Below are positions 1 through 64,000 of a DNA stretch of 64,000 nucleotides, piece by piece. Source of the stretch: Candidatus Sediminicultor quartus (GTDB lineage Bacteria > Atribacterota > Phoenicimicrobiia > Phoenicimicrobiales > Phoenicimicrobiaceae). The stretch is from assembly GCA_011056645.1 (NCBI GenBank), contig DSEL01000184.1, forward strand, positions 7,699 through 71,698, read 5' to 3'. The position numbers and the translations under genes are program-made. The stretch's first letter is position 1. Every line of letters begins with the position of its first letter. Under the pieces are notes generated by a model. The model saw only the letters and a list, made by a program, of their open reading frames with translations, was not told the DNA's origin and did not search any database.

Positions 1-1
1 C

Positions 2-1951
2 ATGATATCTTTGGCCACTGCTTATGGGATACATTTTGTCAGCCGTTATTATGAAGATAGATACCGCTTTGAACCGCTAACAGCAGTTAAATTGGCTTTT
101 CGACATACTTTTTTACCTATAATGATGAGTGCTTTGACCACGATGGCTGGTTTTTTATCTCTTTCCGCTGCCATCGTAAGGCCGATTACCGAATTTGGTA
201 TTTTTTCTACCCTGGGAATATTTTTTGCCTTTATACTGGCAACTTTCTTCCTGGGTGCTTTTTATAGACTTTTTCCTCCTCCCAAAATACATAAAAAATT
301 CTCTTCTGATTCTAACGATCTGATCAATAAATTATTGAACCTTATTTTTTATCTGGTTTCAGAAAAAAAGAAGACGGTTATCGTGATTTTATTAGTGGTG
401 GTTTTAGCAGGAATCGGCTTTGCTACCCGGATCATACCCGATTCTTCCATGGAATCAAGATTGGGAGAAAAGAACCAAGTGGTAAAAACCTTGAATTATT
501 TTAAAGAGAAATTTGGCGGGGTCGATACCCTTTATATTTACACGGAAGCTGATAATGTCAAGAACCCTTACGTCCTAAGACAGATAAAAAAAATTGAGGA
601 TTACTCGGAACGGCTCCCTTCACTAACGGAACCATCTTCGATCAGCGATTTTTTAATCGACCTTAATGATGCCATGGAAAATAAAAAGATCATCCCTGCC
701 AATTTGGGAAAGATCGATAATCTCTGGTTTTTTGCCCAGAATAATGAATACCTTACTTCTATGGTGGGAGATGGGGATAAAGAAACGCTGGTATCCCTTA
801 AGGCAAAAGAAATGACTTCTGATGCCCTTGATCTATCCATTGCTAAAATACGGGCATTTATAGAAACCATTCCCAAAAATGTAAAAGAGGTCGATCTTCA
901 ATCATTAGAAAAAGAAGAAGTCAAAAAATATTTCCCTTATATTGCAGAGGAAATTATTTCTTCCCTTCAGGCTAAAGGCATACAGATAAAAGATGTTGAC
1001 GGTTTCAAGAACGAACTGATTCAATTGGCTGCTCAACCAAATAGTGAATTTGAAAGAAAAGACCCGGCATTTATTGCTGAAATATTGTCTCTTTCTACTT
1101 TAGAAATTGAAGATTTAGGATTGACCAAGGAAGAGATTGCACCTTTACTTTCATCTTATATCCAAGATGAGCAAAGCGCAGACCTCTTTATAGATGAACT
1201 GATGAGTCAAATAGGCTTATCAGAAGATGATGCTCTTTATTTACAAGAAATATTGGAAGTTTCTCGGGATATGGCACAGGAAAGAGAAAAAGTAAAAGAG
1301 GCACAAATAAGAGCAGAAAAATATTTAGATGCGCCCCTAACCGATGAGGAAAAGGATATCTTGTGGTATTTGAATGATAAAGTGGTTTTTGTACCTGATG
1401 ATCATGAAGCTTCCAAACTCTCTTTTCGGCTGAGCGGAACACCGGTCATTATGGATCGGGTGAACCGCAGTGTGTTCAGGGGACAGATCAGGAGTATCAT
1501 CCTGGCCTTTTTGCTGGTGTTTACCATGTTGGTCATTCAATTTAAATCGGTTAAAATCGGATTATTTTCTATGGCCCCTCTTGTTTTAACTATTATCACT
1601 ACTGGTGGTGCTATGGGCTTCTTTAATATACCCTTGAATTTTTCTACCATGATGGTAGCAAGTATCGCCATAGGAGCAGGGATAGATTATACCATTCACT
1701 TTATTTCCCGCTATAAAAATGAAATAAAGCACAAGGATGCAAGAGAGGCACTAAAAATTACTCTGACCGGAACCGGAAGAGCGATCCTCTTTAATTCCAT
1801 TTCTATTGCAGCCGGGGTTCTTGTACTCAGCTTTTCCAACATTAAGATGATGGCCTCTTTCGGCCAATTGATCGGAAGTGTTATGCTGGTAAGTGTTATA
1901 TATACTCTATTGCTTCTTCCTATATTGTTGGCTAAAATCGATTTTAAATAA
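2..1951 (+). CDS. MMPL/RND-superfamily exporter, C-terminal portion (5' end truncated by the window edge)
   Basis: 649-aa ORF running off the window start. It has multiple transmembrane segments on either side of a large charged extracytoplasmic domain, the usual MMPL/HpnN-like RND layout. Followed by LolA-like and TetR genes. Confidence 0.65.
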   Translation: MISLATAYGIHFVSRYYEDRYRFEPLTAVKLAFRHTFLPIMMSALTTMAGFLSLSAAIVRPITEFGIFSTLGIFFAFILATFFLGAFYRLFPPPKIHKKFSSDSNDLINKLLNLIFYLVSEKKKTVIVILLVVVLAGIGFATRIIPDSSMESRLGEKNQVVKTLNYFKEKFGGVDTLYIYTEADNVKNPYVLRQIKKIEDYSERLPSLTEPSSISDFLIDLNDAMENKKIIPANLGKIDNLWFFAQNNEYLTSMVGDGDKETLVSLKAKEMTSDALDLSIAKIRAFIETIPKNVKEVDLQSLEKEEVKKYFPYIAEEIISSLQAKGIQIKDVDGFKNELIQLAAQPNSEFERKDPAFIAEILSLSTLEIEDLGLTKEEIAPLLSSYIQDEQSADLFIDELMSQIGLSEDDALYLQEILEVSRDMAQEREKVKEAQIRAEKYLDAPLTDEEKDILWYLNDKVVFVPDDHEASKLSFRLSGTPVIMDRVNRSVFRGQIRSIILAFLLVFTMLVIQFKSVKIGLFSMAPLVLTIITTGGAMGFFNIPLNFSTMMVASIAIGAGIDYTIHFISRYKNEIKHKDAREALKITLTGTGRAILFNSISIAAGVLVLSFSNIKMMASFGQLIGSVMLVSVIYTLLLLPILLAKIDFK

Positions 1952-1957
1952 AAAGGA

Positions 1958-1984
1958 GTGAAAATAGTGAAAATAGTGAAAATA
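1958..1984 (+). repeat. perfect tandem 9-bp repeat (GTGAAAATA)x3 spanning the RBS-proximal start region of the LolA-like gene
   Basis: gtgaaaata gtgaaaata gtgaaaata. Each unit contains an in-frame GTG. Confidence 0.7.
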
Positions 1985-2779
1985 AGAAAATATGGTTTGT
2001 TGGTGATTACTGTTTGCTTGCTTGTTTTTGCGTTAAGTATGGTATCTGTGTCCTATGCAGAAGGAGCGGAGGCAGCCCTTAGCCTTAGCGCGGATGAAAT
2101 TATAGATAAAGTGGAAGAGTACTCCCCTGATTATACTAATCAAAAAACTCTTTCCGAAATGATTCTCCTTGACCAGAAGGGAAATGAAGAAGTCAGAGAG
2201 ATGGTGATGTTTTCTCAAGAAGGGGAAGAGGGAAAAAGCAGTATACTTGTTAGGTTTCTCTCTCCTAAATCGGCAAAAGGAGTTACGCTTCTAAATATCA
2301 ATGATGGAGAAAGAATAGAGTTATATATGCCTGCCTTTGGCAAACCCAGGCGAATCGCCGGGGCTATAAAGGGCGAGGAATTTATGGGTACCGGCCTTTC
2401 CTATGAAGATATGAGTTTTGATTATAAAGATAAAGACTATGAAAAAACACTTTTGGAAGAAACAGAAGGAGAATACATTGTAGAAGTTTTACCGAGTGGA
2501 GAAGATGTGTCTTATGAAAAAATCATTATTCATGTAGATAAAGAAAAGTTTTATGCCAGAAAAGTAGAATTTTACAAAACAAGTAATGAGTTAACCAAAA
2601 CCTTGACCATCAATAAAATACAAATTGACGATAAAGGTAAGATCACGCCGATGGAGATAGAATTTACAGATATAGCAGAAGGAAATAAAACCAAAATAGT
2701 CATCAAAGAAATAGAGTACGATGTCGAATTGTCATCCGATTTCTTTAGTATCAGGACCCTGTCAAAGCCGACACTTTGA
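1958..2779 (+). CDS. LolA-like outer-membrane lipoprotein-sorting family protein (secreted)
   Basis: N-terminal signal peptide, then a motif of the LSADEIIDKVEE... type typical of LolA-like/DUF4367 proteins that accompany MMPL exporters. AAGGAG RBS at 1953-1958; the likely start is the GTG at 1967 (8-nt spacing) rather than 1958. Confidence 0.5.
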   Translation: MKIVKIVKIRKYGLLVITVCLLVFALSMVSVSYAEGAEAALSLSADEIIDKVEEYSPDYTNQKTLSEMILLDQKGNEEVREMVMFSQEGEEGKSSILVRFLSPKSAKGVTLLNINDGERIELYMPAFGKPRRIAGAIKGEEFMGTGLSYEDMSFDYKDKDYEKTLLEETEGEYIVEVLPSGEDVSYEKIIIHVDKEKFYARKVEFYKTSNELTKTLTINKIQIDDKGKITPMEIEFTDIAEGNKTKIVIKEIEYDVELSSDFFSIRTLSKPTL

Positions 2780-2783
2780 GTCA

Positions 2784-2811
2784 GTTGTTAGTGAATAGTA
2801 TTTGGCAAATA
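2784..2811. repeat. copy of the GTTGTTAGTGAATAGT repeat family followed by palindrome TATTTG-g-CAAATA
   Basis: gttgttagtgaatagt at 2784-2799 matches the repeat at 54014-54043. TATTTGGCAAATA at 2799-2811 is a perfect 6-1-6 palindrome. Confidence 0.45.
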
Positions 2812-3053
2812 TAGTAACAAGTAATGTGTAATGAGTAAAAAAGAAAAATTCAGGAAATGGAATAAAATAGTATTACCTATTGAGTATTGCGTTAGGGAAA
2901 TAGTTGCCAAGGTCAAAAATCGTATCTTGTAAAAAAGATAGAATTTAGAAGTTAGGAGTAGGGGTTCGATTCATCGCACCCGCCGCTGTGCTATACTCTA
3001 TAATATACCCGATATTCAATACGATTAAATAAGATTAAATAAGAGGAGGAAAT

Positions 3054-4298
3054 ATGATTCAACAAAATAGGATTTTTTTAACAATTTTAATCATTTTGTT
3101 GCTTTCTACTTCTGTATTAGCCGGAAGTTTTTCCGGTACTTTAACTTATTCCGGGCAATATAATTTTGCCCAAGATGAGCTGTCAAATACTCTAAATTTG
3201 GACCTTGACTATATTCATAGCCTCACCGACGATATCTTTGTAGAGGGAGATCTGCTCATTAGATATTCTGACAGTTCTTCTACCAATCCTCTGATGATTG
3301 TACCCAAGGAACTGTATATTGGCACTTATGACCTTATTATTCCTAATTTAGATTTAAACGCAGGCAGGCTGATTGTAAGCTGGGGTTCATCGGATATGTT
3401 TAGCCCTTTGGATAACTTTAATCCTTCGCCTCCCGGGATATCTTTTGCGGATAGATCCTCCAGAAAGAGCGGAGTCTGGGCGGTTGATGCAACTTATTAT
3501 CTCAATGATATCACCTATCTGCAGGGACTATATCTTCCTCATTTTACTCCCTCATTCATGCCTGCAGGGTATGAAGAACAATTATATCTTTCCATGTTTT
3601 CTCCGGGATTTCAGGCACAGGGAATAGAAATAGATTCTATTAATTTAGACCGTAGTCTTCCCAAAAAACCAGCATGGGGAGTGAAACTGGGAAGAAGTTT
3701 TTCTACTTTTGATGCAGCGATCAGTTATTATAACGGATATTATCCCTTTGCTTATCCTGCGTCGGTAGAGCTCACTCCCGGAACTTCCGGGACATCTTTG
3801 AATTTAGGGTTGGAGTATCCCAAGAGAGATATCTTTGGATTTGAATTCCAGGGAGATTTCCCGGGGATTGAAGGGGCTACTTTAAGAGGGGATTTAGCCT
3901 ATATCATCCCACAACCCTGGCAAGTACAGGGTGAAGATATGCTAAAAGATCCTTACCTGAAAGCAATAATTGGTGCGGATTATACTACTTCTTTTGACCT
4001 CTACCTGAATGTAGCTTTTATTTGGGGATTTATCCTTGAAGAAGGAAAGCAATGTTCCCCTTATATTTTACTAAATGCCGAAAAAGACTTGAAAGATTCC
4101 AAGCTCACTCCGAATTATGTAGGAGTAATAAACCTTCAAGACGGAAGCATGATAAATTCTCTCGGTGCCAGTTATGATTTCACCGATGATTTTTCAATGA
4201 CCCTCTCTTACGTTAAGATTTTTGGGGACCAGGATTCAAAGCTGGGGCAGGTAAAAAGCGCAGAGGGATTATATGTCTCAGCAGAGTGGTGTTTCTAA
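3054..4298 (+). CDS. secreted hypothetical protein, possibly outer-membrane beta-rich, associated with the MMPL exporter
   Basis: GAGGAGG RBS 6 nt upstream and a clear signal peptide (LLLSTSVLAGS). Rich in aromatic residues, Gly and Ser. No recognisable catalytic motif. Confidence 0.4.
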   Translation: MIQQNRIFLTILIILLLSTSVLAGSFSGTLTYSGQYNFAQDELSNTLNLDLDYIHSLTDDIFVEGDLLIRYSDSSSTNPLMIVPKELYIGTYDLIIPNLDLNAGRLIVSWGSSDMFSPLDNFNPSPPGISFADRSSRKSGVWAVDATYYLNDITYLQGLYLPHFTPSFMPAGYEEQLYLSMFSPGFQAQGIEIDSINLDRSLPKKPAWGVKLGRSFSTFDAAISYYNGYYPFAYPASVELTPGTSGTSLNLGLEYPKRDIFGFEFQGDFPGIEGATLRGDLAYIIPQPWQVQGEDMLKDPYLKAIIGADYTTSFDLYLNVAFIWGFILEEGKQCSPYILLNAEKDLKDSKLTPNYVGVINLQDGSMINSLGASYDFTDDFSMTLSYVKIFGDQDSKLGQVKSAEGLYVSAEWCF

Positions 4299-4885
4299 TG
4301 GATAGTGAAAAGATGAACAAAAAAGAAAAAATTTTAGAGGCTGCCCGGGATACGTTTTTTAGCAAGAGCTTCTACGAAGCCACCATGGATGATATCGCTC
4401 AGCTTTCCGGAATAAAAAAATCTACTATCTATTACTATTTTCCTTCTAAAATAGATTTGGCTTCAGAGCTTTTGGAGCAACATATAAAAAATATTTTTGA
4501 AAAGACCAGCGAAATAATTGATACCACCCATAATATTAAACTACGGATTAAAATGATCATAGACTTTTATCTAAAACTTTTAGCAGAAAATTCCAAAATA
4601 TTTATTATTCTGGAAAGAATTGCTTATGATTTTATGCAAAAAGACCACAGCAAAAAAAAGATAAATAAGCTCTTCGAAAAGTTAAGAGACAAACAGAAGA
4701 AATTGAGTGACCTCTTTGGAGACATCATCTTATCTTCCGGTAAAAAAGTAAGCGGAGATCTATTTTTATATTCCCTGGTTGCTGCCCTGGGAAGAGTTAT
4801 TTTTGAAAATGTGTCTCAAGGAAGAACTCCCAAGAAAGAGGATCTCCTGGCTATCGGCGATATTTTCATCGCCTCAGTAAATTGA
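4298..4885 (+). CDS. TetR/AcrR family transcriptional regulator
   Basis: N-terminal TetR HTH (ILEAARDTFFSKSFYEATMDDIAQLSGIKKSTIYYYFPSK). The start overlaps the preceding stop as TAATG. The TGA stop lies inside REP copy 4883-4909. Confidence 0.8.
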   Translation: MDSEKMNKKEKILEAARDTFFSKSFYEATMDDIAQLSGIKKSTIYYYFPSKIDLASELLEQHIKNIFEKTSEIIDTTHNIKLRIKMIIDFYLKLLAENSKIFIILERIAYDFMQKDHSKKKINKLFEKLRDKQKKLSDLFGDIILSSGKKVSGDLFLYSLVAALGRVIFENVSQGRTPKKEDLLAIGDIFIASVN

Positions 4886-4909
4886 TACAGAGAACCGTCC
4901 CCTGTATCA
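4883..4909 (+). repeat. REP-like 27-bp imperfect palindrome (TGATACAGAGAACCGTCCCCTGTATCA), copy 1
   Basis: 8-bp perfect inverted arms TGATACAG/CTGTATCA around an asymmetric 11-nt core. Identical to the copies at 9081 and 29397 and the reverse complement of 28476. Sits exactly between the convergent stops of the TetR and potC-like genes. Confidence 0.85.
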
Positions 4910-4912
4910 ATT

Positions 4913-5767
4913 CTATTCTTCTTTGCTTTTGAAATAAAAATTTCCGACGGCAATAATGGAAACAGTTACGATTAAAATAAAAGATATGGCATTGATAACC
5001 GGGGTAGACCCATCTCTTACCTGTTGATATAAAATGATAGGCAGGGTGGGTTGAGAGCTAATCAGGAATGTGGTGGTATTAAAATTCTCAAAGGACATCA
5101 GGAAGGCTATGGCTGCACCTCCTATAACCGAGGGCTTGAGATACTGAAGGGTAATAAACCAGATAACCGAAAATCGATTGGCGCCAAGATCGGACGCGGC
5201 TTCTTCAAGCGTTCTATCAAATTTTCTTAACCTTGCTGAAATAACCATGGTTACGATAGTGGTAATAAAGGAAAACTGACCAAGAACTATAAGCCAGAAA
5301 CCTGGCCTTAGTATTTTTATATCAATCCCAAAAACATTCTCAATAAATAATCCTACTGTAGTCGAGAATAAAAGTATGGATATACCGAGAATAACTCCCG
5401 GAATAACCAAGGGAGCGATCATTAAGAAATATAAAGCACCCTTAAATTTGAAATCTTCCTGTTCAAAGAGAAAAGCAGCCATCGTTCCGACAATAGTTGA
5501 AAAGATAGAAACTGAAATTGCTACTTTAAAGGAAGTAGCTATCGCCCTTAAATTCATTTTGTCATAAAATATACCAATTTTTTCAGGCCCTTTCCCAAAA
5601 AACCAATCAAAAGTAAACCCTTTCCAGGGCAAAGAGGGGAACATAGAATCATTAAAGGCCAGAATCATGGTGATAACCAGCGGAGCAAATAGAAAAATAA
5701 AATAGAAAAGTGCAAAAAGCCTGTAACCCGATAAATAACTTTTAGAATTTGGTAATGTTCTTATCAT
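4913..5767 (-). CDS. potC: ABC transporter permease, spermidine/putrescine PotC-like
   Basis: Six-TM permease with an EAA loop (EEAASDLGANRFSVIWFITLQYLKP). Last gene of a binding-protein/ATPase/permease/permease operon. Confidence 0.7.
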   Translation of the reverse strand: MIRTLPNSKSYLSGYRLFALFYFIFLFAPLVITMILAFNDSMFPSLPWKGFTFDWFFGKGPEKIGIFYDKMNLRAIATSFKVAISVSIFSTIVGTMAAFLFEQEDFKFKGALYFLMIAPLVIPGVILGISILLFSTTVGLFIENVFGIDIKILRPGFWLIVLGQFSFITTIVTMVISARLRKFDRTLEEAASDLGANRFSVIWFITLQYLKPSVIGGAAIAFLMSFENFNTTTFLISSQPTLPIILYQQVRDGSTPVINAISFILIVTVSIIAVGNFYFKSKEE

Positions 5768-6630
5768 CTAACTACCTTCCTGAAATCCTGTTTGGTTACT
5801 TTCAAGGCAATCCATATTATTAAAGAGGATAAGGCTAACAATAAAAACCCAAAGGCAGCTCCCTGATTCCAATTAAAATAAGTGATGATCTGATTGTATA
5901 TCTGTTCGGTAAACCATAGAGAGTTCTTGCCCCCCATGAGTTTCGGGGTCAAATAGCTGCCAAGAACCAGCATAAATACAATGATACTTCCGGACATGAT
6001 GCCAGGCATTGAATAGGGAATAATGATTTCACGCCAGATGGCTATTTTCTTTGCTCCCAGGTCATAGGCTGCTTCGATAAGAGAATCATCAAGACTTTCC
6101 ATAACCCCTATAATTGGTATAATCATAAAAAGCATGGAGGTATAAACCAGCCCCATTATCATGGTAATATCATTATAGAGCATCTCTGTGGGCTGTTTGA
6201 ATAAACCGATACCTACCAAAAAATGGTTAAGTACTCCGCTTTCCCGCAAAAGTATCATCCACCCGTAAACTCTGATTAATTCACTAACCCAAAAAGGAAC
6301 TAAAAGCAAAACCGATAATACTCCCTGTATTCTTAAATTAACAACTTTAGTAATAAAAAAGGCGATAGGAAGCGCAATAATCAGTACAATAAAGGTTACC
6401 ATTATAGAATACATTGCGGTCCGTACGAAGGTAAGCCAATAAATCGGTTCGGTAAAAAAAGCGCTATAATTTTTAAGGGTAAATCCTGACCTTCCCAAGA
6501 ATGACATTCTGAGCAACTCAAGATGCGGAAGTACGATCAATAAAAATAACCATAAAAAAACCGGGATAAAGAATATAACAAAACTCCATCTTATTTTAGA
6601 TATTTTAGAGCTCCTCATATATCTTACCAT
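5764..6630 (-). CDS. potB: ABC transporter permease, spermidine/putrescine PotB-like
   Basis: Permease with an EAA motif (IEAAYDLGAKKIAIWREIIIPYS). Overlaps its neighbours by 4 nt at both ends, consistent with translational coupling. Confidence 0.7.
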   Translation of the reverse strand: MVRYMRSSKISKIRWSFVIFFIPVFLWLFLLIVLPHLELLRMSFLGRSGFTLKNYSAFFTEPIYWLTFVRTAMYSIMVTFIVLIIALPIAFFITKVVNLRIQGVLSVLLLVPFWVSELIRVYGWMILLRESGVLNHFLVGIGLFKQPTEMLYNDITMIMGLVYTSMLFMIIPIIGVMESLDDSLIEAAYDLGAKKIAIWREIIIPYSMPGIMSGSIIVFMLVLGSYLTPKLMGGKNSLWFTEQIYNQIITYFNWNQGAAFGFLLLALSSLIIWIALKVTKQDFRKVVR

Positions 6631-7720
6631 CCGTTTTATTGAAGCATACCGCAGCTTCAGGATCCCAACCTATTTTTATCTTGTCCTTGGCTTTGATATA
6701 ATCAAATTGCTTGTTCTGCGGCAGAGAGACAATAAGCTCTTGTTCTGAATTTTCAGGTACGACCAGCAGCTTGCTGTTCGCGCCATCAAAGAGTATTGCC
6801 TTGACACTAACATTCAAGACGTTCAGATTACTTTGCCCCATCTTTGGATTAATAATTACCGCCTCCGGCCTGACGTACAATTCGATAAGATCATCATCCT
6901 TTTTCAAATCAATAGGCTTGCTTAATTTAAAGCTTTTACCGTCTACGGTATCAGCGAAAAAGTTGCCCTTTTCATCTTTTCTTTGTTTTACAATAAATTT
7001 ATTATTTTTTCCTACAAATTGAGCAACAAAAGCAGAAGAAGGATTGGCATAAAGGTGTTGAGGGGTATCAAGTTGTTCAAAATGTCCGGTATTCATGACC
7101 GCTACATAGTCGCTCATCACCATAGCCTCTGATTGGTCATGGGTTATATATACAAAGGTGGTACCTACTTCCACCTGAAGTTTTTTGAGCTCAATTTTCA
7201 TATGCTCTCTCAATTTGGCATCAAGAGCTCCCAGGGGTTCATCCAGAAGAAGAGCCGATGGTTCAAGAACCAAGCATCGCGCTATAGCCACTCTTTGTTT
7301 TTGTCCGCCGGAAAGTTGAGTAATTTTTTTTAATCCATAATCCGGAAGCCCTACCCTTCCCAACATTGAATTGACTTTTTTTTCGACACTTTTACCTTTT
7401 TCCCCTCTCCTTCGAAGGCCAAAAGCAATATTGTCATGAACATTCATCATGGGAAATAAAGCAAGGTTTTGAAAAATAAGGTTTACCGGTCTTTTATTGG
7501 CTTCAATTCCCAGCATATTCTTTCCGCCAATTTCGACTGTTCCGCTTGTTGGTTGAAGAAAACCGGCAATCATTCTTAATAAGGTAGTTTTTCCGCAACC
7601 AGAAGGTCCCAGTATTGAGAAAAATTTTCCGTCCTCAACATCGAAGGAAACCTTATCCACGGCCGTGAAATGACCAAATTTTTTAGAAATATTTTTTACA
7701 GATAGTGCAATCTTCTGCAT
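6605..7720 (-). CDS. potA: ABC transporter ATP-binding protein, PotA-like with a C-terminal TOBE domain
   Basis: Walker A GPSGCGKTT, ABC signature LSGGQKQRVAIARCL and Walker B LLLDEPLGALD, plus a transport-associated OB-fold C-terminal region. Confidence 0.85.
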   Translation of the reverse strand: MQKIALSVKNISKKFGHFTAVDKVSFDVEDGKFFSILGPSGCGKTTLLRMIAGFLQPTSGTVEIGGKNMLGIEANKRPVNLIFQNLALFPMMNVHDNIAFGLRRRGEKGKSVEKKVNSMLGRVGLPDYGLKKITQLSGGQKQRVAIARCLVLEPSALLLDEPLGALDAKLREHMKIELKKLQVEVGTTFVYITHDQSEAMVMSDYVAVMNTGHFEQLDTPQHLYANPSSAFVAQFVGKNNKFIVKQRKDEKGNFFADTVDGKSFKLSKPIDLKKDDDLIELYVRPEAVIINPKMGQSNLNVLNVSVKAILFDGANSKLLVVPENSEQELIVSLPQNKQFDYIKAKDKIKIGWDPEAAVCFNKTDGKIYEEL

Positions 7721-7759
7721 TGTAGCACCTTCCGTGCATCCATATTTATTATAAAAGAG

Positions 7760-7787
7760 AAGCAGGCAGTGTTTTCACTGCCTGCTT
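7760..7787 (-). promoter_or_regulatory. intra-operon stem-loop (12-bp stem) between the binding-protein gene and the ATPase gene
   Basis: AAGCAGGCAGTG-tttt-CACTGCCTGCTT, immediately after the potD-like stop. On the minus strand it is followed by the U-rich run CUCUUUUAUAAUAAAU. This is the classic attenuator/mRNA stabiliser found 3' of binding-protein genes. Confidence 0.55.
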
Positions 7788-7794
7788 AATTTAT

Positions 7795-8883
7795 TTATTT
7801 TGCAGCTTGAATTCTATCCATTACTTTACCTTCCATTTCTTCAAGTCCTGGAGGTACGGTGGGATACCAGTTTATATTCGCAAGAACTTCGGGAGGTAAT
7901 CCTCGGGCAAAGTTGTCGGCAATTTCCGGATCAAGATATTTTCCGGCATCTTTTGAGGCTGTGCCATAGGTTTCTACATTGGTAAACACTGCTGCATTTT
8001 CCGGTCTAAGTATAAAGTTTATCCATTTATAAGCGCCTTCAACATTTTCAGATTTTGCCGGAATGGCAAAGGTATCAACCCATGCCAATGCACCACTGGT
8101 CGGAGCAAGATAATCGATATTTGGATTTTCCTTATGAAGCTTCCATCCTGCTTGCTCCCATGCCATGGCTGCCCAAACTTCACCTGATCTCATTGATTCA
8201 AGCAATTGATCACCGTTGTCCCAATAATTTCTTAGAACAGCCTTCCCGGCAATAAGCTTTTTGGCAATTTCATCAAGAAATTTTTGATAACCTACCGGGT
8301 CATTGTATAGAGCAAAGGGATCGTATCCGAATGAAAATCCCATGGCAATAAGTGTAGGTCTTTTCATCCTGTAGGAAACTCTTCCGGTATATTTCGGGTC
8401 AAGTAAATCTTTGTAATCTTTTACATCCGGTGCTTTTTCAAAGTTAACCACCAGACCTGAGGTGCCATAAACATGGGGCACTGCATAAGATTTACCATCA
8501 ACAAGGGTATTCTTTTTAACGGCTTCAACCAAAGAAGGATCAAGCTGGTCAAGATTCACTTTGGAATAATCGATCGGTTGATAAATACCATACTCAGCCA
8601 CTACAGAAGAAATTCTATCCTGTGAAGGTTGTGCAAGATCAAAGCCGCCGCCTCTGGTAGCCCTTAATTTTGAGATCATCTCCTCGTTATTACTCAGAAT
8701 AACCTGAACTTCTATCCCTGTCTCTTCTTTAAACTTTGCTACAAGCTCTTCCGGTGCATAACCTGCCCAGGTAATAAGACGTAATACATTGGGAGCCGAT
8801 AGCGCTATGATCTGACTACCGACACCGAAAAGCACTAAAGATACCAGTAACAAAAACACTGTCAATTTAATGGTCTTTTTCAT
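7795..8883 (-). CDS. potD: polyamine-type ABC transporter periplasmic substrate-binding protein (PotD/PotF family)
   Basis: Signal peptide (MKKTIKLTVFLLLVSLVLF) and a family-1 solute-binding fold. The start was chosen at the ATG at 8883, preceded by a GGAGG RBS. The longer ORF reaching 8937 would run through a promoter-like palindrome. Confidence 0.7.
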   Translation of the reverse strand: MKKTIKLTVFLLLVSLVLFGVGSQIIALSAPNVLRLITWAGYAPEELVAKFKEETGIEVQVILSNNEEMISKLRATRGGGFDLAQPSQDRISSVVAEYGIYQPIDYSKVNLDQLDPSLVEAVKKNTLVDGKSYAVPHVYGTSGLVVNFEKAPDVKDYKDLLDPKYTGRVSYRMKRPTLIAMGFSFGYDPFALYNDPVGYQKFLDEIAKKLIAGKAVLRNYWDNGDQLLESMRSGEVWAAMAWEQAGWKLHKENPNIDYLAPTSGALAWVDTFAIPAKSENVEGAYKWINFILRPENAAVFTNVETYGTASKDAGKYLDPEIADNFARGLPPEVLANINWYPTVPPGLEEMEGKVMDRIQAAK

Positions 8884-8917
8884 TATTTTCCTCCATGTAA
8901 AATTTTTTTTAATTAAT

Positions 8918-8937
8918 TTGATGCTTGATGCCATCAA
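8918..8937. promoter_or_regulatory. direct-plus-inverted TTGATG repeat (TTGATGcTTGATGcCATCAA) in the potD-like promoter region
   Basis: Seen directly, 35-54 nt upstream of the 8883 start codon on the coding strand. The TTGATG-g-CATCAA 6-1-6 palindrome could be a -35 element plus an operator. Confidence 0.3.
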
Positions 8938-9080
8938 TTATGAGAGACACGATGTCTCCGAAAAATAAATTTTACTTGTTCTGCCTCCCCCCTCCTTTCT
9001 TTCTTGTTTTACGGTTTGTTTTCCCTCATCTACGGTACTATGATTGCTTTATATTACGGGTGGCAAGCCTCTCGTGGAAA

Positions 9081-9107
9081 TGATACAGAGAACCGTCCCC
9101 TGTATCA
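9081..9107 (+). repeat. REP-like 27-bp palindrome, copy 2
   Basis: Exact copy of TGATACAGAGAACCGTCCCCTGTATCA, ending 1 nt before the TAA stop of the kinase gene (9109-9111) and upstream of the potD-like promoter. Confidence 0.85.
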
Positions 9108-9108
9108 T

Positions 9109-10053
9109 TTATACACCATATTCTTCCTGAATAAATTTGATATTATTATGAGCATTTTCAAATTTCACTTTTCCGTAATTATAGAAATCGAATTTGATCT
9201 TGGAAATATTATTCTGGATCATGCTCCAAATGAACCAGAAAATGTCGGGAAAGGGTTTAAAAATATCAATCAGGTAGAGGGTTTTTTCGAACTCCTTGTC
9301 CTCACAGTAATGCCTTACTATACTTTTCTCTACATCTCGCGGAACTAAAATCTCCTGGAACATATCCGCCAGATCATAATAGCGAGGTGCCATCCCCGCA
9401 TACTCCCAGTCAATAAGATACATCGGTTCAGGATATCTTCCCCGATCAGCCTCATCTACCAGCACGAAATTATCCGCTAACAGATCATTATGGCTTGCCG
9501 TGTATTCACTCTCCGGAATATTGATCGTTTCGGCGATCTTTTCCAGGTTTTTAATTATACCATCAATATCAAACTCCGGACAACTAATCTCCAGATTGTT
9601 TAAGATCCTGTGCATCTCTTTCACTTTATTTAAAGGATTAAAGATTTGAGGGAACTCAACTCCACTTTGGTGAATTTTTCGTATTGGCCTGGCAATCTTT
9701 TCATGAAGCTCTTCCTTTAAGAAATCAGAGTTTTTTAATACATACCCCGGAATAAATTCTACAATGGTAACCCTATATTCAGGCATATATTTTACTAGTT
9801 TAGGTGAAATGCCTACCTTGGCTACTCTCCTCATGATTTCTGCTACGATGCTTCTACTAATGAAAGTCTCTGTTTTATCACCGTAGATTCTTATGGTAAG
9901 ATCCCCTTTTTCAGAACGCACCCGATACAATTTATTAGTAATACCACCACTTAATACACCTATCTTTATTGCTGTGTTCTTCCACTCTGGCATGAGTTTA
10001 AAAAATAGTTTTTCGGTAAACTCTACATCTAAAAGATTCGTGACTTCGCTCAT
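9109..10053 (-). CDS. choline/ethanolamine kinase family phosphotransferase (APH-fold)
   Basis: Brenner motif HNDLLADNFVL and the choline-kinase motif LIDWEYAGMAPRYYDLADMFQE. GGAGG RBS. Last gene of an ABC importer operon. Confidence 0.65.
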   Translation of the reverse strand: MSEVTNLLDVEFTEKLFFKLMPEWKNTAIKIGVLSGGITNKLYRVRSEKGDLTIRIYGDKTETFISRSIVAEIMRRVAKVGISPKLVKYMPEYRVTIVEFIPGYVLKNSDFLKEELHEKIARPIRKIHQSGVEFPQIFNPLNKVKEMHRILNNLEISCPEFDIDGIIKNLEKIAETINIPESEYTASHNDLLADNFVLVDEADRGRYPEPMYLIDWEYAGMAPRYYDLADMFQEILVPRDVEKSIVRHYCEDKEFEKTLYLIDIFKPFPDIFWFIWSMIQNNISKIKFDFYNYGKVKFENAHNNIKFIQEEYGV

Positions 10054-10156
10054 CTTGCCTCCATTTTTTATAAATTTTTTAAATTTAGATTTTTCAAAGA
10101 AAGTATGCTACTTCTACTTTGTCCTAATATAAATTATGAGGAATAGATCTTTTTTA

Positions 10157-11875
10157 TTAGGATAATTCACCTCCCGGCTGGTTAGTTTGTTCTCTATTTT
10201 TCTTACTGAAAAGGTTTAATACAAATATACTGACCATCACGACTAAAATGATCAAGAAAGACATAGCTGATGATGCCCCATCTTTGCCATCCTTTTCCAG
10301 GTTCACAACCGATATAGCAGCCAGATGAACATCCGGGGAAACTAAAAAAATAACAGCACTGATGGTGACCATGCTACGCATAAAATAGTAGTTAAGATTA
10401 CCAAAAAACGAAACCTTGTTTAGAGGAAAAACTACTTTGGAAAAGCTGGTGAGTACAGTAGCTCCCAGACTGGTAGCTGATTCATCCATTTCTTTATCGA
10501 TATTTTTCATATTGGTAATACTTGACAAGGTGCCCAGAGTAAAATTACAGATCACTACACTGATAATTACCAAAGCGGCTTTACCGTAGAGAAGGTCGCC
10601 AATATGGAGAAAACGAGTATTAAATATTAAGATATAACTTAATCCCATCACCAGTCCGGGTATAGCAGCCGGAATAACTGACAGCAAATAGAGAGGCTGG
10701 GCAAAAAATGGATTCTTCTTTTCAATAATATAACCATTTACCATAGTCAAAAAAGAAGCTGTAATGGCAACGATAATGGATATCCATAAACTGGTCCATA
10801 ATACCCCCATACCGCCCGGTATCCTGAAATTAAAATGCTTGAGAGTGGGAGTCCAATTGTACATCCAGAGACTTATAAACGATTTGCAGATTATCACCAA
10901 AATTACGGAAAGCAGTATGAGGGTGATAACCCAGCAGTAGCTTGTAAAAATCCTTTTTTTAAAAGCACCGGAGGGGGTCAGGGTGGGTTTGGCATGACCA
11001 CTGATCAAAGCAGTATTCCTTTTTGTAAAATAGTAATTTAAGAGAAAAGCAATGACCGAAGGAACCAGCAAGACTACCGCAATGGTGGCACCCATATCAA
11101 AGCGCTGCATGCCTATGACCTGAAGGTATATCTCGGTAGCCAGTACTTTGTAGTTCTGTCCAATAATAATGGGGTTACCGAAATCTGTAATAGCTAAATT
11201 AAAAACTAAAGCTGCTGCGGAAATGATACCATAGCGAGCTGTGGGAACAGTTATTTTGTAGAAAATTTTTACATCGGAAGCACCGAGGCTGGATGCGGCT
11301 TCATCAAGCCGGGAATCAACCGCCGAAAGAGTAGTATAAAGGATGATCATAGCATGAGGGAATGAATATAAAACCTCTGAAATAATGATGCCCGTTGCTC
11401 CGTAAATATTCCATTCTGTATGAAGTAGTCCGGTAATCAGACCATTTCTGCCAAATAGGGATACCAAGGCCATTGCCTGGAGAAGGGATGGGGCAACAAG
11501 AGGCGCCATAGCCAGAAAATAAAGTATCTTTTTCCCCGGTATGGTGGTCCTGGTCAGTCCATAAGCAAAGAAGAAAGCCAGAATGGTGGTGATCAAGGTG
11601 ACCCACAAGGAGACATTTAAGCTGTTATACAGAGACTGCACTATAGTAGGAGTAGAGAAGTAATGAATAAAATTATTAAGGGTTAATCCTTTGCCAAAAA
11701 AATGAGTTTCCGGATTGTAGGGGGTAATGCTCAGGCGTAGAATATTACTTACCGGAACCAACATAAAGAGAATAAGGAAGAGACCTATTAGTCCTCCCGC
11801 AATATATATTACTAATCTGTCATCAAGTATCTTCCGTTGGCTTAATTCAAGTTTTTCCACTTTTGTATTGGGCAT
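10157..11875 (-). CDS. fused two-domain ABC importer permease (FbpB/ThiP/AfuB-like)
   Basis: 572 aa, about 12 TM segments and two EAA loops (DEAASSLGASDVKIFYKITVP and DESATSLGATVLTSFSKVVFP). Confidence 0.75.
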   Translation of the reverse strand: MPNTKVEKLELSQRKILDDRLVIYIAGGLIGLFLILFMLVPVSNILRLSITPYNPETHFFGKGLTLNNFIHYFSTPTIVQSLYNSLNVSLWVTLITTILAFFFAYGLTRTTIPGKKILYFLAMAPLVAPSLLQAMALVSLFGRNGLITGLLHTEWNIYGATGIIISEVLYSFPHAMIILYTTLSAVDSRLDEAASSLGASDVKIFYKITVPTARYGIISAAALVFNLAITDFGNPIIIGQNYKVLATEIYLQVIGMQRFDMGATIAVVLLVPSVIAFLLNYYFTKRNTALISGHAKPTLTPSGAFKKRIFTSYCWVITLILLSVILVIICKSFISLWMYNWTPTLKHFNFRIPGGMGVLWTSLWISIIVAITASFLTMVNGYIIEKKNPFFAQPLYLLSVIPAAIPGLVMGLSYILIFNTRFLHIGDLLYGKAALVIISVVICNFTLGTLSSITNMKNIDKEMDESATSLGATVLTSFSKVVFPLNKVSFFGNLNYYFMRSMVTISAVIFLVSPDVHLAAISVVNLEKDGKDGASSAMSFLIILVVMVSIFVLNLFSKKNREQTNQPGGELS

Positions 11876-11888
11876 CTGCTTCTCCTAA

Positions 11889-12959
11889 TTATTCATCTTT
11901 AAAAACCATGAACTCTTCAGGGGGGAAGTAAAGGGTTAAGGTCTCGCCCCGTTTAATTTTCATCTCTTCAAAACCTCTTTCCAGGCAATCAATGACTATT
12001 TCCATCTCTCCGACTCTGAATAATAGTCGTACCATAAGTCCCAGATAGTTTACCACGATAAGTTTTCCTTCCAGTAGATTCTCTTTAGGCCGTTCTTTAT
12101 CAGGGCTGCCTACCATTATTTCAACTTTTTCCGGCCTGATGGCACCGTATACGCTATCAAAATTTGATTCTTTAGTTTTTGTTGTTTTTATTTTGAAGTT
12201 GTCCCCTACAATGTAGCCGTCTTTCAGTTTGCCTTTAAAAAAGTTACTGGTTCCTACAAAATTAGCTACATACTGGGATAAAGGTCTTTTATAGATAGAA
12301 ATGGGATCGCCAATCTGCTCTATACTTCCCTGCTTCATAATAACTATCCTGTCAGATATAGCTAAAGCTTCTTCCTGATCATGGGTAACATAAATGGTGG
12401 TAATGCCTAAATCTGCTTGAAGCTGTTTAATTTCGCCTCTTAGTTTTAGCCTGATCTTGGCATCCAGAGCGCTTAAAGGCTCATCAAGAAGAATTACCTC
12501 AGGATTAGGAGCCAGGGCTCTGACCAGGGCTACCCGCTGCTGCATGCCGCCGGAAAGCTGAGGAGGATATTTTTCTTTGTGCTCCAGCAGCCCGACCATA
12601 TTTAAAAGTGAATCAACCCGGTCTTTAATAATATTTTTAGGACGTTTATGCATTTCCAGACCGAAAGCCACATTTTCCTTTACTTTCATATGGGGAAAAA
12701 GCGCATAAGACTGAAAAACTATCCCAAAGTTCCTTCTCTGGGGAATGAGGTCATTAATGATTTTGTTATTATAGATTAATTTGCCTGCATCAGGTTTTTC
12801 GAATCCTGCAATCATTCTTAAAGTAGTAGTTTTACCGCAGCCAGAAGGACCGAGAAGGGTCAAAAGCTCCCCTTCTTTAATTTCTAAATCCATATCTTTT
12901 ACTGCATATTTATCGCCATACTTTTTTGCGATACCTTCAAGAACAAGATTTTTTGTCAT
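11889..12959 (-). CDS. ABC importer ATP-binding protein with a C-terminal TOBE domain (FbpC/AfuC-like)
   Basis: GPSGCGKTTTLRMIAGF, LSGGMQQRVALVRAL and ILLDEPLSALD. Confidence 0.85.
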   Translation of the reverse strand: MTKNLVLEGIAKKYGDKYAVKDMDLEIKEGELLTLLGPSGCGKTTTLRMIAGFEKPDAGKLIYNNKIINDLIPQRRNFGIVFQSYALFPHMKVKENVAFGLEMHKRPKNIIKDRVDSLLNMVGLLEHKEKYPPQLSGGMQQRVALVRALAPNPEVILLDEPLSALDAKIRLKLRGEIKQLQADLGITTIYVTHDQEEALAISDRIVIMKQGSIEQIGDPISIYKRPLSQYVANFVGTSNFFKGKLKDGYIVGDNFKIKTTKTKESNFDSVYGAIRPEKVEIMVGSPDKERPKENLLEGKLIVVNYLGLMVRLLFRVGEMEIVIDCLERGFEEMKIKRGETLTLYFPPEEFMVFKDE

Positions 12960-12987
12960 CTAAATTTCCTTCTAACTAATAAAATTT

Positions 12988-13016
12988 AGAGATAGGGCAA
13001 CAACCGCCCTATCTCT
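12988..13016 (-). promoter_or_regulatory. intra-operon stem-loop (11-bp stem) after the binding-protein gene
   Basis: AGAGATAGGGC-aacaacc-GCCCTATCTCT, between the binding-protein stop (13039) and the ATPase start (12959). Confidence 0.5.
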
Positions 13017-13038
13017 ATTTAGTTAATTATAATAATAC

Positions 13039-14073
13039 TTATTTGGGTTCTGTTTTGGCCACAAAGAGTGCATTCCATTTTTCCATAAGTTGTGTTTTAT
13101 TCATTGCACTCCAGTCAAAATCCATTTTAGCCAACTTTACCTCTTCAGGTTTAGGAAGGGGTAAGGTAGCTTGAGAAGTAATACCTTCTCTGGTAACCAT
13201 TATTTTATATTTGGAATAGGCTTTCATAGCGTTTTCGCTGATCGCCCAGTCAAGGAACATTTTTGCTGCTTCAGGGTTTTTCGTCCCTTTGAGCAGAGCA
13301 TTAGCTTCCAGTTCATAACCGGCTCCCTCTGCCGGGAAAACCATCTCAACGGGATAACCTTCGCTTTTCTGTCTGGCTACGCGATACCCGAATGATATGC
13401 CAATGGCAATTTCTCCTGTGGAAGCCAGCTTAGCAGGGGCTGAACCGGAATTGGTATATTCTACTATGTTATTATCCAGTTTTTTTAGATATTCCCAGCC
13501 GTCTTCTTTGCCTTCTTTAATTCCACCCATTAGGAGTAGAGAGGTAACCTGCAAGTACCCGGTTCCGGAACTTGCCGGATTAGGCATAATAATCTCGCCC
13601 TTGTATTCCGGCCTGGTTAGATCAGCCCAGCTTGTCGGCATAGTTAGATTCTTTTCGGATAACCGTTTAGTATTAACACAAAAAGCAGCTACATACATAT
13701 CAATTGCTGTCCAGTAACCATCAGGATCCTTATATTCCTTACCGATTTTATCGATATCTTTAGGTTTATAGGGTTCCAAAATATCCTTAACCCGTGCAAG
13801 TTCGGTAACTGCAGTGCCATATATAACATCAGCCTGAGGATTATTTTTTTCAGCAAGCACTTTAGCCATCAGCTCGCCGGTGGAATATCTTATCCATTTG
13901 ATATTTAGGTCGGGCAATTCTTTTGCTGCAAGTTCAAAATAATCAGCACTCTCATCTTCCTCCAGCGCTGTGTAAACAACTACTTCATTTGCGGCAGTCC
14001 ATCCGCTGTTAAAGACAAATAGAATACTAAATACAACGAGTATCAACATTAAGGTTAATCTTTTAGTTTTCAT
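13039..14073 (-). CDS. ABC importer periplasmic substrate-binding protein (FbpA/AfuA/ThiB cluster)
   Basis: Signal peptide (MKTKRLTLMLILVVFSILFVF), an approximately 340-aa binding-protein fold, and an AGGAGG RBS. Confidence 0.7.
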   Translation of the reverse strand: MKTKRLTLMLILVVFSILFVFNSGWTAANEVVVYTALEEDESADYFELAAKELPDLNIKWIRYSTGELMAKVLAEKNNPQADVIYGTAVTELARVKDILEPYKPKDIDKIGKEYKDPDGYWTAIDMYVAAFCVNTKRLSEKNLTMPTSWADLTRPEYKGEIIMPNPASSGTGYLQVTSLLLMGGIKEGKEDGWEYLKKLDNNIVEYTNSGSAPAKLASTGEIAIGISFGYRVARQKSEGYPVEMVFPAEGAGYELEANALLKGTKNPEAAKMFLDWAISENAMKAYSKYKIMVTREGITSQATLPLPKPEEVKLAKMDFDWSAMNKTQLMEKWNALFVAKTEPK

Positions 14074-14495
14074 TTTTTCCTCCTTTTATAATTTCGAATT
14101 TATCGGCAGACACATTCTCTGCCCGAGCCAAAAAATGATTCACCACCTCCATTCATAATTACATAGCATGTCCGAAAACTTCGAGAACAGATAACTTCAG
14201 AAACAACCTAATTTAATCTTGAGCTTAGATTGTTGAGTATAAGAAATTATAAATCTTATATAGATTCTTAAATATTTCTAATCTTTCTTATCTTATATAT
14301 AGATGGTTTTTAAAATGCAGGCCCTTGGCTTTTAACCTAACCTTAATTCAGTTAGCTTTATTTTCTTTAGAGAAAGTGGGTATCTTTTCTGTATATATCT
14401 TGTTTAATTTTAACATAAATTCCAGTAGTAATAAAGGGGATTTTAGTCTTATAGCACTTTTTTTATCATTTAAAGTCATTCTCGGCTCAGATTAT

Positions 14496-14537
14496 AAGAA
14501 TAGATGCCCACGGTCATACCCGGGGGCATCTATTCTT
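14496..14537 (-). terminator. hairpin with 14-bp stem downstream of the transaldolase gene (possibly bidirectional)
   Basis: AAGAATAGATGCCC-14-nt loop-GGGCATCTATTCTT, just 3' of the stop at 14545. U/A-rich flanks on both strands. Confidence 0.45.
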
Positions 14538-14544
14538 ATTGATT

Positions 14545-15750
14545 CTATCTCTTTTTCTCCAACCGAGCAGAAACAAAGTTTAGCATGCCAAAAGTTCTGT
14601 TGGAAAATTCTTTCGCTGTGGCAATAAGAGCAGGATGATTAATGAATTCATCTGCAGAAAGTCCGTCTTCCGAGTAAGCCTGTTCAAAATAAGGGATCTT
14701 GAGTAATTTATCTAAGACTTCTTTGGGCGGTTCTTCCTCAATTTGATGGCTAAATTCTAATTCATCACATTTTAGGATTAAGGCTTTGATAAATTTTGGT
14801 GGACAGGTATAAACAAAATTTCCACCGGCTATCTTTTCCAGGTGCCAGACTGCAACTTTTTTATCCTCAACTGGGGGAGAAACTCTCATAGAGCAGGCCA
14901 ACATCTTGCTGGGATGCTTTTGTTCTTTTAGTATTTGATGCGCTTTTTTAATGATAGCCACTTCTGCCCATCTAACATCGGCTTCAGAAAGTTCGATTCC
15001 ACTTTCACGTCCCTTTCCCGGAAGATCTCCTAAATCTCCGTATCGGGCCATCATATCGGTTATGACGGATCTCCATTTACTTAAGTCTACTTTATTTTTC
15101 TTGGCAATTTCCAGACCCTCTTTAACCGCATTGGCACAGACTATGAATTGAGGAAGAATAAAAGATAAAGTATTATTGGTTGCTATTCCTTTAGAAGTTA
15201 ATATTTTGATTACCTCATAGCCTTCTTTCGTCCCGGGAACTTTGATCATTACGTTGGGAGAAAGCTTCGCCAGATCATAGGCTTGTTCCAACATTTTTTC
15301 TCGATCCTCGATATATCGGGGATCTACCTGAGCAGATATATATCCATTCTTATAATTGGATTTTTCAAAGAGAGGCATATACATCTGTGCTCCCCGTTTC
15401 ACTATTTCCTTATAAGTCATCCAAAATAGCCTTTCTTGGTCTATGTGCGGATTTTTATCTATCAGGCTGTCTACGAATTTTTCCCAGTAGGCTTTTTGTA
15501 TCTCAAAAACAGCCATGGACAAAGAAGGATTGGTGGTAACACCCCTGAAAACCATACTTTGTGGATCTTCTGGATTATAAAATCTTTTCAGCTGTTTCTG
15601 AACAATCTCTTTATCTTCTGCCGGTATTTCTTTTAAAACTTCTTGTTTCCAATCATCATAAATGATCGGTGAGGAATCCCACCATATTTCTGCTTCAGGA
15701 TTTATTGCTATTAATCTTTCTAATACGCTTTTTTCTTTTCGATTAGTCAC
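14545..15750 (-). CDS. tal: transaldolase (long-form transaldolase family)
   Basis: GVTTNPSLSMAV (the TTNPSL motif) and MIKVPGTKEG (Schiff-base lysine region). Adjacent to rpiB and the split tkt genes. Confidence 0.65.
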   Translation of the reverse strand: MTNRKEKSVLERLIAINPEAEIWWDSSPIIYDDWKQEVLKEIPAEDKEIVQKQLKRFYNPEDPQSMVFRGVTTNPSLSMAVFEIQKAYWEKFVDSLIDKNPHIDQERLFWMTYKEIVKRGAQMYMPLFEKSNYKNGYISAQVDPRYIEDREKMLEQAYDLAKLSPNVMIKVPGTKEGYEVIKILTSKGIATNNTLSFILPQFIVCANAVKEGLEIAKKNKVDLSKWRSVITDMMARYGDLGDLPGKGRESGIELSEADVRWAEVAIIKKAHQILKEQKHPSKMLACSMRVSPPVEDKKVAVWHLEKIAGGNFVYTCPPKFIKALILKCDELEFSHQIEEEPPKEVLDKLLKIPYFEQAYSEDGLSADEFINHPALIATAKEFSNRTFGMLNFVSARLEKKR

Positions 15751-15775
15751 TTCTTAAAACCTCCAATATTAATAT

Positions 15776-16225
15776 TTAATTGAAATTCTCTTTCTCTATC
15801 TCCATGATCTTTTGTACTTTTCTTTCTGATCTGCCACCTTGAAATTCTGAATTCAACCAGGCATTCACTAACATTTTAGCCAATTCTATGCCAGTAACTA
15901 GAGCTCCCAGGGTTATTATTTGAGCATTGTTGCTTTTTATGGCTCTTTCCGCCTGATAAACATTACAACAGGTAGCTGCCCTGATCCCTTTTACTTTATC
16001 AGCAGCCATCGCCATCCCCAAACCCGTTCCGCAGATAAGGATACCTCTTTCGAATTTTCCTTCAGCAATGGCATAAGCTACTTTTTTTGCTATATCGGGA
16101 TAATCAATCGGATCTCTGGTAAAAGTACCAAAATCTTTATACTCTACTTTTCTTTCTTTTAATAAATCAATGATTGCATTCTTTAAATCTAACGCATTAA
16201 AGTCACATCCAACAGCTATCTTCAT
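15776..16225 (-). CDS. rpiB: ribose-5-phosphate isomerase B (RpiB/LacAB family)
   Basis: 149 aa; MKIAVGCDFNALDLKNAIIDLL... and ...ICGTGLGMAMAADKVKGIRAA, typical of RpiB. Confidence 0.8.
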   Translation of the reverse strand: MKIAVGCDFNALDLKNAIIDLLKERKVEYKDFGTFTRDPIDYPDIAKKVAYAIAEGKFERGILICGTGLGMAMAADKVKGIRAATCCNVYQAERAIKSNNAQIITLGALVTGIELAKMLVNAWLNSEFQGGRSERKVQKIMEIEKENFN

Positions 16226-16242
16226 TACATTTCCTCCTTAGG

Positions 16243-17199
16243 TTAATTTGAATAAGAAGATTTCTTTTTCTTAACAAGGTTGATCACATAATCTACAATG
16301 CCGCTCTTGGAAAGATGATATTTTTCCAAAAGGTCCCCATAGCTACCCGTAGTACTAAATACATCGGGAACTCCTAATCTGACCACTCTTATAGGATTTT
16401 CCTGGGAAAGGAATTCGCTGACTGCACCGCCTAAGCCACCTACAATACTATGGTCTTCGATAGTGAGAATTATATCTGTCTCTTTGGAAACTTGAAGAAG
16501 AAGCTCGTAATCCAGCGGTTTTATGGAAGGCATGCTGATCACTCCGACTTCAATTCCCAATTTAACCAGTTCCTCTGCAGCTTCCATGGTTCTCCATACC
16601 ATCCCTCCCATGGTAATTAAGGTAATATCCTTTCCTTTTTGAAGTGCTTCCCCTTTTCCGAAGGAAAAATGGTAATCTGATTGATGAAAAGTAGGTAATT
16701 TTTCACTGCCAATTCTGATATAAACCGGTCCGGTGTATTTAGCCGCTTCATTTACGCAGGCTCTTATTTCAATGGCATCAGAAGGCACAAGCACTTTCAT
16801 ATTAGACAAGCTCCTCATTACTGCTATATCTTCCAAAGATTGATGGGTATATCCCAGGTAAGAATAATCAAGTCCGGAGTTACGCCCGGCAATTTTGACA
16901 TTGGCAAAAGTATAAACTAAATCATCTCTAACCTGCTCAAAACAACGCATGGTAATAAAAGGAGTTATGGCACAAAAGAAAGGTATCTTCCCGCTCAAAG
17001 CAAGCCCTGCACAAAAACCAATCGCTGATTGTTCTGTTAAACCAAATTCTAAATGCCTTTCCGGGAAACACTCTTTAAAAGGGCCGAATCCTGAACTGCC
17101 TGAAGAATCAGTCGATACGGCTAAAATTCGCGGGTCTTGTTTGGCCAGTTCTAAAACTTGGTTACCGAATACTTTTCGTGGATCGTTTAATTCTTTCAT
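16243..17199 (-). CDS. transketolase, C-terminal (pyrimidine-binding/transketolase-C) subunit
   Basis: Split tkt: TGPVYIRIGSE, C-terminal domain. Overlaps the N-terminal subunit gene by 4 nt. Confidence 0.85.
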   Translation of the reverse strand: MKELNDPRKVFGNQVLELAKQDPRILAVSTDSSGSSGFGPFKECFPERHLEFGLTEQSAIGFCAGLALSGKIPFFCAITPFITMRCFEQVRDDLVYTFANVKIAGRNSGLDYSYLGYTHQSLEDIAVMRSLSNMKVLVPSDAIEIRACVNEAAKYTGPVYIRIGSEKLPTFHQSDYHFSFGKGEALQKGKDITLITMGGMVWRTMEAAEELVKLGIEVGVISMPSIKPLDYELLLQVSKETDIILTIEDHSIVGGLGGAVSEFLSQENPIRVVRLGVPDVFSTTGSYGDLLEKYHLSKSGIVDYVINLVKKKKSSYSN

Positions 17200-18032
17200 A
17201 AATAATTCATCCCCAATTCAATAAAAGCTTTTTTCATTTCTTCATCTGTTGGTTTCCAATAATGATATTTGTAATTATTCTCTGCAAAAGAAAGCCCTTT
17301 CCCTTTTATGGTATTAGCTATGATACAGGTAGGACACTCTTTTTTAAGGGGTAAATTTTTCAGTGCTCCAAATATATCTACAAAATCATGTCCGTCAATC
17401 TCAAGGGTTTGCCACCCAAAGGAACTCCATTTCGCTGTCAACGATTCTGTGTTTAAAACATCTTTGGTATTTCCATGTATTTGAAGTCTGTTTCTATCAA
17501 TGATAGCTATCAGATTATCTAATCTGTAATGACTGGCTATTTCAGCTGCTTCCCAAACAGAGCCTTCGGCAATTTCACCATCACCCATAAGGACATAAAC
17601 TTTGTAATCTTTCTGATCTATTTTCCCGGCAAGAGCCATTCCACCCCCTATGGCAAGGCCATGCCCTAAAGAACCGGTATTGGCCTCCACTCCGGGTAGT
17701 TTGTGACGATCGGGATGGCCAGGCAGTTTACTATTTAAAGAGTCGTAGGTAGTAAGTAGTTTTTTATCGAAATATCCTTTTTCTGCCAAAACAGAATATA
17801 AGGCAAGACACTTATGCCCTGCGCTTAGAATAAATCGATCCCTATCTTCCCATTGAGGTTCTTGCGGGTTACATCGTAATAGGGAAAAATACAATGCGGT
17901 AATCACTTCTATACACGAAAGACTACCGCCGACATGGCCACCCTGTCCGGATTGAATCATTGTGATAATATTTCTTCGTAAATTTAGAGCTGTTTGCTTT
18001 AAATTGTTAATTTGTGTATCCGAAATTTCCAC
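17196..18032 (-). CDS. transketolase, N-terminal (thiamine-diphosphate-binding) subunit
   Basis: GHVGGSLSCIEVITALYF and the GDGEIAEG thiamine-diphosphate-binding motif. Confidence 0.85.
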   Translation of the reverse strand: MEISDTQINNLKQTALNLRRNIITMIQSGQGGHVGGSLSCIEVITALYFSLLRCNPQEPQWEDRDRFILSAGHKCLALYSVLAEKGYFDKKLLTTYDSLNSKLPGHPDRHKLPGVEANTGSLGHGLAIGGGMALAGKIDQKDYKVYVLMGDGEIAEGSVWEAAEIASHYRLDNLIAIIDRNRLQIHGNTKDVLNTESLTAKWSSFGWQTLEIDGHDFVDIFGALKNLPLKKECPTCIIANTIKGKGLSFAENNYKYHYWKPTDEEMKKAFIELGMNYL

Positions 18033-18079
18033 TTAAATCCTCCTTCCACTCGAACTAAAAAACCAAACGACTTGTAGGA

Positions 18080-19180
18080 TTATTTTGCGCAAAACTCTTT
18101 TACCGCCTCGACCATCATCCTATTCTCTTCTGCCGTCCCGATAGTAATTCTAAAGAAACCATCATTATCGTACATTTTAGCTTGCGGTCTCAAAATCATA
18201 CCCTTTTCCTGGGCATAGGCCACTATCGCATCACCGGTTTTTCCGGTTCCTCTGGCATCGAGAAGTATATAATTACCATAAGTGTGGAAAACGACCATGC
18301 CGGGAATAGCGCCGAGCTCTTGCTCGATATACTTGACCTGCTCATTATTAAATTTTACTCGACTTTCTAATGCTTTGGTATCCTCCAAGGCAGCCAAGGC
18401 AGCCCACATCGGTATAGTACCGACATTCCAGGGGATAAGCGTAGCAGAAATCTGGGCTATGACCTCTTTATCTCCCATGGCATAACCAAATCTCAAACCG
18501 GCAAGACCATAAGCCTTTGAAAGGGTTCGGGTGACCAAAACATTCTTGAATTCTGCGATCAGCTTTGTCATCGATTTTTCATAGCCGGCATATTCTACAT
18601 AGGCTTCATCTACAATAAAAGGTATGCCCAGAGCAGCAATTTTCCTAAAGTCCTTTTCATCCATGAAGTTACCGGTCGGATTATTAGGATTAGCAACGAT
18701 AATAGCTTTGGTCTTGGGTGTTACCGCTTTAATAATTGCATCCGCGTCAAAGAGTATTTCATTATTTCGGTAAATCATGGGCACCGATATTAACTTCCCT
18801 CCTATGATAGCACAACGTAATTTATAAATACCAAAACAAGGCGTATGTTGAATTAATTCTTCTCCGGGCTGCAAGAAGCTTCGTAATAGCATATCGTAAA
18901 TCTCACTGGTTCCATTGCCAACCATTACATTCTCCGGACCGGGCAGATTATTTATCTCAGCGATCTTGCTTCGAACTACCATCCCCTGATCAGGATATCG
19001 GTTGGCCATCTTTGCATATTTATTGATGGCCTCTAATACCTTCTCAGAAGGATTATGAGGATTTTCATTAGACATCATCCGGTGTAGCTTCGGTTCCTTC
19101 CAGGCTAATTCGATATGGGGAGAAATATACATCTTAATATCTTTAATCCAGGGCACAAAGTAATCTTCAACTTTCTTCAT
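18080..19180 (-). CDS. class I/II pyridoxal-phosphate aminotransferase (histidinol-phosphate aminotransferase family)
   Basis: MSNENPHNPSEKV... and LSKAYGLAGLRFGYAMG (pyridoxal-phosphate lysine region). Confidence 0.65.
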   Translation of the reverse strand: MKKVEDYFVPWIKDIKMYISPHIELAWKEPKLHRMMSNENPHNPSEKVLEAINKYAKMANRYPDQGMVVRSKIAEINNLPGPENVMVGNGTSEIYDMLLRSFLQPGEELIQHTPCFGIYKLRCAIIGGKLISVPMIYRNNEILFDADAIIKAVTPKTKAIIVANPNNPTGNFMDEKDFRKIAALGIPFIVDEAYVEYAGYEKSMTKLIAEFKNVLVTRTLSKAYGLAGLRFGYAMGDKEVIAQISATLIPWNVGTIPMWAALAALEDTKALESRVKFNNEQVKYIEQELGAIPGMVVFHTYGNYILLDARGTGKTGDAIVAYAQEKGMILRPQAKMYDNDGFFRITIGTAEENRMMVEAVKEFCAK

Positions 19181-19271
19181 TCTAAATACTCCTTTTCATT
19201 TTTAGTTTTATTATATATTCAGGTTTTTCCTGAACAACTTAACAGTTCAATACTATTTCATTTATTTTCTG

Positions 19272-20036
19272 TCAACTTAAGCTATTTACTATTTGGTACT
19301 GTCCGGTCTCAACTTTAAACAGGTACCTGTCACCACGATAAAAAGACTGAAGCACTTCAATACAGATGTTTTGCGAGTTATAGGCTAAACTCTCTAAGAA
19401 AAGACAGGGGGTGTTCGGATTTATTTTCAGCACCCGGGTGATTTCTTTTACCTGATTTACTGCGCGCAGGGTTTGGATGGAGTAATTAAGATCGGCAGCA
19501 AAATGTTTGGTTAAAATTTGGTACATGGAACCTTTTATTTCCATTTCAAGAAGCTCTCCAAAATCCCTGAAGGAATAGAACTGCCTTTCAAATATCAGCG
19601 GAGTTTTATCCGCAATCCTCACCCGATCTATTTGTACCACCTCATCTTCGGGTTTGATATCCAGCTTTCCGGCCAGTTCATCTCCCGCTGTAATCTTCTT
19701 TTTTAGAATAACGTTATCCTCTATCACTATATTATCAAGGTTAAAGTCATCAATAAAACTTGCCATTCTGCCGAACTTATGAATAGGTAACAAGGGAGAT
19801 TTCCTCTTAACAAAGGTACCTACCCCTTTCTGTTTCTCAACAAAACCTTTTTGTACAAGCATTGAAATAGCCTGACGAATGGTGTTTCTATTAAGCTGAA
19901 ATTTCTGAGCCAGATCACCTTCAGAAGGAATTTTGGTATTAATCTGATACCTTTCCTCTTTAATCATGCTCTCAAGCCAATCGGCAACTTGAACATAAAG
20001 AGGTAAGGGGTTAGTCTTATCAAGGATATGCTGCAT
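19272..20036 (-). CDS. GntR/HutC family transcriptional regulator with UTRA effector domain
   Basis: N-terminal winged HTH (LNRNTIRQAISMLVQKGFVEKQKGVGTFV) with a C-terminal UTRA-like region. Confidence 0.75.
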   Translation of the reverse strand: MQHILDKTNPLPLYVQVADWLESMIKEERYQINTKIPSEGDLAQKFQLNRNTIRQAISMLVQKGFVEKQKGVGTFVKRKSPLLPIHKFGRMASFIDDFNLDNIVIEDNVILKKKITAGDELAGKLDIKPEDEVVQIDRVRIADKTPLIFERQFYSFRDFGELLEMEIKGSMYQILTKHFAADLNYSIQTLRAVNQVKEITRVLKINPNTPCLFLESLAYNSQNICIEVLQSFYRGDRYLFKVETGQYQIVNSLS

Positions 20037-20063
20037 AATGTGTTCACCTCTCTATTTTATCTG

Positions 20064-20091
20064 TCTACCTATCTACCTGTCTACCTATCTA
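20064..20091. repeat. tandem 8-bp repeat (TCTACCTR) x3.5
   Basis: tctaccta tctacctg tctaccta tcta, immediately upstream of the gntR start codon (5' leader/promoter region), in the region shared with the TRAP operon 3' end. Confidence 0.6.
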
Positions 20092-20343
20092 TTTAAAGAT
20101 TATAACAAAATTTCTCTTTTGTCAAATAAAAAATGAAGAAAAATTAAAAAAAGATGACCTTCCTTGCTGTCTATCGACTTAAACCTCGAGCAGCTTTTTT
20201 CAAGGCAACGAATAAGGAACCACGATACCGAAAGTATTGATCAAATCTTCTGAAATATAAATTTTATCCCCTTTTATCTTCCGTAAAAGTTATTCAATTA
20301 TTGAGTTAAATCAATGGTTCCCCGTATCATTATTTTCTTTATT

Positions 20344-21666
20344 TTATTTCCCAAAATATAAATTGGGCAAAAATAAAGCTATTTGAGGGAAGACCATTAT
20401 AAGGCCTAAACCAAGAATCATAAGCAGTACAAAAGGTATTACCGAACGGTAGATATCTCCCAGTGTTATCTCTTTGGGAGCCATTGCTCTCATAAGAAAG
20501 AGGTTATATCCAAAGGGAGGCGTCAGGTAAGCTATCTGGCAGGTTATAGTATAGAGAATGCCATACCAAATCGGATTAAAGCCCAGCTTAATTATCAGGG
20601 GAACATAAAGAGGGGCAACAATGATAAGCATGGCTGTATCGTCCAAAAACATCCCCATTAAGAGGTAGGAAAGCTGCATCATGACCATGATTCCCCATCT
20701 ACCGAACCCGTATCTGAGAAATAGCTCTTCTATTGCATGTACAGCGCCAAGACCATCAAAGATAGCACCAAAGGAAAGTGCTGCCAGAATAATCCACATA
20801 AACATGCAACTTACGCTAAGGGTTTCACGCAGTACTTCATTCATTATCTCCCAGGTCAAGCGCCGTTTAATAATAGCGGCAAGAGTAATGACTGTTGCCC
20901 CTACGGCGGCACTCTCGACTAAACTGGTTATCCCCAAGAAGAACAGTCCGGACATCATAAAAATAATTAATATAGGAACTACCCCGGCTTGGAGCAGCCT
21001 TACTTTCTCTATGAAAGGAATATTACGCTCTTCCTTGGATAACGCCGGACCCATCTCCGGCTGAATCAAGCATCTGATAAAAATATAGATGATAAACAAG
21101 CCTGCCAGCAAGAAGCCCGGTAAAAAACCGGCCATCCAAAGCTGTCCGACCGGCTGCCTGGCGATCATTCCGTAAAGAACCAGGACAACACTGGGCGGTA
21201 TCATGATACCTAATGAACTCCCCGCCTGAATTACACCGGTTATCATTTGTTTGTCATATTTTCGTTTGAGCATTTCCGGTAAAGCGATAGTACTTCCAAC
21301 CGCCATACCTGCTACACTTAATCCGTTGATAGCAGATATTATGGACATTAAGAGAATGGTTCCGATAGCTAAACCTCCTCTGACCGGCCCCATCCAGACA
21401 TGTATCATTTCGTATAGATCATCCGCTATCCCTGATTTAGAAAACATATACCCGATGTAGATGAATATAGGAAGAGTTAGGAGGGGATACCAAACCAACA
21501 GCTGAAAGCTTGCATGGTAAGACATCCCTACACCGCCCTTCCCCCACAGGAGAAGAGAAAAAATAGCGGAAACACCACCGATAACGGCAAAGATATGCCG
21601 CCCGGTAAGAAGCATAACAATCATCGAAGCAAACATAAGAATAGCCATAATCGCGAAATTACTCAT
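20344..21666 (-). CDS. dctM: TRAP transporter large permease (DctM family)
   Basis: 440-aa polytopic membrane protein with typical DctM length and composition. Overlaps dctQ by 8 nt. Confidence 0.8.
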   Translation of the reverse strand: MSNFAIMAILMFASMIVMLLTGRHIFAVIGGVSAIFSLLLWGKGGVGMSYHASFQLLVWYPLLTLPIFIYIGYMFSKSGIADDLYEMIHVWMGPVRGGLAIGTILLMSIISAINGLSVAGMAVGSTIALPEMLKRKYDKQMITGVIQAGSSLGIMIPPSVVLVLYGMIARQPVGQLWMAGFLPGFLLAGLFIIYIFIRCLIQPEMGPALSKEERNIPFIEKVRLLQAGVVPILIIFMMSGLFFLGITSLVESAAVGATVITLAAIIKRRLTWEIMNEVLRETLSVSCMFMWIILAALSFGAIFDGLGAVHAIEELFLRYGFGRWGIMVMMQLSYLLMGMFLDDTAMLIIVAPLYVPLIIKLGFNPIWYGILYTITCQIAYLTPPFGYNLFLMRAMAPKEITLGDIYRSVIPFVLLMILGLGLIMVFPQIALFLPNLYFGK

Positions 21667-22174
21667 ATATATTCTCCCCTCTCAGCACTGCCAGATCTTT
21701 GATAAATTCGGCTATTAATTGTAAAAGCATCATAACGATCCCTATCTGCATAATAATCTTGATGGGAGCTACCTGGGGTGCCCATGCAGAATAAGTCACC
21801 TGTTTATATTTAAGGGCATATTGAATACCCTGCCATCCACCGTAGGTAAGTACCACAAGGTATAGAAGAGCGATAAAAAAGGTAATTACATCGGCAAGAG
21901 CTTTTTTCTTCACCGACCAATTATTATATAAAAGGTCCATTCTAACATGGCTCCCGATAAGCAAAGAATATCCGCCTCCAAGTAAATAATAGCCCGCCAT
22001 AATAAACTGTGCGCTCTCCACTGACCAGATATGCGGCTGGTTAAAAAGGGTCCTAGACACAGTTTCATAAAGCAAAATGGCTATCATTCCAAAAATTAAA
22101 AACTTCACAACCCCACCTACTGCCCGGCTGGTTGCGTCCATGTAACGGACGTAGATTTTTACCGTTTTATTCAT
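21659..22174 (-). CDS. dctQ: TRAP transporter small permease (DctQ family)
   Basis: 171 aa, 4 TM, immediately upstream of dctM. Confidence 0.65.
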   Translation of the reverse strand: MNKTVKIYVRYMDATSRAVGGVVKFLIFGMIAILLYETVSRTLFNQPHIWSVESAQFIMAGYYLLGGGYSLLIGSHVRMDLLYNNWSVKKKALADVITFFIALLYLVVLTYGGWQGIQYALKYKQVTYSAWAPQVAPIKIIMQIGIVMMLLQLIAEFIKDLAVLRGENIYE

Positions 22175-22205
22175 TATAATTTCTCCTATCTTTCAAGCAA
22201 ATTTT

Positions 22206-22273
22206 TAGAGGTTTCCCTTTCCTAACTTCCCCCTAGTCTTGACATAGAGCCAGATATAAAAGGGAAACCTCTA
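22206..22273 (-). promoter_or_regulatory. long stem-loop (15-bp perfect stem, 38-nt loop) between dctP and dctQ
   Basis: TAGAGGTTTCCCTTT ... AAAGGGAAACCTCTA, in the dctP-dctQ intergenic region. Confidence 0.5.
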
Positions 22274-22308
22274 TATTAATCTAAATTATAACAATATTAC
22301 CCAATTAA

Positions 22309-23325
22309 TTAGTATCGGTAGGGAGCACCGGCTGCTTTCATGGTCTTTTCGTATTCTTTAAGTATCTCTACCACTTTGGCACATCTGGGGCTTCTTTTAG
22401 CAACCTCGTCCCAGTATTTTAAGGCTGCCTCTTCCACTACTTTCCACTCCTCTTCGGGGATGGTAGTAAGCTGCATCTTTTTCCCCTGTGTTCGGTAACG
22501 AGCTTCGCCAGCCCAGTACCAATGTAGTCGATAGTAATGGGATTTGTCTATTGCCAGCAGGAACAATTGCTGCAGGTGAGGAGGCACTTTCTCCCAGGCT
22601 TCGGTATTAACAAACCAACCGCCTGACCAGCCTCCGGATATAGGATTGGTCAGATAATAATCGCAAACATCAGCCCATCCCACGGTATAATCCTCGGTGA
22701 TACCGGACCAACAAACTCCGTCTAACATACCCGTTTGAATGGCCATTTCAACGTCCTCATAGGGCATAACCGTTGGGACAACACCGAATTGTGTCATGAA
22801 ATCGCCCCCGGTGGGGAACATGTACATTCTCAGTCCCTTAAGATCTTCCATGTGACGGATGGGTCTGGTAGTTGCAAAATTGCAGGGATCCCAGCTCCCC
22901 TGGCTTAACCAGGTGACACCTTCTATCTCATCATAGGCTTCCTTCCAAATTTCGTTCAGCCCCCACCAATTCCACAGCGCATTAACATCTATTCCGTATC
23001 GTACAGCCATAGGGAAATAAGCGGCAAATACAGATACGTCTACAGGAGCAGCCATGGAGTCATCGTCACTAACCACTGCATCAACCGTTCCTTCCTGTAA
23101 TGCTCGGAATAGCTCACCATGAGGCACCAGCTGATCAGCGGTGTATACTTCGATGAACATCTCTCCGTTGGCAGCTTTATTAAACTCATCTATGGCATTT
23201 TTACAGACATGTTCATTCAGGGCAGGGCCGGCGTAGGATTGAAGTCTCCACCTGATGGTTTCGGCAGCTACTGAAGTACTTAAAATAATAAGCAATAAAA
23301 GTGTAACAAAAATTATTTTTTTCAT
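22309..23325 (-). CDS. dctP: TRAP transporter substrate-binding protein (DctP family)
   Basis: Signal peptide plus a DctP-type fold. Visibly more GC-rich than its neighbours. The ATG at 23325 is preferred over the GTG at 23331. Confidence 0.7.
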   Translation of the reverse strand: MKKIIFVTLLLLIILSTSVAAETIRWRLQSYAGPALNEHVCKNAIDEFNKAANGEMFIEVYTADQLVPHGELFRALQEGTVDAVVSDDDSMAAPVDVSVFAAYFPMAVRYGIDVNALWNWWGLNEIWKEAYDEIEGVTWLSQGSWDPCNFATTRPIRHMEDLKGLRMYMFPTGGDFMTQFGVVPTVMPYEDVEMAIQTGMLDGVCWSGITEDYTVGWADVCDYYLTNPISGGWSGGWFVNTEAWEKVPPHLQQLFLLAIDKSHYYRLHWYWAGEARYRTQGKKMQLTTIPEEEWKVVEEAALKYWDEVAKRSPRCAKVVEILKEYEKTMKAAGAPYRY

Positions 23326-23737
23326 TTTCACTCTCTAAGGCATATTAAAACAGAGAGGAGTAAAAGAAGTAATAAATAATAGTAGTAGTGATCTTCTCTT
23401 TCTTTGTCTCTTTCTTCGTTACTATCCGCAGAAAATTATGGATAACCTACCGGATAGAAAAGAAAACTCTCTATCTACTATACCTTGGTTACCCTCCTTT
23501 TAGATTTTTTGGTTCTTTGATAATTTCCTGAAATTAGATCACATTAGACAAATAAGCAAATTTTGCAGGTCTGTACAGGTTCAAAAAACATTTCAAGCTA
23601 AAAATCTACCCTTTTCTCTTATATTTCCAGATACATCACCTCCTTAAAAGACCTTTTTTAGCTAACTATTCTATATAATGATAATGTCCGCTCAAAAAAA
23701 TGTCAAGATTTTTTATAGATTTTTATATCCTATCATT

Positions 23738-25078
23738 TCAAAAACTTGTTTTACTGGAAAAAGTGAAATGGGTGGTTCGAAGATAGGGGGCTACCACCGG
23801 ACCGACAAATCCTGGCTTGGTCTGTCTTTCTTGAGAGATCATATCCACTGCCTTTAACATATCTATTACGCTGGTGTTAAATCTCATATTTTTAATGGCC
23901 TTTACCATCCTTCCCTCTTCTATCAGAAAAGTCCCGTCCCTGGTCATTCCGGTTAATTGAACACTCATCGGGTTGACTATATTGACATAATGAAAACGTG
24001 AAATATAAATTCCTTTTTTAGTAGAGGATATTATCTCTTCGAGAGAATTGCTCCCTTCCTGCATCACCAGGTTAAAAGGGAGGGCTCCGAAAGAAGCCTG
24101 CTCCGGTGATAAAGTATTCCCGGTACATTTTTTATTATATTTCAAGGCAGTCAGGTGATCATAAACACCATCTTTTACTACCCCGTTTTGAATAAGGGCA
24201 GTCTTTTCCCGGGGATATCCCACCAGATCAAAGGGAATAGGCAAGGTCAATTCATCAAAAGGATCATCAGAAACCGTTATCATTTCCGGAAAGATCTTCT
24301 TGCCTTGATTATGGTCCACGAAACTCTTACCCTCCATAATCGTTTTACCGTTAAAAGCAGTATAACCGGTATAGTTTAAAATTTCTGCAAGGGCTTCCGG
24401 AGATAGAATAACCGTATAGATTCCCGGGTCAATCTCGATCTGTTCGTCATTTTTTAAGGCAGCGGCTAATAATTCATCGATGTTTTTATTTAAGTTAAAA
24501 TGATTAATATCGCTATCGATAAAGGCGATGTGGGCAGTGGAATTATCTCGAGTAATAACACAATTGAAATCTACTTTAGTTCCCCGGTCAAAAGCAAAAA
24601 CTCCTTCCGAGTTGGCTACTAAAAGAGTCGATTCTTCTGTTTTAAAGGCTCCCGCCGCACTATATTCTTTTTTATTTACCTCTTTTATCAATTGGCTTAT
24701 CCATTGGGCTCGATTTAAAGGGGTAAAATCGGCTGTATCTTTAGAATATTTGCTTTTTATTTTGTACGACTGGGGTTTTAATAATTGATAATGATAATCC
24801 AGTTTAGGGGTGATCTTGGTTGCTTCCATTGCTTTTTCTATATTTTTTGCCATGGTGTGGTGGTCCATACTGTTCATTTCGACCGTACTGATCCTATCAT
24901 CATTTATTATCTTTACAATCAAACTTAGATTGGTTTCCGCCACATTTTGGTGGATGTAAGATTCGGCAAATCGGGTCAGTTCACTTTTCACTTCTGAGGC
25001 AATTATTTCGAATCCGGTATTTTGTATTAAGCTTTTTATCTTATGAGTAAGCTCTTTCGCTGAATTTATATCTTTCAT
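23738..25078 (-). CDS. pmbA: PmbA/TldE-family metalloprotease partner
   Basis: TldD/PmbA fold. The start ATG at 25078 overlaps the tldD TGA stop (ATGA). The longer ORF reaching 25192 is out of context. Confidence 0.7.
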   Translation of the reverse strand: MKDINSAKELTHKIKSLIQNTGFEIIASEVKSELTRFAESYIHQNVAETNLSLIVKIINDDRISTVEMNSMDHHTMAKNIEKAMEATKITPKLDYHYQLLKPQSYKIKSKYSKDTADFTPLNRAQWISQLIKEVNKKEYSAAGAFKTEESTLLVANSEGVFAFDRGTKVDFNCVITRDNSTAHIAFIDSDINHFNLNKNIDELLAAALKNDEQIEIDPGIYTVILSPEALAEILNYTGYTAFNGKTIMEGKSFVDHNQGKKIFPEMITVSDDPFDELTLPIPFDLVGYPREKTALIQNGVVKDGVYDHLTALKYNKKCTGNTLSPEQASFGALPFNLVMQEGSNSLEEIISSTKKGIYISRFHYVNIVNPMSVQLTGMTRDGTFLIEEGRMVKAIKNMRFNTSVIDMLKAVDMISQERQTKPGFVGPVVAPYLRTTHFTFSSKTSF

Positions 25079-26511
25079 TTGGAAGCACCTACCTTTACCT
25101 TTCTGAATCTTGCCGGGGAGGTGCCGTGTGCTACATGCATTTCCTGATCCGGTTGTCCTTTGCCACAATTTGGCAATCCCCAGACCTGCCAATATTTTTC
25201 AGAGCTTATCCCATCGCAAGATTTCCAAAACTCCGGTGTTATTCCTTGATAGACCGCGTTTTTATAAATTTTTCCTAATTTCCCATTTTTTATTTCTCGG
25301 GCAATCTCGGTACCAAATTGGAAGTTTATCCTTTTATCATCAATACTCCAACTCCTATTATAATCTAAATATAAACCTTCTTTGATGTCTCCGATAAGCT
25401 CGTCCAGCTCTAAATTTCCTGCTAATAGATTGATATTGGTCATCCTGACCAGGGGAATTCTATTCCAATTTTCTGCCCGGGCTGCACCATTACTCTTTAA
25501 TCCTAATTGGCCGGCATCTTCTCTGGACATCAGATAACCCACAAATTTTCCTTTGTCTACCAGGTAACTTTTAGAGGCAGGGACCCCTTCATCATCATAA
25601 GCGAAAGTCCCTAATCCACCCGGAACCGTTGCATCAGCCACGATGCTCACCTCCGGACTTCCATAGCTAAAATTATTTAATTTATCCAGAGTTAAGAAAC
25701 TCCCTCCGGCGTAGCTAATTTCTTTTCCCAATACCCGGTCTAATTCTACTGGGTGTCCACAGGATTCATGGACCTGAAGCGCAAGTTGAGACCCTCCCAA
25801 TACAATATCCCTTATCCCTTCCGGAGCAGGGGGAGCAGTTAATAACTGATTGGCTTCCTCGCTTATCCTTTCGGCGTGGTCTAATAAATTCATCTCTTCG
25901 ATAAATTCATATCCCCGTGTAGCATGATCCCCTTCAAAACTGGAAGGATAAGAACGTTTTTGGAAATCTTCGTAACCGATAGCATAAGCAGCGATTCCGC
26001 CGCCTGATTCCAAGATAGTCTGTTCTATTTCCGAGCCTTCACTGGATAAAAATATTTTATGCGTCTTGTAAAAATTGAATGAACCCTCGCTTCTCTTTAC
26101 TTTATCTTTTAGCATCATCCTGGTAGCCTTTACCAAAAGGTCTATCTTTTCTGCGGGATTTACGCCAAAGGGATCTTTGATGATCGGTGTAACATAAACA
26201 TCGATGTATTTATCTACGGGGGCAAGTCTGATTGCTTCTTTTTTAGTTAGAGCAGAGGCTCGGGCAATATCCAATGCCTTGGCAGCTGTTTTCTGCAAAG
26301 ACGCCAGACCTAAATCATGGGAAGCCGCGAATCCCCAGGCACCGTCCGCCAATACCCGTATCCCTACTCCTCTATCGGTAGAGACATTATAGGAAGAGAG
26401 GATGCCATTTTCTACTTTAATAGACTCCTTTTCGGTCTGAACAAACCTTAGATCAGCATAGCTTATCTTCGGTTCCAACCAATTTAGAATATTTTTTAGT
26501 ACTTCTTTCAT
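25075..26511 (-). CDS. tldD: TldD-family zinc metalloprotease
   Basis: HESCGHPVELD (HExxxH) and the conserved TldD N-terminus (DLRFVQTEKESIKVENG). Confidence 0.8.
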   Translation of the reverse strand: MKEVLKNILNWLEPKISYADLRFVQTEKESIKVENGILSSYNVSTDRGVGIRVLADGAWGFAASHDLGLASLQKTAAKALDIARASALTKKEAIRLAPVDKYIDVYVTPIIKDPFGVNPAEKIDLLVKATRMMLKDKVKRSEGSFNFYKTHKIFLSSEGSEIEQTILESGGGIAAYAIGYEDFQKRSYPSSFEGDHATRGYEFIEEMNLLDHAERISEEANQLLTAPPAPEGIRDIVLGGSQLALQVHESCGHPVELDRVLGKEISYAGGSFLTLDKLNNFSYGSPEVSIVADATVPGGLGTFAYDDEGVPASKSYLVDKGKFVGYLMSREDAGQLGLKSNGAARAENWNRIPLVRMTNINLLAGNLELDELIGDIKEGLYLDYNRSWSIDDKRINFQFGTEIAREIKNGKLGKIYKNAVYQGITPEFWKSCDGISSEKYWQVWGLPNCGKGQPDQEMHVAHGTSPARFRKVKVGASK

Positions 26512-26575
26512 CGTTTCTTAATCACCACCTATTTATTACCTGTATTATAATATATCTTCTACTCACTTATATATT

Positions 26576-26610
26576 AAAGAGCCTTTCTTCTTTAGAAAGG
26601 CTCTTTTTCT
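26576..26610 (-). terminator. rho-independent terminator downstream of the DAK2/FakA-like gene (hairpin usable on both strands)
   Basis: AAAGAGCCTTTC-ttcttta-GAAAGGCTCTTT, flanked by T-runs. Confidence 0.55.
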
Positions 26611-26647
26611 GTAAAAACGATAGAGGACAAATACCTTTTATCACTTT

Positions 26648-28453
26648 TTAAGAATCCCCCAGGACGGCAATGGCCGCTCCGCCAATACCTATATGGATAC
26701 TCAAGGCAGGCGATGCTTCGGCGATCATTATTTTTGAAGTATTAAAGATGGCTCGAATTTTATTACTATACCATCCAGCCAATTCCGGTGCTGCTACATG
26801 AGCAATTGCAAAACGGGGATTTTTAACTCTTGTAGCAAACTGAATCGCCAAATCTACGGTCTTAAGAATTACTCTTTTTTGCCCTATCACTTTAGCTGCT
26901 TCGACAATGTTACCGTCAGAATTTAGCGTTAAAATGGGTTTCAGGTTAAGAAGCGTACCCAGAATTCCTTTGGCGATATTCAAGCGCCCGCTACGCATCA
27001 AATATTTTAAGGTAGGTATGCTGATAAAGATTTTAACATTTTCGGTAGCATCTTTTATCCGATCAATGATTTCTTCAAGGTTAAGTCTTTCTTGAATTAA
27101 TTGAGCTGCCTCGGCCACTAATAATCCCAAAGCAACCGAACTTGTTTTGCTATTTACAATGTGAATTCTATTGCTGTAATGCTTATCCTGGCAGCCCATA
27201 CGCGCACCCTGGATCGTTCCGCTTAATTTTTCAGAGATATGTAAAGAAATTATCGATTGATATTTTTGGACAATTTCCTTATAAGCTTCGGCAAAAAAAG
27301 CGGGAGGAGGCTGGGAAGTGGACAGCTTTTCCTGCGAGGTCTCTAAAATATGAATAAAATCTTTTGGTTTAATTTCTACCTGGTCCAAATAACTCTTTTC
27401 CCCAACCTGAATCACGACGGGTACAACTTTAATATTATATTTTTTAATGATCTCCAGCGGTAAATCACAAGTTGAATCGGTAACCAATCCTATACTTTCT
27501 CCGTGAGCATCCGCTTTAATCTTGGTATGTTGTTTACGCATATCATCAACTTTGGTTTTCACGATAGTTCCGCATTCAGACAATTCAGTAAATACATCCT
27601 CGGGGTTATCGGTGTGAATATGGATATGGGCTTTGTGTTCAGAGCCGGCAATAATCAGTGAATCTCCTAGGGAGGAAAGTTTTTGCCTCACTGTTCCCAG
27701 ATCTAAGTTAATTCCTTCCAGCAAGCATTCAGCACAGAACCGGAAATTAATTCCGGAATCAATTTTATCTAAATTAAAACTCCTTATTCTCTCGCCGGTA
27801 GAGCTAAGTACCTCTAATGATCTTACTTTACCGTATTCAATAAAATTAACGATCCCTTCCAAGATATTAACGAAACCCTGAGCTCCGGCATCAACTACCC
27901 CTGCTCTTTTTAATAGCAGCAGTTTATCGGGCGTTTTAGCCAGGGATTCCTTTGCTTTCGATAATGATTTTTTAAAAAGTTCCACAAAATCAGGGGTATA
28001 GGGAGCATTTTTTACCAGATGCTCCGCCCAGTCTTTCATTACCGTAATAATTGTTCCTTCTTGAGGCTGAGAAATGGCTTTCCGGGCTTGTTCCGCAGCC
28101 TTGATAGCTGCTTGAGCAAAGGATTCTGTGCTAAGACGTACTTTATCCTGGGTTGCTTCTGCCAGGCCTTGAAAAAATTGAGCCAAGATTGCTCCAGAGT
28201 TACCACGTGCTCCCATTAAAGCCGAATCGGCAATCACGCTGCTAACCCTGGCAAAAGAAGCATCTTTACATTTTTTTACCTCTTTTACAATATTGCTCAT
28301 GGTTGCTGCCAGATTCGTACCGGTGTCTCCATCAGCTACCGGAAAAACATTAATATCATTCAGATACTGCTCCATCTGATTGATACGTTGGGCGGAAGTG
28401 ATAATAAAACGCTTGAAGCGGATACCATTTATATATTTGATTTGAATTTTCAT
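26648..28453 (-). CDS. DAK2-domain protein with a C-terminal DegV-like domain (YloV/FakA-like fatty-acid kinase component)
   Basis: N-terminal Dak2 motif (VADGDTGTNLAAT...GARGNSGAILAQF). The C-terminal half resembles DegV (LVTDSTCDLPLEIIKKYNIKVVPV...). Confidence 0.65.
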   Translation of the reverse strand: MKIQIKYINGIRFKRFIITSAQRINQMEQYLNDINVFPVADGDTGTNLAATMSNIVKEVKKCKDASFARVSSVIADSALMGARGNSGAILAQFFQGLAEATQDKVRLSTESFAQAAIKAAEQARKAISQPQEGTIITVMKDWAEHLVKNAPYTPDFVELFKKSLSKAKESLAKTPDKLLLLKRAGVVDAGAQGFVNILEGIVNFIEYGKVRSLEVLSSTGERIRSFNLDKIDSGINFRFCAECLLEGINLDLGTVRQKLSSLGDSLIIAGSEHKAHIHIHTDNPEDVFTELSECGTIVKTKVDDMRKQHTKIKADAHGESIGLVTDSTCDLPLEIIKKYNIKVVPVVIQVGEKSYLDQVEIKPKDFIHILETSQEKLSTSQPPPAFFAEAYKEIVQKYQSIISLHISEKLSGTIQGARMGCQDKHYSNRIHIVNSKTSSVALGLLVAEAAQLIQERLNLEEIIDRIKDATENVKIFISIPTLKYLMRSGRLNIAKGILGTLLNLKPILTLNSDGNIVEAAKVIGQKRVILKTVDLAIQFATRVKNPRFAIAHVAAPELAGWYSNKIRAIFNTSKIMIAEASPALSIHIGIGGAAIAVLGDS

Positions 28454-28475
28454 TTAAAGCATCATCACCCCATTC

Positions 28476-28502
28476 TGATACAGGGGACGGTTCTCTGTAT
28501 CA
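28476..28502 (-). repeat. REP-like 27-bp palindrome, copy 3 (reverse-complement orientation: TGATACAGGGGACGGTTCTCTGTATCA)
   Basis: Exact reverse complement of the other three copies. 6 nt beyond the 3' end of the transposase gene. Confidence 0.85.
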
Positions 28503-28507
28503 TTTTA

Positions 28508-29317
28508 TTATTTTATTATTTGAACTGTTACCGGGCTAACTCTCAAAATATTTGCTATCTCTCGAATGGATAAATTAGAATTCAATTTCAAATAACTTAT
28601 CAGTTTGTTTCTATGAAATTGATACTTTCTTTCTTTTAAATTAGATAAACCAAAGTTATATTCTTTAAAATAATTTTGGATATATTGCTTTGCTCCTTTC
28701 TCATTAATCAAACTGTGGCTATATTTCTTGTCTTCTTCTGGTAATTCAATAATATTGCTTTTTTCTAGTCTATTCTGATGATGGTATCGAACAAATAAAT
28801 CAATCGCTTTGTCTTTATCCGGAGAAAATAAAGATAATATATGTTCAAGCTCAATTAAAAAGTTTTTCTGCGGTAATTTTGCAATATACAAACAGTAACT
28901 GCTCCAAGTATATTCTTCTAAATTATTAACCATAAAGGCATTTAATGGATTGTTATGAATATAACTCAGTACTGCCAATAAATAATTCTCATTTTCAATT
29001 GGTTCACTTTTAAAACGATCTTGAAAAAGATGACCAATCTGCTGATATTTCTTATTGAAGTAATTCACGTAGCTCACATTTATTCTTTTCATTGTCTGGG
29101 AAAGCTGTTCATCTTTTTCTTTAATTAACAGATGGACATGATTATTCATTAAACAATAAGCATAAATTATATATTCCCTTTTTTGTTTTACTTTTTTCAG
29201 TACTTTTATGAACTTGAATCTATCCTCATCTTCTAAAAATATATCTTGTTTCCGATTGCCGCGAATCATAACATGATAAATATTTGTTGAACTTAATTTT
29301 CGAGCTTTTCTTGGCAT
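28508..29317 (-). CDS. REP-associated tyrosine transposase (RAYT; IS200-like Y1/HUH transposase) with C-terminal HTH extension
   Basis: HUH motif (NNHVHLLIKE), a catalytic-Tyr region (LSYIHNNP), WSSY after the core domain, then an extra segment of about 110 aa ending in an HTH (LSIREIANILRVSPVTVQIIK). Confidence 0.7.
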   Translation of the reverse strand: MPRKARKLSSTNIYHVMIRGNRKQDIFLEDEDRFKFIKVLKKVKQKREYIIYAYCLMNNHVHLLIKEKDEQLSQTMKRINVSYVNYFNKKYQQIGHLFQDRFKSEPIENENYLLAVLSYIHNNPLNAFMVNNLEEYTWSSYCLYIAKLPQKNFLIELEHILSLFSPDKDKAIDLFVRYHHQNRLEKSNIIELPEEDKKYSHSLINEKGAKQYIQNYFKEYNFGLSNLKERKYQFHRNKLISYLKLNSNLSIREIANILRVSPVTVQIIK

Positions 29318-29396
29318 AATAATCTTCGTGCTACCTTTAATTGATTTTATTATTTAACATTATATCATAATATCATATTAATATATTTTTATCTTT

Positions 29397-29423
29397 TGAT
29401 ACAGAGAACCGTCCCCTGTATCA
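29397..29423 (+). repeat. REP-like 27-bp palindrome, copy 4
   Basis: Exact copy. Its last 3 nt (TCA) are the TGA stop codon of addA on the minus strand. Confidence 0.85.
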
Positions 29424-32400
29424 TTTTCCTACAAAATATATGCTGGTTTGTTTCACGGGCTCTCCGGAGATTTCCTGCCATACCCGGTGGTAAAGAGTGA
29501 TCTGCTTTTGATAGACCTCGACTAATTTAGGGTAATCCTTCTCCTGTTCGGGCCGATCAGTTTTGTAATCGATCACTACCCAGCCATCGGCTTCCTTAAA
29601 GACCAGGTCGATCGTCCCAGACAGGATTATAGGGCAGGAATCATGACCCTCTAATTGGCTAAAAAGAGGATGAGCGGGTCCGATATGGAGTGTAAAGGGG
29701 ACTTCGCTATATTTAAACTCTGCTTTTTTTAGACGCTTAAATAAATCACTCACTTTAAATTTTTTGACCAGCTCTTCTAATTCTGCTTTTCTCCGGGGAG
29801 ATATTCCCTGATTTTCCAGAACTTTTTCTATCTGTAAAGACAATAACTGTTCATCAGGCTCTTTCTTCACTAAATAATCAAAGATTTTATGAACGGCAGT
29901 CCCCCAGGCAGTCCCGCCAACATCAATGGTAGTAATCTTTAGGTGTTTTTCTTCATCCTTAAAATCCGTCGGGGTCTTCTCATCATAACTAATTTTAGAT
30001 AGATCCTTCAGCCATTGCCCGCATTCCTTTTGCATTTTTGCATAATCTTCAAGCAAAGATTCTTTTTCTTTGGCTTTTTCTTTTCCTTTTCCTTCTATTT
30101 CCCCCATTTCCCCCGGAGACAACAATTCCGCTTCCGGGACAGCGATATTCATCTCATCTCTCATATTTTTCAATAAAGGCTGCCAGGGATTATGCTTATT
30201 GCCCTTATGATTTAAACTGCTGATAACCAAAAGATTCTTAGCCCGGGTGGCCGCTACATAGAGCAGTCGGATATCCTCTGCTTCATGGTAAGAGGTCTCA
30301 AGCTGACCATAATCATCCCAATTTTTAGGTTGAGCTAATCTTTTCCCTTTATGGTAAGCATTGGAACGGCATACCAAAAAATGGCCGTACGGTTGCTCTC
30401 CCGTTCTTTCCACATGATAAGTTGGTTCATGGACAGCAGTATTATAAGGAATAGCTAAAAATACTACCGGAGATTCCAGGCCTTTAGCTTTATGTAAATT
30501 CATAATCCGGACAGTATTTTCTTCGGTTAGTATATCCAATTCCTCTTCGATCCCGGCTTCTAACATCTTCTCCAATTGGTCTACCATGGCAGCAAATCCT
30601 ATCATTTCTTCTGTCTCTGCTTTTCTTAATTTCTCCAGAATAAAATAGAGCTCCCCGCATCGGTTTAGGTTATAACCTTCTAAACAGGAGTGAGGAAGTA
30701 AGCCTGAATCAATCATGATCTTTTCCATTGTTGTAACCGGTGGCAGTTCTTGAGACCAGAGATGGAATTGTCTCAGCCGGCCAAAAACTCTCCTAAAATT
30801 CTCTTTTAGTTTTGGACTTAGCTTTTCCGGTATCTTTTCATAAAAATCAAATTCTCCGCCTGATTCTTTAAAATGATATAAGTCATCATCAGAAAATCCA
30901 AAGAATATCCCGCGCAGAACGGCGATGATCAGCACCTGATTTTCTATATCCCTCAGTAAGCGAAATAACTTTAATAATTCTTTTACCTGTGGGGATGCAT
31001 TTAAAGAGGCGTATCCTGAGATCGTAAAGGGTATTCCCTGCTCTGCCAGCGTGCGGGCATAGATATCCATCCCTCCTTTATAGCGTAGAAGGATCATAAA
31101 GTCCTTATAAGTGGCTTGCAGTGAAGTACCTGCTTTTATCTCTTCTTCGGTCCGCCCTAATTGAAATCCCTTATCGACCATAAGACGAATAACCCGGGCA
31201 ATCAATTGGGCATCCTGCCGGATCGTATCATTCTTGTTGGATTCTTTTGAAATAATGAGCTGCCTTACCCCGGAAAGATAATGGTTTGGGTCATCTTCCC
31301 GAATGGTCTGCATCGGTGAATATACCGCCTGAAATTTTTCCTGACCACCGGAAAATAATTCTTCAAATAGAGGGTTGAGATAAGAACCGATAGAATGCAG
31401 CGAGCGAAAATTAGCCTGCAATTTTAAAACCTTTCCTCCGCTTCTTTCAATCAACTCCCTTACCCGATTATAGATGGCAATATCTGCCCGACGAAAGCGA
31501 TAGATAGACTGCTGGGGATCCCCTACCACAAATAAGGAACCGGGATGCGGTATCAATTTAGTCCAGTTCTTTTCCTTAAAATCCGAACCGGTAAGATAGA
31601 AGATTATTTCTGCCTGAATAGGGTCGGTATCTTGAAATTCATCTACCAGCAGGCATTTATATTTTTGCTGAAAATATTGGCGTACTTCAGGATGTTCCCT
31701 TAATAGCTGAGAGGTCTTTAAGAGCAAATCCTGAAAATTAAGCATCGAGATCTTCTGGCGCAATTGGTGATAATATTCCACTGCGGGCAGAAGGAATTTG
31801 ATGGTATCGGCATAACAATATTCCCGCCATTGCTGCAAGGTCGGATTAATCACTTTTTCCTGAAGTTCTAAAACAAGGGAATCTCTATACTCTTTGGCCT
31901 TTTCTTTGGAAGTCCAGCGGTTTAAAGTAATATGGTTCGATTTAGGGCTAAAATCACCTGCAAAATTTTCCAGTAATTTTATCTGATTAAAATCTTCTCT
32001 CATATAATCATAAAACCCCTTCATCCTTTTAACGCTTAAAACGGCTTCTTGTAATTGATCATAACCCATTTTCGGTTCTTCCTCCGGGATATATGGGCTG
32101 GCTTCATCACTAAAAGATATGATCTCTTTGACCGCTTTTTTTATATCCGGTTTTGGTAAAACGGGGAAAGAAGGATTAACTTCCGGATAAGCGCACAGCG
32201 TTTTATAACAATCGGTCAGTTCGGAGGGCTTTATGCCTAATTCTTCCAGATGGAGGAGAGAAGGAGATTCTTCTATCTTAAGATTAAGCAGATACCTTTT
32301 CCAGGCTTCTTCTTTCAATAAAATATCATCAAGGTCATCCAGCTCGGCAAATTCCGGGTCGAGCCCGGCTTCGATCGGCCTTTCCCTTAATAGGCGGGCG

Positions 32401-32741
32401 CAAAAAGAATGAATAGTCCCCAGGTAACAGTGCTCAATATTGGAAAGGGCTTCCCGCAAATAAGCCTTTTCCTTTTGGTTTTCTGTTTCACGAAAACTCT
32501 CTTCAATTTTTTTTTGAAACCTTTCTTTTAATTCGATTGCTGCTTTTCTGGTGAAGGTAATAGCGGCCACTTCATCCACTTTAAATTTTCCCGACTTAAT
32601 TAAAGCAGTCATACGCTGGATCAAGCTGGAAGTCTTCCCCGAGCCGGCACTTGCCTCGACTAAAATATTAGTGTTTAATTCTTGTACAATTTTTTCCCGA
32701 GCTTCCTGATCAATTAATTTTTGGGGGGAATGATCATTCAT
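29421..32741 (-). CDS. addA: ATP-dependent helicase/nuclease subunit A (AddA; UvrD-like helicase with C-terminal PD-(D/E)xK nuclease)
   Basis: Walker A (EASAGSGKTSSL), UvrD-type helicase motifs, and a C-terminal RecB-nuclease motif (GTIDLVFKEADGWVVIDYKTD). Confidence 0.8.
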   Translation of the reverse strand: MNDHSPQKLIDQEAREKIVQELNTNILVEASAGSGKTSSLIQRMTALIKSGKFKVDEVAAITFTRKAAIELKERFQKKIEESFRETENQKEKAYLREALSNIEHCYLGTIHSFCARLLRERPIEAGLDPEFAELDDLDDILLKEEAWKRYLLNLKIEESPSLLHLEELGIKPSELTDCYKTLCAYPEVNPSFPVLPKPDIKKAVKEIISFSDEASPYIPEEEPKMGYDQLQEAVLSVKRMKGFYDYMREDFNQIKLLENFAGDFSPKSNHITLNRWTSKEKAKEYRDSLVLELQEKVINPTLQQWREYCYADTIKFLLPAVEYYHQLRQKISMLNFQDLLLKTSQLLREHPEVRQYFQQKYKCLLVDEFQDTDPIQAEIIFYLTGSDFKEKNWTKLIPHPGSLFVVGDPQQSIYRFRRADIAIYNRVRELIERSGGKVLKLQANFRSLHSIGSYLNPLFEELFSGGQEKFQAVYSPMQTIREDDPNHYLSGVRQLIISKESNKNDTIRQDAQLIARVIRLMVDKGFQLGRTEEEIKAGTSLQATYKDFMILLRYKGGMDIYARTLAEQGIPFTISGYASLNASPQVKELLKLFRLLRDIENQVLIIAVLRGIFFGFSDDDLYHFKESGGEFDFYEKIPEKLSPKLKENFRRVFGRLRQFHLWSQELPPVTTMEKIMIDSGLLPHSCLEGYNLNRCGELYFILEKLRKAETEEMIGFAAMVDQLEKMLEAGIEEELDILTEENTVRIMNLHKAKGLESPVVFLAIPYNTAVHEPTYHVERTGEQPYGHFLVCRSNAYHKGKRLAQPKNWDDYGQLETSYHEAEDIRLLYVAATRAKNLLVISSLNHKGNKHNPWQPLLKNMRDEMNIAVPEAELLSPGEMGEIEGKGKEKAKEKESLLEDYAKMQKECGQWLKDLSKISYDEKTPTDFKDEEKHLKITTIDVGGTAWGTAVHKIFDYLVKKEPDEQLLSLQIEKVLENQGISPRRKAELEELVKKFKVSDLFKRLKKAEFKYSEVPFTLHIGPAHPLFSQLEGHDSCPIILSGTIDLVFKEADGWVVIDYKTDRPEQEKDYPKLVEVYQKQITLYHRVWQEISGEPVKQTSIYFVGK

Positions 32742-35700
32742 ATTCTTCTTGCAGCCTCCTTAAATTATCCAGAGCGGGTTCTTGGCTATATTTTTCTCCT
32801 TTTTTCCCGCCTACTTTCATCACTTGATTTTGTTCCAGGATATCCCGGTAATCGGCACACTTCAGATCATCTGCTTTTTGAGTCATGGCAAAATCTCCTT
32901 GAGCAACACTATCCAGCAACAAATCAATGATCTCCAATACTTGATCTCTTTTTTCTTCATCGTAAAAATATTGCCTTCCCTGGCCAGATAATGTAGGGAA
33001 ATAATAACCTGCTTTTGGGATCTTAGGACAGGCAGATATTCCCGCTTTAACCAAGATCTTTTTTAGGGACAAGGCATAGAGGGCATGTTGAATCTGTCTT
33101 CCGTTTTGAAAATATTTACTTCGACTAAATTCATAAGGGGTACCGGTCTTGTAATCAATGATGCGATAGGTATCCTCGCCTATTTTATCTATTCGGTCAA
33201 TCTTTCCCTGAAAACTGATCGATTTTCCACTGGGCAGAGATAGCTCCACTGCTTTTATCTTGCCTAACTCCCGGTTCTTGCTATCCCGGGTGCCAAAAGC
33301 AAGTTCCAAATAAACTGGTATTTCTCCTTTGTATTTCTTTTCTTCGCAATGGAGAAAGAAGCGGCAGGAATTTAATATTTCTTTGCACTCGTGCTGATAG
33401 ATCAGATTGCTGGGAGGGGCTAACCTCTTCTTGGTTTGTTTCAGCCGGGAAAGAGTAAGGGCTTCTAAAATAGGCCAATGATCGGTATAAGATGGCAAGA
33501 CAAAGGTTCCGGTTGGTGAGCGCTCTTTTAACTTTTTATAAAACTGCTCAAAAATTTGATGGAATACAATACCTTTTTCAGAGGGGTTCAGCCATACCCC
33601 CGGGTCTTCGATCATCTCTTGCGGCGGCGTTATTTTTAAGATAAATTTTAAAAAATACAGATAGGGGCAAAAGGCAATCAATTCTAATCTGGAACTGGAA
33701 ACCACCAGCCCCCGGTTGAGGCGGGGGTCTACCCATTTCGGGTCACTGTTTACTTTTCCGTTGAAGCAATTGAGTTCTTCTTTTCCTCTCTGTCGAGCGG
33801 CATAAAAACCTTCGGATAGAGCGGGATAAAGATCTTCAAAAAGGGAAGTAAGATCTGAAGAATTATATCTGATAGAATATAAGAACCAGTCTGCGGCATC
33901 AAGAATTTCCTGAGGCTTTCCCGAAATAAACCCGGAGGTCTCATGAAAACTTCGATAAAAATCAGAATAATCCTTTTCCTTATCTCCGGATATCAAACGG
34001 TACAGCTGCAGCATTAATCCGGAGGGGGATAATTCCCGATTATCCCGGGTATCGTAACGGGAATAGGAAAGAATAATTTTGCCTTTAAGAGAAGTAAGCA
34101 ATTGAAGCATTTTATATCGGCTTTCTTGATCTTTCCCTTTATCCTGATTCATGCGGCCGGTATTTTTTTTCTCGCTATCTAGCAAGATAGATCCGTCATG
34201 CACTGAAGATGAATCAGGAAATTTAGTCGCATCCATTCCTATAATAAAATTAGTGGGACGATCAAGCCAAATTCCTTTTTTGTAGCTGGCCGTATGCAGA
34301 AAACCCCCTCTTGGTTCCGAGCAATTAATCCTTTCATTCTTGATGAGATCTGCTATCAGAGTAAGGGCTTCATTTAAGGGCATATCGGGAAAAGGAGCTT
34401 CACTTTCTATAAAAACAGTCAACCGTTCTTTTATTTTTGTCAGCGCTTCCTGGTCTAAATTACACGCCTCATCTATCCTGCTGTAATGGGTCACACTACT
34501 TATAAGCCCCCGGGCAATCTGTTTTGCTGAGACAGTATAATCAAAATTTTCTTGAGGTATTTCATGAAAAATGTGGGAAATAAATTCCTTGATCCGAATC
34601 AGGTCTTTTATCTTTTTATCCACCTTCTCTTTCCTGCTTTCGGACACCTGCTTGATCTCTTTTTTTAACTGTTTAATGCTAAAATTCAAGCCCTTAATAT
34701 ATCGATCCCTTTTATGCCCAATAGGGGAATTTCGCAGTAAAGAAGCCGCTTCTTGGGGAGTGGGCATATCCGCATCCAACTGCTGATTTTTAAACTCAAA
34801 ATTACCTCCGGTAAGCAAAAAATATAATTTTGCGATACTATAATTATCTCTTATCCAATCAATCAAAGCAAAAAACAGTTTCGCCGGAGAAGCGTTTTTA
34901 ATGCTGATACCACTGCCCAAAGTGATAGGAAAAGAGTATTGTCTGGACAGCTGATAAAGATATTGGGAATAGGGTTCTTGCACTGTATAAAAGATACTTA
35001 CCTCATCCCAGGGAATATTTTGGGATTTGATCTTTCGGATAATTGTTTTTACTTCATTAAATTCTCCCTGGGATTGGATCAACTCTATTTCCGGTTTTCG
35101 GGGCAGTTGAGGCAGACTTTCCTGATAATTTTCTTCTTCCTTAACCGGCTGGAAAAAATAAAAAGAAGCCGGTTTCTTTAAGTTTTTCGGGGCAGGTAAG
35201 GTAATCACCTTTGCTCCCGGTAATATCATCTTCCGGAAAAAGATTTGCTCCAGATAATTTAATTCGATATTAGAAGGGACGATGAAGATCTCTTTTTTCT
35301 GCTGATCCTTTTTCTGGGATTTAATGGCCAGAAGATAGACATCCGCTTCATCAATATAATTTTGCTCTTTTAATATTTTCTCATACTCCTCTATTATCTT
35401 CCGCAGGTCTTCACTCTTGTGGGAATTAATCATAGCCGAGTGGGGAAAATTTTGAGAAGAGAATCCGGCTGCCTTCAATTCTTTTATTGCCAGATACACC
35501 GAGCGGCTGATTCCGGGCGAAAAGGCAGGCAGTTGAAAATACTTCAGTTCTTTTTTCCGGGATAATTTTTTCAATATCTGAAAAAGAAATATCTGGCCTA
35601 AGGCATGATCTAAAATTTTTAATTTATTTTTCAAGAGTTGATCATTACAGTGATCTCTGGCCAGGTCAAAAAGTGTAGTGATATTAAAGTTCAAGGCAAA

Positions 35701-35826
35701 AAAACCTTCTCGGGATAAGCTTTTTTTAAGGGTATTGCCATCCAGGTAAGAAGGCATAATTAAATTTTTACTACCGGTGAGATTCTCCCGGCAGATCTCC
35801 TTTAGGGGAGCTAAAAATGGATGCAT
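32734..35826 (-). CDS. addB: helicase/nuclease subunit B (AddB-like; inactivated-helicase scaffold with C-terminal RecB-family nuclease)
   Basis: 1030 aa. C-terminal nuclease motif (RIDKIGEDTYRIIDYKTG). Overlaps addA by 8 nt. No recognisable Walker A at the N-terminus. Confidence 0.65.
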   Translation of the reverse strand: MHPFLAPLKEICRENLTGSKNLIMPSYLDGNTLKKSLSREGFFALNFNITTLFDLARDHCNDQLLKNKLKILDHALGQIFLFQILKKLSRKKELKYFQLPAFSPGISRSVYLAIKELKAAGFSSQNFPHSAMINSHKSEDLRKIIEEYEKILKEQNYIDEADVYLLAIKSQKKDQQKKEIFIVPSNIELNYLEQIFFRKMILPGAKVITLPAPKNLKKPASFYFFQPVKEEENYQESLPQLPRKPEIELIQSQGEFNEVKTIIRKIKSQNIPWDEVSIFYTVQEPYSQYLYQLSRQYSFPITLGSGISIKNASPAKLFFALIDWIRDNYSIAKLYFLLTGGNFEFKNQQLDADMPTPQEAASLLRNSPIGHKRDRYIKGLNFSIKQLKKEIKQVSESRKEKVDKKIKDLIRIKEFISHIFHEIPQENFDYTVSAKQIARGLISSVTHYSRIDEACNLDQEALTKIKERLTVFIESEAPFPDMPLNEALTLIADLIKNERINCSEPRGGFLHTASYKKGIWLDRPTNFIIGMDATKFPDSSSVHDGSILLDSEKKNTGRMNQDKGKDQESRYKMLQLLTSLKGKIILSYSRYDTRDNRELSPSGLMLQLYRLISGDKEKDYSDFYRSFHETSGFISGKPQEILDAADWFLYSIRYNSSDLTSLFEDLYPALSEGFYAARQRGKEELNCFNGKVNSDPKWVDPRLNRGLVVSSSRLELIAFCPYLYFLKFILKITPPQEMIEDPGVWLNPSEKGIVFHQIFEQFYKKLKERSPTGTFVLPSYTDHWPILEALTLSRLKQTKKRLAPPSNLIYQHECKEILNSCRFFLHCEEKKYKGEIPVYLELAFGTRDSKNRELGKIKAVELSLPSGKSISFQGKIDRIDKIGEDTYRIIDYKTGTPYEFSRSKYFQNGRQIQHALYALSLKKILVKAGISACPKIPKAGYYFPTLSGQGRQYFYDEEKRDQVLEIIDLLLDSVAQGDFAMTQKADDLKCADYRDILEQNQVMKVGGKKGEKYSQEPALDNLRRLQEEYE

Positions 35827-35875
35827 AAATTTTACTCTCTTCCGGTAATAGGGGATGACCCTTGAGGGATAAACA

Positions 35876-36349
35876 TTATTTCACAGCTAATTTGCCAGAA
35901 ATTAATTGCAATGCTTTTAATAAATGATTAGGATCAACTTTTAATTGTAAACCCCTAACTCCCGCACTGAATATGATAAAAGGAAATTGGAAGGCACTTT
36001 CATCAAAATAAGTAGGGTAATTTTTTTTCAATGCTAAAGGAGAAACGCCTCCTCGAACATAACCGGTTAATGATTTTACCTCTTTTAAGTGTACCATTTC
36101 CACCTTTTTGTTTCCACTTATAGAAGCAAGGGCTTTCAGATTAAGTTCCGCTCCTCCGGGGATACAGGCCACTAAAATTCCGGTCTTATCCCCTCGAATT
36201 ACCAGTGTTTTAAATACCTGTTTTAAGGGCTGCCCCATTTTCTGAGCGGCATTTTCTGCACTGAGGTTCTGTTCGTCCACTTCATATTTTAAAATTTCAT
36301 AGGGAATTTTTAATTTATCTAAAATTCTGGAGGCATTAGTCTTTTTCAT
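35876..36349 (-). CDS. ybaK: YbaK/ProX-family Cys-tRNA(Pro)/aa-tRNA deacylase
   Basis: 157 aa; ...GYVRGGVSPLAL... with typical YbaK length and motifs. Confidence 0.7.
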   Translation of the reverse strand: MKKTNASRILDKLKIPYEILKYEVDEQNLSAENAAQKMGQPLKQVFKTLVIRGDKTGILVACIPGGAELNLKALASISGNKKVEMVHLKEVKSLTGYVRGGVSPLALKKNYPTYFDESAFQFPFIIFSAGVRGLQLKVDPNHLLKALQLISGKLAVK

Positions 36350-36351
36350 TT

Positions 36352-36960
36352 CTATAACTCATAACTATTATAACTTCTGATCTGATTTATTTCTTTGCGT
36401 TCTTTAGGTTGTATTTCGTCAGACATCGGATAGCCTATAGTTATAATAAGTTCAACTCTTATTTGTGGGGGAATATTAACCAGTTTTTTGACCCCCTTTT
36501 CATTAAACCATCCCAGCATACAAGTTCCCAAGCCTTCTTCTGTGGCCTGAAGACAAAGGTGCTCGGCAGTAATTCCGATATCGATTAAACTAAATTGCTT
36601 ATCCTTAAGTATGCTCCCAATTCTACTAAAAAAACTTGGTCTTTCTGAAAGTAAAAGAATTAAAGCAGGTGCTTGCAAAGAAAATCGATTGAAAGATATC
36701 ACTCTATTAAACGTTTTTCTTGCTACTGCTTCTTTTAGTTTCAGGTCATCTATTACAATAAAGCTCCAGGGTTGAGAGTTATTAGCTGAAGGAGCAAGCC
36801 GCGCTGCCTCCAGACAGCTCTCAATCTTCTCCCGCTCAACAGCTTTATCCAAATATTCTCTTACACTTTGTCTTTTTTTTACTAAATCTAAAAATTTCAC
36901 TAAATCCCTCCGGGAACAGAAAACCGTCTTCTGTTCTTTTTTCTTTTTTTGTATTTTCAC
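36352..36960 (-). CDS. nitroreductase family protein
   Basis: RQSVREYL and ARLAPSANNSQPWSFIVI (FMN-nitroreductase motifs). The start overlaps the upstream stop as ATGA. Confidence 0.7.
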   Translation of the reverse strand: MKIQKKKKEQKTVFCSRRDLVKFLDLVKKRQSVREYLDKAVEREKIESCLEAARLAPSANNSQPWSFIVIDDLKLKEAVARKTFNRVISFNRFSLQAPALILLLSERPSFFSRIGSILKDKQFSLIDIGITAEHLCLQATEEGLGTCMLGWFNEKGVKKLVNIPPQIRVELIITIGYPMSDEIQPKERKEINQIRSYNSYEL

Positions 36961-38972
36961 GCTCTTTGAATTTCAACTAAACAATTATGGAAAGCAGTCC
37001 CATAACCTATATCACTGATATATTCTCCGGTGAGTTTATTGAGGTTGGCTTGGTGTACTCCATCCCACCAGCCAAAATAAGCATGCACTATTCCCGGTGC
37101 GACTTTTGAGGTAATAAAAACCTTTAAAGTTATATTCCCCCTATGATTATAGACTTGTACCCTATCATTTTCATTAATTCCTCTTTTAGCTGCATCCTGA
37201 GGATTGATCCAGACAAAAGGTTCTTCTTTCAGAGTAGATAGATTTGAAAATTGAGAATTCATTTTATCACAGGCATGGCTGGTGATCAAAGATAAAGGAT
37301 ATTTACTAAAGATATCGGGAGAGCTATTCCTATTTTCTGCCGGTTCCCTATAGGCTGGCAGGGGGTCTTTGCCCCATTTATCTTTCATTCTCTGGCTGAT
37401 AAATTCTATTTTTCGGGTAGGAGTATTAAATTTGTGGTCACTAAAAGCCCTCTCTTGATATCCGGGGTAAAGATAGGGCGTATCTTTTAGTTTATCGATA
37501 TCCATATCTAAATGAGAGCTGTTAATTATTTTTTCAATGGTACTCAAATCATTTACCGGTAAATAATCTAAGTTGAAATCAAACTTTTTAGCTAAAAGCC
37601 GATAGATCTCACTTTCATGTTTGGCTTCACCTGGCGGTTCGATTATTTTTTGCTGTAATTGAAGGTAAGAATGACCGTACCCGATAATCAAGTCATAGTA
37701 TTCAAACATCGAAGCTGCCGGCAAGATAATGTCTGCCATCCTGGCGGTATCGGTTAAAAAAAGATCGGCCACCACAATGAAATCCAGTTGATTCATCGCC
37801 AGGGCAAGGAGATTGGTGTTGGGGTTGCTGGTCATAGGATTAGCCTGTTCAACCCACAAAGCTTTTATCGGAGGATCGGCTTGCCGATCCAATTTACTGG
37901 CAAGTGTTGCAACCGCTATAGAATGACGGATCCTCTGGGGTTTGGGCGGGGAAAAAGGCCAATTTAATTCGGGTACCTGCCTGTCGCTGAAGTAAAAACC
38001 GCAGCCCTTTTTACCGATACTTCCGGTCAACGCCGGCAAAAGAGCAATGGCTCTGGTAGTCTGACCCCCATTGGTATATCTTTGAATCCCTATTCCGCAG
38101 ATAAGAGCATATCGGGGATTTTCTTTTAGCTCATTGATCAAACGATTAATCTTAGCGATAGGGACTCCAGTTATAGCCGACACTTTTTCCAAGGAATAAT
38201 CCTGAACCAATTCCTTAAATTCAGTAAAGCCAAAAGTATGTTGCTCAATAAAATAGTCATCAATGATATTATTTTTAATAAGCTGGTTGGCTATCCCCAG
38301 GGCAAGGCAGCCATCGGTTCCCGGCCGAGGATTTAAATAAAGGCTGCTTTTGGCTCCTGATTCATTTTCCCGAATATCTATGGTTATTAATTTCGCTCCC
38401 TTATCTACTGCCTGGTTCAGGTGATGCATTAAATGAACATTGGTATGGGCTGGATTTGAACCCCATAAGATGATTAATTTTGAGTTTTCCAGGTCAGAAA
38501 TCTTATTATGTTTTACTTCTCCATAAGTTAAAATGATGGCCTCCTGGCCTGCAGTATCACATAGTCCGCCATATGTGCTGGTAAAGCCGCCAAATTGATA
38601 CCAGAAACCATAAGCACAATTTTTCATCACTCCCAAATTAGCAAATCTATTAAAATATAAAACCGATTCCGGTCCATATTGCTCTTTAAAATTTCTCAGC
38701 TTTCGGTATAGGATATCTAAAGCCTGTTCCAAGTTTATTCTTTTAAACTCGCCGCTGCCGCGCTTGCCAACTCTTTGTAAGGGATATAATAATCTTTCCG
38801 AACTATAGAGCAAATTGGGATAGTGGTTCCCTTTAGAACATATTCTTCCTTTATTCACCGGACTATTACGATTTCCCCTTACCTTTGTTATCCTTCCTTT
38901 TTCTACCTCAACTTCCAATGAACAGGACCCAAAGCAATCCTTGGGACAAACAGAGTTGATGGTTTTGAACAT
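36957..38972 (-). CDS. molybdopterin (bis-MGD) oxidoreductase family protein, cytoplasmic type
   Basis: N-terminal 4Fe-4S motif (CPKDCFGSCSLEV...C) and molybdopterin-dinucleotide-binding regions. No Tat signal. Confidence 0.75.
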   Translation of the reverse strand: MFKTINSVCPKDCFGSCSLEVEVEKGRITKVRGNRNSPVNKGRICSKGNHYPNLLYSSERLLYPLQRVGKRGSGEFKRINLEQALDILYRKLRNFKEQYGPESVLYFNRFANLGVMKNCAYGFWYQFGGFTSTYGGLCDTAGQEAIILTYGEVKHNKISDLENSKLIILWGSNPAHTNVHLMHHLNQAVDKGAKLITIDIRENESGAKSSLYLNPRPGTDGCLALGIANQLIKNNIIDDYFIEQHTFGFTEFKELVQDYSLEKVSAITGVPIAKINRLINELKENPRYALICGIGIQRYTNGGQTTRAIALLPALTGSIGKKGCGFYFSDRQVPELNWPFSPPKPQRIRHSIAVATLASKLDRQADPPIKALWVEQANPMTSNPNTNLLALAMNQLDFIVVADLFLTDTARMADIILPAASMFEYYDLIIGYGHSYLQLQQKIIEPPGEAKHESEIYRLLAKKFDFNLDYLPVNDLSTIEKIINSSHLDMDIDKLKDTPYLYPGYQERAFSDHKFNTPTRKIEFISQRMKDKWGKDPLPAYREPAENRNSSPDIFSKYPLSLITSHACDKMNSQFSNLSTLKEEPFVWINPQDAAKRGINENDRVQVYNHRGNITLKVFITSKVAPGIVHAYFGWWDGVHQANLNKLTGEYISDIGYGTAFHNCLVEIQRA

Positions 38973-38997
38973 ATTTTGCTCCTTTATTTAAATAAAG

Positions 38998-39702
38998 CTA
39001 TTTTTTACTTTTTTCCCCTAAAAGGATGGGACCAAGCTGGGATTGGATCAGTTTTGAATCAGTAAAATCTATGGCAACTTTTTCTGCTCCAAAATTTTTA
39101 CTTAGAGCCTCTAGGGTTTGCCGAGCAGAATTCTCTACTTCCGAACGCATTTTCCGTACTAAATGATCAGCCATTTGGGTGGCCTGATATTTAGCCTCTT
39201 CCAGAAGCAAATTTTTATCGCTTTCATTGAATCCTGAACCGAAAGCCCGATTGAGGAGGTCAGGAAGTAACCAGGGAAGAAACTTTGCATTTTGTTCGTC
39301 ATAAAAACTGATATCTCTGATATGAACTTCGTAAAAGCACTGGGGCATTTTTAATCGGAAATTCTTTTCCCCTTGTTCCTCAATAACAAAGTCCGAACTA
39401 CGAAGATTATATCTGAAATCTATATCAAATTCGAAAATCATAGCCATCTTTTTAGTGGAAATTAACCATTGGAAATATTTTTTCCCTTTCTCTCCCAACC
39501 AGTGCATTGAAGTAGTAACAATCTCTTTGGTAACCACTTTAAATACCACCAATTCTCCTACCGAGCGAAGTTCTTCAAGAGAAGTATGGATATTTATTGT
39601 TCTGCCCGGTGCACTGTATTTTAATTTAAAAATCCAAAAAATAATAAATATAATGACCGCTGTACCGAACCCGATCAGTCCGGAAATAAATATTATTTGC
39701 AT
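38998..39702 (-). CDS. hypothetical membrane-anchored protein (DUF4230-like)
   Basis: Single N-terminal TM segment followed by a soluble domain of about 200 aa. No catalytic motif recognised. Confidence 0.3.
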   Translation of the reverse strand: MQIIFISGLIGFGTAVIIFIIFWIFKLKYSAPGRTINIHTSLEELRSVGELVVFKVVTKEIVTTSMHWLGEKGKKYFQWLISTKKMAMIFEFDIDFRYNLRSSDFVIEEQGEKNFRLKMPQCFYEVHIRDISFYDEQNAKFLPWLLPDLLNRAFGSGFNESDKNLLLEEAKYQATQMADHLVRKMRSEVENSARQTLEALSKNFGAEKVAIDFTDSKLIQSQLGPILLGEKSKK

Positions 39703-39762
39703 TGGTTTATTCTCCTTATTTATTAAATTACTATCATCATAACAGAAAACGGCTATCGTCTG

Positions 39763-41820
39763 CTATGTTTTTAGGTATTGGTATTTGTACAGCTCGTTGT
39801 AATAACCTCGTTTGGCAATTAACTGCGAATGATTTCCCATTTCTACGATTTTACCTTTATGCATAACATATATTCTATCAACATCCTGAATGGTAGATAA
39901 TCGATGGGCGATGGCGATACTACTTCTGCCTTTCATAATTTTTTTTATGGCATCCTGAATAAGATATTCGGTTTCGCTGTCTATACTGCTGGTAGCCTCA
40001 TCAAGGATGAGTATTCTGGGTTCTTTGGCCAGTGCCCGGGTAAAGGCAATGAGCTGCCTTTGGCCGGTGGAAAGATTTGACCCTCCTTCGGAAACTATGT
40101 TCTCATATTTTTTCTTCAATTTACTGATAAATTGGTGGGCATTAACATATTTTGCATATTCGATCATCTTATTATCCTCTATTTCATTATTAAGGATAAT
40201 ATTATATTTAATGTCCCCGGCAAACATAAAAACGTCCTGCAAGACTAATCCGAAATAGTTCCTTAAAAATTTTAAATCCATATCTTTCAGGTTAATTCCA
40301 TCAATAAGAATTTCCCCCTCGGTAGGTTCATAGAATCTTAAAAGAAGGTTAATGAGGGTTGTTTTCCCTGCCCCGGTCGCCCCCACAAAAGCAACCGATT
40401 CATTTGGTTCAACTATAAAAGAGACCCGGTCAATAACCTTTTCCCCTTCTTTATATTCAAAAGATACTCCTCGAAACTCTATCCTCCCTTCTATCTTGCC
40501 AGGATGCTCAGGCACTTCAGGAGAAGGTATCTTGTCATCCTCCTCAAAAAGTAAAAATATTCGCTCCGATGAAGCCATAGCGGATTGTAATATATTATAT
40601 CTTTCCGAAAAATCAAAAATCGGCCTAAAAAACATATGGATATAAGATATAAAAGCAATAAGCACTCCCAGGGAAATTTCCTCTCCCAGTACTCCCTTAC
40701 CCCCAAAATATATCAAGGCACCTAGGGCAAAATAAGATAACACATCAATTAATGGCCTGAATATGGCAAATATCAACAGTTGATACATATTGGCACGATA
40801 ATAATTCATCCCGGTTTTATTAAAATTATCTTCAGACCTACCCTCTTGATTGAAAGTCTGAATCAGTAAGACTCCCGAAATTGCCTCTGATAGAAAACTA
40901 TTTACTTTAGCCAGGGCAATTCTTACTTTTCCGTAAGCCTCCCGAGCATATCTCTGAAAAAAGTAGAGTATCATCATCATGACCGGAATAAGAATAAATA
41001 TGATCAAACTTAATCGGCGTGATAGTTTGAATATTACCACCAGTATGCCTATTACCATAATAAGATCTTTGGCAGAATAAACAAAGACATCGGTAAACAT
41101 TTCTCTTAAAGCATCAACATCATTGGTTAGCCTGGTTACCAATCTACCGATAGGATTATTATTAAAAAAGTTCAGAGAAAGAGACATCAGATGTCTTATC
41201 AGATTGCCCCTTAGGTCATACATGACCTTTTCACTGACCACTGCCATCATTACTACCTGAAGATAATTAAAAACAAAAGATACCAGTAGGAGCCCTACAT
41301 ATAATAGGGCAAATAATTTAACCATTTTTAAATCATCAACTCTTAAGATTTTAAGATTATCCGAGGGAATATTTTGCATTTCTCTATAAGGGACAAAATA
41401 GCCTTTATCCGTTTTGACCAGGTTAAGTTGATATTGCTTCAATTTATTTAGCTCTTCTTCCTCCCTGATCATAAAATATTTTTCCGGCAGGATGAGCGAA
41501 TCTTTCTGCAGCTCCAGGTATTCATCCTTGCTTAACAAGTTCGAGGGAATGAAAATAAAGCTATTAGACCTCACCCGGTAGGCTATATAGCGGTCGGTAA
41601 CTTCCACCGTTCTATCATTAAGAATTAACTTTAAATAACTTTTTTCAATATAATTATCGACCACATTTTTGGTAATTAAGGGAAGGGTAATCTCTATACC
41701 ACTTATGGCAAGAATAAGAAGGAAGATGATGATAATCTTCCCGGCGTAAGGTTTTCCATATTGCCATAGTCTGGAAAATATCTTTCTGTCCAGACCAGAA
41801 TATAATTTTTCTTCTTTCAT
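39763..41820 (-). CDS. ABC exporter, fused permease-ATPase (heterodimer partner) with a large extracytoplasmic insertion
   Basis: TM domain plus Walker A (GATGAGKTT), LSTGQRQLIAFTRAL and ILILDEATS. An insert of about 110 aa lies between TM1 and TM2. Confidence 0.85.
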   Translation of the reverse strand: MKEEKLYSGLDRKIFSRLWQYGKPYAGKIIIIFLLILAISGIEITLPLITKNVVDNYIEKSYLKLILNDRTVEVTDRYIAYRVRSNSFIFIPSNLLSKDEYLELQKDSLILPEKYFMIREEEELNKLKQYQLNLVKTDKGYFVPYREMQNIPSDNLKILRVDDLKMVKLFALLYVGLLLVSFVFNYLQVVMMAVVSEKVMYDLRGNLIRHLMSLSLNFFNNNPIGRLVTRLTNDVDALREMFTDVFVYSAKDLIMVIGILVVIFKLSRRLSLIIFILIPVMMMILYFFQRYAREAYGKVRIALAKVNSFLSEAISGVLLIQTFNQEGRSEDNFNKTGMNYYRANMYQLLIFAIFRPLIDVLSYFALGALIYFGGKGVLGEEISLGVLIAFISYIHMFFRPIFDFSERYNILQSAMASSERIFLLFEEDDKIPSPEVPEHPGKIEGRIEFRGVSFEYKEGEKVIDRVSFIVEPNESVAFVGATGAGKTTLINLLLRFYEPTEGEILIDGINLKDMDLKFLRNYFGLVLQDVFMFAGDIKYNIILNNEIEDNKMIEYAKYVNAHQFISKLKKKYENIVSEGGSNLSTGQRQLIAFTRALAKEPRILILDEATSSIDSETEYLIQDAIKKIMKGRSSIAIAHRLSTIQDVDRIYVMHKGKIVEMGNHSQLIAKRGYYNELYKYQYLKT

Positions 41821-41822
41821 CT

Positions 41823-43592
41823 TTATTCTTCCAATTTTTGAATTTTATAAATACTTTTATAGATATCAGATTTTTTGATCAGTTCCCGATGAGTGCCGCT
41901 GCTTTCAATTCTTCCCTTATCCAGGACAAATATCTTATCCGCCTTGATAAAGGAAGATATACGGTGGGATATGACAATGGTAGTAATGCCTTGAGAATAG
42001 TGTTCTAAATTTCGGATGATCTCCTTTTCGGTGTTAGTATCCACTGCACTTAGAGCGTCATCAAGAATAAGTATTTGAGGTCTCCTGATAATCGCCCGGG
42101 CAATACACAGCCTCTGTTTTTGACCCCCGGATAGGGTAACCCCTTTTTCTCCCACTGGTGTTTTATATTGCTGCTTTAATTCCCTGATATTTTTATCTAT
42201 CGAGGCCACCCGGCAAGCTTGAACTATCTCTTCTAAAGTTGCTTCGGGCTTGCCAAACCGAACGTTATCCTCTATGGTGTCCGAGAAAAGAAAAGAATCC
42301 TGGGGAACATATCCTATGCTATCCCTTACCGCAGCTATCCTGATCTTTCTATAATCGATGGAATCGTAAAATATTCTTCCCTGCTGAGGCTGGATAATCC
42401 TCAAAATCAATCTGGCTATGATACTTTTTCCGGAGCCTATCTTCCCGCATATGCCGATAAACTGCCCTTGTTGTATATCAATATTGACATCGCTGAGAAC
42501 AGCTTGTTCCCTATAAGAAAAATGGATGTTCTCCAATTTTATATTGCCTTTCAGCGTATGATACTCCGCACCGGGGGCATCATAAAGTACCACTTTTTCT
42601 TCCAGAAGTTCAAGAATACGCTTATAAGAAGCATTGCCTCGCTGATATACATTGATCACCATTCCCACGGCCATCATCGGCCAGACAATAATCCCCATAT
42701 AGGAAAGAAAGGCAACTAATTCACCGATGGTAAGCTCATTAAGGATCACTTGCTGACCTCCGACCCAGAGTAAAATAGCTATTCCGACCTCGGCAAATAA
42801 AAATATCAACGGGTACATGGTTCCCCAAATTTTAATCAGGGAAATATTTTTCTCCAGATACTCCCGGCTTAATTGGTCAAAGTTCTTAGATTCCGGCTCT
42901 TCTTGCTGAAAGGCCTGTATAATCTTTATGCCGGATATCATTTCCCGCACTTTTTCGGTCAGAAGAGAAAACAATTCCTGAACATTTTTGAACTTTCTGA
43001 ATAATAGCTTGACAAAGAATAAGGATATCAGGGCAATAATAGGAAGAGGGATCAGGGCATAAAAAGTAAGTCGTGCATTAATAGTTAACATAAATACCAG
43101 GGTGGCTAAAAAAAGAAAGACGGCATCAAAGCCGGCAATTACGCCGAAGGCACAAGCTCTTCTTACTGCGGTCATATCATTGGTCATGTGAGCCATAATA
43201 TCCCCAATCTTTGTTCTGGTGAAAAAAGAGTTGGAGAGCAAAAGCAGATGATTAAATAGCCTGTTCTTAAAGTCCATCTCCATAAAATGGGACATTCCAA
43301 TAATGATCATTCTCCAGAAAAATCTAAAAATCCCGATGGCTATAGCCAGGGCAAAGATTAAGAGGGTAAATTTCCCCAGATATTCATAACTGTCCCCGGG
43401 GGTGCTGTAAATACTAATAATATAATCTATCGCTCGTTGGACTATGCGGGGCGAGATAAGCTGGGCAATGTCTACCGCCACCAGCATAAGAAATCCAAAT
43501 AACATTTTTAAGGGGGCTTTTTGATAGTAAGAAAAAATAAATTTAATTAACATGATTTTATTATAATAACCTTTGGCTGATATCCTTGTCAA
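41823..43592 (-). CDS. ABC exporter, fused permease-ATPase (heterodimer partner)
   Basis: GKIGSGKSI, LSGGQKQRLCIARAI and LILDDALSAVD. Immediately adjacent to its partner. Confidence 0.85.
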   Translation of the reverse strand: MTRISAKGYYNKIMLIKFIFSYYQKAPLKMLFGFLMLVAVDIAQLISPRIVQRAIDYIISIYSTPGDSYEYLGKFTLLIFALAIAIGIFRFFWRMIIIGMSHFMEMDFKNRLFNHLLLLSNSFFTRTKIGDIMAHMTNDMTAVRRACAFGVIAGFDAVFLFLATLVFMLTINARLTFYALIPLPIIALISLFFVKLLFRKFKNVQELFSLLTEKVREMISGIKIIQAFQQEEPESKNFDQLSREYLEKNISLIKIWGTMYPLIFLFAEVGIAILLWVGGQQVILNELTIGELVAFLSYMGIIVWPMMAVGMVINVYQRGNASYKRILELLEEKVVLYDAPGAEYHTLKGNIKLENIHFSYREQAVLSDVNIDIQQGQFIGICGKIGSGKSIIARLILRIIQPQQGRIFYDSIDYRKIRIAAVRDSIGYVPQDSFLFSDTIEDNVRFGKPEATLEEIVQACRVASIDKNIRELKQQYKTPVGEKGVTLSGGQKQRLCIARAIIRRPQILILDDALSAVDTNTEKEIIRNLEHYSQGITTIVISHRISSFIKADKIFVLDKGRIESSGTHRELIKKSDIYKSIYKIQKLEE

Positions 43593-43620
43593 TCAAAAGG
43601 GTAGCGGAAGGAAGAGAGTA

Positions 43621-43650
43621 AGAAGGGGGATGATTCCCCCTTCTTTTTTA
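43621..43650. terminator. GC-rich hairpin with T-run (AGAAGGGGGA-tgat-TCCCCCTTCT TTTTTT) just 3' of the TPR gene
   Basis: Seen directly. The T-run is on the plus strand, so terminator efficiency for the minus-strand gene is uncertain. Confidence 0.35.
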
Positions 43651-43663
43651 TTCTTTTTCCAAA

Positions 43664-44392
43664 TTACAAATCTTCTAATAATCTTTTTGCCCAATTACTG
43701 TAGTAGGGTTCATCACCGGCAATTGCCATCTCTAAGATAGGTCTTGCTTCCTTCTTTTTCCCTCTATCTATCAGCAATTCTGCGTAATAAACCAAACCTT
43801 CGGGATCGTCAGGAAAGTATTGATGATGTTCTTCAAGAAATTTTTCAGCTCTTTTTTTATTTCTAAAAGGGATGGGGAGTTGATGCCAGAAACGTCCTAT
43901 AGCTAACATTGGGCCTCCTATATCATACATTTTGTCTATATCATAGGCTTTATAAAAGGCATCTTGAGTACTTCCTTTTAATCCTTCTTTTAGGGCTCTA
44001 AGGATACTAACCCCGTCAGAGTAAGTAGCTGCACTCAATCCATAATAATATTGTCCCTCTACTTTATCAGGTTCAAGCTCTATGGCTTTTTCTGCATACC
44101 CCATAGCAATTTTTCCATAATCTTTACAAAGGTCTTTCCACCCTTCTAATTCATGCTCAAGGTTATAATCCGCATATTCCCGGTAAGCCCGAGCACATTT
44201 CCAGTTGGCCTCATAACTGTCCGGATTGGCTTCCACTGCCTTAACATAAAGAGGAATGGAAGCAAACATGCTATCTACAGTCTTCTGATCAAAAAGTGCA
44301 TCGGCTTCCGTCAGAGGGTCTTGAGCCAGGGAAATAAAGTGGAAGGAAAAAAGGAATAAACAAACCAGTAAACACAACAAATATCTCTTCAT
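43664..44392 (-). CDS. secreted TPR-repeat protein
   Basis: Start at 44392 with a strong GGAGG RBS; signal peptide (MKRYLLCLLVCLFLFSFHFISLA). TPR-like helical repeats. Confidence 0.5.
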   Translation of the reverse strand: MKRYLLCLLVCLFLFSFHFISLAQDPLTEADALFDQKTVDSMFASIPLYVKAVEANPDSYEANWKCARAYREYADYNLEHELEGWKDLCKDYGKIAMGYAEKAIELEPDKVEGQYYYGLSAATYSDGVSILRALKEGLKGSTQDAFYKAYDIDKMYDIGGPMLAIGRFWHQLPIPFRNKKRAEKFLEEHHQYFPDDPEGLVYYAELLIDRGKKKEARPILEMAIAGDEPYYSNWAKRLLEDL

Positions 44393-44558
44393 AGTAACTC
44401 CTCCTAAATATAATATAGAAAATAGAAAATAATTTTCATCCATTATAAACCATTTTACTAAAAAAGAAAAGAATTAATAGGTAATCTAACTTGTAAAAAA
44501 AATATTCGAGTATTCCTAAACTGTATTGAACTTCTGAAATTTCCCCAGCCTCAAATGT

Positions 44559-44822
44559 TTATACTTCTACAACATCCTTCACTTCCGGAACTTCCTTTTT
44601 TAAGGACCTGCCGATGCCCATCTTTAAAGTCATCTGGCTCATTGGGCAGCCGTAGCAGGCACCGGTTAATTTAACTTTTACTATTCCCTCCGGGGTAACT
44701 TCCACCAGATCCACATTCCCTCCGTCGGCCTGAAGGGCTGGTTTTATCTTTTCTAAAGCAATTTCAACTCTTTCTTTTAAAGTTTTTTTTTCTTGGACCA
44801 TATTAACCTTTATCCTCCCCAA
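44559..44822 (-). CDS. NifU-like (Nfu-type) Fe-S cluster assembly domain protein
   Basis: VKLTGACYGCPMSQMTL (CxxC Nfu motif). Confidence 0.7.
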   Translation of the reverse strand: MGRIKVNMVQEKKTLKERVEIALEKIKPALQADGGNVDLVEVTPEGIVKVKLTGACYGCPMSQMTLKMGIGRSLKKEVPEVKDVVEV

Positions 44823-44862
44823 ATAGTAAAATATTTTTACCTATTTTTGATGACGGTTTAAT

Positions 44863-45399
44863 TTAATAATTTTCAAGTTTTACTTCAAAATATGCTCGAG
44901 GATGCTTGCATACCGGGCAGATCTCGGGTGCTTCCTCCCCCTCATAGATATTGCCGCAATTCCGGCATTTCCAAAATATTTTTCCTTCTTTTTTAAATAC
45001 CTTTTCCTGCTCTATATTCTTTAACAGCTTCCGATAACGTTCTTCATGTCCTTTTTCAATTTTAGCAATTCCCTCGAACATTTTAGCAATCTTTTCAAAT
45101 CCTTCTTCTTTTGCTTCTTTGGCCATACGAGCATACATATCGGTCCATTCGTAATTTTCACCGGCTGCTGCTGCTTTTAAGTTCTCAACCGTATTTCCTA
45201 TCCCGGATAATTCTTTAAAGTGCAGCTTGGCATGTTCCTTTTCATTTTCAGCTGTTTCCAAAAAAATAGAAGCAATCTGCTCATATCCTTCTTTCTTGGC
45301 AGCGGAAGCAAAGTAAGTATATTTATTGCGGGCTTGGGATTCTCCAGCAAAGGCTTCCATTAAATTTTTCTCGGTCTTTGTTCCTTTTAGATCTTTCAT
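44863..45399 (-). CDS. rbr: rubrerythrin
   Basis: Diiron four-helix-bundle ExxH motifs plus a C-terminal rubredoxin-like CxxC...CxxC ([12 protein letters not shown]...CPVCKHP). Confidence 0.85.
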
Positions 45400-45485
45400 T
45401 TTCTATCCTCCTAAAATATTTTTTTAAAAGGTGTTTTTAAACCCATTAGCTTTAGTTTAATTATAGAGCAGAGTCACTATCATTC

Positions 45486-45494
45486 ATTATACCA
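45486..45494 (-). promoter_or_regulatory. extended -10 promoter element (TGgTATAAT) upstream of rubrerythrin
   Basis: The reverse complement of ATTATACCA gives TGGTATAAT, about 90 nt upstream of the rbr start. Confidence 0.4.
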
Positions 45495-45540
45495 CATACC
45501 ACTGCCTTATAATTTTGTGGCGCTTTAGGGATTGCCAACC

Positions 45541-46716
45541 TTATAAATTTTTATGTTTTTCTGCTATTTCTCCGGCTAATTTTATTAAAGAATTATAATC
45601 TTCTTCTTTGGGATAGCCTTTTATGATCACCGGAGAAAGAATCTCTACTTTTAAATTTCCTATCATTGCACTAATGTTTTCCAGCATCTTTCCTCCCCAC
45701 CCGTAAGAGCCGATAACCGAGGCAAATCTTAATTTTGGCCTTAAGGCGTTAGCCAGATAAACTGCTGAGATCATCTGGGGATGTGCACCGGCTAAAACCG
45801 TAGGGGAGGCAATGACAATAGTGGCGGCATCTACCAGGGCAATAGCCAAAGCGCCTATATCAGTCCTGGAAAGATTAAATAGTTTCACCGTTATCCCTTT
45901 TTTCATTAATTCTTCACTTAAGATATACACCATCTCCTCGACACTGCCATGCATAGAGACATAAGGAATGATTACTTCATTCTCCACCTCATCGGAAATC
46001 CAATCTTGGTAAGCTGACAAAATGAATTCCGGATGAGAATAGATCTGGCCGTGACTGGGTGCAATAGTTTTAATCTCCAATTCGTTTAATCTCTCTAAAT
46101 GCTTTTTGATATTGTTACGGAAAGGCATCATGATCTCTGCATAATAACGTTTGGCAGAAAAATAAACTCTGGGTTCATCATCCACCCATAAATTACTCTC
46201 GGCAAGATGTGCTCCGAATAAGTCACAGCTGAACAAAATTTTATCTTCTTCCAAATAAGTTAACATGGTTTCCGGCCAATGTACCCAGGGAGCAATGATA
46301 AATCTCAGCGTTTTTTCCCCTAAATCGAGAGTGTCATTATCTTTTACGGTTATTACCCGATCTTCCGTCACAAAAAGATGATCTTTTAACATGTTTTTGC
46401 ATTTCTCATTGGTTACCACTTTTGCTTCTGGATACATTTCCAATAATAGAGGAGCAGCCCCGGAATGGTCTTGTTCAGCATGATTTACCACGATATAGTC
46501 CAGATGCTCTATCTCCAGATCATCCAAATTGTCTAATAAATCATCTTCTTTGGTCGGGTCTACCGTATCGATTAAAGCTGTTTTCTCTTGCCCTTTTATT
46601 AGATAAGCATTATAACTGGTACCCTCGGGAAGGGGAATGAGTTCATCAAATAGCCTTCTATCCCAATCAATTGCTCCTACCCAGTAAATATCTTTTTTTA
46701 TCTTTTTTACCGCCAT
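45541..46716 (-). CDS. fprA: flavodiiron protein (FprA / rubredoxin:oxygen oxidoreductase type; metallo-beta-lactamase plus flavodoxin domains)
   Basis: N-terminal beta-lactamase-like diiron domain (HAEQDHSGA) and a C-terminal flavodoxin-like domain. Confidence 0.85.
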   Translation of the reverse strand: MAVKKIKKDIYWVGAIDWDRRLFDELIPLPEGTSYNAYLIKGQEKTALIDTVDPTKEDDLLDNLDDLEIEHLDYIVVNHAEQDHSGAAPLLLEMYPEAKVVTNEKCKNMLKDHLFVTEDRVITVKDNDTLDLGEKTLRFIIAPWVHWPETMLTYLEEDKILFSCDLFGAHLAESNLWVDDEPRVYFSAKRYYAEIMMPFRNNIKKHLERLNELEIKTIAPSHGQIYSHPEFILSAYQDWISDEVENEVIIPYVSMHGSVEEMVYILSEELMKKGITVKLFNLSRTDIGALAIALVDAATIVIASPTVLAGAHPQMISAVYLANALRPKLRFASVIGSYGWGGKMLENISAMIGNLKVEILSPVIIKGYPKEEDYNSLIKLAGEIAEKHKNL

Positions 46717-46718
46717 TT

Positions 46719-47435
46719 CTAATTCACCTCTTCAAATTCATCTTTACTGGCACCACATACCGGGCATACCCAATCATCAGGCAGGTCTTCAAAGGGAGTT
46801 CCTGGATTTACTCCTGATTCAGGATCTCCTTTTTCAGATTCATAAATATATCCACAAACGGTACATTTAAATTTAGACATTTTTTTAAACTCCTTTCTTT
46901 CTGTATTTATTTTTTCCCTCGATTTTTCCTCTTTAGGAATATAAGTAGGTGCATTCTTGGGAGAAACGCCTTTCTGCACCTGATGGTAATAATCATAAGT
47001 CAATGGTTTCCCTGGTTTAATATTCTCTGCTTCCACCACTTTCCCGATAAACAGGGTATGAGTTCCCGCATCCATTTCCCCTATTACCTCTGTCTCGATA
47101 TAAGCCAAGGTATTTTCCATAACTATGGGCGAACCGCTTCTCCCTATCTTATAGTCTACTCCCTTAAATTTGTCTTCATCTCTTCCTGATTTAAAACCAA
47201 ATCTTCCGATAAATTTCATATCAGTGTCCTGTTCTAATACCGAAACGGCAAAGACCCTACTTTTGGTAATAAATTCATGGGTTAAATTTTTTTTATTAAT
47301 GCAAACTGCTATAGTAGCCGGTTCGGAAGTAGTCTGAAAAACTGTATTGGCAATCTGTCCATTGATACGATTCTCTTTTTTTGAACTGACTATATAAATA
47401 CCATAACTAATATTGTAAAGTGCTTTTAAATCCAT
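46719..47435 (-). CDS. hrb: high-molecular-weight rubredoxin (flavin-reductase-like domain fused to rubredoxin)
   Basis: N-terminal flavin-reductase fold. C-terminal rubredoxin ([12 protein letters not shown]...[14 protein letters not shown]). Confidence 0.75.
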
Positions 47436-47485
47436 TTTCTTGTTCCCTCTTTAAAAAATTAAAATTTTAAATGAAAAAAGGTGTA

Positions 47486-47513
47486 GTAGGGACGTATCGC
47501 GATACGTCCCTAC
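47486..47513 (-). terminator. 28-bp perfect palindrome (GTAGGGACGTATCG|CGATACGTCCCTAC) between dfx and hrb; likely partial terminator/attenuator
   Basis: Perfect 14-bp arms. On the coding strand it is followed by ...ACACCUUUUUU. Confidence 0.5.
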
Positions 47514-47523
47514 AATCCCCGTA

Positions 47524-47910
47524 TTATTTGCCTTCTGTATGTTCCCATAAACCATGGACATTGCAATATTCTCTAATCTTTTTCAATCCTTCCACATCTT
47601 TAAAGAAGGATTCCGGTTTATCCCCGGGTTTCAAATATTTTCGGGAAGTACCTTTCTCAGTAACCACCTGGATCCATTCGATATAATGTTTCTCTTCCAT
47701 AGGATGTAGAGTTGAGCCGATTATCGCCTTAATCCCGGAAGGAATTTTCTCCATCACCGGTACATGTTTTTCGGTCGTCTGATCAGCAGTCTGTTCTTTC
47801 ATCAACTTCATTTCCTGTCCGCAACAGACTAAAGCTCCTTTCCCCTCATGCAGCACCTCAACAATGTTTCCGCAAACCTCACACTTATAGATCTCTAATT
47901 TCTTAGTCAT
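47524..47910 (-). CDS. dfx: desulfoferrodoxin (2Fe superoxide reductase)
   Basis: N-terminal desulforedoxin CxxC...CC motif (CEVCGN...LVCCGQ). Centre II His/Cys ligands (HPMEEKHYIEW, CNVHGLW). Confidence 0.85.
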   Translation of the reverse strand: MTKKLEIYKCEVCGNIVEVLHEGKGALVCCGQEMKLMKEQTADQTTEKHVPVMEKIPSGIKAIIGSTLHPMEEKHYIEWIQVVTEKGTSRKYLKPGDKPESFFKDVEGLKKIREYCNVHGLWEHTEGK

Positions 47911-48322
47911 TTACCTTTACCTCCTTTTTTGTTATAGACGCTATGGTTATGGATTTTAATTTTTCCTTAACCTCCTGTTCTATCTCGTCTATCTTTTTCT
48001 TTAAAAGACAATCGTTGATAAAAGGACAATCGTTTTTTTTAAATTTATGTTCATTTAATCTTATCGATCCCTGAAATATTTTCATGATATCAAATAGGGT
48101 TATTTTCTCGGGAGACGCAGCCAAAGCAAAACCTCCGCCCTTGCCCTTAGATGAATTAAGTAACCCTTCTTTGTTTAAAGTTTGTAGTATTTTTCTCAAA
48201 AAGGGGCGGGGCATCTCCAATGATGCCACTAATTGGTCACCGGAGATGACTTCTTGTTTTTGTTCGGTAATATAACAAAGCGCCCTTACCGCGTAATCGG
48301 TGTTTCTGGTAATAAACTTCAC
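47903..48322 (-). CDS. Rrf2 family transcriptional regulator
   Basis: MKFITRNTDYAVRALCYIT... is a typical Rrf2 HTH. The C-terminal region carries Cys residues. Confidence 0.8.
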   Translation of the reverse strand: MKFITRNTDYAVRALCYITEQKQEVISGDQLVASLEMPRPFLRKILQTLNKEGLLNSSKGKGGGFALAASPEKITLFDIMKIFQGSIRLNEHKFKKNDCPFINDCLLKKKIDEIEQEVKEKLKSITIASITKKEVKVND

Positions 48323-48381
48323 TTATCCATCACCCTTTGCTTGTTTGATAAAAACGCCTCTTATTATAACTCTCTCTTTCA

Positions 48382-48410
48382 CTTTTATTATGATACTATA
48401 ATTGTATCTT
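48382..48410 (-). promoter_or_regulatory. sigma-70-like promoter of the rrf2-dfx operon (-35 TTGACA, 17-nt spacer, -10 TATCAT)
   Basis: Reverse complement of 48405-48410 gives TTGACA and of 48382-48387 gives TATCAT, with a 17-bp spacer. Lies about 50 nt upstream of the rrf2 start. Confidence 0.5.
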
Positions 48411-48418
48411 TTTGTCAA

Positions 48419-48435
48419 TCTGTGGTTTGAAAATG
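48419..48435. promoter_or_regulatory. perfect palindrome TTGAAAAT-g-ATTTTCAA immediately upstream of the rrf2 promoter -35 element (candidate operator)
   Basis: 8-bp perfect arms, seen directly. Confidence 0.4.
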
Positions 48436-48442
48436 ATTTTCA

Positions 48443-48478
48443 ACCAAAAAAGCCCCCTTACTCTTATCAGTAAGGGAG
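48443..48478 (-). terminator. rho-independent terminator (bidirectional form) after the secreted-protein gene at 48526-49107
   Basis: AGCCCCCTTACT-cttatc-AGTAAGGGAGCT, flanked by A6 and T6. Confidence 0.6.
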
Positions 48479-48525
48479 CTTTTTTCATTCATTAAAATTA
48501 ATTATTTTTTTGATAGTTTAAAAAT

Positions 48526-49107
48526 TTATTCGGCTGATAATGTTTTTACTCTTTCTACAATCTCCATTATCTGGTAAGGCGAAAAACGATATTCTCCCCT
48601 TAAATCATCTATAGTATTGTTAAGAGTATAGGTTTTAGTAAGTTTAAATTCATTCTTAATTCCCTCTAATAATTGATTGGCATCTACCCCCCAAAGATTA
48701 GCAATCTTGGCAATGGTCATAGTCTTCATTTCCATTCCACTTATATGAACTTGTAATCCAGAAATATTATCTGTAGAATTTCTTCTCCAACCATTCCCCT
48801 GGGGTACACCCTCACAGGTACCATCACATTCTTCCTCACAATTATGCAGTACATAATCCGTATCCTGTCCGTTGGGGATACCATCTCCATCCTCATCGGG
48901 TGCATTTTTATTATTCCCCATTTTAGCATTAATTCCATTATTTGGGCTCCCTATACAGTCTGCACAATTTTGGTTTTGCCCCTGGAAAGAGTTCCCCTTT
49001 CCTTTTAATCCATTACCGTCCGCTAAAACCAAAGCGGCGAAAATTCCTACTGCCAGCGCGATGATCAGCAAGATAGTTCCTGTTTTTAAAATTCTTCTAC
49101 TTATCAT
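48526..49107 (-). CDS. secreted/membrane-anchored hypothetical protein with Cys-rich and Asp-rich (calcium-binding-like) segment
   Basis: Signal/anchor sequence (ILLIIALAVGIFAALVLA) and DEDGDGIPNGQDTD (a thrombospondin type-3-like motif). Multiple Cys residues. Confidence 0.4.
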   Translation of the reverse strand: MISRRILKTGTILLIIALAVGIFAALVLADGNGLKGKGNSFQGQNQNCADCIGSPNNGINAKMGNNKNAPDEDGDGIPNGQDTDYVLHNCEEECDGTCEGVPQGNGWRRNSTDNISGLQVHISGMEMKTMTIAKIANLWGVDANQLLEGIKNEFKLTKTYTLNNTIDDLRGEYRFSPYQIMEIVERVKTLSAE

Positions 49108-49240
49108 TCTGTTCGTTCCTCCTTAAAATTTTTGTTGACAATTTTTTTGTCATTCACTTATTTATACGTGAAAGGGAGGAACTTTCTTTCATTGCCGAAA
49201 AAATATTTTTTAAAAAATCAGTCTCTTACTTTCGGGCTGA

Positions 49241-49705
49241 TTATATAGTTTCCTTCCAAACCTGCTCTATTCTATTATAATGTTCCCCGGTAGCCACGGC
49301 TAAATCAAGTAAAACTTGTTTAATTTCTCGGCAATCAGGCTCAAAGACTTCGAAAAATTTCTTCTCTATCAAGCCACTTTCGATGTCTCGAGCCACTGAT
49401 AAAGCATATTTATTTGATATTTTATTGTTTTGCGCTTCAGCTATTTGATTTTTAATGTATTCCAGTGATGTTCTTATCGCTTCCACTTTAAATCTTCCTT
49501 GTTTAAAAAACAACGACCCTTCCTTTGCTTTAGAGTGAAGCTTGAAGATCCATCTAGCGTGTTCTAATTCTTCTCTTGCTATTTTAGACCAAAAATCCTT
49601 TTGTTCGGAAAATTGATGAGCATATTCTCTATAGAGGCGGCCAATCTCTTTCTCATGTTCCGCCAATAGTTCTATTATTTCAATTTGTTTCTTTTCTAAA
49701 TCCAT
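49241..49705 (-). CDS. hypothetical protein, possibly ferritin-like diiron four-helix bundle
   Basis: Two ExxH-like motifs (REELEHARW, ATGEHYNR). A weak call. Confidence 0.3.
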   Translation of the reverse strand: MDLEKKQIEIIELLAEHEKEIGRLYREYAHQFSEQKDFWSKIAREELEHARWIFKLHSKAKEGSLFFKQGRFKVEAIRTSLEYIKNQIAEAQNNKISNKYALSVARDIESGLIEKKFFEVFEPDCREIKQVLLDLAVATGEHYNRIEQVWKETI

Positions 49706-49807
49706 GAACTATTCCTCTTGACTACTTTTCTATCTCTACTTGCTGCCCTTACCTTTATCGGATAACCTCCGGAAAATATTTTTATTCCCAAGCCGCATCT
49801 TTTCAAA

Positions 49808-50707
49808 TTATTTCATCTTACTCCCATCGAAAAGATCATCAGAAAGACCGGTATTAACTTTTACATCAAGCGTATCTATGCTGAAAGAGCCCATTCCCGA
49901 CATCATGGACTTCATCATCTGCATTGCCTGCTCTTGTTCCTTTTTTTCTTGCTCGCTTAAACCGGAGGTATCTATTTCCATTTTCATATTCATAACCAGC
50001 TGATAGGGATGAAGCATGGTGCCAACTTGCCGATAGTCTTTTAAATCTGTAGTTATTTCCGTATTCATAGCCATTCCTTCTGCTCCTGCCCCTGGTTTTG
50101 CTTTCATTACCATAAGCATACGAACAGGCATCCAGGTCTTACTGCTAATCCATAGCTTCCCTGAAGATTCCGCAGATCCTCCCGATTGTTCCCCTTGTGG
50201 AGAAAAATTCTGAGTATTTCCCATCACCTGCAGAGCATTATCAATTTGTAAGATATAAGTTTTCTCTCCGTCAATCTCTTCCTCTCCTAAATATTTACTC
50301 TTGTTCAAATCTATATTTTTCCAGATCTGTCCTGGATTATATTCAGATATTTTCTTCTCAATTTCCCCGGTCATCGGATTTTTTGTCCAATTATAATTTC
50401 CATCATAAATAGTAACTATAGCCATACCCATTACTTCTGATTCAGTACGGGTTTTGTAGATGACTTCCCCTTTTATTTCCGCTTTCTTATAATAGATAGT
50501 AGTTTCTCCTGCCATAGCAGCCACCCCTCCGCTGCCCTTTTGAACGATAGTATAATCATTAATTCCCTTCATCTGTTTTTCATAAGTTTTTTGCATATTG
50601 TTAATCACTTCTTGTAAGCTCATTCCGGCCACACAGGTACTGCCAAGGAATAATATTATGCAGACAATAACAATCCCAAAGGATATATTTTTATTTACTT
50701 TTAACAT
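49808..50707 (-). CDS. secreted LolA-like/DUF4412-like hypothetical protein
   Basis: Signal peptide, then SLQEVINNMQKTYEKQMKGINDYTIVQ, resembling the N-terminus of the LolA-like protein at 1958-2779. Confidence 0.4.
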   Translation of the reverse strand: MLKVNKNISFGIVIVCIILFLGSTCVAGMSLQEVINNMQKTYEKQMKGINDYTIVQKGSGGVAAMAGETTIYYKKAEIKGEVIYKTRTESEVMGMAIVTIYDGNYNWTKNPMTGEIEKKISEYNPGQIWKNIDLNKSKYLGEEEIDGEKTYILQIDNALQVMGNTQNFSPQGEQSGGSAESSGKLWISSKTWMPVRMLMVMKAKPGAGAEGMAMNTEITTDLKDYRQVGTMLHPYQLVMNMKMEIDTSGLSEQEKKEQEQAMQMMKSMMSGMGSFSIDTLDVKVNTGLSDDLFDGSKMK

Positions 50708-50792
50708 TTGATTCCTCCTTAGACTTCTTTTTTATTTTAATGCACACACTGGGTTCTATCCAGAATAAATTTATTTACTTTATCGCCTCCCT

Positions 50793-52454
50793 CTAAAGGC
50801 CTTCTACCTGCATATCCCGGGGATGTTCAATGGTAAAGGTATAAAATATTTCCTGCTTTTGCCGGGATTCTAATTCCAGTTCCCATAACCAGATCCCCTT
50901 CCGGTCTTCCCAGTCTTTTACTCCCGGTTCAAGACTTATCTCTTCTATCTTTATTTTAATTCGGTCGTCCTCGGAGACCGGCATAGCTTCGAATAGTTTT
51001 ACTTTGATCTTCTTAGATTTGTAGTTCTCTACGCTAAGTTTATATTTATAAGTAGTGCGTTTGGTCCGCGAAGGAATCCCGGCAATCAGCGTTTCATCGA
51101 CTTTCTTCTCCAGGCATTCCCTTTTTACTTTGACATTTTCATCGACCCCCAAATACAGATCAAACTCCTCGCTGGGTGCAATATTGCCCATGCCGGAAAA
51201 TCCCACAAAATCACCCTCTAAAAATATATTGACCCGGCCAGCGAGCAATTGAAGATCTTCACTGTTGGTAACCCGTGAACCAAGGTAGGCAAAGGGGCTA
51301 ACCCGGGGATAGCTTGAATATTCAAATTCGGCTGATAAGATTTGCGAAGATATAGGAAATTTATGTTCCGACTTATCAGATTTTACACTTACTTTGGAAG
51401 GGAGATTGTAGATTATTGCAATACCTTTTTCTTCGGCAGTGGCATATTTCATCTCTGACTCGGCCACCTCTTCCAAGGTTTCTGCTCCTTTTTTAAATGC
51501 TTCCGTTTGATATGCGGGTGCCGGTACCATAGATACTTTATCCCTAATTATTTCAGGCTGATAGGGTCTTAAAAACCAGGAATCAACATAAGGCATATTT
51601 CCTCCGGTTCTTGGCTTAGCGGTTGACAAGGCACAAGCTACCTCTACCCAATCTTCGCCGGTAACCTGTCTAATTACTCCGTAAGAAACCAATTCTACTT
51701 CGGATTTTTCGAAATTTGCGCGGGCATCGTATATGGGGTCCCAGGAAGCCCCTCCTACCAGGTAAGAAATTTTCAGGTCTATAGTCCCTTCTTTCAAAGC
51801 TTCCAATTCTACCATAATTGATCTTTGTATTTTCCTTTGTATCCCGGATATCTGAGACAATTCTCTCTTCAAAGTATCCAGTTTATTATTCAAATCCCTT
51901 ATCTCAAATTCACAATCCAAAGACTGGTTGTAAATATCCTTTAATTCTGTATCTAAAAACCCAAGAATATTCTCCAAATCGCTTATTTGCGGCATATTGG
52001 TTATCAAATCTTGAGGGATTTGCGTATTGGAAAATAAAGTTATAGAGTTTAGAAACTTCTTCTTCTCAGCGAGAACGGTTTTCAGGTTTTGCAATCGGGT
52101 CATCTCGTCTTCTAATTTCTGGATCTCCTCTTTTAATTGCCTTATCCTTTCAGAAGGCACTTCTTCTAAATACTCTCTTTTAACCTGTGCTCCAAATAGT
52201 TTGATGAGCGCTGTTCCTTCCGCAGAAACCCTTAAAGAACTCTCGTCAACCTCAGGAATAATATTGGAAAAAACTACCGTATAAGTTCCCTGGTTAAGTT
52301 CAAGATGGGTAACCCGGTTGATCAAAGCAGAATCAGTATAGACACAAATCTCGCTAATCTCAGATTGCGCTTCAATCTCGGCAGCATAACCATTAACAGC
52401 CGCAAATAAAATCAATCCTAAACATAGAATCCATTTTGTTGGTTTATTCATCAT
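50793..52454 (-). CDS. secreted DUF4139/DUF4140-like protein (mucoidy-inhibitor MuiA-like family)
   Basis: Signal peptide, an N-terminal beta-rich region, a central coiled coil (LKEEIQKLEDEMTRLQNLK) and a long C-terminal beta-rich domain. Confidence 0.4.
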   Translation of the reverse strand: MMNKPTKWILCLGLILFAAVNGYAAEIEAQSEISEICVYTDSALINRVTHLELNQGTYTVVFSNIIPEVDESSLRVSAEGTALIKLFGAQVKREYLEEVPSERIRQLKEEIQKLEDEMTRLQNLKTVLAEKKKFLNSITLFSNTQIPQDLITNMPQISDLENILGFLDTELKDIYNQSLDCEFEIRDLNNKLDTLKRELSQISGIQRKIQRSIMVELEALKEGTIDLKISYLVGGASWDPIYDARANFEKSEVELVSYGVIRQVTGEDWVEVACALSTAKPRTGGNMPYVDSWFLRPYQPEIIRDKVSMVPAPAYQTEAFKKGAETLEEVAESEMKYATAEEKGIAIIYNLPSKVSVKSDKSEHKFPISSQILSAEFEYSSYPRVSPFAYLGSRVTNSEDLQLLAGRVNIFLEGDFVGFSGMGNIAPSEEFDLYLGVDENVKVKRECLEKKVDETLIAGIPSRTKRTTYKYKLSVENYKSKKIKVKLFEAMPVSEDDRIKIKIEEISLEPGVKDWEDRKGIWLWELELESRQKQEIFYTFTIEHPRDMQVEGL

Positions 52455-52466
52455 TTCTAACTTCCT

Positions 52467-52910
52467 TTATTCTTTATTTTTCGCTCTCTGGTATCGGCCA
52501 ATTAATTCTGCTGTAGCTAAAATATGTCCCTCCATGGCCTCCTCCAATTCCTTCTTCTTACAACCCTCTTCCAGATGAAGCTTTTCATCGAGAGCATACA
52601 ATTTAAAGAAATAACGGTGAATACCGGAAGGAGGGCAAGGACCTCCATATTCTAATTTCCTGAAATCATTGGTTCCTTGGGTACCGGGAACGGTATTTTC
52701 TTCTATCACATCAATTACGTGTATATTAAATAACACCCAGTGTACCCAGGTTCCCATCGGCGCATCAGGGTCCTCCATAATGAGGGCTAATCTTTTTGTT
52801 TCTTCAGGTATATCTTCAATAATCAAACCAGGATTGATGTCTGCACCATCGCAGGTAAATTTTTCCGGAATAAATCCGTTGTTCTCAAATTCAAGACTTT
52901 CTAATTTCAT
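52467..52910 (-). CDS. YbhB/YbcL-family phosphatidylethanolamine-binding protein (PEBP/Raf kinase inhibitor-like)
   Basis: GGPCPPSGIHRYFFKLYALD, the PEBP signature. Confidence 0.75.
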   Translation of the reverse strand: MKLESLEFENNGFIPEKFTCDGADINPGLIIEDIPEETKRLALIMEDPDAPMGTWVHWVLFNIHVIDVIEENTVPGTQGTNDFRKLEYGGPCPPSGIHRYFFKLYALDEKLHLEEGCKKKELEEAMEGHILATAELIGRYQRAKNKE

Positions 52911-52964
52911 TATTTTGTCCTCCCTTTTTTACGACAGGAACTCGTGTTCTACTAATTCGTCCTG

Positions 52965-53894
52965 TCATTTTTTTATTTTATTTTTTAAATTTTCTATCTC
53001 TTTTTCCAGCCATTTGGGATATTTTGGTACCGCACCGGATTGGGATACCACAAAATTACCTACCATTTCTGCAAATTCTGCCGCCTCATACATACTGGTT
53101 CCGCATAAATAAGAAAATAGAAAACCTGCACTATAACTGTCTCCGCCTCCTACAGTATCGGCTACCGGCCCATTTATTCCCGGTACCTTTTCCATCTTGC
53201 CATTACGATAAACAGATGAGCCATTCTTCCCGTGAGTGATACAGACAATAGAAGGGTGGTATTCCCGACAAATAAGCTCCGCAAGGTTTTCTTGTTTTAA
53301 TGTTTGTCCGAAGAGGAGTTCAGAAATAGTAAGAGCCTCTCTATCGTTTAATTTTACTATTGAGCACTGGCATAGAGATTTTTCAATCCAATCCTTATGG
53401 TAGTAATTTTGCCTTAAATTGATATCATAGAATATGTAATTAGGGTGCGCCCAAGAAATAATTTGGCTGAGCACTTCCCGGTTTTCTTTGGTCCTTTGAG
53501 CGAGAGTTCCAAAACAGAAAATTTCCCATTCGTTTTCGCTTAAATGGTCGATCAGATCTTGATCTAAAATAATATTGTCCCAGGCAACATTTTCTTTTAT
53601 TAGATAGGTAGGATGACCCCTTTCGTCCAGGCTCACCTCTACAATTCCGGTAGGCAGATAGGGGTGGATCCGGATAGAAGAAGAACGAATACCTCTTTTT
53701 TCTGCTTCTTTGATTGCTTTCCGTCCTAAAGCATCTCTGCCTACAGAAGAAATAAGTGTCGATTCAAATCCCATTTTTGACATATGGGCAGCGAGGTTAA
53801 AGGGGGCACCGCCAATATATGGTTTGTTCTCTATGATGTCCCAGAGAATTTCTCCAAAAAATAAAGCTTTCACTCTTGCCTCTCCTTTCTTCAA
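52965..53894 (-). CDS. PfkB-family carbohydrate kinase (fructokinase-like)
   Basis: N-terminal GG motif (IGGAPFNLA) and C-terminal DTVGGGDSYSAGFL anion-hole motif. Confidence 0.75.
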   Translation of the reverse strand: MKKGEARVKALFFGEILWDIIENKPYIGGAPFNLAAHMSKMGFESTLISSVGRDALGRKAIKEAEKRGIRSSSIRIHPYLPTGIVEVSLDERGHPTYLIKENVAWDNIILDQDLIDHLSENEWEIFCFGTLAQRTKENREVLSQIISWAHPNYIFYDINLRQNYYHKDWIEKSLCQCSIVKLNDREALTISELLFGQTLKQENLAELICREYHPSIVCITHGKNGSSVYRNGKMEKVPGINGPVADTVGGGDSYSAGFLFSYLCGTSMYEAAEFAEMVGNFVVSQSGAVPKYPKWLEKEIENLKNKIKK

Positions 53895-54010
53895 GTTTAA
53901 ATTAATCAGGTGTTTTATTTATATATAAATATTCTACAAGTTTTTCAAAAATCCTCTTTTTTTTATAAAATTAGATAAAATTTTTGTTTTTTATTGAAAC
54001 ACTTTATTAT

Positions 54011-54273
54011 TAGTCGTTAGTGAATGGTGAATAGTTGTTAGTTTTAAATACAATTTATGAAGTGCGAGTTTATTCATTCTGCCGATCTACCAGTTTTCCT
54101 GTCGACCAGTCAATTTGGTTGTTAGTTTAAAAGGTTTTCAGTTACAAGAGGTCGATTCATCAAACCCATCTGTTTTTTTCTGTCATTGCGAAATGACCAA
54201 AGTGATCTCATTTTGTATCTTAAATTTATTCTCCGTATTTCCTTCACCAAATACTAACGACTAACGACTATTC
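54011..54273. repeat. approximately 260-bp intergenic element bounded by inverted GAATAGTYGTTAGT-type repeats (MITE-like or structured sRNA candidate)
   Basis: Left end is tagtcgttagtgaatggtgaatagttgttagtt (54011-54043). Right end is actaacgactaacgactattc (54253-54273), the reverse complement of gaatagtcgttagtcgttagt. An internal copy gttgttagtt sits at 54118-54127. Confidence 0.45.
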
Positions 54274-54340
54274 GGGCTTGCGAAAAATATAAAAAGGAAT
54301 ATAATGAAATAAAATTACCCATCAAAGAGGGGGGATAAAC

Positions 54341-54781
54341 TTGAAAATAAAAGAAGTTATGATCCCAGACCTAACTTCCGTATCGGCTAATACCCCGATA
54401 AAAGAAGCCGTAAAGATCATGAGCCAACAGCGTATGGTAGGGCTACCCGTTGTAGATAACGATCAAAATGTCATTGGAATAATTACGGAAAGCGATATTG
54501 CCAAAGCCTGTTTACCCGGCTATTATAAAGAATTGCAAAATCCGTCTTTTATCCCTGATTTTGATCAATTTTCCCGGCAAGCTAAAAAAATTGCTCATTT
54601 AGCGGTAAAAGAATTTATGACTACTATAGTCTATTCGGTAGAAGAAGATACCAGCAGGACGCAGGCAGCAGATCTGTTATTCAGAAAAGATCTGAGAATC
54701 GTCCCGGTAGTAAGAGCGGGAAAATTAGTAGGAATACTCACTCCCTCTTGTCTATGTAAATATGCTATGGAAGAAGGTTAG
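54341..54781 (+). CDS. CBS-domain pair protein
   Basis: Two CBS motifs (GLPVVDNDQNVIGIITESDI and RIVPVVRAGKLVGILT). Confidence 0.7.
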   Translation: MKIKEVMIPDLTSVSANTPIKEAVKIMSQQRMVGLPVVDNDQNVIGIITESDIAKACLPGYYKELQNPSFIPDFDQFSRQAKKIAHLAVKEFMTTIVYSVEEDTSRTQAADLLFRKDLRIVPVVRAGKLVGILTPSCLCKYAMEEG

Positions 54782-54800
54782 GTTGGGGAAGGAATAATAA

Positions 54801-56075
54801 ATGAATCAACCGCTTATAGCTTTAATAATATTCATATCTACGCTTATATTTGTTAGCCTGGAAAAGATTCAACGCACGGTAATTGCCCTAAGCGGAGCCC
54901 TTCTGTTTATACTATTAAAGATACTGACCCAAGAGGAGGCTTTTTTAGCAATAGATTTTAATACCATCGGCTTACTGACCGGTATGATGGTTATGGTCTC
55001 AATCATCAAAAGAACCGGGCTATTCCAATATCTGGCCATTAAAATATCTAAACTGGCTCACGGAAATATATTTTATCTCTTGTTTTTTCTAAGCATTATT
55101 ACCGGCGCTCTATCTTCCATACTGGATAATGTCACCACCATCATACTCATCGTCCCCATCACTTTGGCTATCTGTGAAAACTTAGAAATATCTCCCATGC
55201 CTTTGGTGATATCTGAAATATTTGCCTCTAATATAGGAGGAACTGCCACACTTATCGGGGACCCCCCTAATATAATAATAGGAAGTGCAGCCCATCTCTC
55301 CTTTATGGATTTTATTATAAATCTTGCTCCTTTTGTCGTGATGTTGTTAATTCTCCTGCCTTTCTTTGTCAGGCTATTTTACAAAAAGGAAATGTCACAA
55401 GATGTTAAGGAAGCCTGGGAAAAAGTAGAGAAATTCGATGAAAAGAAGGCAATTGAAGACCCCGTGTTATTAAAAAAATCTCTCCTGGTCTTTTTATTAA
55501 CGATATCGGTCTTTATCTTCCATCATAATCTGGGCTTAGAAGCTGCTACGGTAGCTTTGGCCGGAGCAACTCTCTTGCTTTTGGTCAGCAATATAGATCC
55601 GGCGGAAACTTTCCTGGAAGTAGAGTGGTCTACTCTCTTCTTTTTTATCGGACTTTTCATCGTAATAGCGGGTGTGGAAAAAGTGGGAATTATTCGCGAG
55701 TTGAGCAATATCATTGTCACTTTAACCAAAGGAAATCTTACTTTTACCACTTTGGCGGTTTTGTGGATTTCGGGAATCACCTGTTCTTTGGTTAATAATA
55801 TCTCTTATACTATCTCCATGGTTCCGGTCATTCATCATATCGGAACAGTTACTACCTTTAATCTCAACCCGGTCTGGTGGGCTTTATCCTTGGGTGCCTG
55901 CCTGGGAGGAAATGGAACCTTTATAGCAGCTGCCGCTAATTTAGTGGGAGTAAATATACTAAAAAGGCAAGGTCAGATAATAACCTTCAAAGACTTTTTT
56001 CAAATCGGCCTTCCGATTATGCTAATATCTATTATTCTATCTTCGGCCTATCTTTTTTTAAGGTATTTATGGTAA
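54801..56075 (+). CDS. ArsB/NhaD-superfamily anion permease (citrate/arsenite transporter-like)
   Basis: 424-aa polytopic membrane protein with an internal repeat, typical of the ArsB/NhaD fold. The ATGGTAA at 56068-56074 includes the TAA stop. Confidence 0.65.
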   Translation: MNQPLIALIIFISTLIFVSLEKIQRTVIALSGALLFILLKILTQEEAFLAIDFNTIGLLTGMMVMVSIIKRTGLFQYLAIKISKLAHGNIFYLLFFLSIITGALSSILDNVTTIILIVPITLAICENLEISPMPLVISEIFASNIGGTATLIGDPPNIIIGSAAHLSFMDFIINLAPFVVMLLILLPFFVRLFYKKEMSQDVKEAWEKVEKFDEKKAIEDPVLLKKSLLVFLLTISVFIFHHNLGLEAATVALAGATLLLLVSNIDPAETFLEVEWSTLFFFIGLFIVIAGVEKVGIIRELSNIIVTLTKGNLTFTTLAVLWISGITCSLVNNISYTISMVPVIHHIGTVTTFNLNPVWWALSLGACLGGNGTFIAAAANLVGVNILKRQGQIITFKDFFQIGLPIMLISIILSSAYLFLRYLW

Positions 56076-56712
56076 TCTCTTTTAATGAGCTGATAACCTC
56101 AACGCCTGCCTGGTCGGCAAGCCTCTCATAGTTTTGATGTCCGTTGGCAACCAGCAGACAATCACAGCCCATACATCTGGCAACATCGTAATCGTGGATA
56201 GTATCCCCTATCAAAAGTACCTCTTGAGGATGTAAATTTAGCTGGTCTATCCACTTTTTCCCTTTTTCGATTTTACTTTCGGCATAGTGGTTTTCTAAGC
56301 CTATTATCCTATCAAAATACTTATCTATGCCATAATGTTTAATTTTTTCTTTCAGGACGTCTTCTTTTGAAGCAGATAAAATTGATTGAGATATTCCTCT
56401 CTCCTTTATCTTTTTCAGCACCTCTTCTACTTCATCAAACAGTTCACACTTATTAAAACACCGGTAATATTCACTGATAAATTCATCACTAAGCCGCTCA
56501 AATGATTCCTGGGAAAAATCATAACCGAGCTTTAAATAATACTTTGTTACCGGGAAATCAAATATCTCCCTATATTTTTTTGAATCAATCCTGGGCAAAT
56601 GGCGTTTTTTTAACATCTTGTTCATTACTTCTACCGCTAACCATGCATCATTGATTAAGGTCCCGTTCCAGTCCCAGATAATATGTTTATAATTGCCTAT
56701 TTTTTTTATCAT
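56032..56712 (-). CDS. HAD-superfamily hydrolase (phosphoglycolate phosphatase/beta-phosphoglucomutase-like)
   Basis: Motif I (IIWDWNGTLIND), motif II (S/T) and motif IV (GDTIHDYDVARCMGCD). Start at 56712 with a GAGGGA RBS. The 3' end overlaps the convergent permease gene by 44 bp. Confidence 0.65.
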   Translation of the reverse strand: MIKKIGNYKHIIWDWNGTLINDAWLAVEVMNKMLKKRHLPRIDSKKYREIFDFPVTKYYLKLGYDFSQESFERLSDEFISEYYRCFNKCELFDEVEEVLKKIKERGISQSILSASKEDVLKEKIKHYGIDKYFDRIIGLENHYAESKIEKGKKWIDQLNLHPQEVLLIGDTIHDYDVARCMGCDCLLVANGHQNYERLADQAGVEVISSLKEITINTLKKDRPKIE

Positions 56713-56743
56713 CCATTCCCTCACTCAACAAATATTGTAGTAA

Positions 56744-57709
56744 TTAACACCTTAATGTCCCGTCTGGCATATATTTTAACCTTCTGGGTCTGTCTAAACA
56801 TCCGGCAAAACCATCAAATCCCTCTACTTTTATTTTCCATGTAAGAACTACATTATCCCCCTGCCTATCTTGAATAACCCTCGCAGTATAGGTTTGTGTT
56901 TTGGTATCAAGTAAAACTTCTGCGTGATCCAAGGGCCTAAATTTACTAAGAAGCGTCTTTGATTGATAATACAATGTTCCAGTCTGGGGAGTGAAAGGCA
57001 ATATTTCTTTTTTGTGTTTCTCAGAATAGGCAGCGGAATTTGTAGCGAATAAAAGATACCACCTTCCGTTTTTAAAGTGAAGGTCGGGTACTTCCATTTC
57101 GTAAAAATTACCGGTATCTGTTGCCGGACTCATTACCTCCCAAACCAACAAATCTTTAGATCTTGCTCTCGCAATACATCCTCTTCCATTATAATCCCCG
57201 TAATTAACTCTTGCACAGATAAAGGCATAATAGAATTTATCCTTTTTATTATAGACGATAAATGGATCCCTCCAATGTTCTATCCCTTTCTCTGACATAT
57301 CGGCTTTTTCATACCAATTTGGATGTGCTTCTATTACCGGATTATTCTCATATTTTTCCCAAACATACAGGTCCTCTGACATTGCAATTCCGATCCTCTG
57401 GATTTTTCCCGCCTCTCTTTTAGAACGAGAGGTATAAAACATATAATATTTATCGTCTTTTTTGATTACTGATCCCGTCCAGATTGAAGTGTCATCCCAA
57501 CTTCCCTCCGGACCTGCCTCAAGCACAATTCTATCTTCCTTCCACATTTCAAGGTCTTTTGAAACTGCATGACCAACAAAAGCAACCGAATGTCTGCTAT
57601 CCGGATTTTGTATGTTTCTTGGTGCCTGCAAATAATAGATATGATAAAGGTCTTTTTTTTTCACTAACCAAAAATCCCACATATAACTATTCGCTGGTGA
57701 ATAATTCAT
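56744..57709 (-). CDS. glycoside hydrolase family 32-like five-bladed beta-propeller (catalytic module only)
   Basis: N-terminal ...YMWDFW...YHIYYLQAP (GH32 block A-like with Asp), WRDP (the RDP motif) and EMEVPD (an EC-like acid/base motif). 321 aa, lacking the usual C-terminal beta-sandwich. Confidence 0.55.
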   Translation of the reverse strand: MNYSPANSYMWDFWLVKKKDLYHIYYLQAPRNIQNPDSRHSVAFVGHAVSKDLEMWKEDRIVLEAGPEGSWDDTSIWTGSVIKKDDKYYMFYTSRSKREAGKIQRIGIAMSEDLYVWEKYENNPVIEAHPNWYEKADMSEKGIEHWRDPFIVYNKKDKFYYAFICARVNYGDYNGRGCIARARSKDLLVWEVMSPATDTGNFYEMEVPDLHFKNGRWYLLFATNSAAYSEKHKKEILPFTPQTGTLYYQSKTLLSKFRPLDHAEVLLDTKTQTYTARVIQDRQGDNVVLTWKIKVEGFDGFAGCLDRPRRLKYMPDGTLRC

Positions 57710-57912
57710 TTTAATACTCCGTTCATCTCAAGTCTTCAGCTGATTTATCAGCTTCTTATATATTTTATAATATCTATTATACTAACAGATTATCCCCTAT
57801 ATTTTAAGACTTAAAATATAAATAATAAGAAAATCTGAGAAATTATTGGTATTAGATAAAAATTGTCATGAGATGTTTCTTCTTATATAGCAGTGGCAAA
57901 TACTGCTTACTG

Positions 57913-58800
57913 CTATCCTTTGATACCGCTGGAGGCTACCGAATGTATGAACCATTTTTGGAACAATAAGAAGATAATCAGTGAAGGAATAGTTACCATG
58001 GAGGCAAAAGCAAAGATGTCTCCCCATACTTTTGGATCCTGGCTAAAGAATTGCTGAATTGCTACAGGCAATGGTCGATATTCATAGCCACGAGTTACCA
58101 TAAGAGGCCAGAGAAAATCACCCCAGCGAAAAAGAAATTGTAAAGTGGCAACTGTAGCAAAAACCGGTTTTGACAAAGGAACAATAATTTTCCAATAAAC
58201 TTGAAAAGGACTGGCTCCATCTATTTTTGCTGCTTCGTCCAGACTTTTAGGCAAACCAACAAAAAATTGATAAAAAAGAAAAATGGAAAAAGCGTCAACA
58301 ATAAAAGGTACGATTTGAACCTGATAACTATCTAACCAACCGATTCGATTTACCATTAACAATAAAGGTATTACCACAGCTTCGGTGGGAATAATTATCA
58401 GGGCAATTATAAAAGAGAGGATAAATCCCCTGCCTCTAAAACGCAGCCGAGCAAGAGCGTAAGCAATCATGCTATTCAATATAAGTCCGGTAAGCACTGT
58501 ACTGCCCACAATAAAAACTGAATTAAACATAAAACGACCAAAAGGCATTTGTTTGAATACATCAAAGTAGTTTTTGAGTCCTAATTCTCCATAAGGAATA
58601 AAGGCTGATATACTGCTCATATCTCTTATAATCTGGGTCTCATTGTTTTTAATAGAACTCACGAACATAAAAACTATGGGGAATAAGAAGAATAAAGCAA
58701 TTAAAATCAATAATGCATAATTGAGGATTATAGAAAGGTTTTTACGGAATTTAAATGAAAATCTTTGAGACCTTTTTCCCCTAACCTCAACGCTTGCCAC
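57913..58800 (-). CDS. carbohydrate ABC transporter permease (MalG-like)
   Basis: EAA-loop region (LDEAAKIDGASPFQVYWKIIVP), six TM segments. Confidence 0.85.
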   Translation of the reverse strand: MASVEVRGKRSQRFSFKFRKNLSIILNYALLILIALFFLFPIVFMFVSSIKNNETQIIRDMSSISAFIPYGELGLKNYFDVFKQMPFGRFMFNSVFIVGSTVLTGLILNSMIAYALARLRFRGRGFILSFIIALIIIPTEAVVIPLLLMVNRIGWLDSYQVQIVPFIVDAFSIFLFYQFFVGLPKSLDEAAKIDGASPFQVYWKIIVPLSKPVFATVATLQFLFRWGDFLWPLMVTRGYEYRPLPVAIQQFFSQDPKVWGDIFAFASMVTIPSLIIFLLFQKWFIHSVASSGIKG

Positions 58801-58801
58801 T

Positions 58802-59749
58802 TTATGTCACCGCCCTTTCTTCCTTTAAATAAATTCTTTGTATCAATGAAACAGCCAGCACAATTAGAAAAAATAGTACTCCTATCGCTGAAGCATAACC
58901 AACGCGAAGCATTTTAAAGCCTTCCTCATATAAAAGCAAAATGATAGTTTTAGTAGCTCCCTGGGGACCTCCCATAGTCATGACCCAAACTTGAGTAAAT
59001 AACTTGAACGCCAAAATAGTAGTAGAAATGATTACAAAAATTGTAGTGTTACGTAATTGCGGGATGGTAATCTGCCAGAATTGTTGCCAGGTATTAGCTC
59101 CATCAACTCGTCCTGCTTCGTATAATTCATTAGGGATACCCTGTAAACCTGCCAAATAAATTACCATTTGAAAACCGACTCCCTGCCAAATAGATAATAT
59201 CATAATAGACGGTAGAGCCAAGGTAGTATCTTTTAACCAACTATAGGGTCCTAATTTTCCAAAACTAATAAAACTAATCATATGGTTAATCAAACCTTCT
59301 CCCGGATTATAGAAAAAATACCAAATAATAGACACTACCACCATAGTGGTAACTACCGGACTAAAATAAATAGTACGAAATAGATTGATAAAGCGAAGCT
59401 TTTGATTAACTAAAACAGCTAACACCAGGGCAAGGAAAGTTTGCAAAGGGACTACAAAAACAGCGAAAATAAAAGTATTAAGTAATGCCTGATGAAAGCT
59501 TGGACTATTAAATAATCTTAAAAAATTTCGAAACGCAATAAATTGAGTAGGTAAATTAGGATTAGTTATTAATCTTTGGTCTGTAAAGGATATTACAAAG
59601 GCTATAATAAAAGGAGTTACTAGAAAAAGAAGCAAAAAAGATAAGGGGAGAGCACAAAAAGACCAGGCTGCAAATGTTTCTCTTTTTTCTAATGAAGGTC
59701 TATTCATTTTAAATGCTTTTGTATTTGAATTGGCAGATTCACCTATCAT
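58802..59749 (-). CDS. carbohydrate ABC transporter permease (MalF-like)
   Basis: EAA loop (YEAGRVDGANTWQQFWQITIPQL). Confidence 0.85.
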   Translation of the reverse strand: MIGESANSNTKAFKMNRPSLEKRETFAAWSFCALPLSFLLLFLVTPFIIAFVISFTDQRLITNPNLPTQFIAFRNFLRLFNSPSFHQALLNTFIFAVFVVPLQTFLALVLAVLVNQKLRFINLFRTIYFSPVVTTMVVVSIIWYFFYNPGEGLINHMISFISFGKLGPYSWLKDTTLALPSIMILSIWQGVGFQMVIYLAGLQGIPNELYEAGRVDGANTWQQFWQITIPQLRNTTIFVIISTTILAFKLFTQVWVMTMGGPQGATKTIILLLYEEGFKMLRVGYASAIGVLFFLIVLAVSLIQRIYLKEERAVT

Positions 59750-59789
59750 TATTTTTATAACCCTTATAAAATAGAAGTCTAAAAGTTCT

Positions 59790-59827
59790 GTGTCTGCACT
59801 TTTTAATTACTTGAAAAGTGCAGACAC
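59790..59827 (-). promoter_or_regulatory. intra-operon stem-loop (14-bp perfect stem) after the sugar-binding-protein gene
   Basis: GTGTCTGCACTTTT-taattacttg-AAAAGTGCAGACAC, between the binding-protein stop (59838) and the permease start (59749). Confidence 0.55.
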
Positions 59828-59837
59828 ATGAGAACAT

Positions 59838-61127
59838 CTAATTTGTAATCGGATAGCCCCGATTATCTTTAATGTCTTGATCAATTTTTTGGACTGCTTT
59901 ATCTAACTCCGTCTTAACATCTGCACCATTAACTATATTTTGTACAGCCTCTGCAAATGCAGTAGTTATCGTCGGATAAGCCGGGGTTTCGGGTCTGGTA
60001 ATCCCAACTCCCCTATCCAGCTGTTCAACAAAAATTCTAAGTGGGCCATTTATTCCAAATAATTCTGACATAGCAAGGGCAGATTTACGAGCAGGAACAG
60101 CGCCATTAGCATTGGTCATGCGCAATATCTGTTCGGGCTCAATGAGATATTCCAGGAATTTCCAGGCAGCATCCGGGTTTTTGGCCTGAGAGGTTATCCC
60201 CCAATTCCAAGAACCTACACCGGTAGCAGCCCTATCACCAAGTTTAGGCACCGGAATAAGTACTAAATCATCGCCCAATCCTTCATGGTGGGGAGTCCAC
60301 ATCCAATGGCCAACAAAAGATAGAGCAGCAATTTTACTACCGTAGAAGTCGTCATCACCTGCAGGCTGAACTTTAGCATATCCTTTGTTGAATAAGCCTT
60401 GGAACCAAGTCATTGCTTCTACTGCTTTAGGGCTATTAAGGACACCATCTGCTGATTGGAAATCACTACGGTCAATTAAATCAGCACCCCAACTCTGAAT
60501 AATGGGCGAAAAACCATAAGTATACCATTCGCCTTGACCATAATTCATCTTAAAATCAATAGCATATTCCACCTCTTTTAGAGCCTGTAATTTTTCTAAA
60601 GCTTCATTAAATTCTTTCAAAGTCCAGGCATCTTTAATGCTTGTAGGAATACGTACTCCTGCCTTCTTTAAATAAGCTTTATTCCCCCAGATAGCTAAAC
60701 CGGAATCAAAAGTCCCTAGAGAATATAACTTTCCGCCAAAAGTGCCCTGCGCAATAATAGTAGGCAAGAAATCAGCTTTTAATTTGTTAGATACATAATT
60801 ATCTAAAGGAATGAGATGGCCAGCCCAGGCATAATTATAGAGAAAAGGACCATCAAAGTCCAGTAAGTCAGGAAGGTCGCCAGCTAAAGCGGCAGCGCTT
60901 ACCTGCTCATTAAAAGACCCTTCAGGAAGCCTAACAGCTTTTACTATTACTTGATTCTGCATAGCATTAAAATCTTCTACCTGGGCATCAAGGACTTCTC
61001 GTTCCTCTCCCTTACCAGAATGAAACCAAACTTCAATGGTTACTGGTTCAGCTAAGGCTGTTAGCGCAAAACTGGTTAAAAGCAATACGGTTAATAAAAT
61101 TAAAGTAAAGAACGATAATTTTTTCAT
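59838..61127 (-). CDS. carbohydrate ABC transporter substrate-binding protein (family 1)
   Basis: Signal peptide (LTVLLLTSFALTALA) and a binding-protein fold of about 400 aa. GGAGG RBS. Confidence 0.8.
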   Translation of the reverse strand: MKKLSFFTLILLTVLLLTSFALTALAEPVTIEVWFHSGKGEEREVLDAQVEDFNAMQNQVIVKAVRLPEGSFNEQVSAAALAGDLPDLLDFDGPFLYNYAWAGHLIPLDNYVSNKLKADFLPTIIAQGTFGGKLYSLGTFDSGLAIWGNKAYLKKAGVRIPTSIKDAWTLKEFNEALEKLQALKEVEYAIDFKMNYGQGEWYTYGFSPIIQSWGADLIDRSDFQSADGVLNSPKAVEAMTWFQGLFNKGYAKVQPAGDDDFYGSKIAALSFVGHWMWTPHHEGLGDDLVLIPVPKLGDRAATGVGSWNWGITSQAKNPDAAWKFLEYLIEPEQILRMTNANGAVPARKSALAMSELFGINGPLRIFVEQLDRGVGITRPETPAYPTITTAFAEAVQNIVNGADVKTELDKAVQKIDQDIKDNRGYPITN

Positions 61128-61241
61128 TTTTAAATTTCCTCCTTTTAATTAATTTACCTTATTTTGACTCTGAATAACTCGCTTTGTTTATCACCTCCTT
61201 TCGATGTGAATAATTAGCCTTTCGTAAAATTTTAGAAGCCT

Positions 61242-62276
61242 TTATTCACCATTTTCTCGACAAGATTTTCTTATGATTAATTCCGCATTTAGAATATGAT
61301 TTTCTTTTCGAGAATAATTTTTTATTTTATTTTGCATCTCTGCAATGAGTAATTCGGTGGCAAGTCTACCTATCTGCTTTGTTGGTTGTCTGATAGCAGT
61401 GATTGGAGGAGTATATAGTTTAAACCATTTAGAATCATCGAAGGATAAAATACCTATATTTTTTGGTACTTCATAGTGTAATTCTTTAATCGCTCTAAGA
61501 ACTTGATAACCTATATTATCATTCCCACATAAAATAGAATCTATTTCTTTGTTTTGGTATAGCCAACTCTTAATAATTTCCTTATTATCGCTGCCATTAT
61601 ATTGAATAAATTTTACATTAATCTTTTTTGAGGAATTATGCAGTTGAACAGCCAGTTTATAGCCCAATAGTCTTTGTTCCATGGTATATACATTTGCCTG
61701 ATAGGAAACAAAACCTACATTCATAAAACCATGAGAAAACAGATGGTTCATCGCTTTTTTGGTAATTTCTACATTATCTATGCCGACAAAATCTATGGGA
61801 AGTGAATCTATCTTCCTGTCTATTTGAATGGCCTGAATTTTATGGGGAATTATTGAATTATAAGCATTGGTAGAATTGTTGACAGGTGCAAATATTACAC
61901 CTTCAATTCCGTTTTGAAGAAGTATATTAATATATAATTGCTCTTTTAATGGGTCATCCTCTGAATCACATAATATTAGGCTATAACCTTCACCATAAGC
62001 AGTTAATTCAATTGCTTTGACTACCTCTGAGAAAAAGCTTTCTCTTATGTCCGAAATTATAACACCAATTACCCGTATCTTTTTTCCTCTTAATCCACGA
62101 GCAAATATATTAGGAGTATAGTTAAGTTTTTCAATTGCTTCCAGAACCCGATCGTTTGTCTCTTTATTAACGTTTCGGGTTTTATTGATAACGTGGGAAA
62201 CAGTGGATATCGAAACATGGGCACATTCCGCAACCGCTTTCATGTTTGATTTTTTTGAATCTTTAGGTAAAACCAT
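61242..62276 (-). CDS. LacI family transcriptional regulator
   Basis: HTH (MKAVAECAHVSISTVSHVINKTRNV) plus a periplasmic-binding-protein-like effector domain. The start is probably 62276 (AAGAG 8 nt upstream) or 62243, not the longest-ORF start at 62309. Confidence 0.75.
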   Translation of the reverse strand: MVLPKDSKKSNMKAVAECAHVSISTVSHVINKTRNVNKETNDRVLEAIEKLNYTPNIFARGLRGKKIRVIGVIISDIRESFFSEVVKAIELTAYGEGYSLILCDSEDDPLKEQLYINILLQNGIEGVIFAPVNNSTNAYNSIIPHKIQAIQIDRKIDSLPIDFVGIDNVEITKKAMNHLFSHGFMNVGFVSYQANVYTMEQRLLGYKLAVQLHNSSKKINVKFIQYNGSDNKEIIKSWLYQNKEIDSILCGNDNIGYQVLRAIKELHYEVPKNIGILSFDDSKWFKLYTPPITAIRQPTKQIGRLATELLIAEMQNKIKNYSRKENHILNAELIIRKSCRENGE

Positions 62277-62295
62277 GGTAAAACTCTTTTTTATA

Positions 62296-62307
62296 AATAT
62301 ATTGCGC
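62296..62307. promoter_or_regulatory. LacI-family operator-like half-palindrome (gcAAACGTTTtt) upstream of the lacI-like gene
   Basis: AAACGTTT core with a central CG, a signature of LacI/CcpA-type operators. About 25 nt upstream of the 62276 start. Confidence 0.3.
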
Positions 62308-62473
62308 AAACGTTTTTATATATTTCATTTTACCATTTTCAAAATTTGTTTGTCAAATGAAAACCAATAAACATTGATAAAACTAAAAAAGTTAATTAAT
62401 CCTCGTCGAAAGCAAGAGCTGGCATACATCGGAATAATAACCTTATGCACTATTGTACTGTCTCCTGGTGCAT

Positions 62474-63730
62474 TTATTTATAAATCATATCAAACAATCG
62501 GTCTGCTGTCTCCTGATCTAAATCTTTAAGAATTTTATATTCGTCCAGGGCAGCATTTTTGTCCCCTTGAACCAGATAAATCATCCCCAGACTATAGTGG
62601 GCGAAAGTATAATCCGGCTGAATCCGTATCACCTGTTTAAAGGATTCAATAGCTTTTTCATAATCCTCTAATTGGCTGTACGCCCATCCCAGGCCATAAT
62701 GAGCATCGACATCTTCCGGATTTTGTAATACTGCCTGCTTAAAAGTATCAACCGCTTCCTGATACTTTTCCAGCTCTCCGTAAGCCCAGCCTAAGTTGTA
62801 ATAAATATAAGTGTAATCAGGATTAATGCGAATAACTTCCTGATAAGCCTCGATGGTTTTTTCATAATTCCCTTTTTTATTATAGAGCCACCCCAGATAG
62901 AAAAAGGCATCGGCGTATTGGGGGTTCATTTGAGTTGCTTTTTTAAAACTTTCTATGGCGGCATCTTCATGATCTTCCATTTTCCGATAAATCATGCCCA
63001 CCTTGTAATAAATTTCATTGGCAGAATCGAGGAGAAAATTTGCAGCCTTTTCCAGATTTTCGACCGCTTCCGGATATTTTTCCAAGGCCTGATAATTTAT
63101 TCCCAAATGATAAAATGCTTTACCATAGTCTGTTTGAAAGTGTATAGCTTTTGTAAAACTATCAATTGACTTCTGGTATTCACCGATCTGTTCAAAGCTG
63201 ATCCCTAAACCATAATAAGTTTGAGCATCCTCGGGGTCAAGCAGTAAAGCCTGTTGAAAGGCATCAATCGCCTCATTATATCTTTCTAATTCATGGTATG
63301 CCAATCCCAGGCCATAATGAGCGCTGGCAAAATCAGGCTTGCTGCGAACCGCTTCTTTAAACGCTTCCAATGCCTCTTTATTTTTTTTAAGCTCCAGATA
63401 GGATAGCCCCAAGCCGTAATATGCTGAACTATAATCGGGTTTCAAACGGACAGCATTTTGATAATGGGTTATTGCTTTTTCGAACTGGCCAGTGGTTTGA
63501 AATATTTTTCCCATTTGGAAATAAGCTTCCGCTTGCCCCGGGTCTAACTCGATAATCTGCTGGAAATAAGTAAGTGCTTCTTGGACCTGTTTTTTATTTT
63601 CTAATAAATCAACACCCTGAAAATACAATTCTTCAATTGACTTTTCCTGACCAAAACCGCTGCTACTACCCAAAACTACAAAGATAATGATCAAGATCAA
63701 CGATACAAAAAATGCCCGTGAGTTCTTCAT
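62474..63730 (-). CDS. secreted TPR-repeat protein (at least 10 TPR units)
   Basis: Signal peptide followed by repeated 34-aa units (AxxYYxLGxxYxxxxxYxxAxxxFxxAL). Confidence 0.6.
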   Translation of the reverse strand: MKNSRAFFVSLILIIIFVVLGSSSGFGQEKSIEELYFQGVDLLENKKQVQEALTYFQQIIELDPGQAEAYFQMGKIFQTTGQFEKAITHYQNAVRLKPDYSSAYYGLGLSYLELKKNKEALEAFKEAVRSKPDFASAHYGLGLAYHELERYNEAIDAFQQALLLDPEDAQTYYGLGISFEQIGEYQKSIDSFTKAIHFQTDYGKAFYHLGINYQALEKYPEAVENLEKAANFLLDSANEIYYKVGMIYRKMEDHEDAAIESFKKATQMNPQYADAFFYLGWLYNKKGNYEKTIEAYQEVIRINPDYTYIYYNLGWAYGELEKYQEAVDTFKQAVLQNPEDVDAHYGLGWAYSQLEDYEKAIESFKQVIRIQPDYTFAHYSLGMIYLVQGDKNAALDEYKILKDLDQETADRLFDMIYK

Positions 63731-64000
63731 ACCCTACCTCCTGCCTGTATTATCTAATATTTTATTATATAAGACAGATCATCAACAACCGGTGTATTTT
63801 AATTGGCATTATTCTTTTAGGCCTTTTTTATTATAATATACTTTTACAATTTATTCATTATTTTAATTTCTTCCATGCTTTTATTAACATACTCAATTCT
63901 TTACTTTTTATTTTTCTCCTATTCATCAGTTTTTTTTGGCAAACTCGCTTTTTTCGGAAAGTCCCTTCAGCTCTCTCTTTTGCTTTAAATAACTTTCTAA

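Follow-up and report, generated by a model that had tools for sequence, protein, structure and literature searches.

Heptad repeat arms and island turnover in the spacer between divergent pfkB and CBS genes of an Atribacterota genome

Several bacteria carry small intergenic, non-coding elements that have inverted ends or are built of modules, among them Correia elements in Neisseria, ERIC sequences in enterobacteria, and BOX elements in pneumococcus. They lie beside promoters and in operon spacers, and their internal modules vary in copy number. These elements are copied as wholes of 100-150 bp with conserved interiors, and Correia elements have TA target duplications; to our knowledge, none of the three is built from heptamer arrays. 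Heptamer repeats are represented by the STRR heptanucleotide repeats of cyanobacteria, and long simple sequence repeats reportedly include a heptanucleotide class. Intergenic direct repeats of TAACTGA and mixed heptamers have been described in Beggiatoaceae, Cyanobacteria, and Bacteroidetes (MacGregor 2015, PMC4679880). In the mixed arrays, strains differ by indels of 7 nt and contigs break where the repeats lie; their distribution across phyla is unexplained, and a translational role has been proposed for the TAACTGA repeats (PMC4679880).

The pfkB-CBS spacer and its arms

The element considered here occupies positions 54011-54273 of a 64-kb stretch of an Atribacterota genome (the window) and sits between divergent pfkB kinase and CBS genes. 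A first-pass annotation had described inverted GTTAGT-rich ends at this site; these were borne out, and each feature it listed was found in place. The gap length of 445 bp that it reported holds approximately for the longest pfkB ORF (446 nt to its start), though not for the GTG start in public gene calls (~465 nt). The accompanying statement that no ORF exceeds about 20 codons is not literally true, given ORFs of 49 aa (54115-54264, plus strand) and 42 aa (54122-54250, minus strand), both of them without a ribosome-binding site and without convincing conservation as coding sequence. A small protein from the minus-strand ORF was rejected as a candidate on this ground and on two others, i.e., two of the three substitutions relative to the related locus L006 are non-synonymous and similarity in the frame is lost at the end of the block common with L006.

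Both transcription units leave the element outside. It lies upstream of both divergent promoters (Table 1), with its right arm stopping 4 nt before the CBS -35; because it ends 5' of this conserved hexamer, it is outside the CBS mRNA. The CBS-CitMHS promoter is kept in every ortholog, including L005 and L044. The likely pfkB promoter was read by hand from the sequence and the ortholog alignment, both hexamers falling in ortholog-conserved columns; it is missing from the list of the scan tool because its -10 ends in A. The part of the spacer truly conserved in all relatives is the AT-rich module between this promoter and the left arm, which is kept even in relatives that are without one or both arms (L005, L043, and L044).

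Table 1. Coordinates of features in the window.
Feature	Position	Strand	Details
Left arm, full TAGT-heptad module copy	54008..54050	+	TTAGTCG TTAGTGA ATGGTGA ATAGTTG TTAGT + TTTAAATA tail
Right arm, shorter module copy in opposite orientation	54243..54273	-	Plus strand: TTCACCAAAT ACTAACG ACTAACG ACTATTC
Internal partial repeat of module inner end (GTTGTTAGTTTAAAA)	54118..54132	+	Direct repeat of 54034-54048
Decayed dispersed hairpin box	54150..54167	+	Canonical GTAGGGGTTCGATTCATCGAACCC; here GGTCGATTCATCAAACCC
Decayed second dispersed box	54182..54207	+	Canonical GTCATTGCGAG-(GC hairpin)-CGAAGCAATC; here GTCATTGCGAAATGACCAAAGTGATC
Third, weaker module copy	2783..2813	+	R1 13.4 bits, E 0.002
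CBS-CitMHS operon promoter (TTGCGA, 16 nt, TATAAT)	54278..54305	+	Promoter scan 10/12; outside element, immediately downstream
Likely pfkB promoter	53920..53948	-	TTGAAA 53948-53943, 17 nt, TATATA 53925-53920; outside element
Conserved AT-rich module, pfkB promoter to left arm	53950..54007	.	Ortholog alignment

With up to one mismatch, the core motif TAGTCGTTAGT matches the window five times against 0.44 expected, a count reached in none of 100 shuffles, and four of these sites lie in the spacer (54011-54021 and 54032-54042 on the plus strand, 54253-54263 and 54260-54270 on the minus strand; the fifth is at 22525). The best inverted pair (54010-54031 with 54243-54264) is longer than the 13/15 match reported previously, extending over 22 nt with 86% complementarity and 211 nt between the arms. 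As an inverted repeat, the pair shows only a modest excess over chance; its score was reached by 6 of 200 dinucleotide-shuffled versions of the spacer.

Both arms belong to a dispersed repeat family. Its module, 33-48 nt long, is an imperfect array of heptamers in the fixed order TTAGTCG TTAGTGA ATGGTGA ATAGTCG TTAGT, and membership is operational, being defined through a model (R1) built solely from 29 non-orthologous copies at unrelated loci. The left arm scores 43.9 bits against R1 (E 5.7e-13) and is 95.7% identical over 47 nt to the copy in L027 and 93% identical over 45 nt to that in L028. It contains five in-phase T[AG]GT heptads, is 7-nt periodic throughout (TAGTCGT TAGTGAA TGGTGAA TAGTTGT TAGTTTT), and points its outer TTAGTCG terminus to the pfkB side. 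The right arm scores 17.6 bits (E 1e-4), shows the same periodicity in its reverse complement (GAATAGT CGTTAGT CGTTAGT ATTTGGT), and points its outer terminus to the CBS promoter; within it, positions 54253-54270 form a head-to-tail heptamer repeat (TRF period 7, 2.6 copies, 100% matches). The module is nonetheless no array of one heptamer: its heptads differ from one another, and their fixed order is kept from locus to locus and phylum to phylum.

The arms enclose unique filler and, in decayed copies, two further dispersed hairpin boxes. Canonical copies of the first box occur in L032, L028, and L014 and at window position 2958; the local copy folds no longer. The second box has 11 copies in the fetched loci and stands just inside an ACTA-oriented array, ordered and oriented as it is in the window, in L017, L022, L034, and L038, all four of which are Planctomycetota. 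The GTCAT-TGCGAA-ATGAC hairpin that had been noted at 54183-54198 is real, folds at -3.7 kcal/mol, and forms part of this box. Equally real is the third gttgttagtt copy, i.e., GTTGTTAGTT(T)AAA at 54118-54132, which is 93% identical to its counterpart in the left arm.

The dispersed TAGT-heptad family

A scan of the genome collection with a 19-base pattern returned 26 loci, including three contigs of one Atribacterota MAG, and R1 found 46 matches in 195 kb of fetched loci, with up to seven module copies in 8 kb in L032. The module was found in Atribacterota and Planctomycetota, with variant forms in other phyla, and an identical 26-mer occurs in contigs ranging from 31% to 49% GC. It flanks unrelated housekeeping genes in several phyla. 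A third copy in the window lies on the margin of another repeat island (2780-3053) and starts 4 nt past the stop of the ORF at 1958-2779. Contigs frequently terminate at module copies.

Module copies face outward from the spacers that hold them. Nearly all arrays are intergenic (46 of 47), and the two ends of the module differ in their distance to genes: going outward from the TTAGTCG terminus, the nearest gene lies at a median of 64.5 nt (≤40 nt in 18 of 42 cases), compared with a median of 278 nt going inward (≤40 nt in 1 of 39), these being statistics from crude ORF calls at loci chosen by the motif itself. Of the gene ends faced, 11 were starts and 7 were stops. Both arms in the window face outward in the same manner, and the same bracket geometry recurs in L032 and L038. 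In other genomes, the module comes to within a few bases of stop codons and Shine-Dalgarno sequences; in L028, L029, L032, and L038, arrays end 2-43 nt ahead of start codons and 2-9 nt beyond stop codons.

Inverted doublets are compact at some loci, e.g., L038 (127 nt; fold z-score -5.1, as DNA), and their spacing ranges from 63 to ~340 nt; the fold z-score of the window element is -3.15. Arm spacing and interior differ in every copy, and many copies are singletons. The 33-mer itself is unstructured (fold 0 kcal/mol, z-score +0.6) and is no imperfect palindrome of the REP type. A sigma-70 promoter inside the module was also considered and rejected: no acceptable -35/-10 pair was seen by eye in either orientation, and the promoter scan gave none in the arms.

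No protein family stood out beside the module in the fetched loci. Among 118 ORFs beside copies, no family was found in more than two, those found were housekeeping genes only, and neither a RAYT nor a transposase was seen. A scan of viral contigs for the 26-mer gave no matches; BLAST against plasmids returned none and against phages a single chance-level match, with a low-complexity filter that may lower sensitivity. Searching papers for the strings GTCATTGCGA, TCGCAATGAC, TAGTCGTTAGT, and ACTAACGACTA yielded unrelated primer matches only, and a literature search for "Atribacteria" with repeat terms gave nothing relevant. With no description found in the literature searched, the TAGT-heptad family appears to be undescribed.

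Variation among relatives and the competing readings

Array length changes between strains in steps of 7 nt. Compared with the window, the same-species contig L002 is short of exactly one ACTAACG unit, and the heptads next to the CBS -35 number 2, 3, 4, or 5 among relatives. Some heptamer array stands directly 5' of this -35 in all 10 orthologous spacers examined; close relatives that share the promoter and genes have ACGAGAT or TCGATAC heptamers, unrelated to the array, in its place. L006, L010, and L009 have lost the left arm or keep a truncated one, and arm pairing is retained neither in these loci nor in L005.

Island replacement and mosaicism are evident among close relatives. L042 and L043 encode an identical CitMHS protein and have flanks that are 99.4% and 97% identical; between a breakpoint in the left array and the -35, they carry unrelated islands of 227 nt and 110 nt. 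L006 is a mosaic: its left and middle parts are those of an L040-like island, and its right block is that of the window (54150-54240), which is 96-98% identical between the window and L006 compared with ~83% for coding DNA. This block is absent from L009, L010, L005, L043, and L044, and the spacers of L044 and L045 are near-empty. The window island aligns straight through with that of L042 at 83%, no different from the flanking genes, which speaks for long vertical residence; the whole island is vertically inherited, with a divergence near the neutral level of its flanks. Its orientation is identical in five same-species contigs (the window and L001-L004) and in L042. A few interior segments match relatives in reverse (window 54090-54114 against L005; L009 against L010), and these, being too short and too scattered, were not taken as proof of inversion between lineages.

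We consider it moderately probable that small dispersed repeats form a mosaic island here in untranscribed spacer DNA, driven by slippage and recombination, in which the arms are independent, opposed copies of the module. The arrays would grow and shrink through replication slippage, and dispersed copies would serve as portable homology through which recombination could swap, invert, or delete whole segments of the island, possibly including DNA taken up from related populations. At this locus, the island would be largely passive spacer DNA that at most alters the distance and phase between the CBS promoter and the AT-rich module. For the spread of the module, movement in trans in the manner of REPINs or MITEs is conceivable, as is maintenance by a putative binding protein; the viral scan, the plasmid and phage BLAST searches, and the 118 flanking ORFs turned up no mobilizing enzyme, vector, or donor. 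Slippage and recombination alone hardly explain the cross-phylum near-identity of a 26-33-nt non-coding sequence, which suggests a sequence-specific partner. Likewise, the presence of a heptamer array at the CBS -35 in every orthologous spacer could mean that this position is under selection rather than passive, and the abutment of the module on stops and Shine-Dalgarno sequences elsewhere is a hint that the family may act at the RNA level.

The suggestion of a MITE-like element stands for the ends, which belong to a multi-copy dispersed family, and fails for the 260-bp unit as a classical MITE. Such a unit would be non-autonomous, with GTTAGT-rich terminal inverted repeats recognized by a transposase encoded elsewhere, and the 22-nt inverted ends, the sharply defined and always outward-facing outer terminus of the module, the compact doublets exemplified by L038, the contigs ending at copies, and the replaced or absent island at the orthologous site in L043 and L044 would all suit it. 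We nevertheless think it quite unlikely. BLAST found no second copy of the spacer in the window, and the interior is single-copy: it has only short boxes in common with 26 other loci, and the metagenome collection has a single occurrence of an interior 32-mer, which lies at the orthologous site. No target-site duplication flanks the element, since ...CTTTATTA on the left and GGGCTTGC or TTCGGGC on the right (depending on where the arm ends) contain no direct repeat of at least 3 nt, and none is seen at L038 or L032 either. The variable spacing and interiors of the copies, the many singletons, and the co-linearity with L042 at the identity of the flanking genes point the same way, as do the lack of a transposase among 27 ORFs scanned (35.8-63.7 kb of the window) and of one common to the 118 flanking ORFs. 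The same scan of 27 ORFs found no recombinase, which together with the generic, dispersed nature of the arms and the lack of a good promoter in the interior makes it extremely improbable that a site-specific recombinase flips the 211-bp interior as an inverton. The geometry resembles that of known invertible promoters, and the few reverse matches to relatives are in keeping with inversion; however, the window, L001-L004, and L042 all show one orientation, with the proviso that assemblies report only the majority orientation. A structured RNA encoded between the arms, whether riboswitch, 5' leader, or sRNA, is just as improbable. The plus strand does fold at -62 kcal/mol (z-score -3.15), and the right block is almost identical in L006. 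However, the fold is driven by the arm repeat, whose pairing is not conserved, the block is accounted for by mosaic recombination and is missing from five relatives, and the interior has no convincing promoter or terminator. Searches with covariance models on both strands at E up to 10 gave no relevant Rfam match, the sole match in the searched stretch being HIV-1 SL3 (E 0.71) at 54618-54647, inside the CBS gene; at gathering scores, 15 related loci yielded only tRNAs and a glmS ribozyme, elsewhere in those loci.

Binding sites for a regulator had been proposed, and operator clusters upstream of both promoters, possibly looping the 200-bp spacer, could co-control pfkB and CBS-CitMHS: each arm points to its nearest promoter, the right arm comes within 4 nt of the -35, a heptamer array fills that slot in every ortholog, and a LacI-family regulator is encoded 7 kb away. 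This is very unlikely in our estimation. Each heptad gained or lost at the -35, where the count varies from 2 to 5, would rotate a bound protein by ~240 degrees; close relatives with the same promoter and genes substitute ACGAGAT or TCGATAC heptamers, and others have lost or truncated the left arm. By R1 scan, no other promoter in the window has the motif, including those of other sugar loci, and elsewhere the same module lies beside unrelated housekeeping genes in several phyla. An RNA-level function for the family is equally doubtful, whether as a G-poor ACUA array near the Shine-Dalgarno sequence that provides a ribosome standby or S1 site, or as an RNase III stem formed by paired arrays. 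We attach the same low likelihood to its corollary that such a stem would punctuate polycistronic mRNA and that the window copy is a non-transcribed relic. The placement of arrays close to starts and stops in four loci, the unstructured 33-mer, the long stems formed by inverted pairs (RNA in the window, DNA in L038), and the translational role proposed for analogous TAACTGA repeats (PMC4679880) are consistent with this reading; against it, orientation tracks the edge of the spacer rather than gene direction, arm pairing is not conserved, and both arms lie upstream of promoters at the window locus. HutP- or TRAP-like UAG-repeat RNA sites were dropped because orientation ignores transcription and the local copy is upstream of promoters. 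More speculative in scope, and unlikely though perhaps less so than the foregoing, is that the module and the GTCATTGCGAG...GCAATC box with which it frequently occurs form a horizontally spreading "punctuation" element, read by a conserved protein or nuclease, that marks intergenic edges in Atribacterota, Planctomycetota, and other bacteria of anoxic sediments; it might act at the RNA level (RNase III stem or ribosome standby) or be the substrate of a putative mobilization system that passes whole intergenic cassettes from genome to genome.

Likeness to described repeat systems

For the locus itself, the result is deflationary: the inverted ends are probably neither a switch, a riboswitch, nor an operator, and annotation pipelines should not label them as such. 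The family is of wider interest, as a 26-33-nt non-coding sequence identical across phyla, in contigs of 31-49% GC, that sits at intergenic edges, is linked to intergenic DNA being replaced wholesale between near-identical strains, and breaks metagenome assemblies. If a recognizing protein or a mobilization route exists, it would offer a new handle on the movement of non-coding DNA among uncultivated sediment bacteria and extend the heptamer-array puzzle of Beggiatoaceae, Cyanobacteria, and Bacteroidetes.

The module resembles REP, REPIN, and BIME sequences (Bertels and Rainey 2011, PMC3116915) in being a short extragenic repeat over-represented outside genes, with frequent inverted doublets that may form a hairpin, mosaic clusters with other small motifs, and singlets that resemble decayed doublets. 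It differs from REP sequences in not being a palindrome; its doublets are spaced anywhere from 63 to ~340 nt, and neither a RAYT nor another transposase was found in the fetched flanks; moreover, REP families are genome-specific, whereas the module is common to several phyla. With Correia, ERIC, and BOX elements, it has in common that it is a small, intergenic, non-coding repeat with inverted ends or modules, lies beside promoters and in operon spacers, and varies in the copy number of internal modules, but it is built from heptamers and its interior is not conserved.

The likeness to TAACTGA arrays extends further. Both have a 7-nt unit, are intergenic, and mix heptamers within one spacer; both often lie a few bases from start codons and sometimes, reversed, just past stops. 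In both, close strains differ by 7-nt indels and contigs break at the repeats, and both are patchily distributed across phyla without a known vector or function. The module nevertheless stands apart from these arrays: it comprises other heptamers in other phyla (Atribacterota and Planctomycetota), it is copied whole, as an imperfect composite of units in fixed order rather than a perfect tandem of one heptamer, its orientation is set by the edge of the spacer, and inverted pairs of it are common.

The kinase-CBS spacer and its promoters

Inspection of the spacer between the divergent pfkB-family kinase and CBS-domain genes confirmed the features listed there by the first-pass annotation, including an internal GTTGTTAGTT copy and a GTCAT/ATGAC hairpin. 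With at most one mismatch, the 11-mer TAGTCGTTAGT occurs at five sites in the 64-kb window (0.44 expected; 0 of 100 shuffles reached five), four of which fall in this spacer. The inverted ends described for the island at 54011-54273 are likewise present: the longest pair, 54010-54031 with 54243-54264, comprises 22 nt with 86% complementarity, 211 nt apart, and is modestly unusual against shuffles of the spacer only (score reached by 6 of 200). Both arms are arrays of a strict 7-nt period, overlooked in that first reading. The left arm reads TAGTCGT TAGTGAA TGGTGAA TAGTTGT TAGTTTT, and the reverse complement of the right arm reads GAATAGT CGTTAGT CGTTAGT ATTTGGT. The statement that no ORF exceeds about 20 codons was incorrect, as spacer ORFs of 49 and 42 codons exist, with no sign of coding in either. 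The 42-codon ORF (54122-54250, minus strand, TTG start) is partly conserved in the related locus L006 and lacks a ribosome-binding site, and two of its three substitutions relative to L006 are non-synonymous; it is unlikely to be a gene.

Judged by its proteins, the window derives from an uncultivated Atribacterota genome. The surrounding locus is devoted to sugar utilisation, encoding a LacI-family regulator, an ABC sugar transporter, a GH32 hydrolase, a HAD phosphatase, and the pfkB kinase. The 27 ORFs scanned between 35.8 and 63.7 kb of the window yielded no recombinase or transposase. The CBS promoter is kept in all relatives examined and its -35 starts 4 nt downstream of the right arm's end. 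If the promoter assignments are right, the island lies upstream of both promoters and outside either mRNA. The AT-rich block, which includes TTTTTTTTATAAAATTAGATAAAATTTTTGTTTTTTATTGAAACACTTT, is conserved in every ortholog, even those without arms; it is the spacer's best candidate for real regulatory DNA.

Features of the spacer and of related module-bearing loci (window coordinates unless a locus is named)
Feature	Position	Strand	Details
pfkB-family kinase gene	start 53894 or near 53876	-	TTG (longest ORF) or GTG (public gene calls)
CBS-domain gene	54341-54781		divergent from kinase
CitMHS/ArsB-type transporter	54801-56075		next gene after CBS-domain gene
CBS promoter	54278-54305		TTGCGA-16-TATAAT, strong match; between right arm and CBS gene
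Putative pfkB-side promoter	53948-43 / 53925-20	-	TTGAAA / TATATA; conserved; read by eye
AT-rich block	53950-54007		between pfkB-side promoter and left arm; conserved
Left arm, R1 match	54008-54050		43.9 bits, E 6e-13
Right arm, R1 match	54243-54264		17.6 bits, E 1e-4
Third module copy, R1 match	2783-2813		13.4 bits, E 0.002
Decayed box GGTCGATTCATCAAACCC	54150-54167		from canonical GTAGGGGTTCGATTCATCGAACCC
Decayed box GTCATTGCGAAATGACCAAAGTGATC	54182-54207		from GTCATTGCGAG-(GC hairpin)-CGAAGCAATC
Inverted module pair	L032 3016-3047 with 3389-3420		
Inverted module pair	L032 4784-4801 with 4966-4984		
Compact 127-nt version	L038 1113-1239		stop codon, array, hairpin box, inverted array, ATG

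Several neighbouring features were also recorded. At its 3' end the CitMHS gene runs 44 nt into a convergent HAD-hydrolase ORF (56032-56075), if the longest ORF is real. Loci L005 and L043 carry the CBS-CitMHS pair with its promoter and AT-rich upstream module retained, in gene contexts that differ from that of the window (52.4-57.7 kb): a PucR regulator lies upstream in L005, and both have a 2-hydroxyacid dehydrogenase and a GntR regulator downstream. Together the two genes may act as a movable cassette. An oxidative-stress cluster at 44863-49705 encodes rubrerythrin, a flavodiiron-like protein, a flavin reductase-rubredoxin fusion, desulfoferrodoxin, and an Rrf2 regulator.

A dispersed heptad module

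We scanned one genome per bacterial species with TTAGTCGTTAGTNNNTGGTGAA, which yielded 26 loci. Ten are named as Atribacterota, including three contigs from the same MAG; one MAG supplies two more, and one of these (L027) has a flank in common with the Atribacteria locus L032. Planctomycetota lineages account for eight, with single loci in Nostoc, Bacteroidales, Flavobacteriales, Chitinophaga, Clostridia, and a Roizmanbacteria MAG. Bases beyond those fixed in the scan pattern are also common to the loci, giving the module consensus TTAGTCGTTAGTGAATGGTGAATAGTCGTTAGT; Atribacterota copies have an extra TTAAA lead and a ATTAAATACAAG tail. An identical 26-mer of the module occurs both in contigs with a GC content of 31-36% and in Planctomycetota contigs of 35-49%. 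R1, a sequence-only model built from 29 module copies, none from the window locus or its orthologs, found three sites in the window when run with filters off. In the fetched loci, 195 kb in all, it located 46 copies, as many as seven of them within the 8 kb of L032. By these matches and the 26 loci, the repeat-element part of the earlier reading is partly right: each arm belongs to a dispersed repeat family. No vector for the module was found by viral contig scan, plasmid and phage searches, or inspection of flanking ORFs.

The position of 47 arrays from non-redundant loci was analysed; since ORF calls were crude and loci were chosen by motif, the following numbers are indicative only. Forty-six arrays are intergenic, and the TTAGTCG end points to the nearest gene. 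Measured outward from that end, the gene lies a median of 64.5 nt away (at most 40 nt in 18 of 42 cases); inward, the median is 278 nt (at most 40 nt in 1 of 39 cases). The gene ends faced are mixed (11 starts, 7 stops), indicating that orientation tracks the spacer edge and not gene direction. Several other spacers are bracketed by an inverted module pair in exactly the arrangement of this one. Elsewhere the module sits within a few bases of stop codons and Shine-Dalgarno sequences.

The interior of the island is unique apart from two decayed boxes. It has no second copy in the window and only short matches to the 26 loci, and a 32-mer taken from it has a single hit in the metagenome collection, in the orthologous position. 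Canonical GTAGGGGTTCGATTCATCGAACCC is present in L014, L028, L032, and at window position 2958, and the GTCATTGCGAG box is found 11 times in the fetched loci. In four loci from Planctomycetota the latter box lies just inside an ACTA-oriented array (the opposite strand of TAGT), matching the window in order and orientation. The GTCATTGCGAG-(GC-rich hairpin)-CGAAGCAATC unit is itself a second cross-phylum dispersed element (L017, L022, L024, L029, L030, L034, L038), often fused to the inner end of a TAGT/ACTA array, and matches no Rfam family. A second repeat island occupies window positions 2780-3053, between ORFs 1958-2779 and 3054-4298; its TAGT-type array (2783-2813) begins 4 nt past the stop codon, an intact GTAGGGGTTCGATTCATCGCACCC hairpin box lies at 2958, and ATTAAATAAG is repeated three times immediately 5' of the ribosome-binding site. 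A tandem octamer, TCTACCTA in 3.5 copies, occurs at 20064-20091, on the edge of the spacer 20037-20343.

Variation among relatives and the nature of the island

Orthologous pfkB/CBS spacers were compared across ten lineages with transporters 84-100% identical to that of the window. Same-species contigs are identical with one exception: L002 is short of exactly one ACTAACG unit, and its left arm carries two unpaired substitutions. Across lineages, ACTAACG-type units beside the -35 number two, three, four, or five; such 7-nt indels point to slippage. The locus L042, about 83% identical over 3.7 kb, carries the whole island co-linearly with identity that is by eye higher than that of the locus; the island is therefore old and vertically inherited. 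L042 and L043 encode an identical CitMHS transporter protein and have flanks 99.4% and 97% identical, but from the interior of the left array to the -35 the 227 nt of L042 are replaced in L043 by 110 nt of unrelated sequence. These unrelated islands (L042 1744-1970, L043 1860-1969) have their left breakpoint inside the TAGT array and their right one at the CBS promoter -35. In L006, an L040-like left and middle are joined to the right-hand block of the window, which is 96-98% identical compared with about 83% in coding DNA; given this mosaic, selection on that block need not be invoked. The replacement and the mosaic both indicate recombination with breakpoints at or beside arrays.

A heptamer array of some type always adjoins the CBS -35 in relatives: L009, L005, L040, and L044/45, whose spacer is otherwise nearly empty, have the composite ACGAGAT ACGATTC ACGAGAT GCGAGAT, and L043 has TCGATAC units. 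The former, extended by ACGAATT, is a fixed-order composite that resembles the ACTAACG array in its unit pattern, and it also occurs at unrelated loci (L018 about 2040-2075; L025 about 400-450).

These results fit an island built from small dispersed repeats and prone to slippage and recombination; neither a unitary mobile element nor a conserved functional structure fits them. The first-pass interpretation is partly supported. For the proposed MITE, no target-site duplication flanks the arms in the spacer sequence and the window holds no second spacer copy. For a structured RNA, no Rfam family matches the repeats of the spacer or of related loci, and arm pairing is not significant in L006, L010, L009, and L005. 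The sole compensating change between arms, TGGTGAA in both window arms and TAGTGAA in both L042 arms, carries little weight as evidence, since both variants are common in the family. A phase-sensitive regulator site is argued against by the variable number of heptads and the interchangeable array types beside an unchanged promoter. Other readings are kept open by the constant array beside the -35, by modules adjoining stop codons and Shine-Dalgarno sequences elsewhere, and by the near-identity of module sequence across phyla, for which no vector was found. Given the slippage and recombination, the variable arrays, the lack of Rfam matches, and the weak compensation, we take the island at this locus to be mostly passive spacer DNA. 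Functionally, the copy at this locus is unremarkable; its family holds moderate interest and is unexplained.

No description of the module or the GTCATTGCGAG box was found in literature searches, and the feature represents a variant, in new phyla, of a known type of bacterial repetitive DNA. REPINs and BIMEs share its extragenic inverted doublets and mosaic organisation (PMC3116915), but they have a palindromic unit linked to a RAYT transposase, whereas the module 33-mer is not palindromic and is unstructured on its own. The nearest described phenomenon is the TAACTGA and mixed heptamer intergenic repeats of Beggiatoaceae, Cyanobacteria, and Bacteroidetes (PMC4679880), which share nearness to start codons, occasional reversed copies following stop codons, 7-nt indels among strains, contig breaks, and an unexplained phylogenetic spread. 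In contrast to these repeats, the module is a fixed-order composite copied as a unit, occurs in different phyla, and adopts an outward-facing inverted arrangement.
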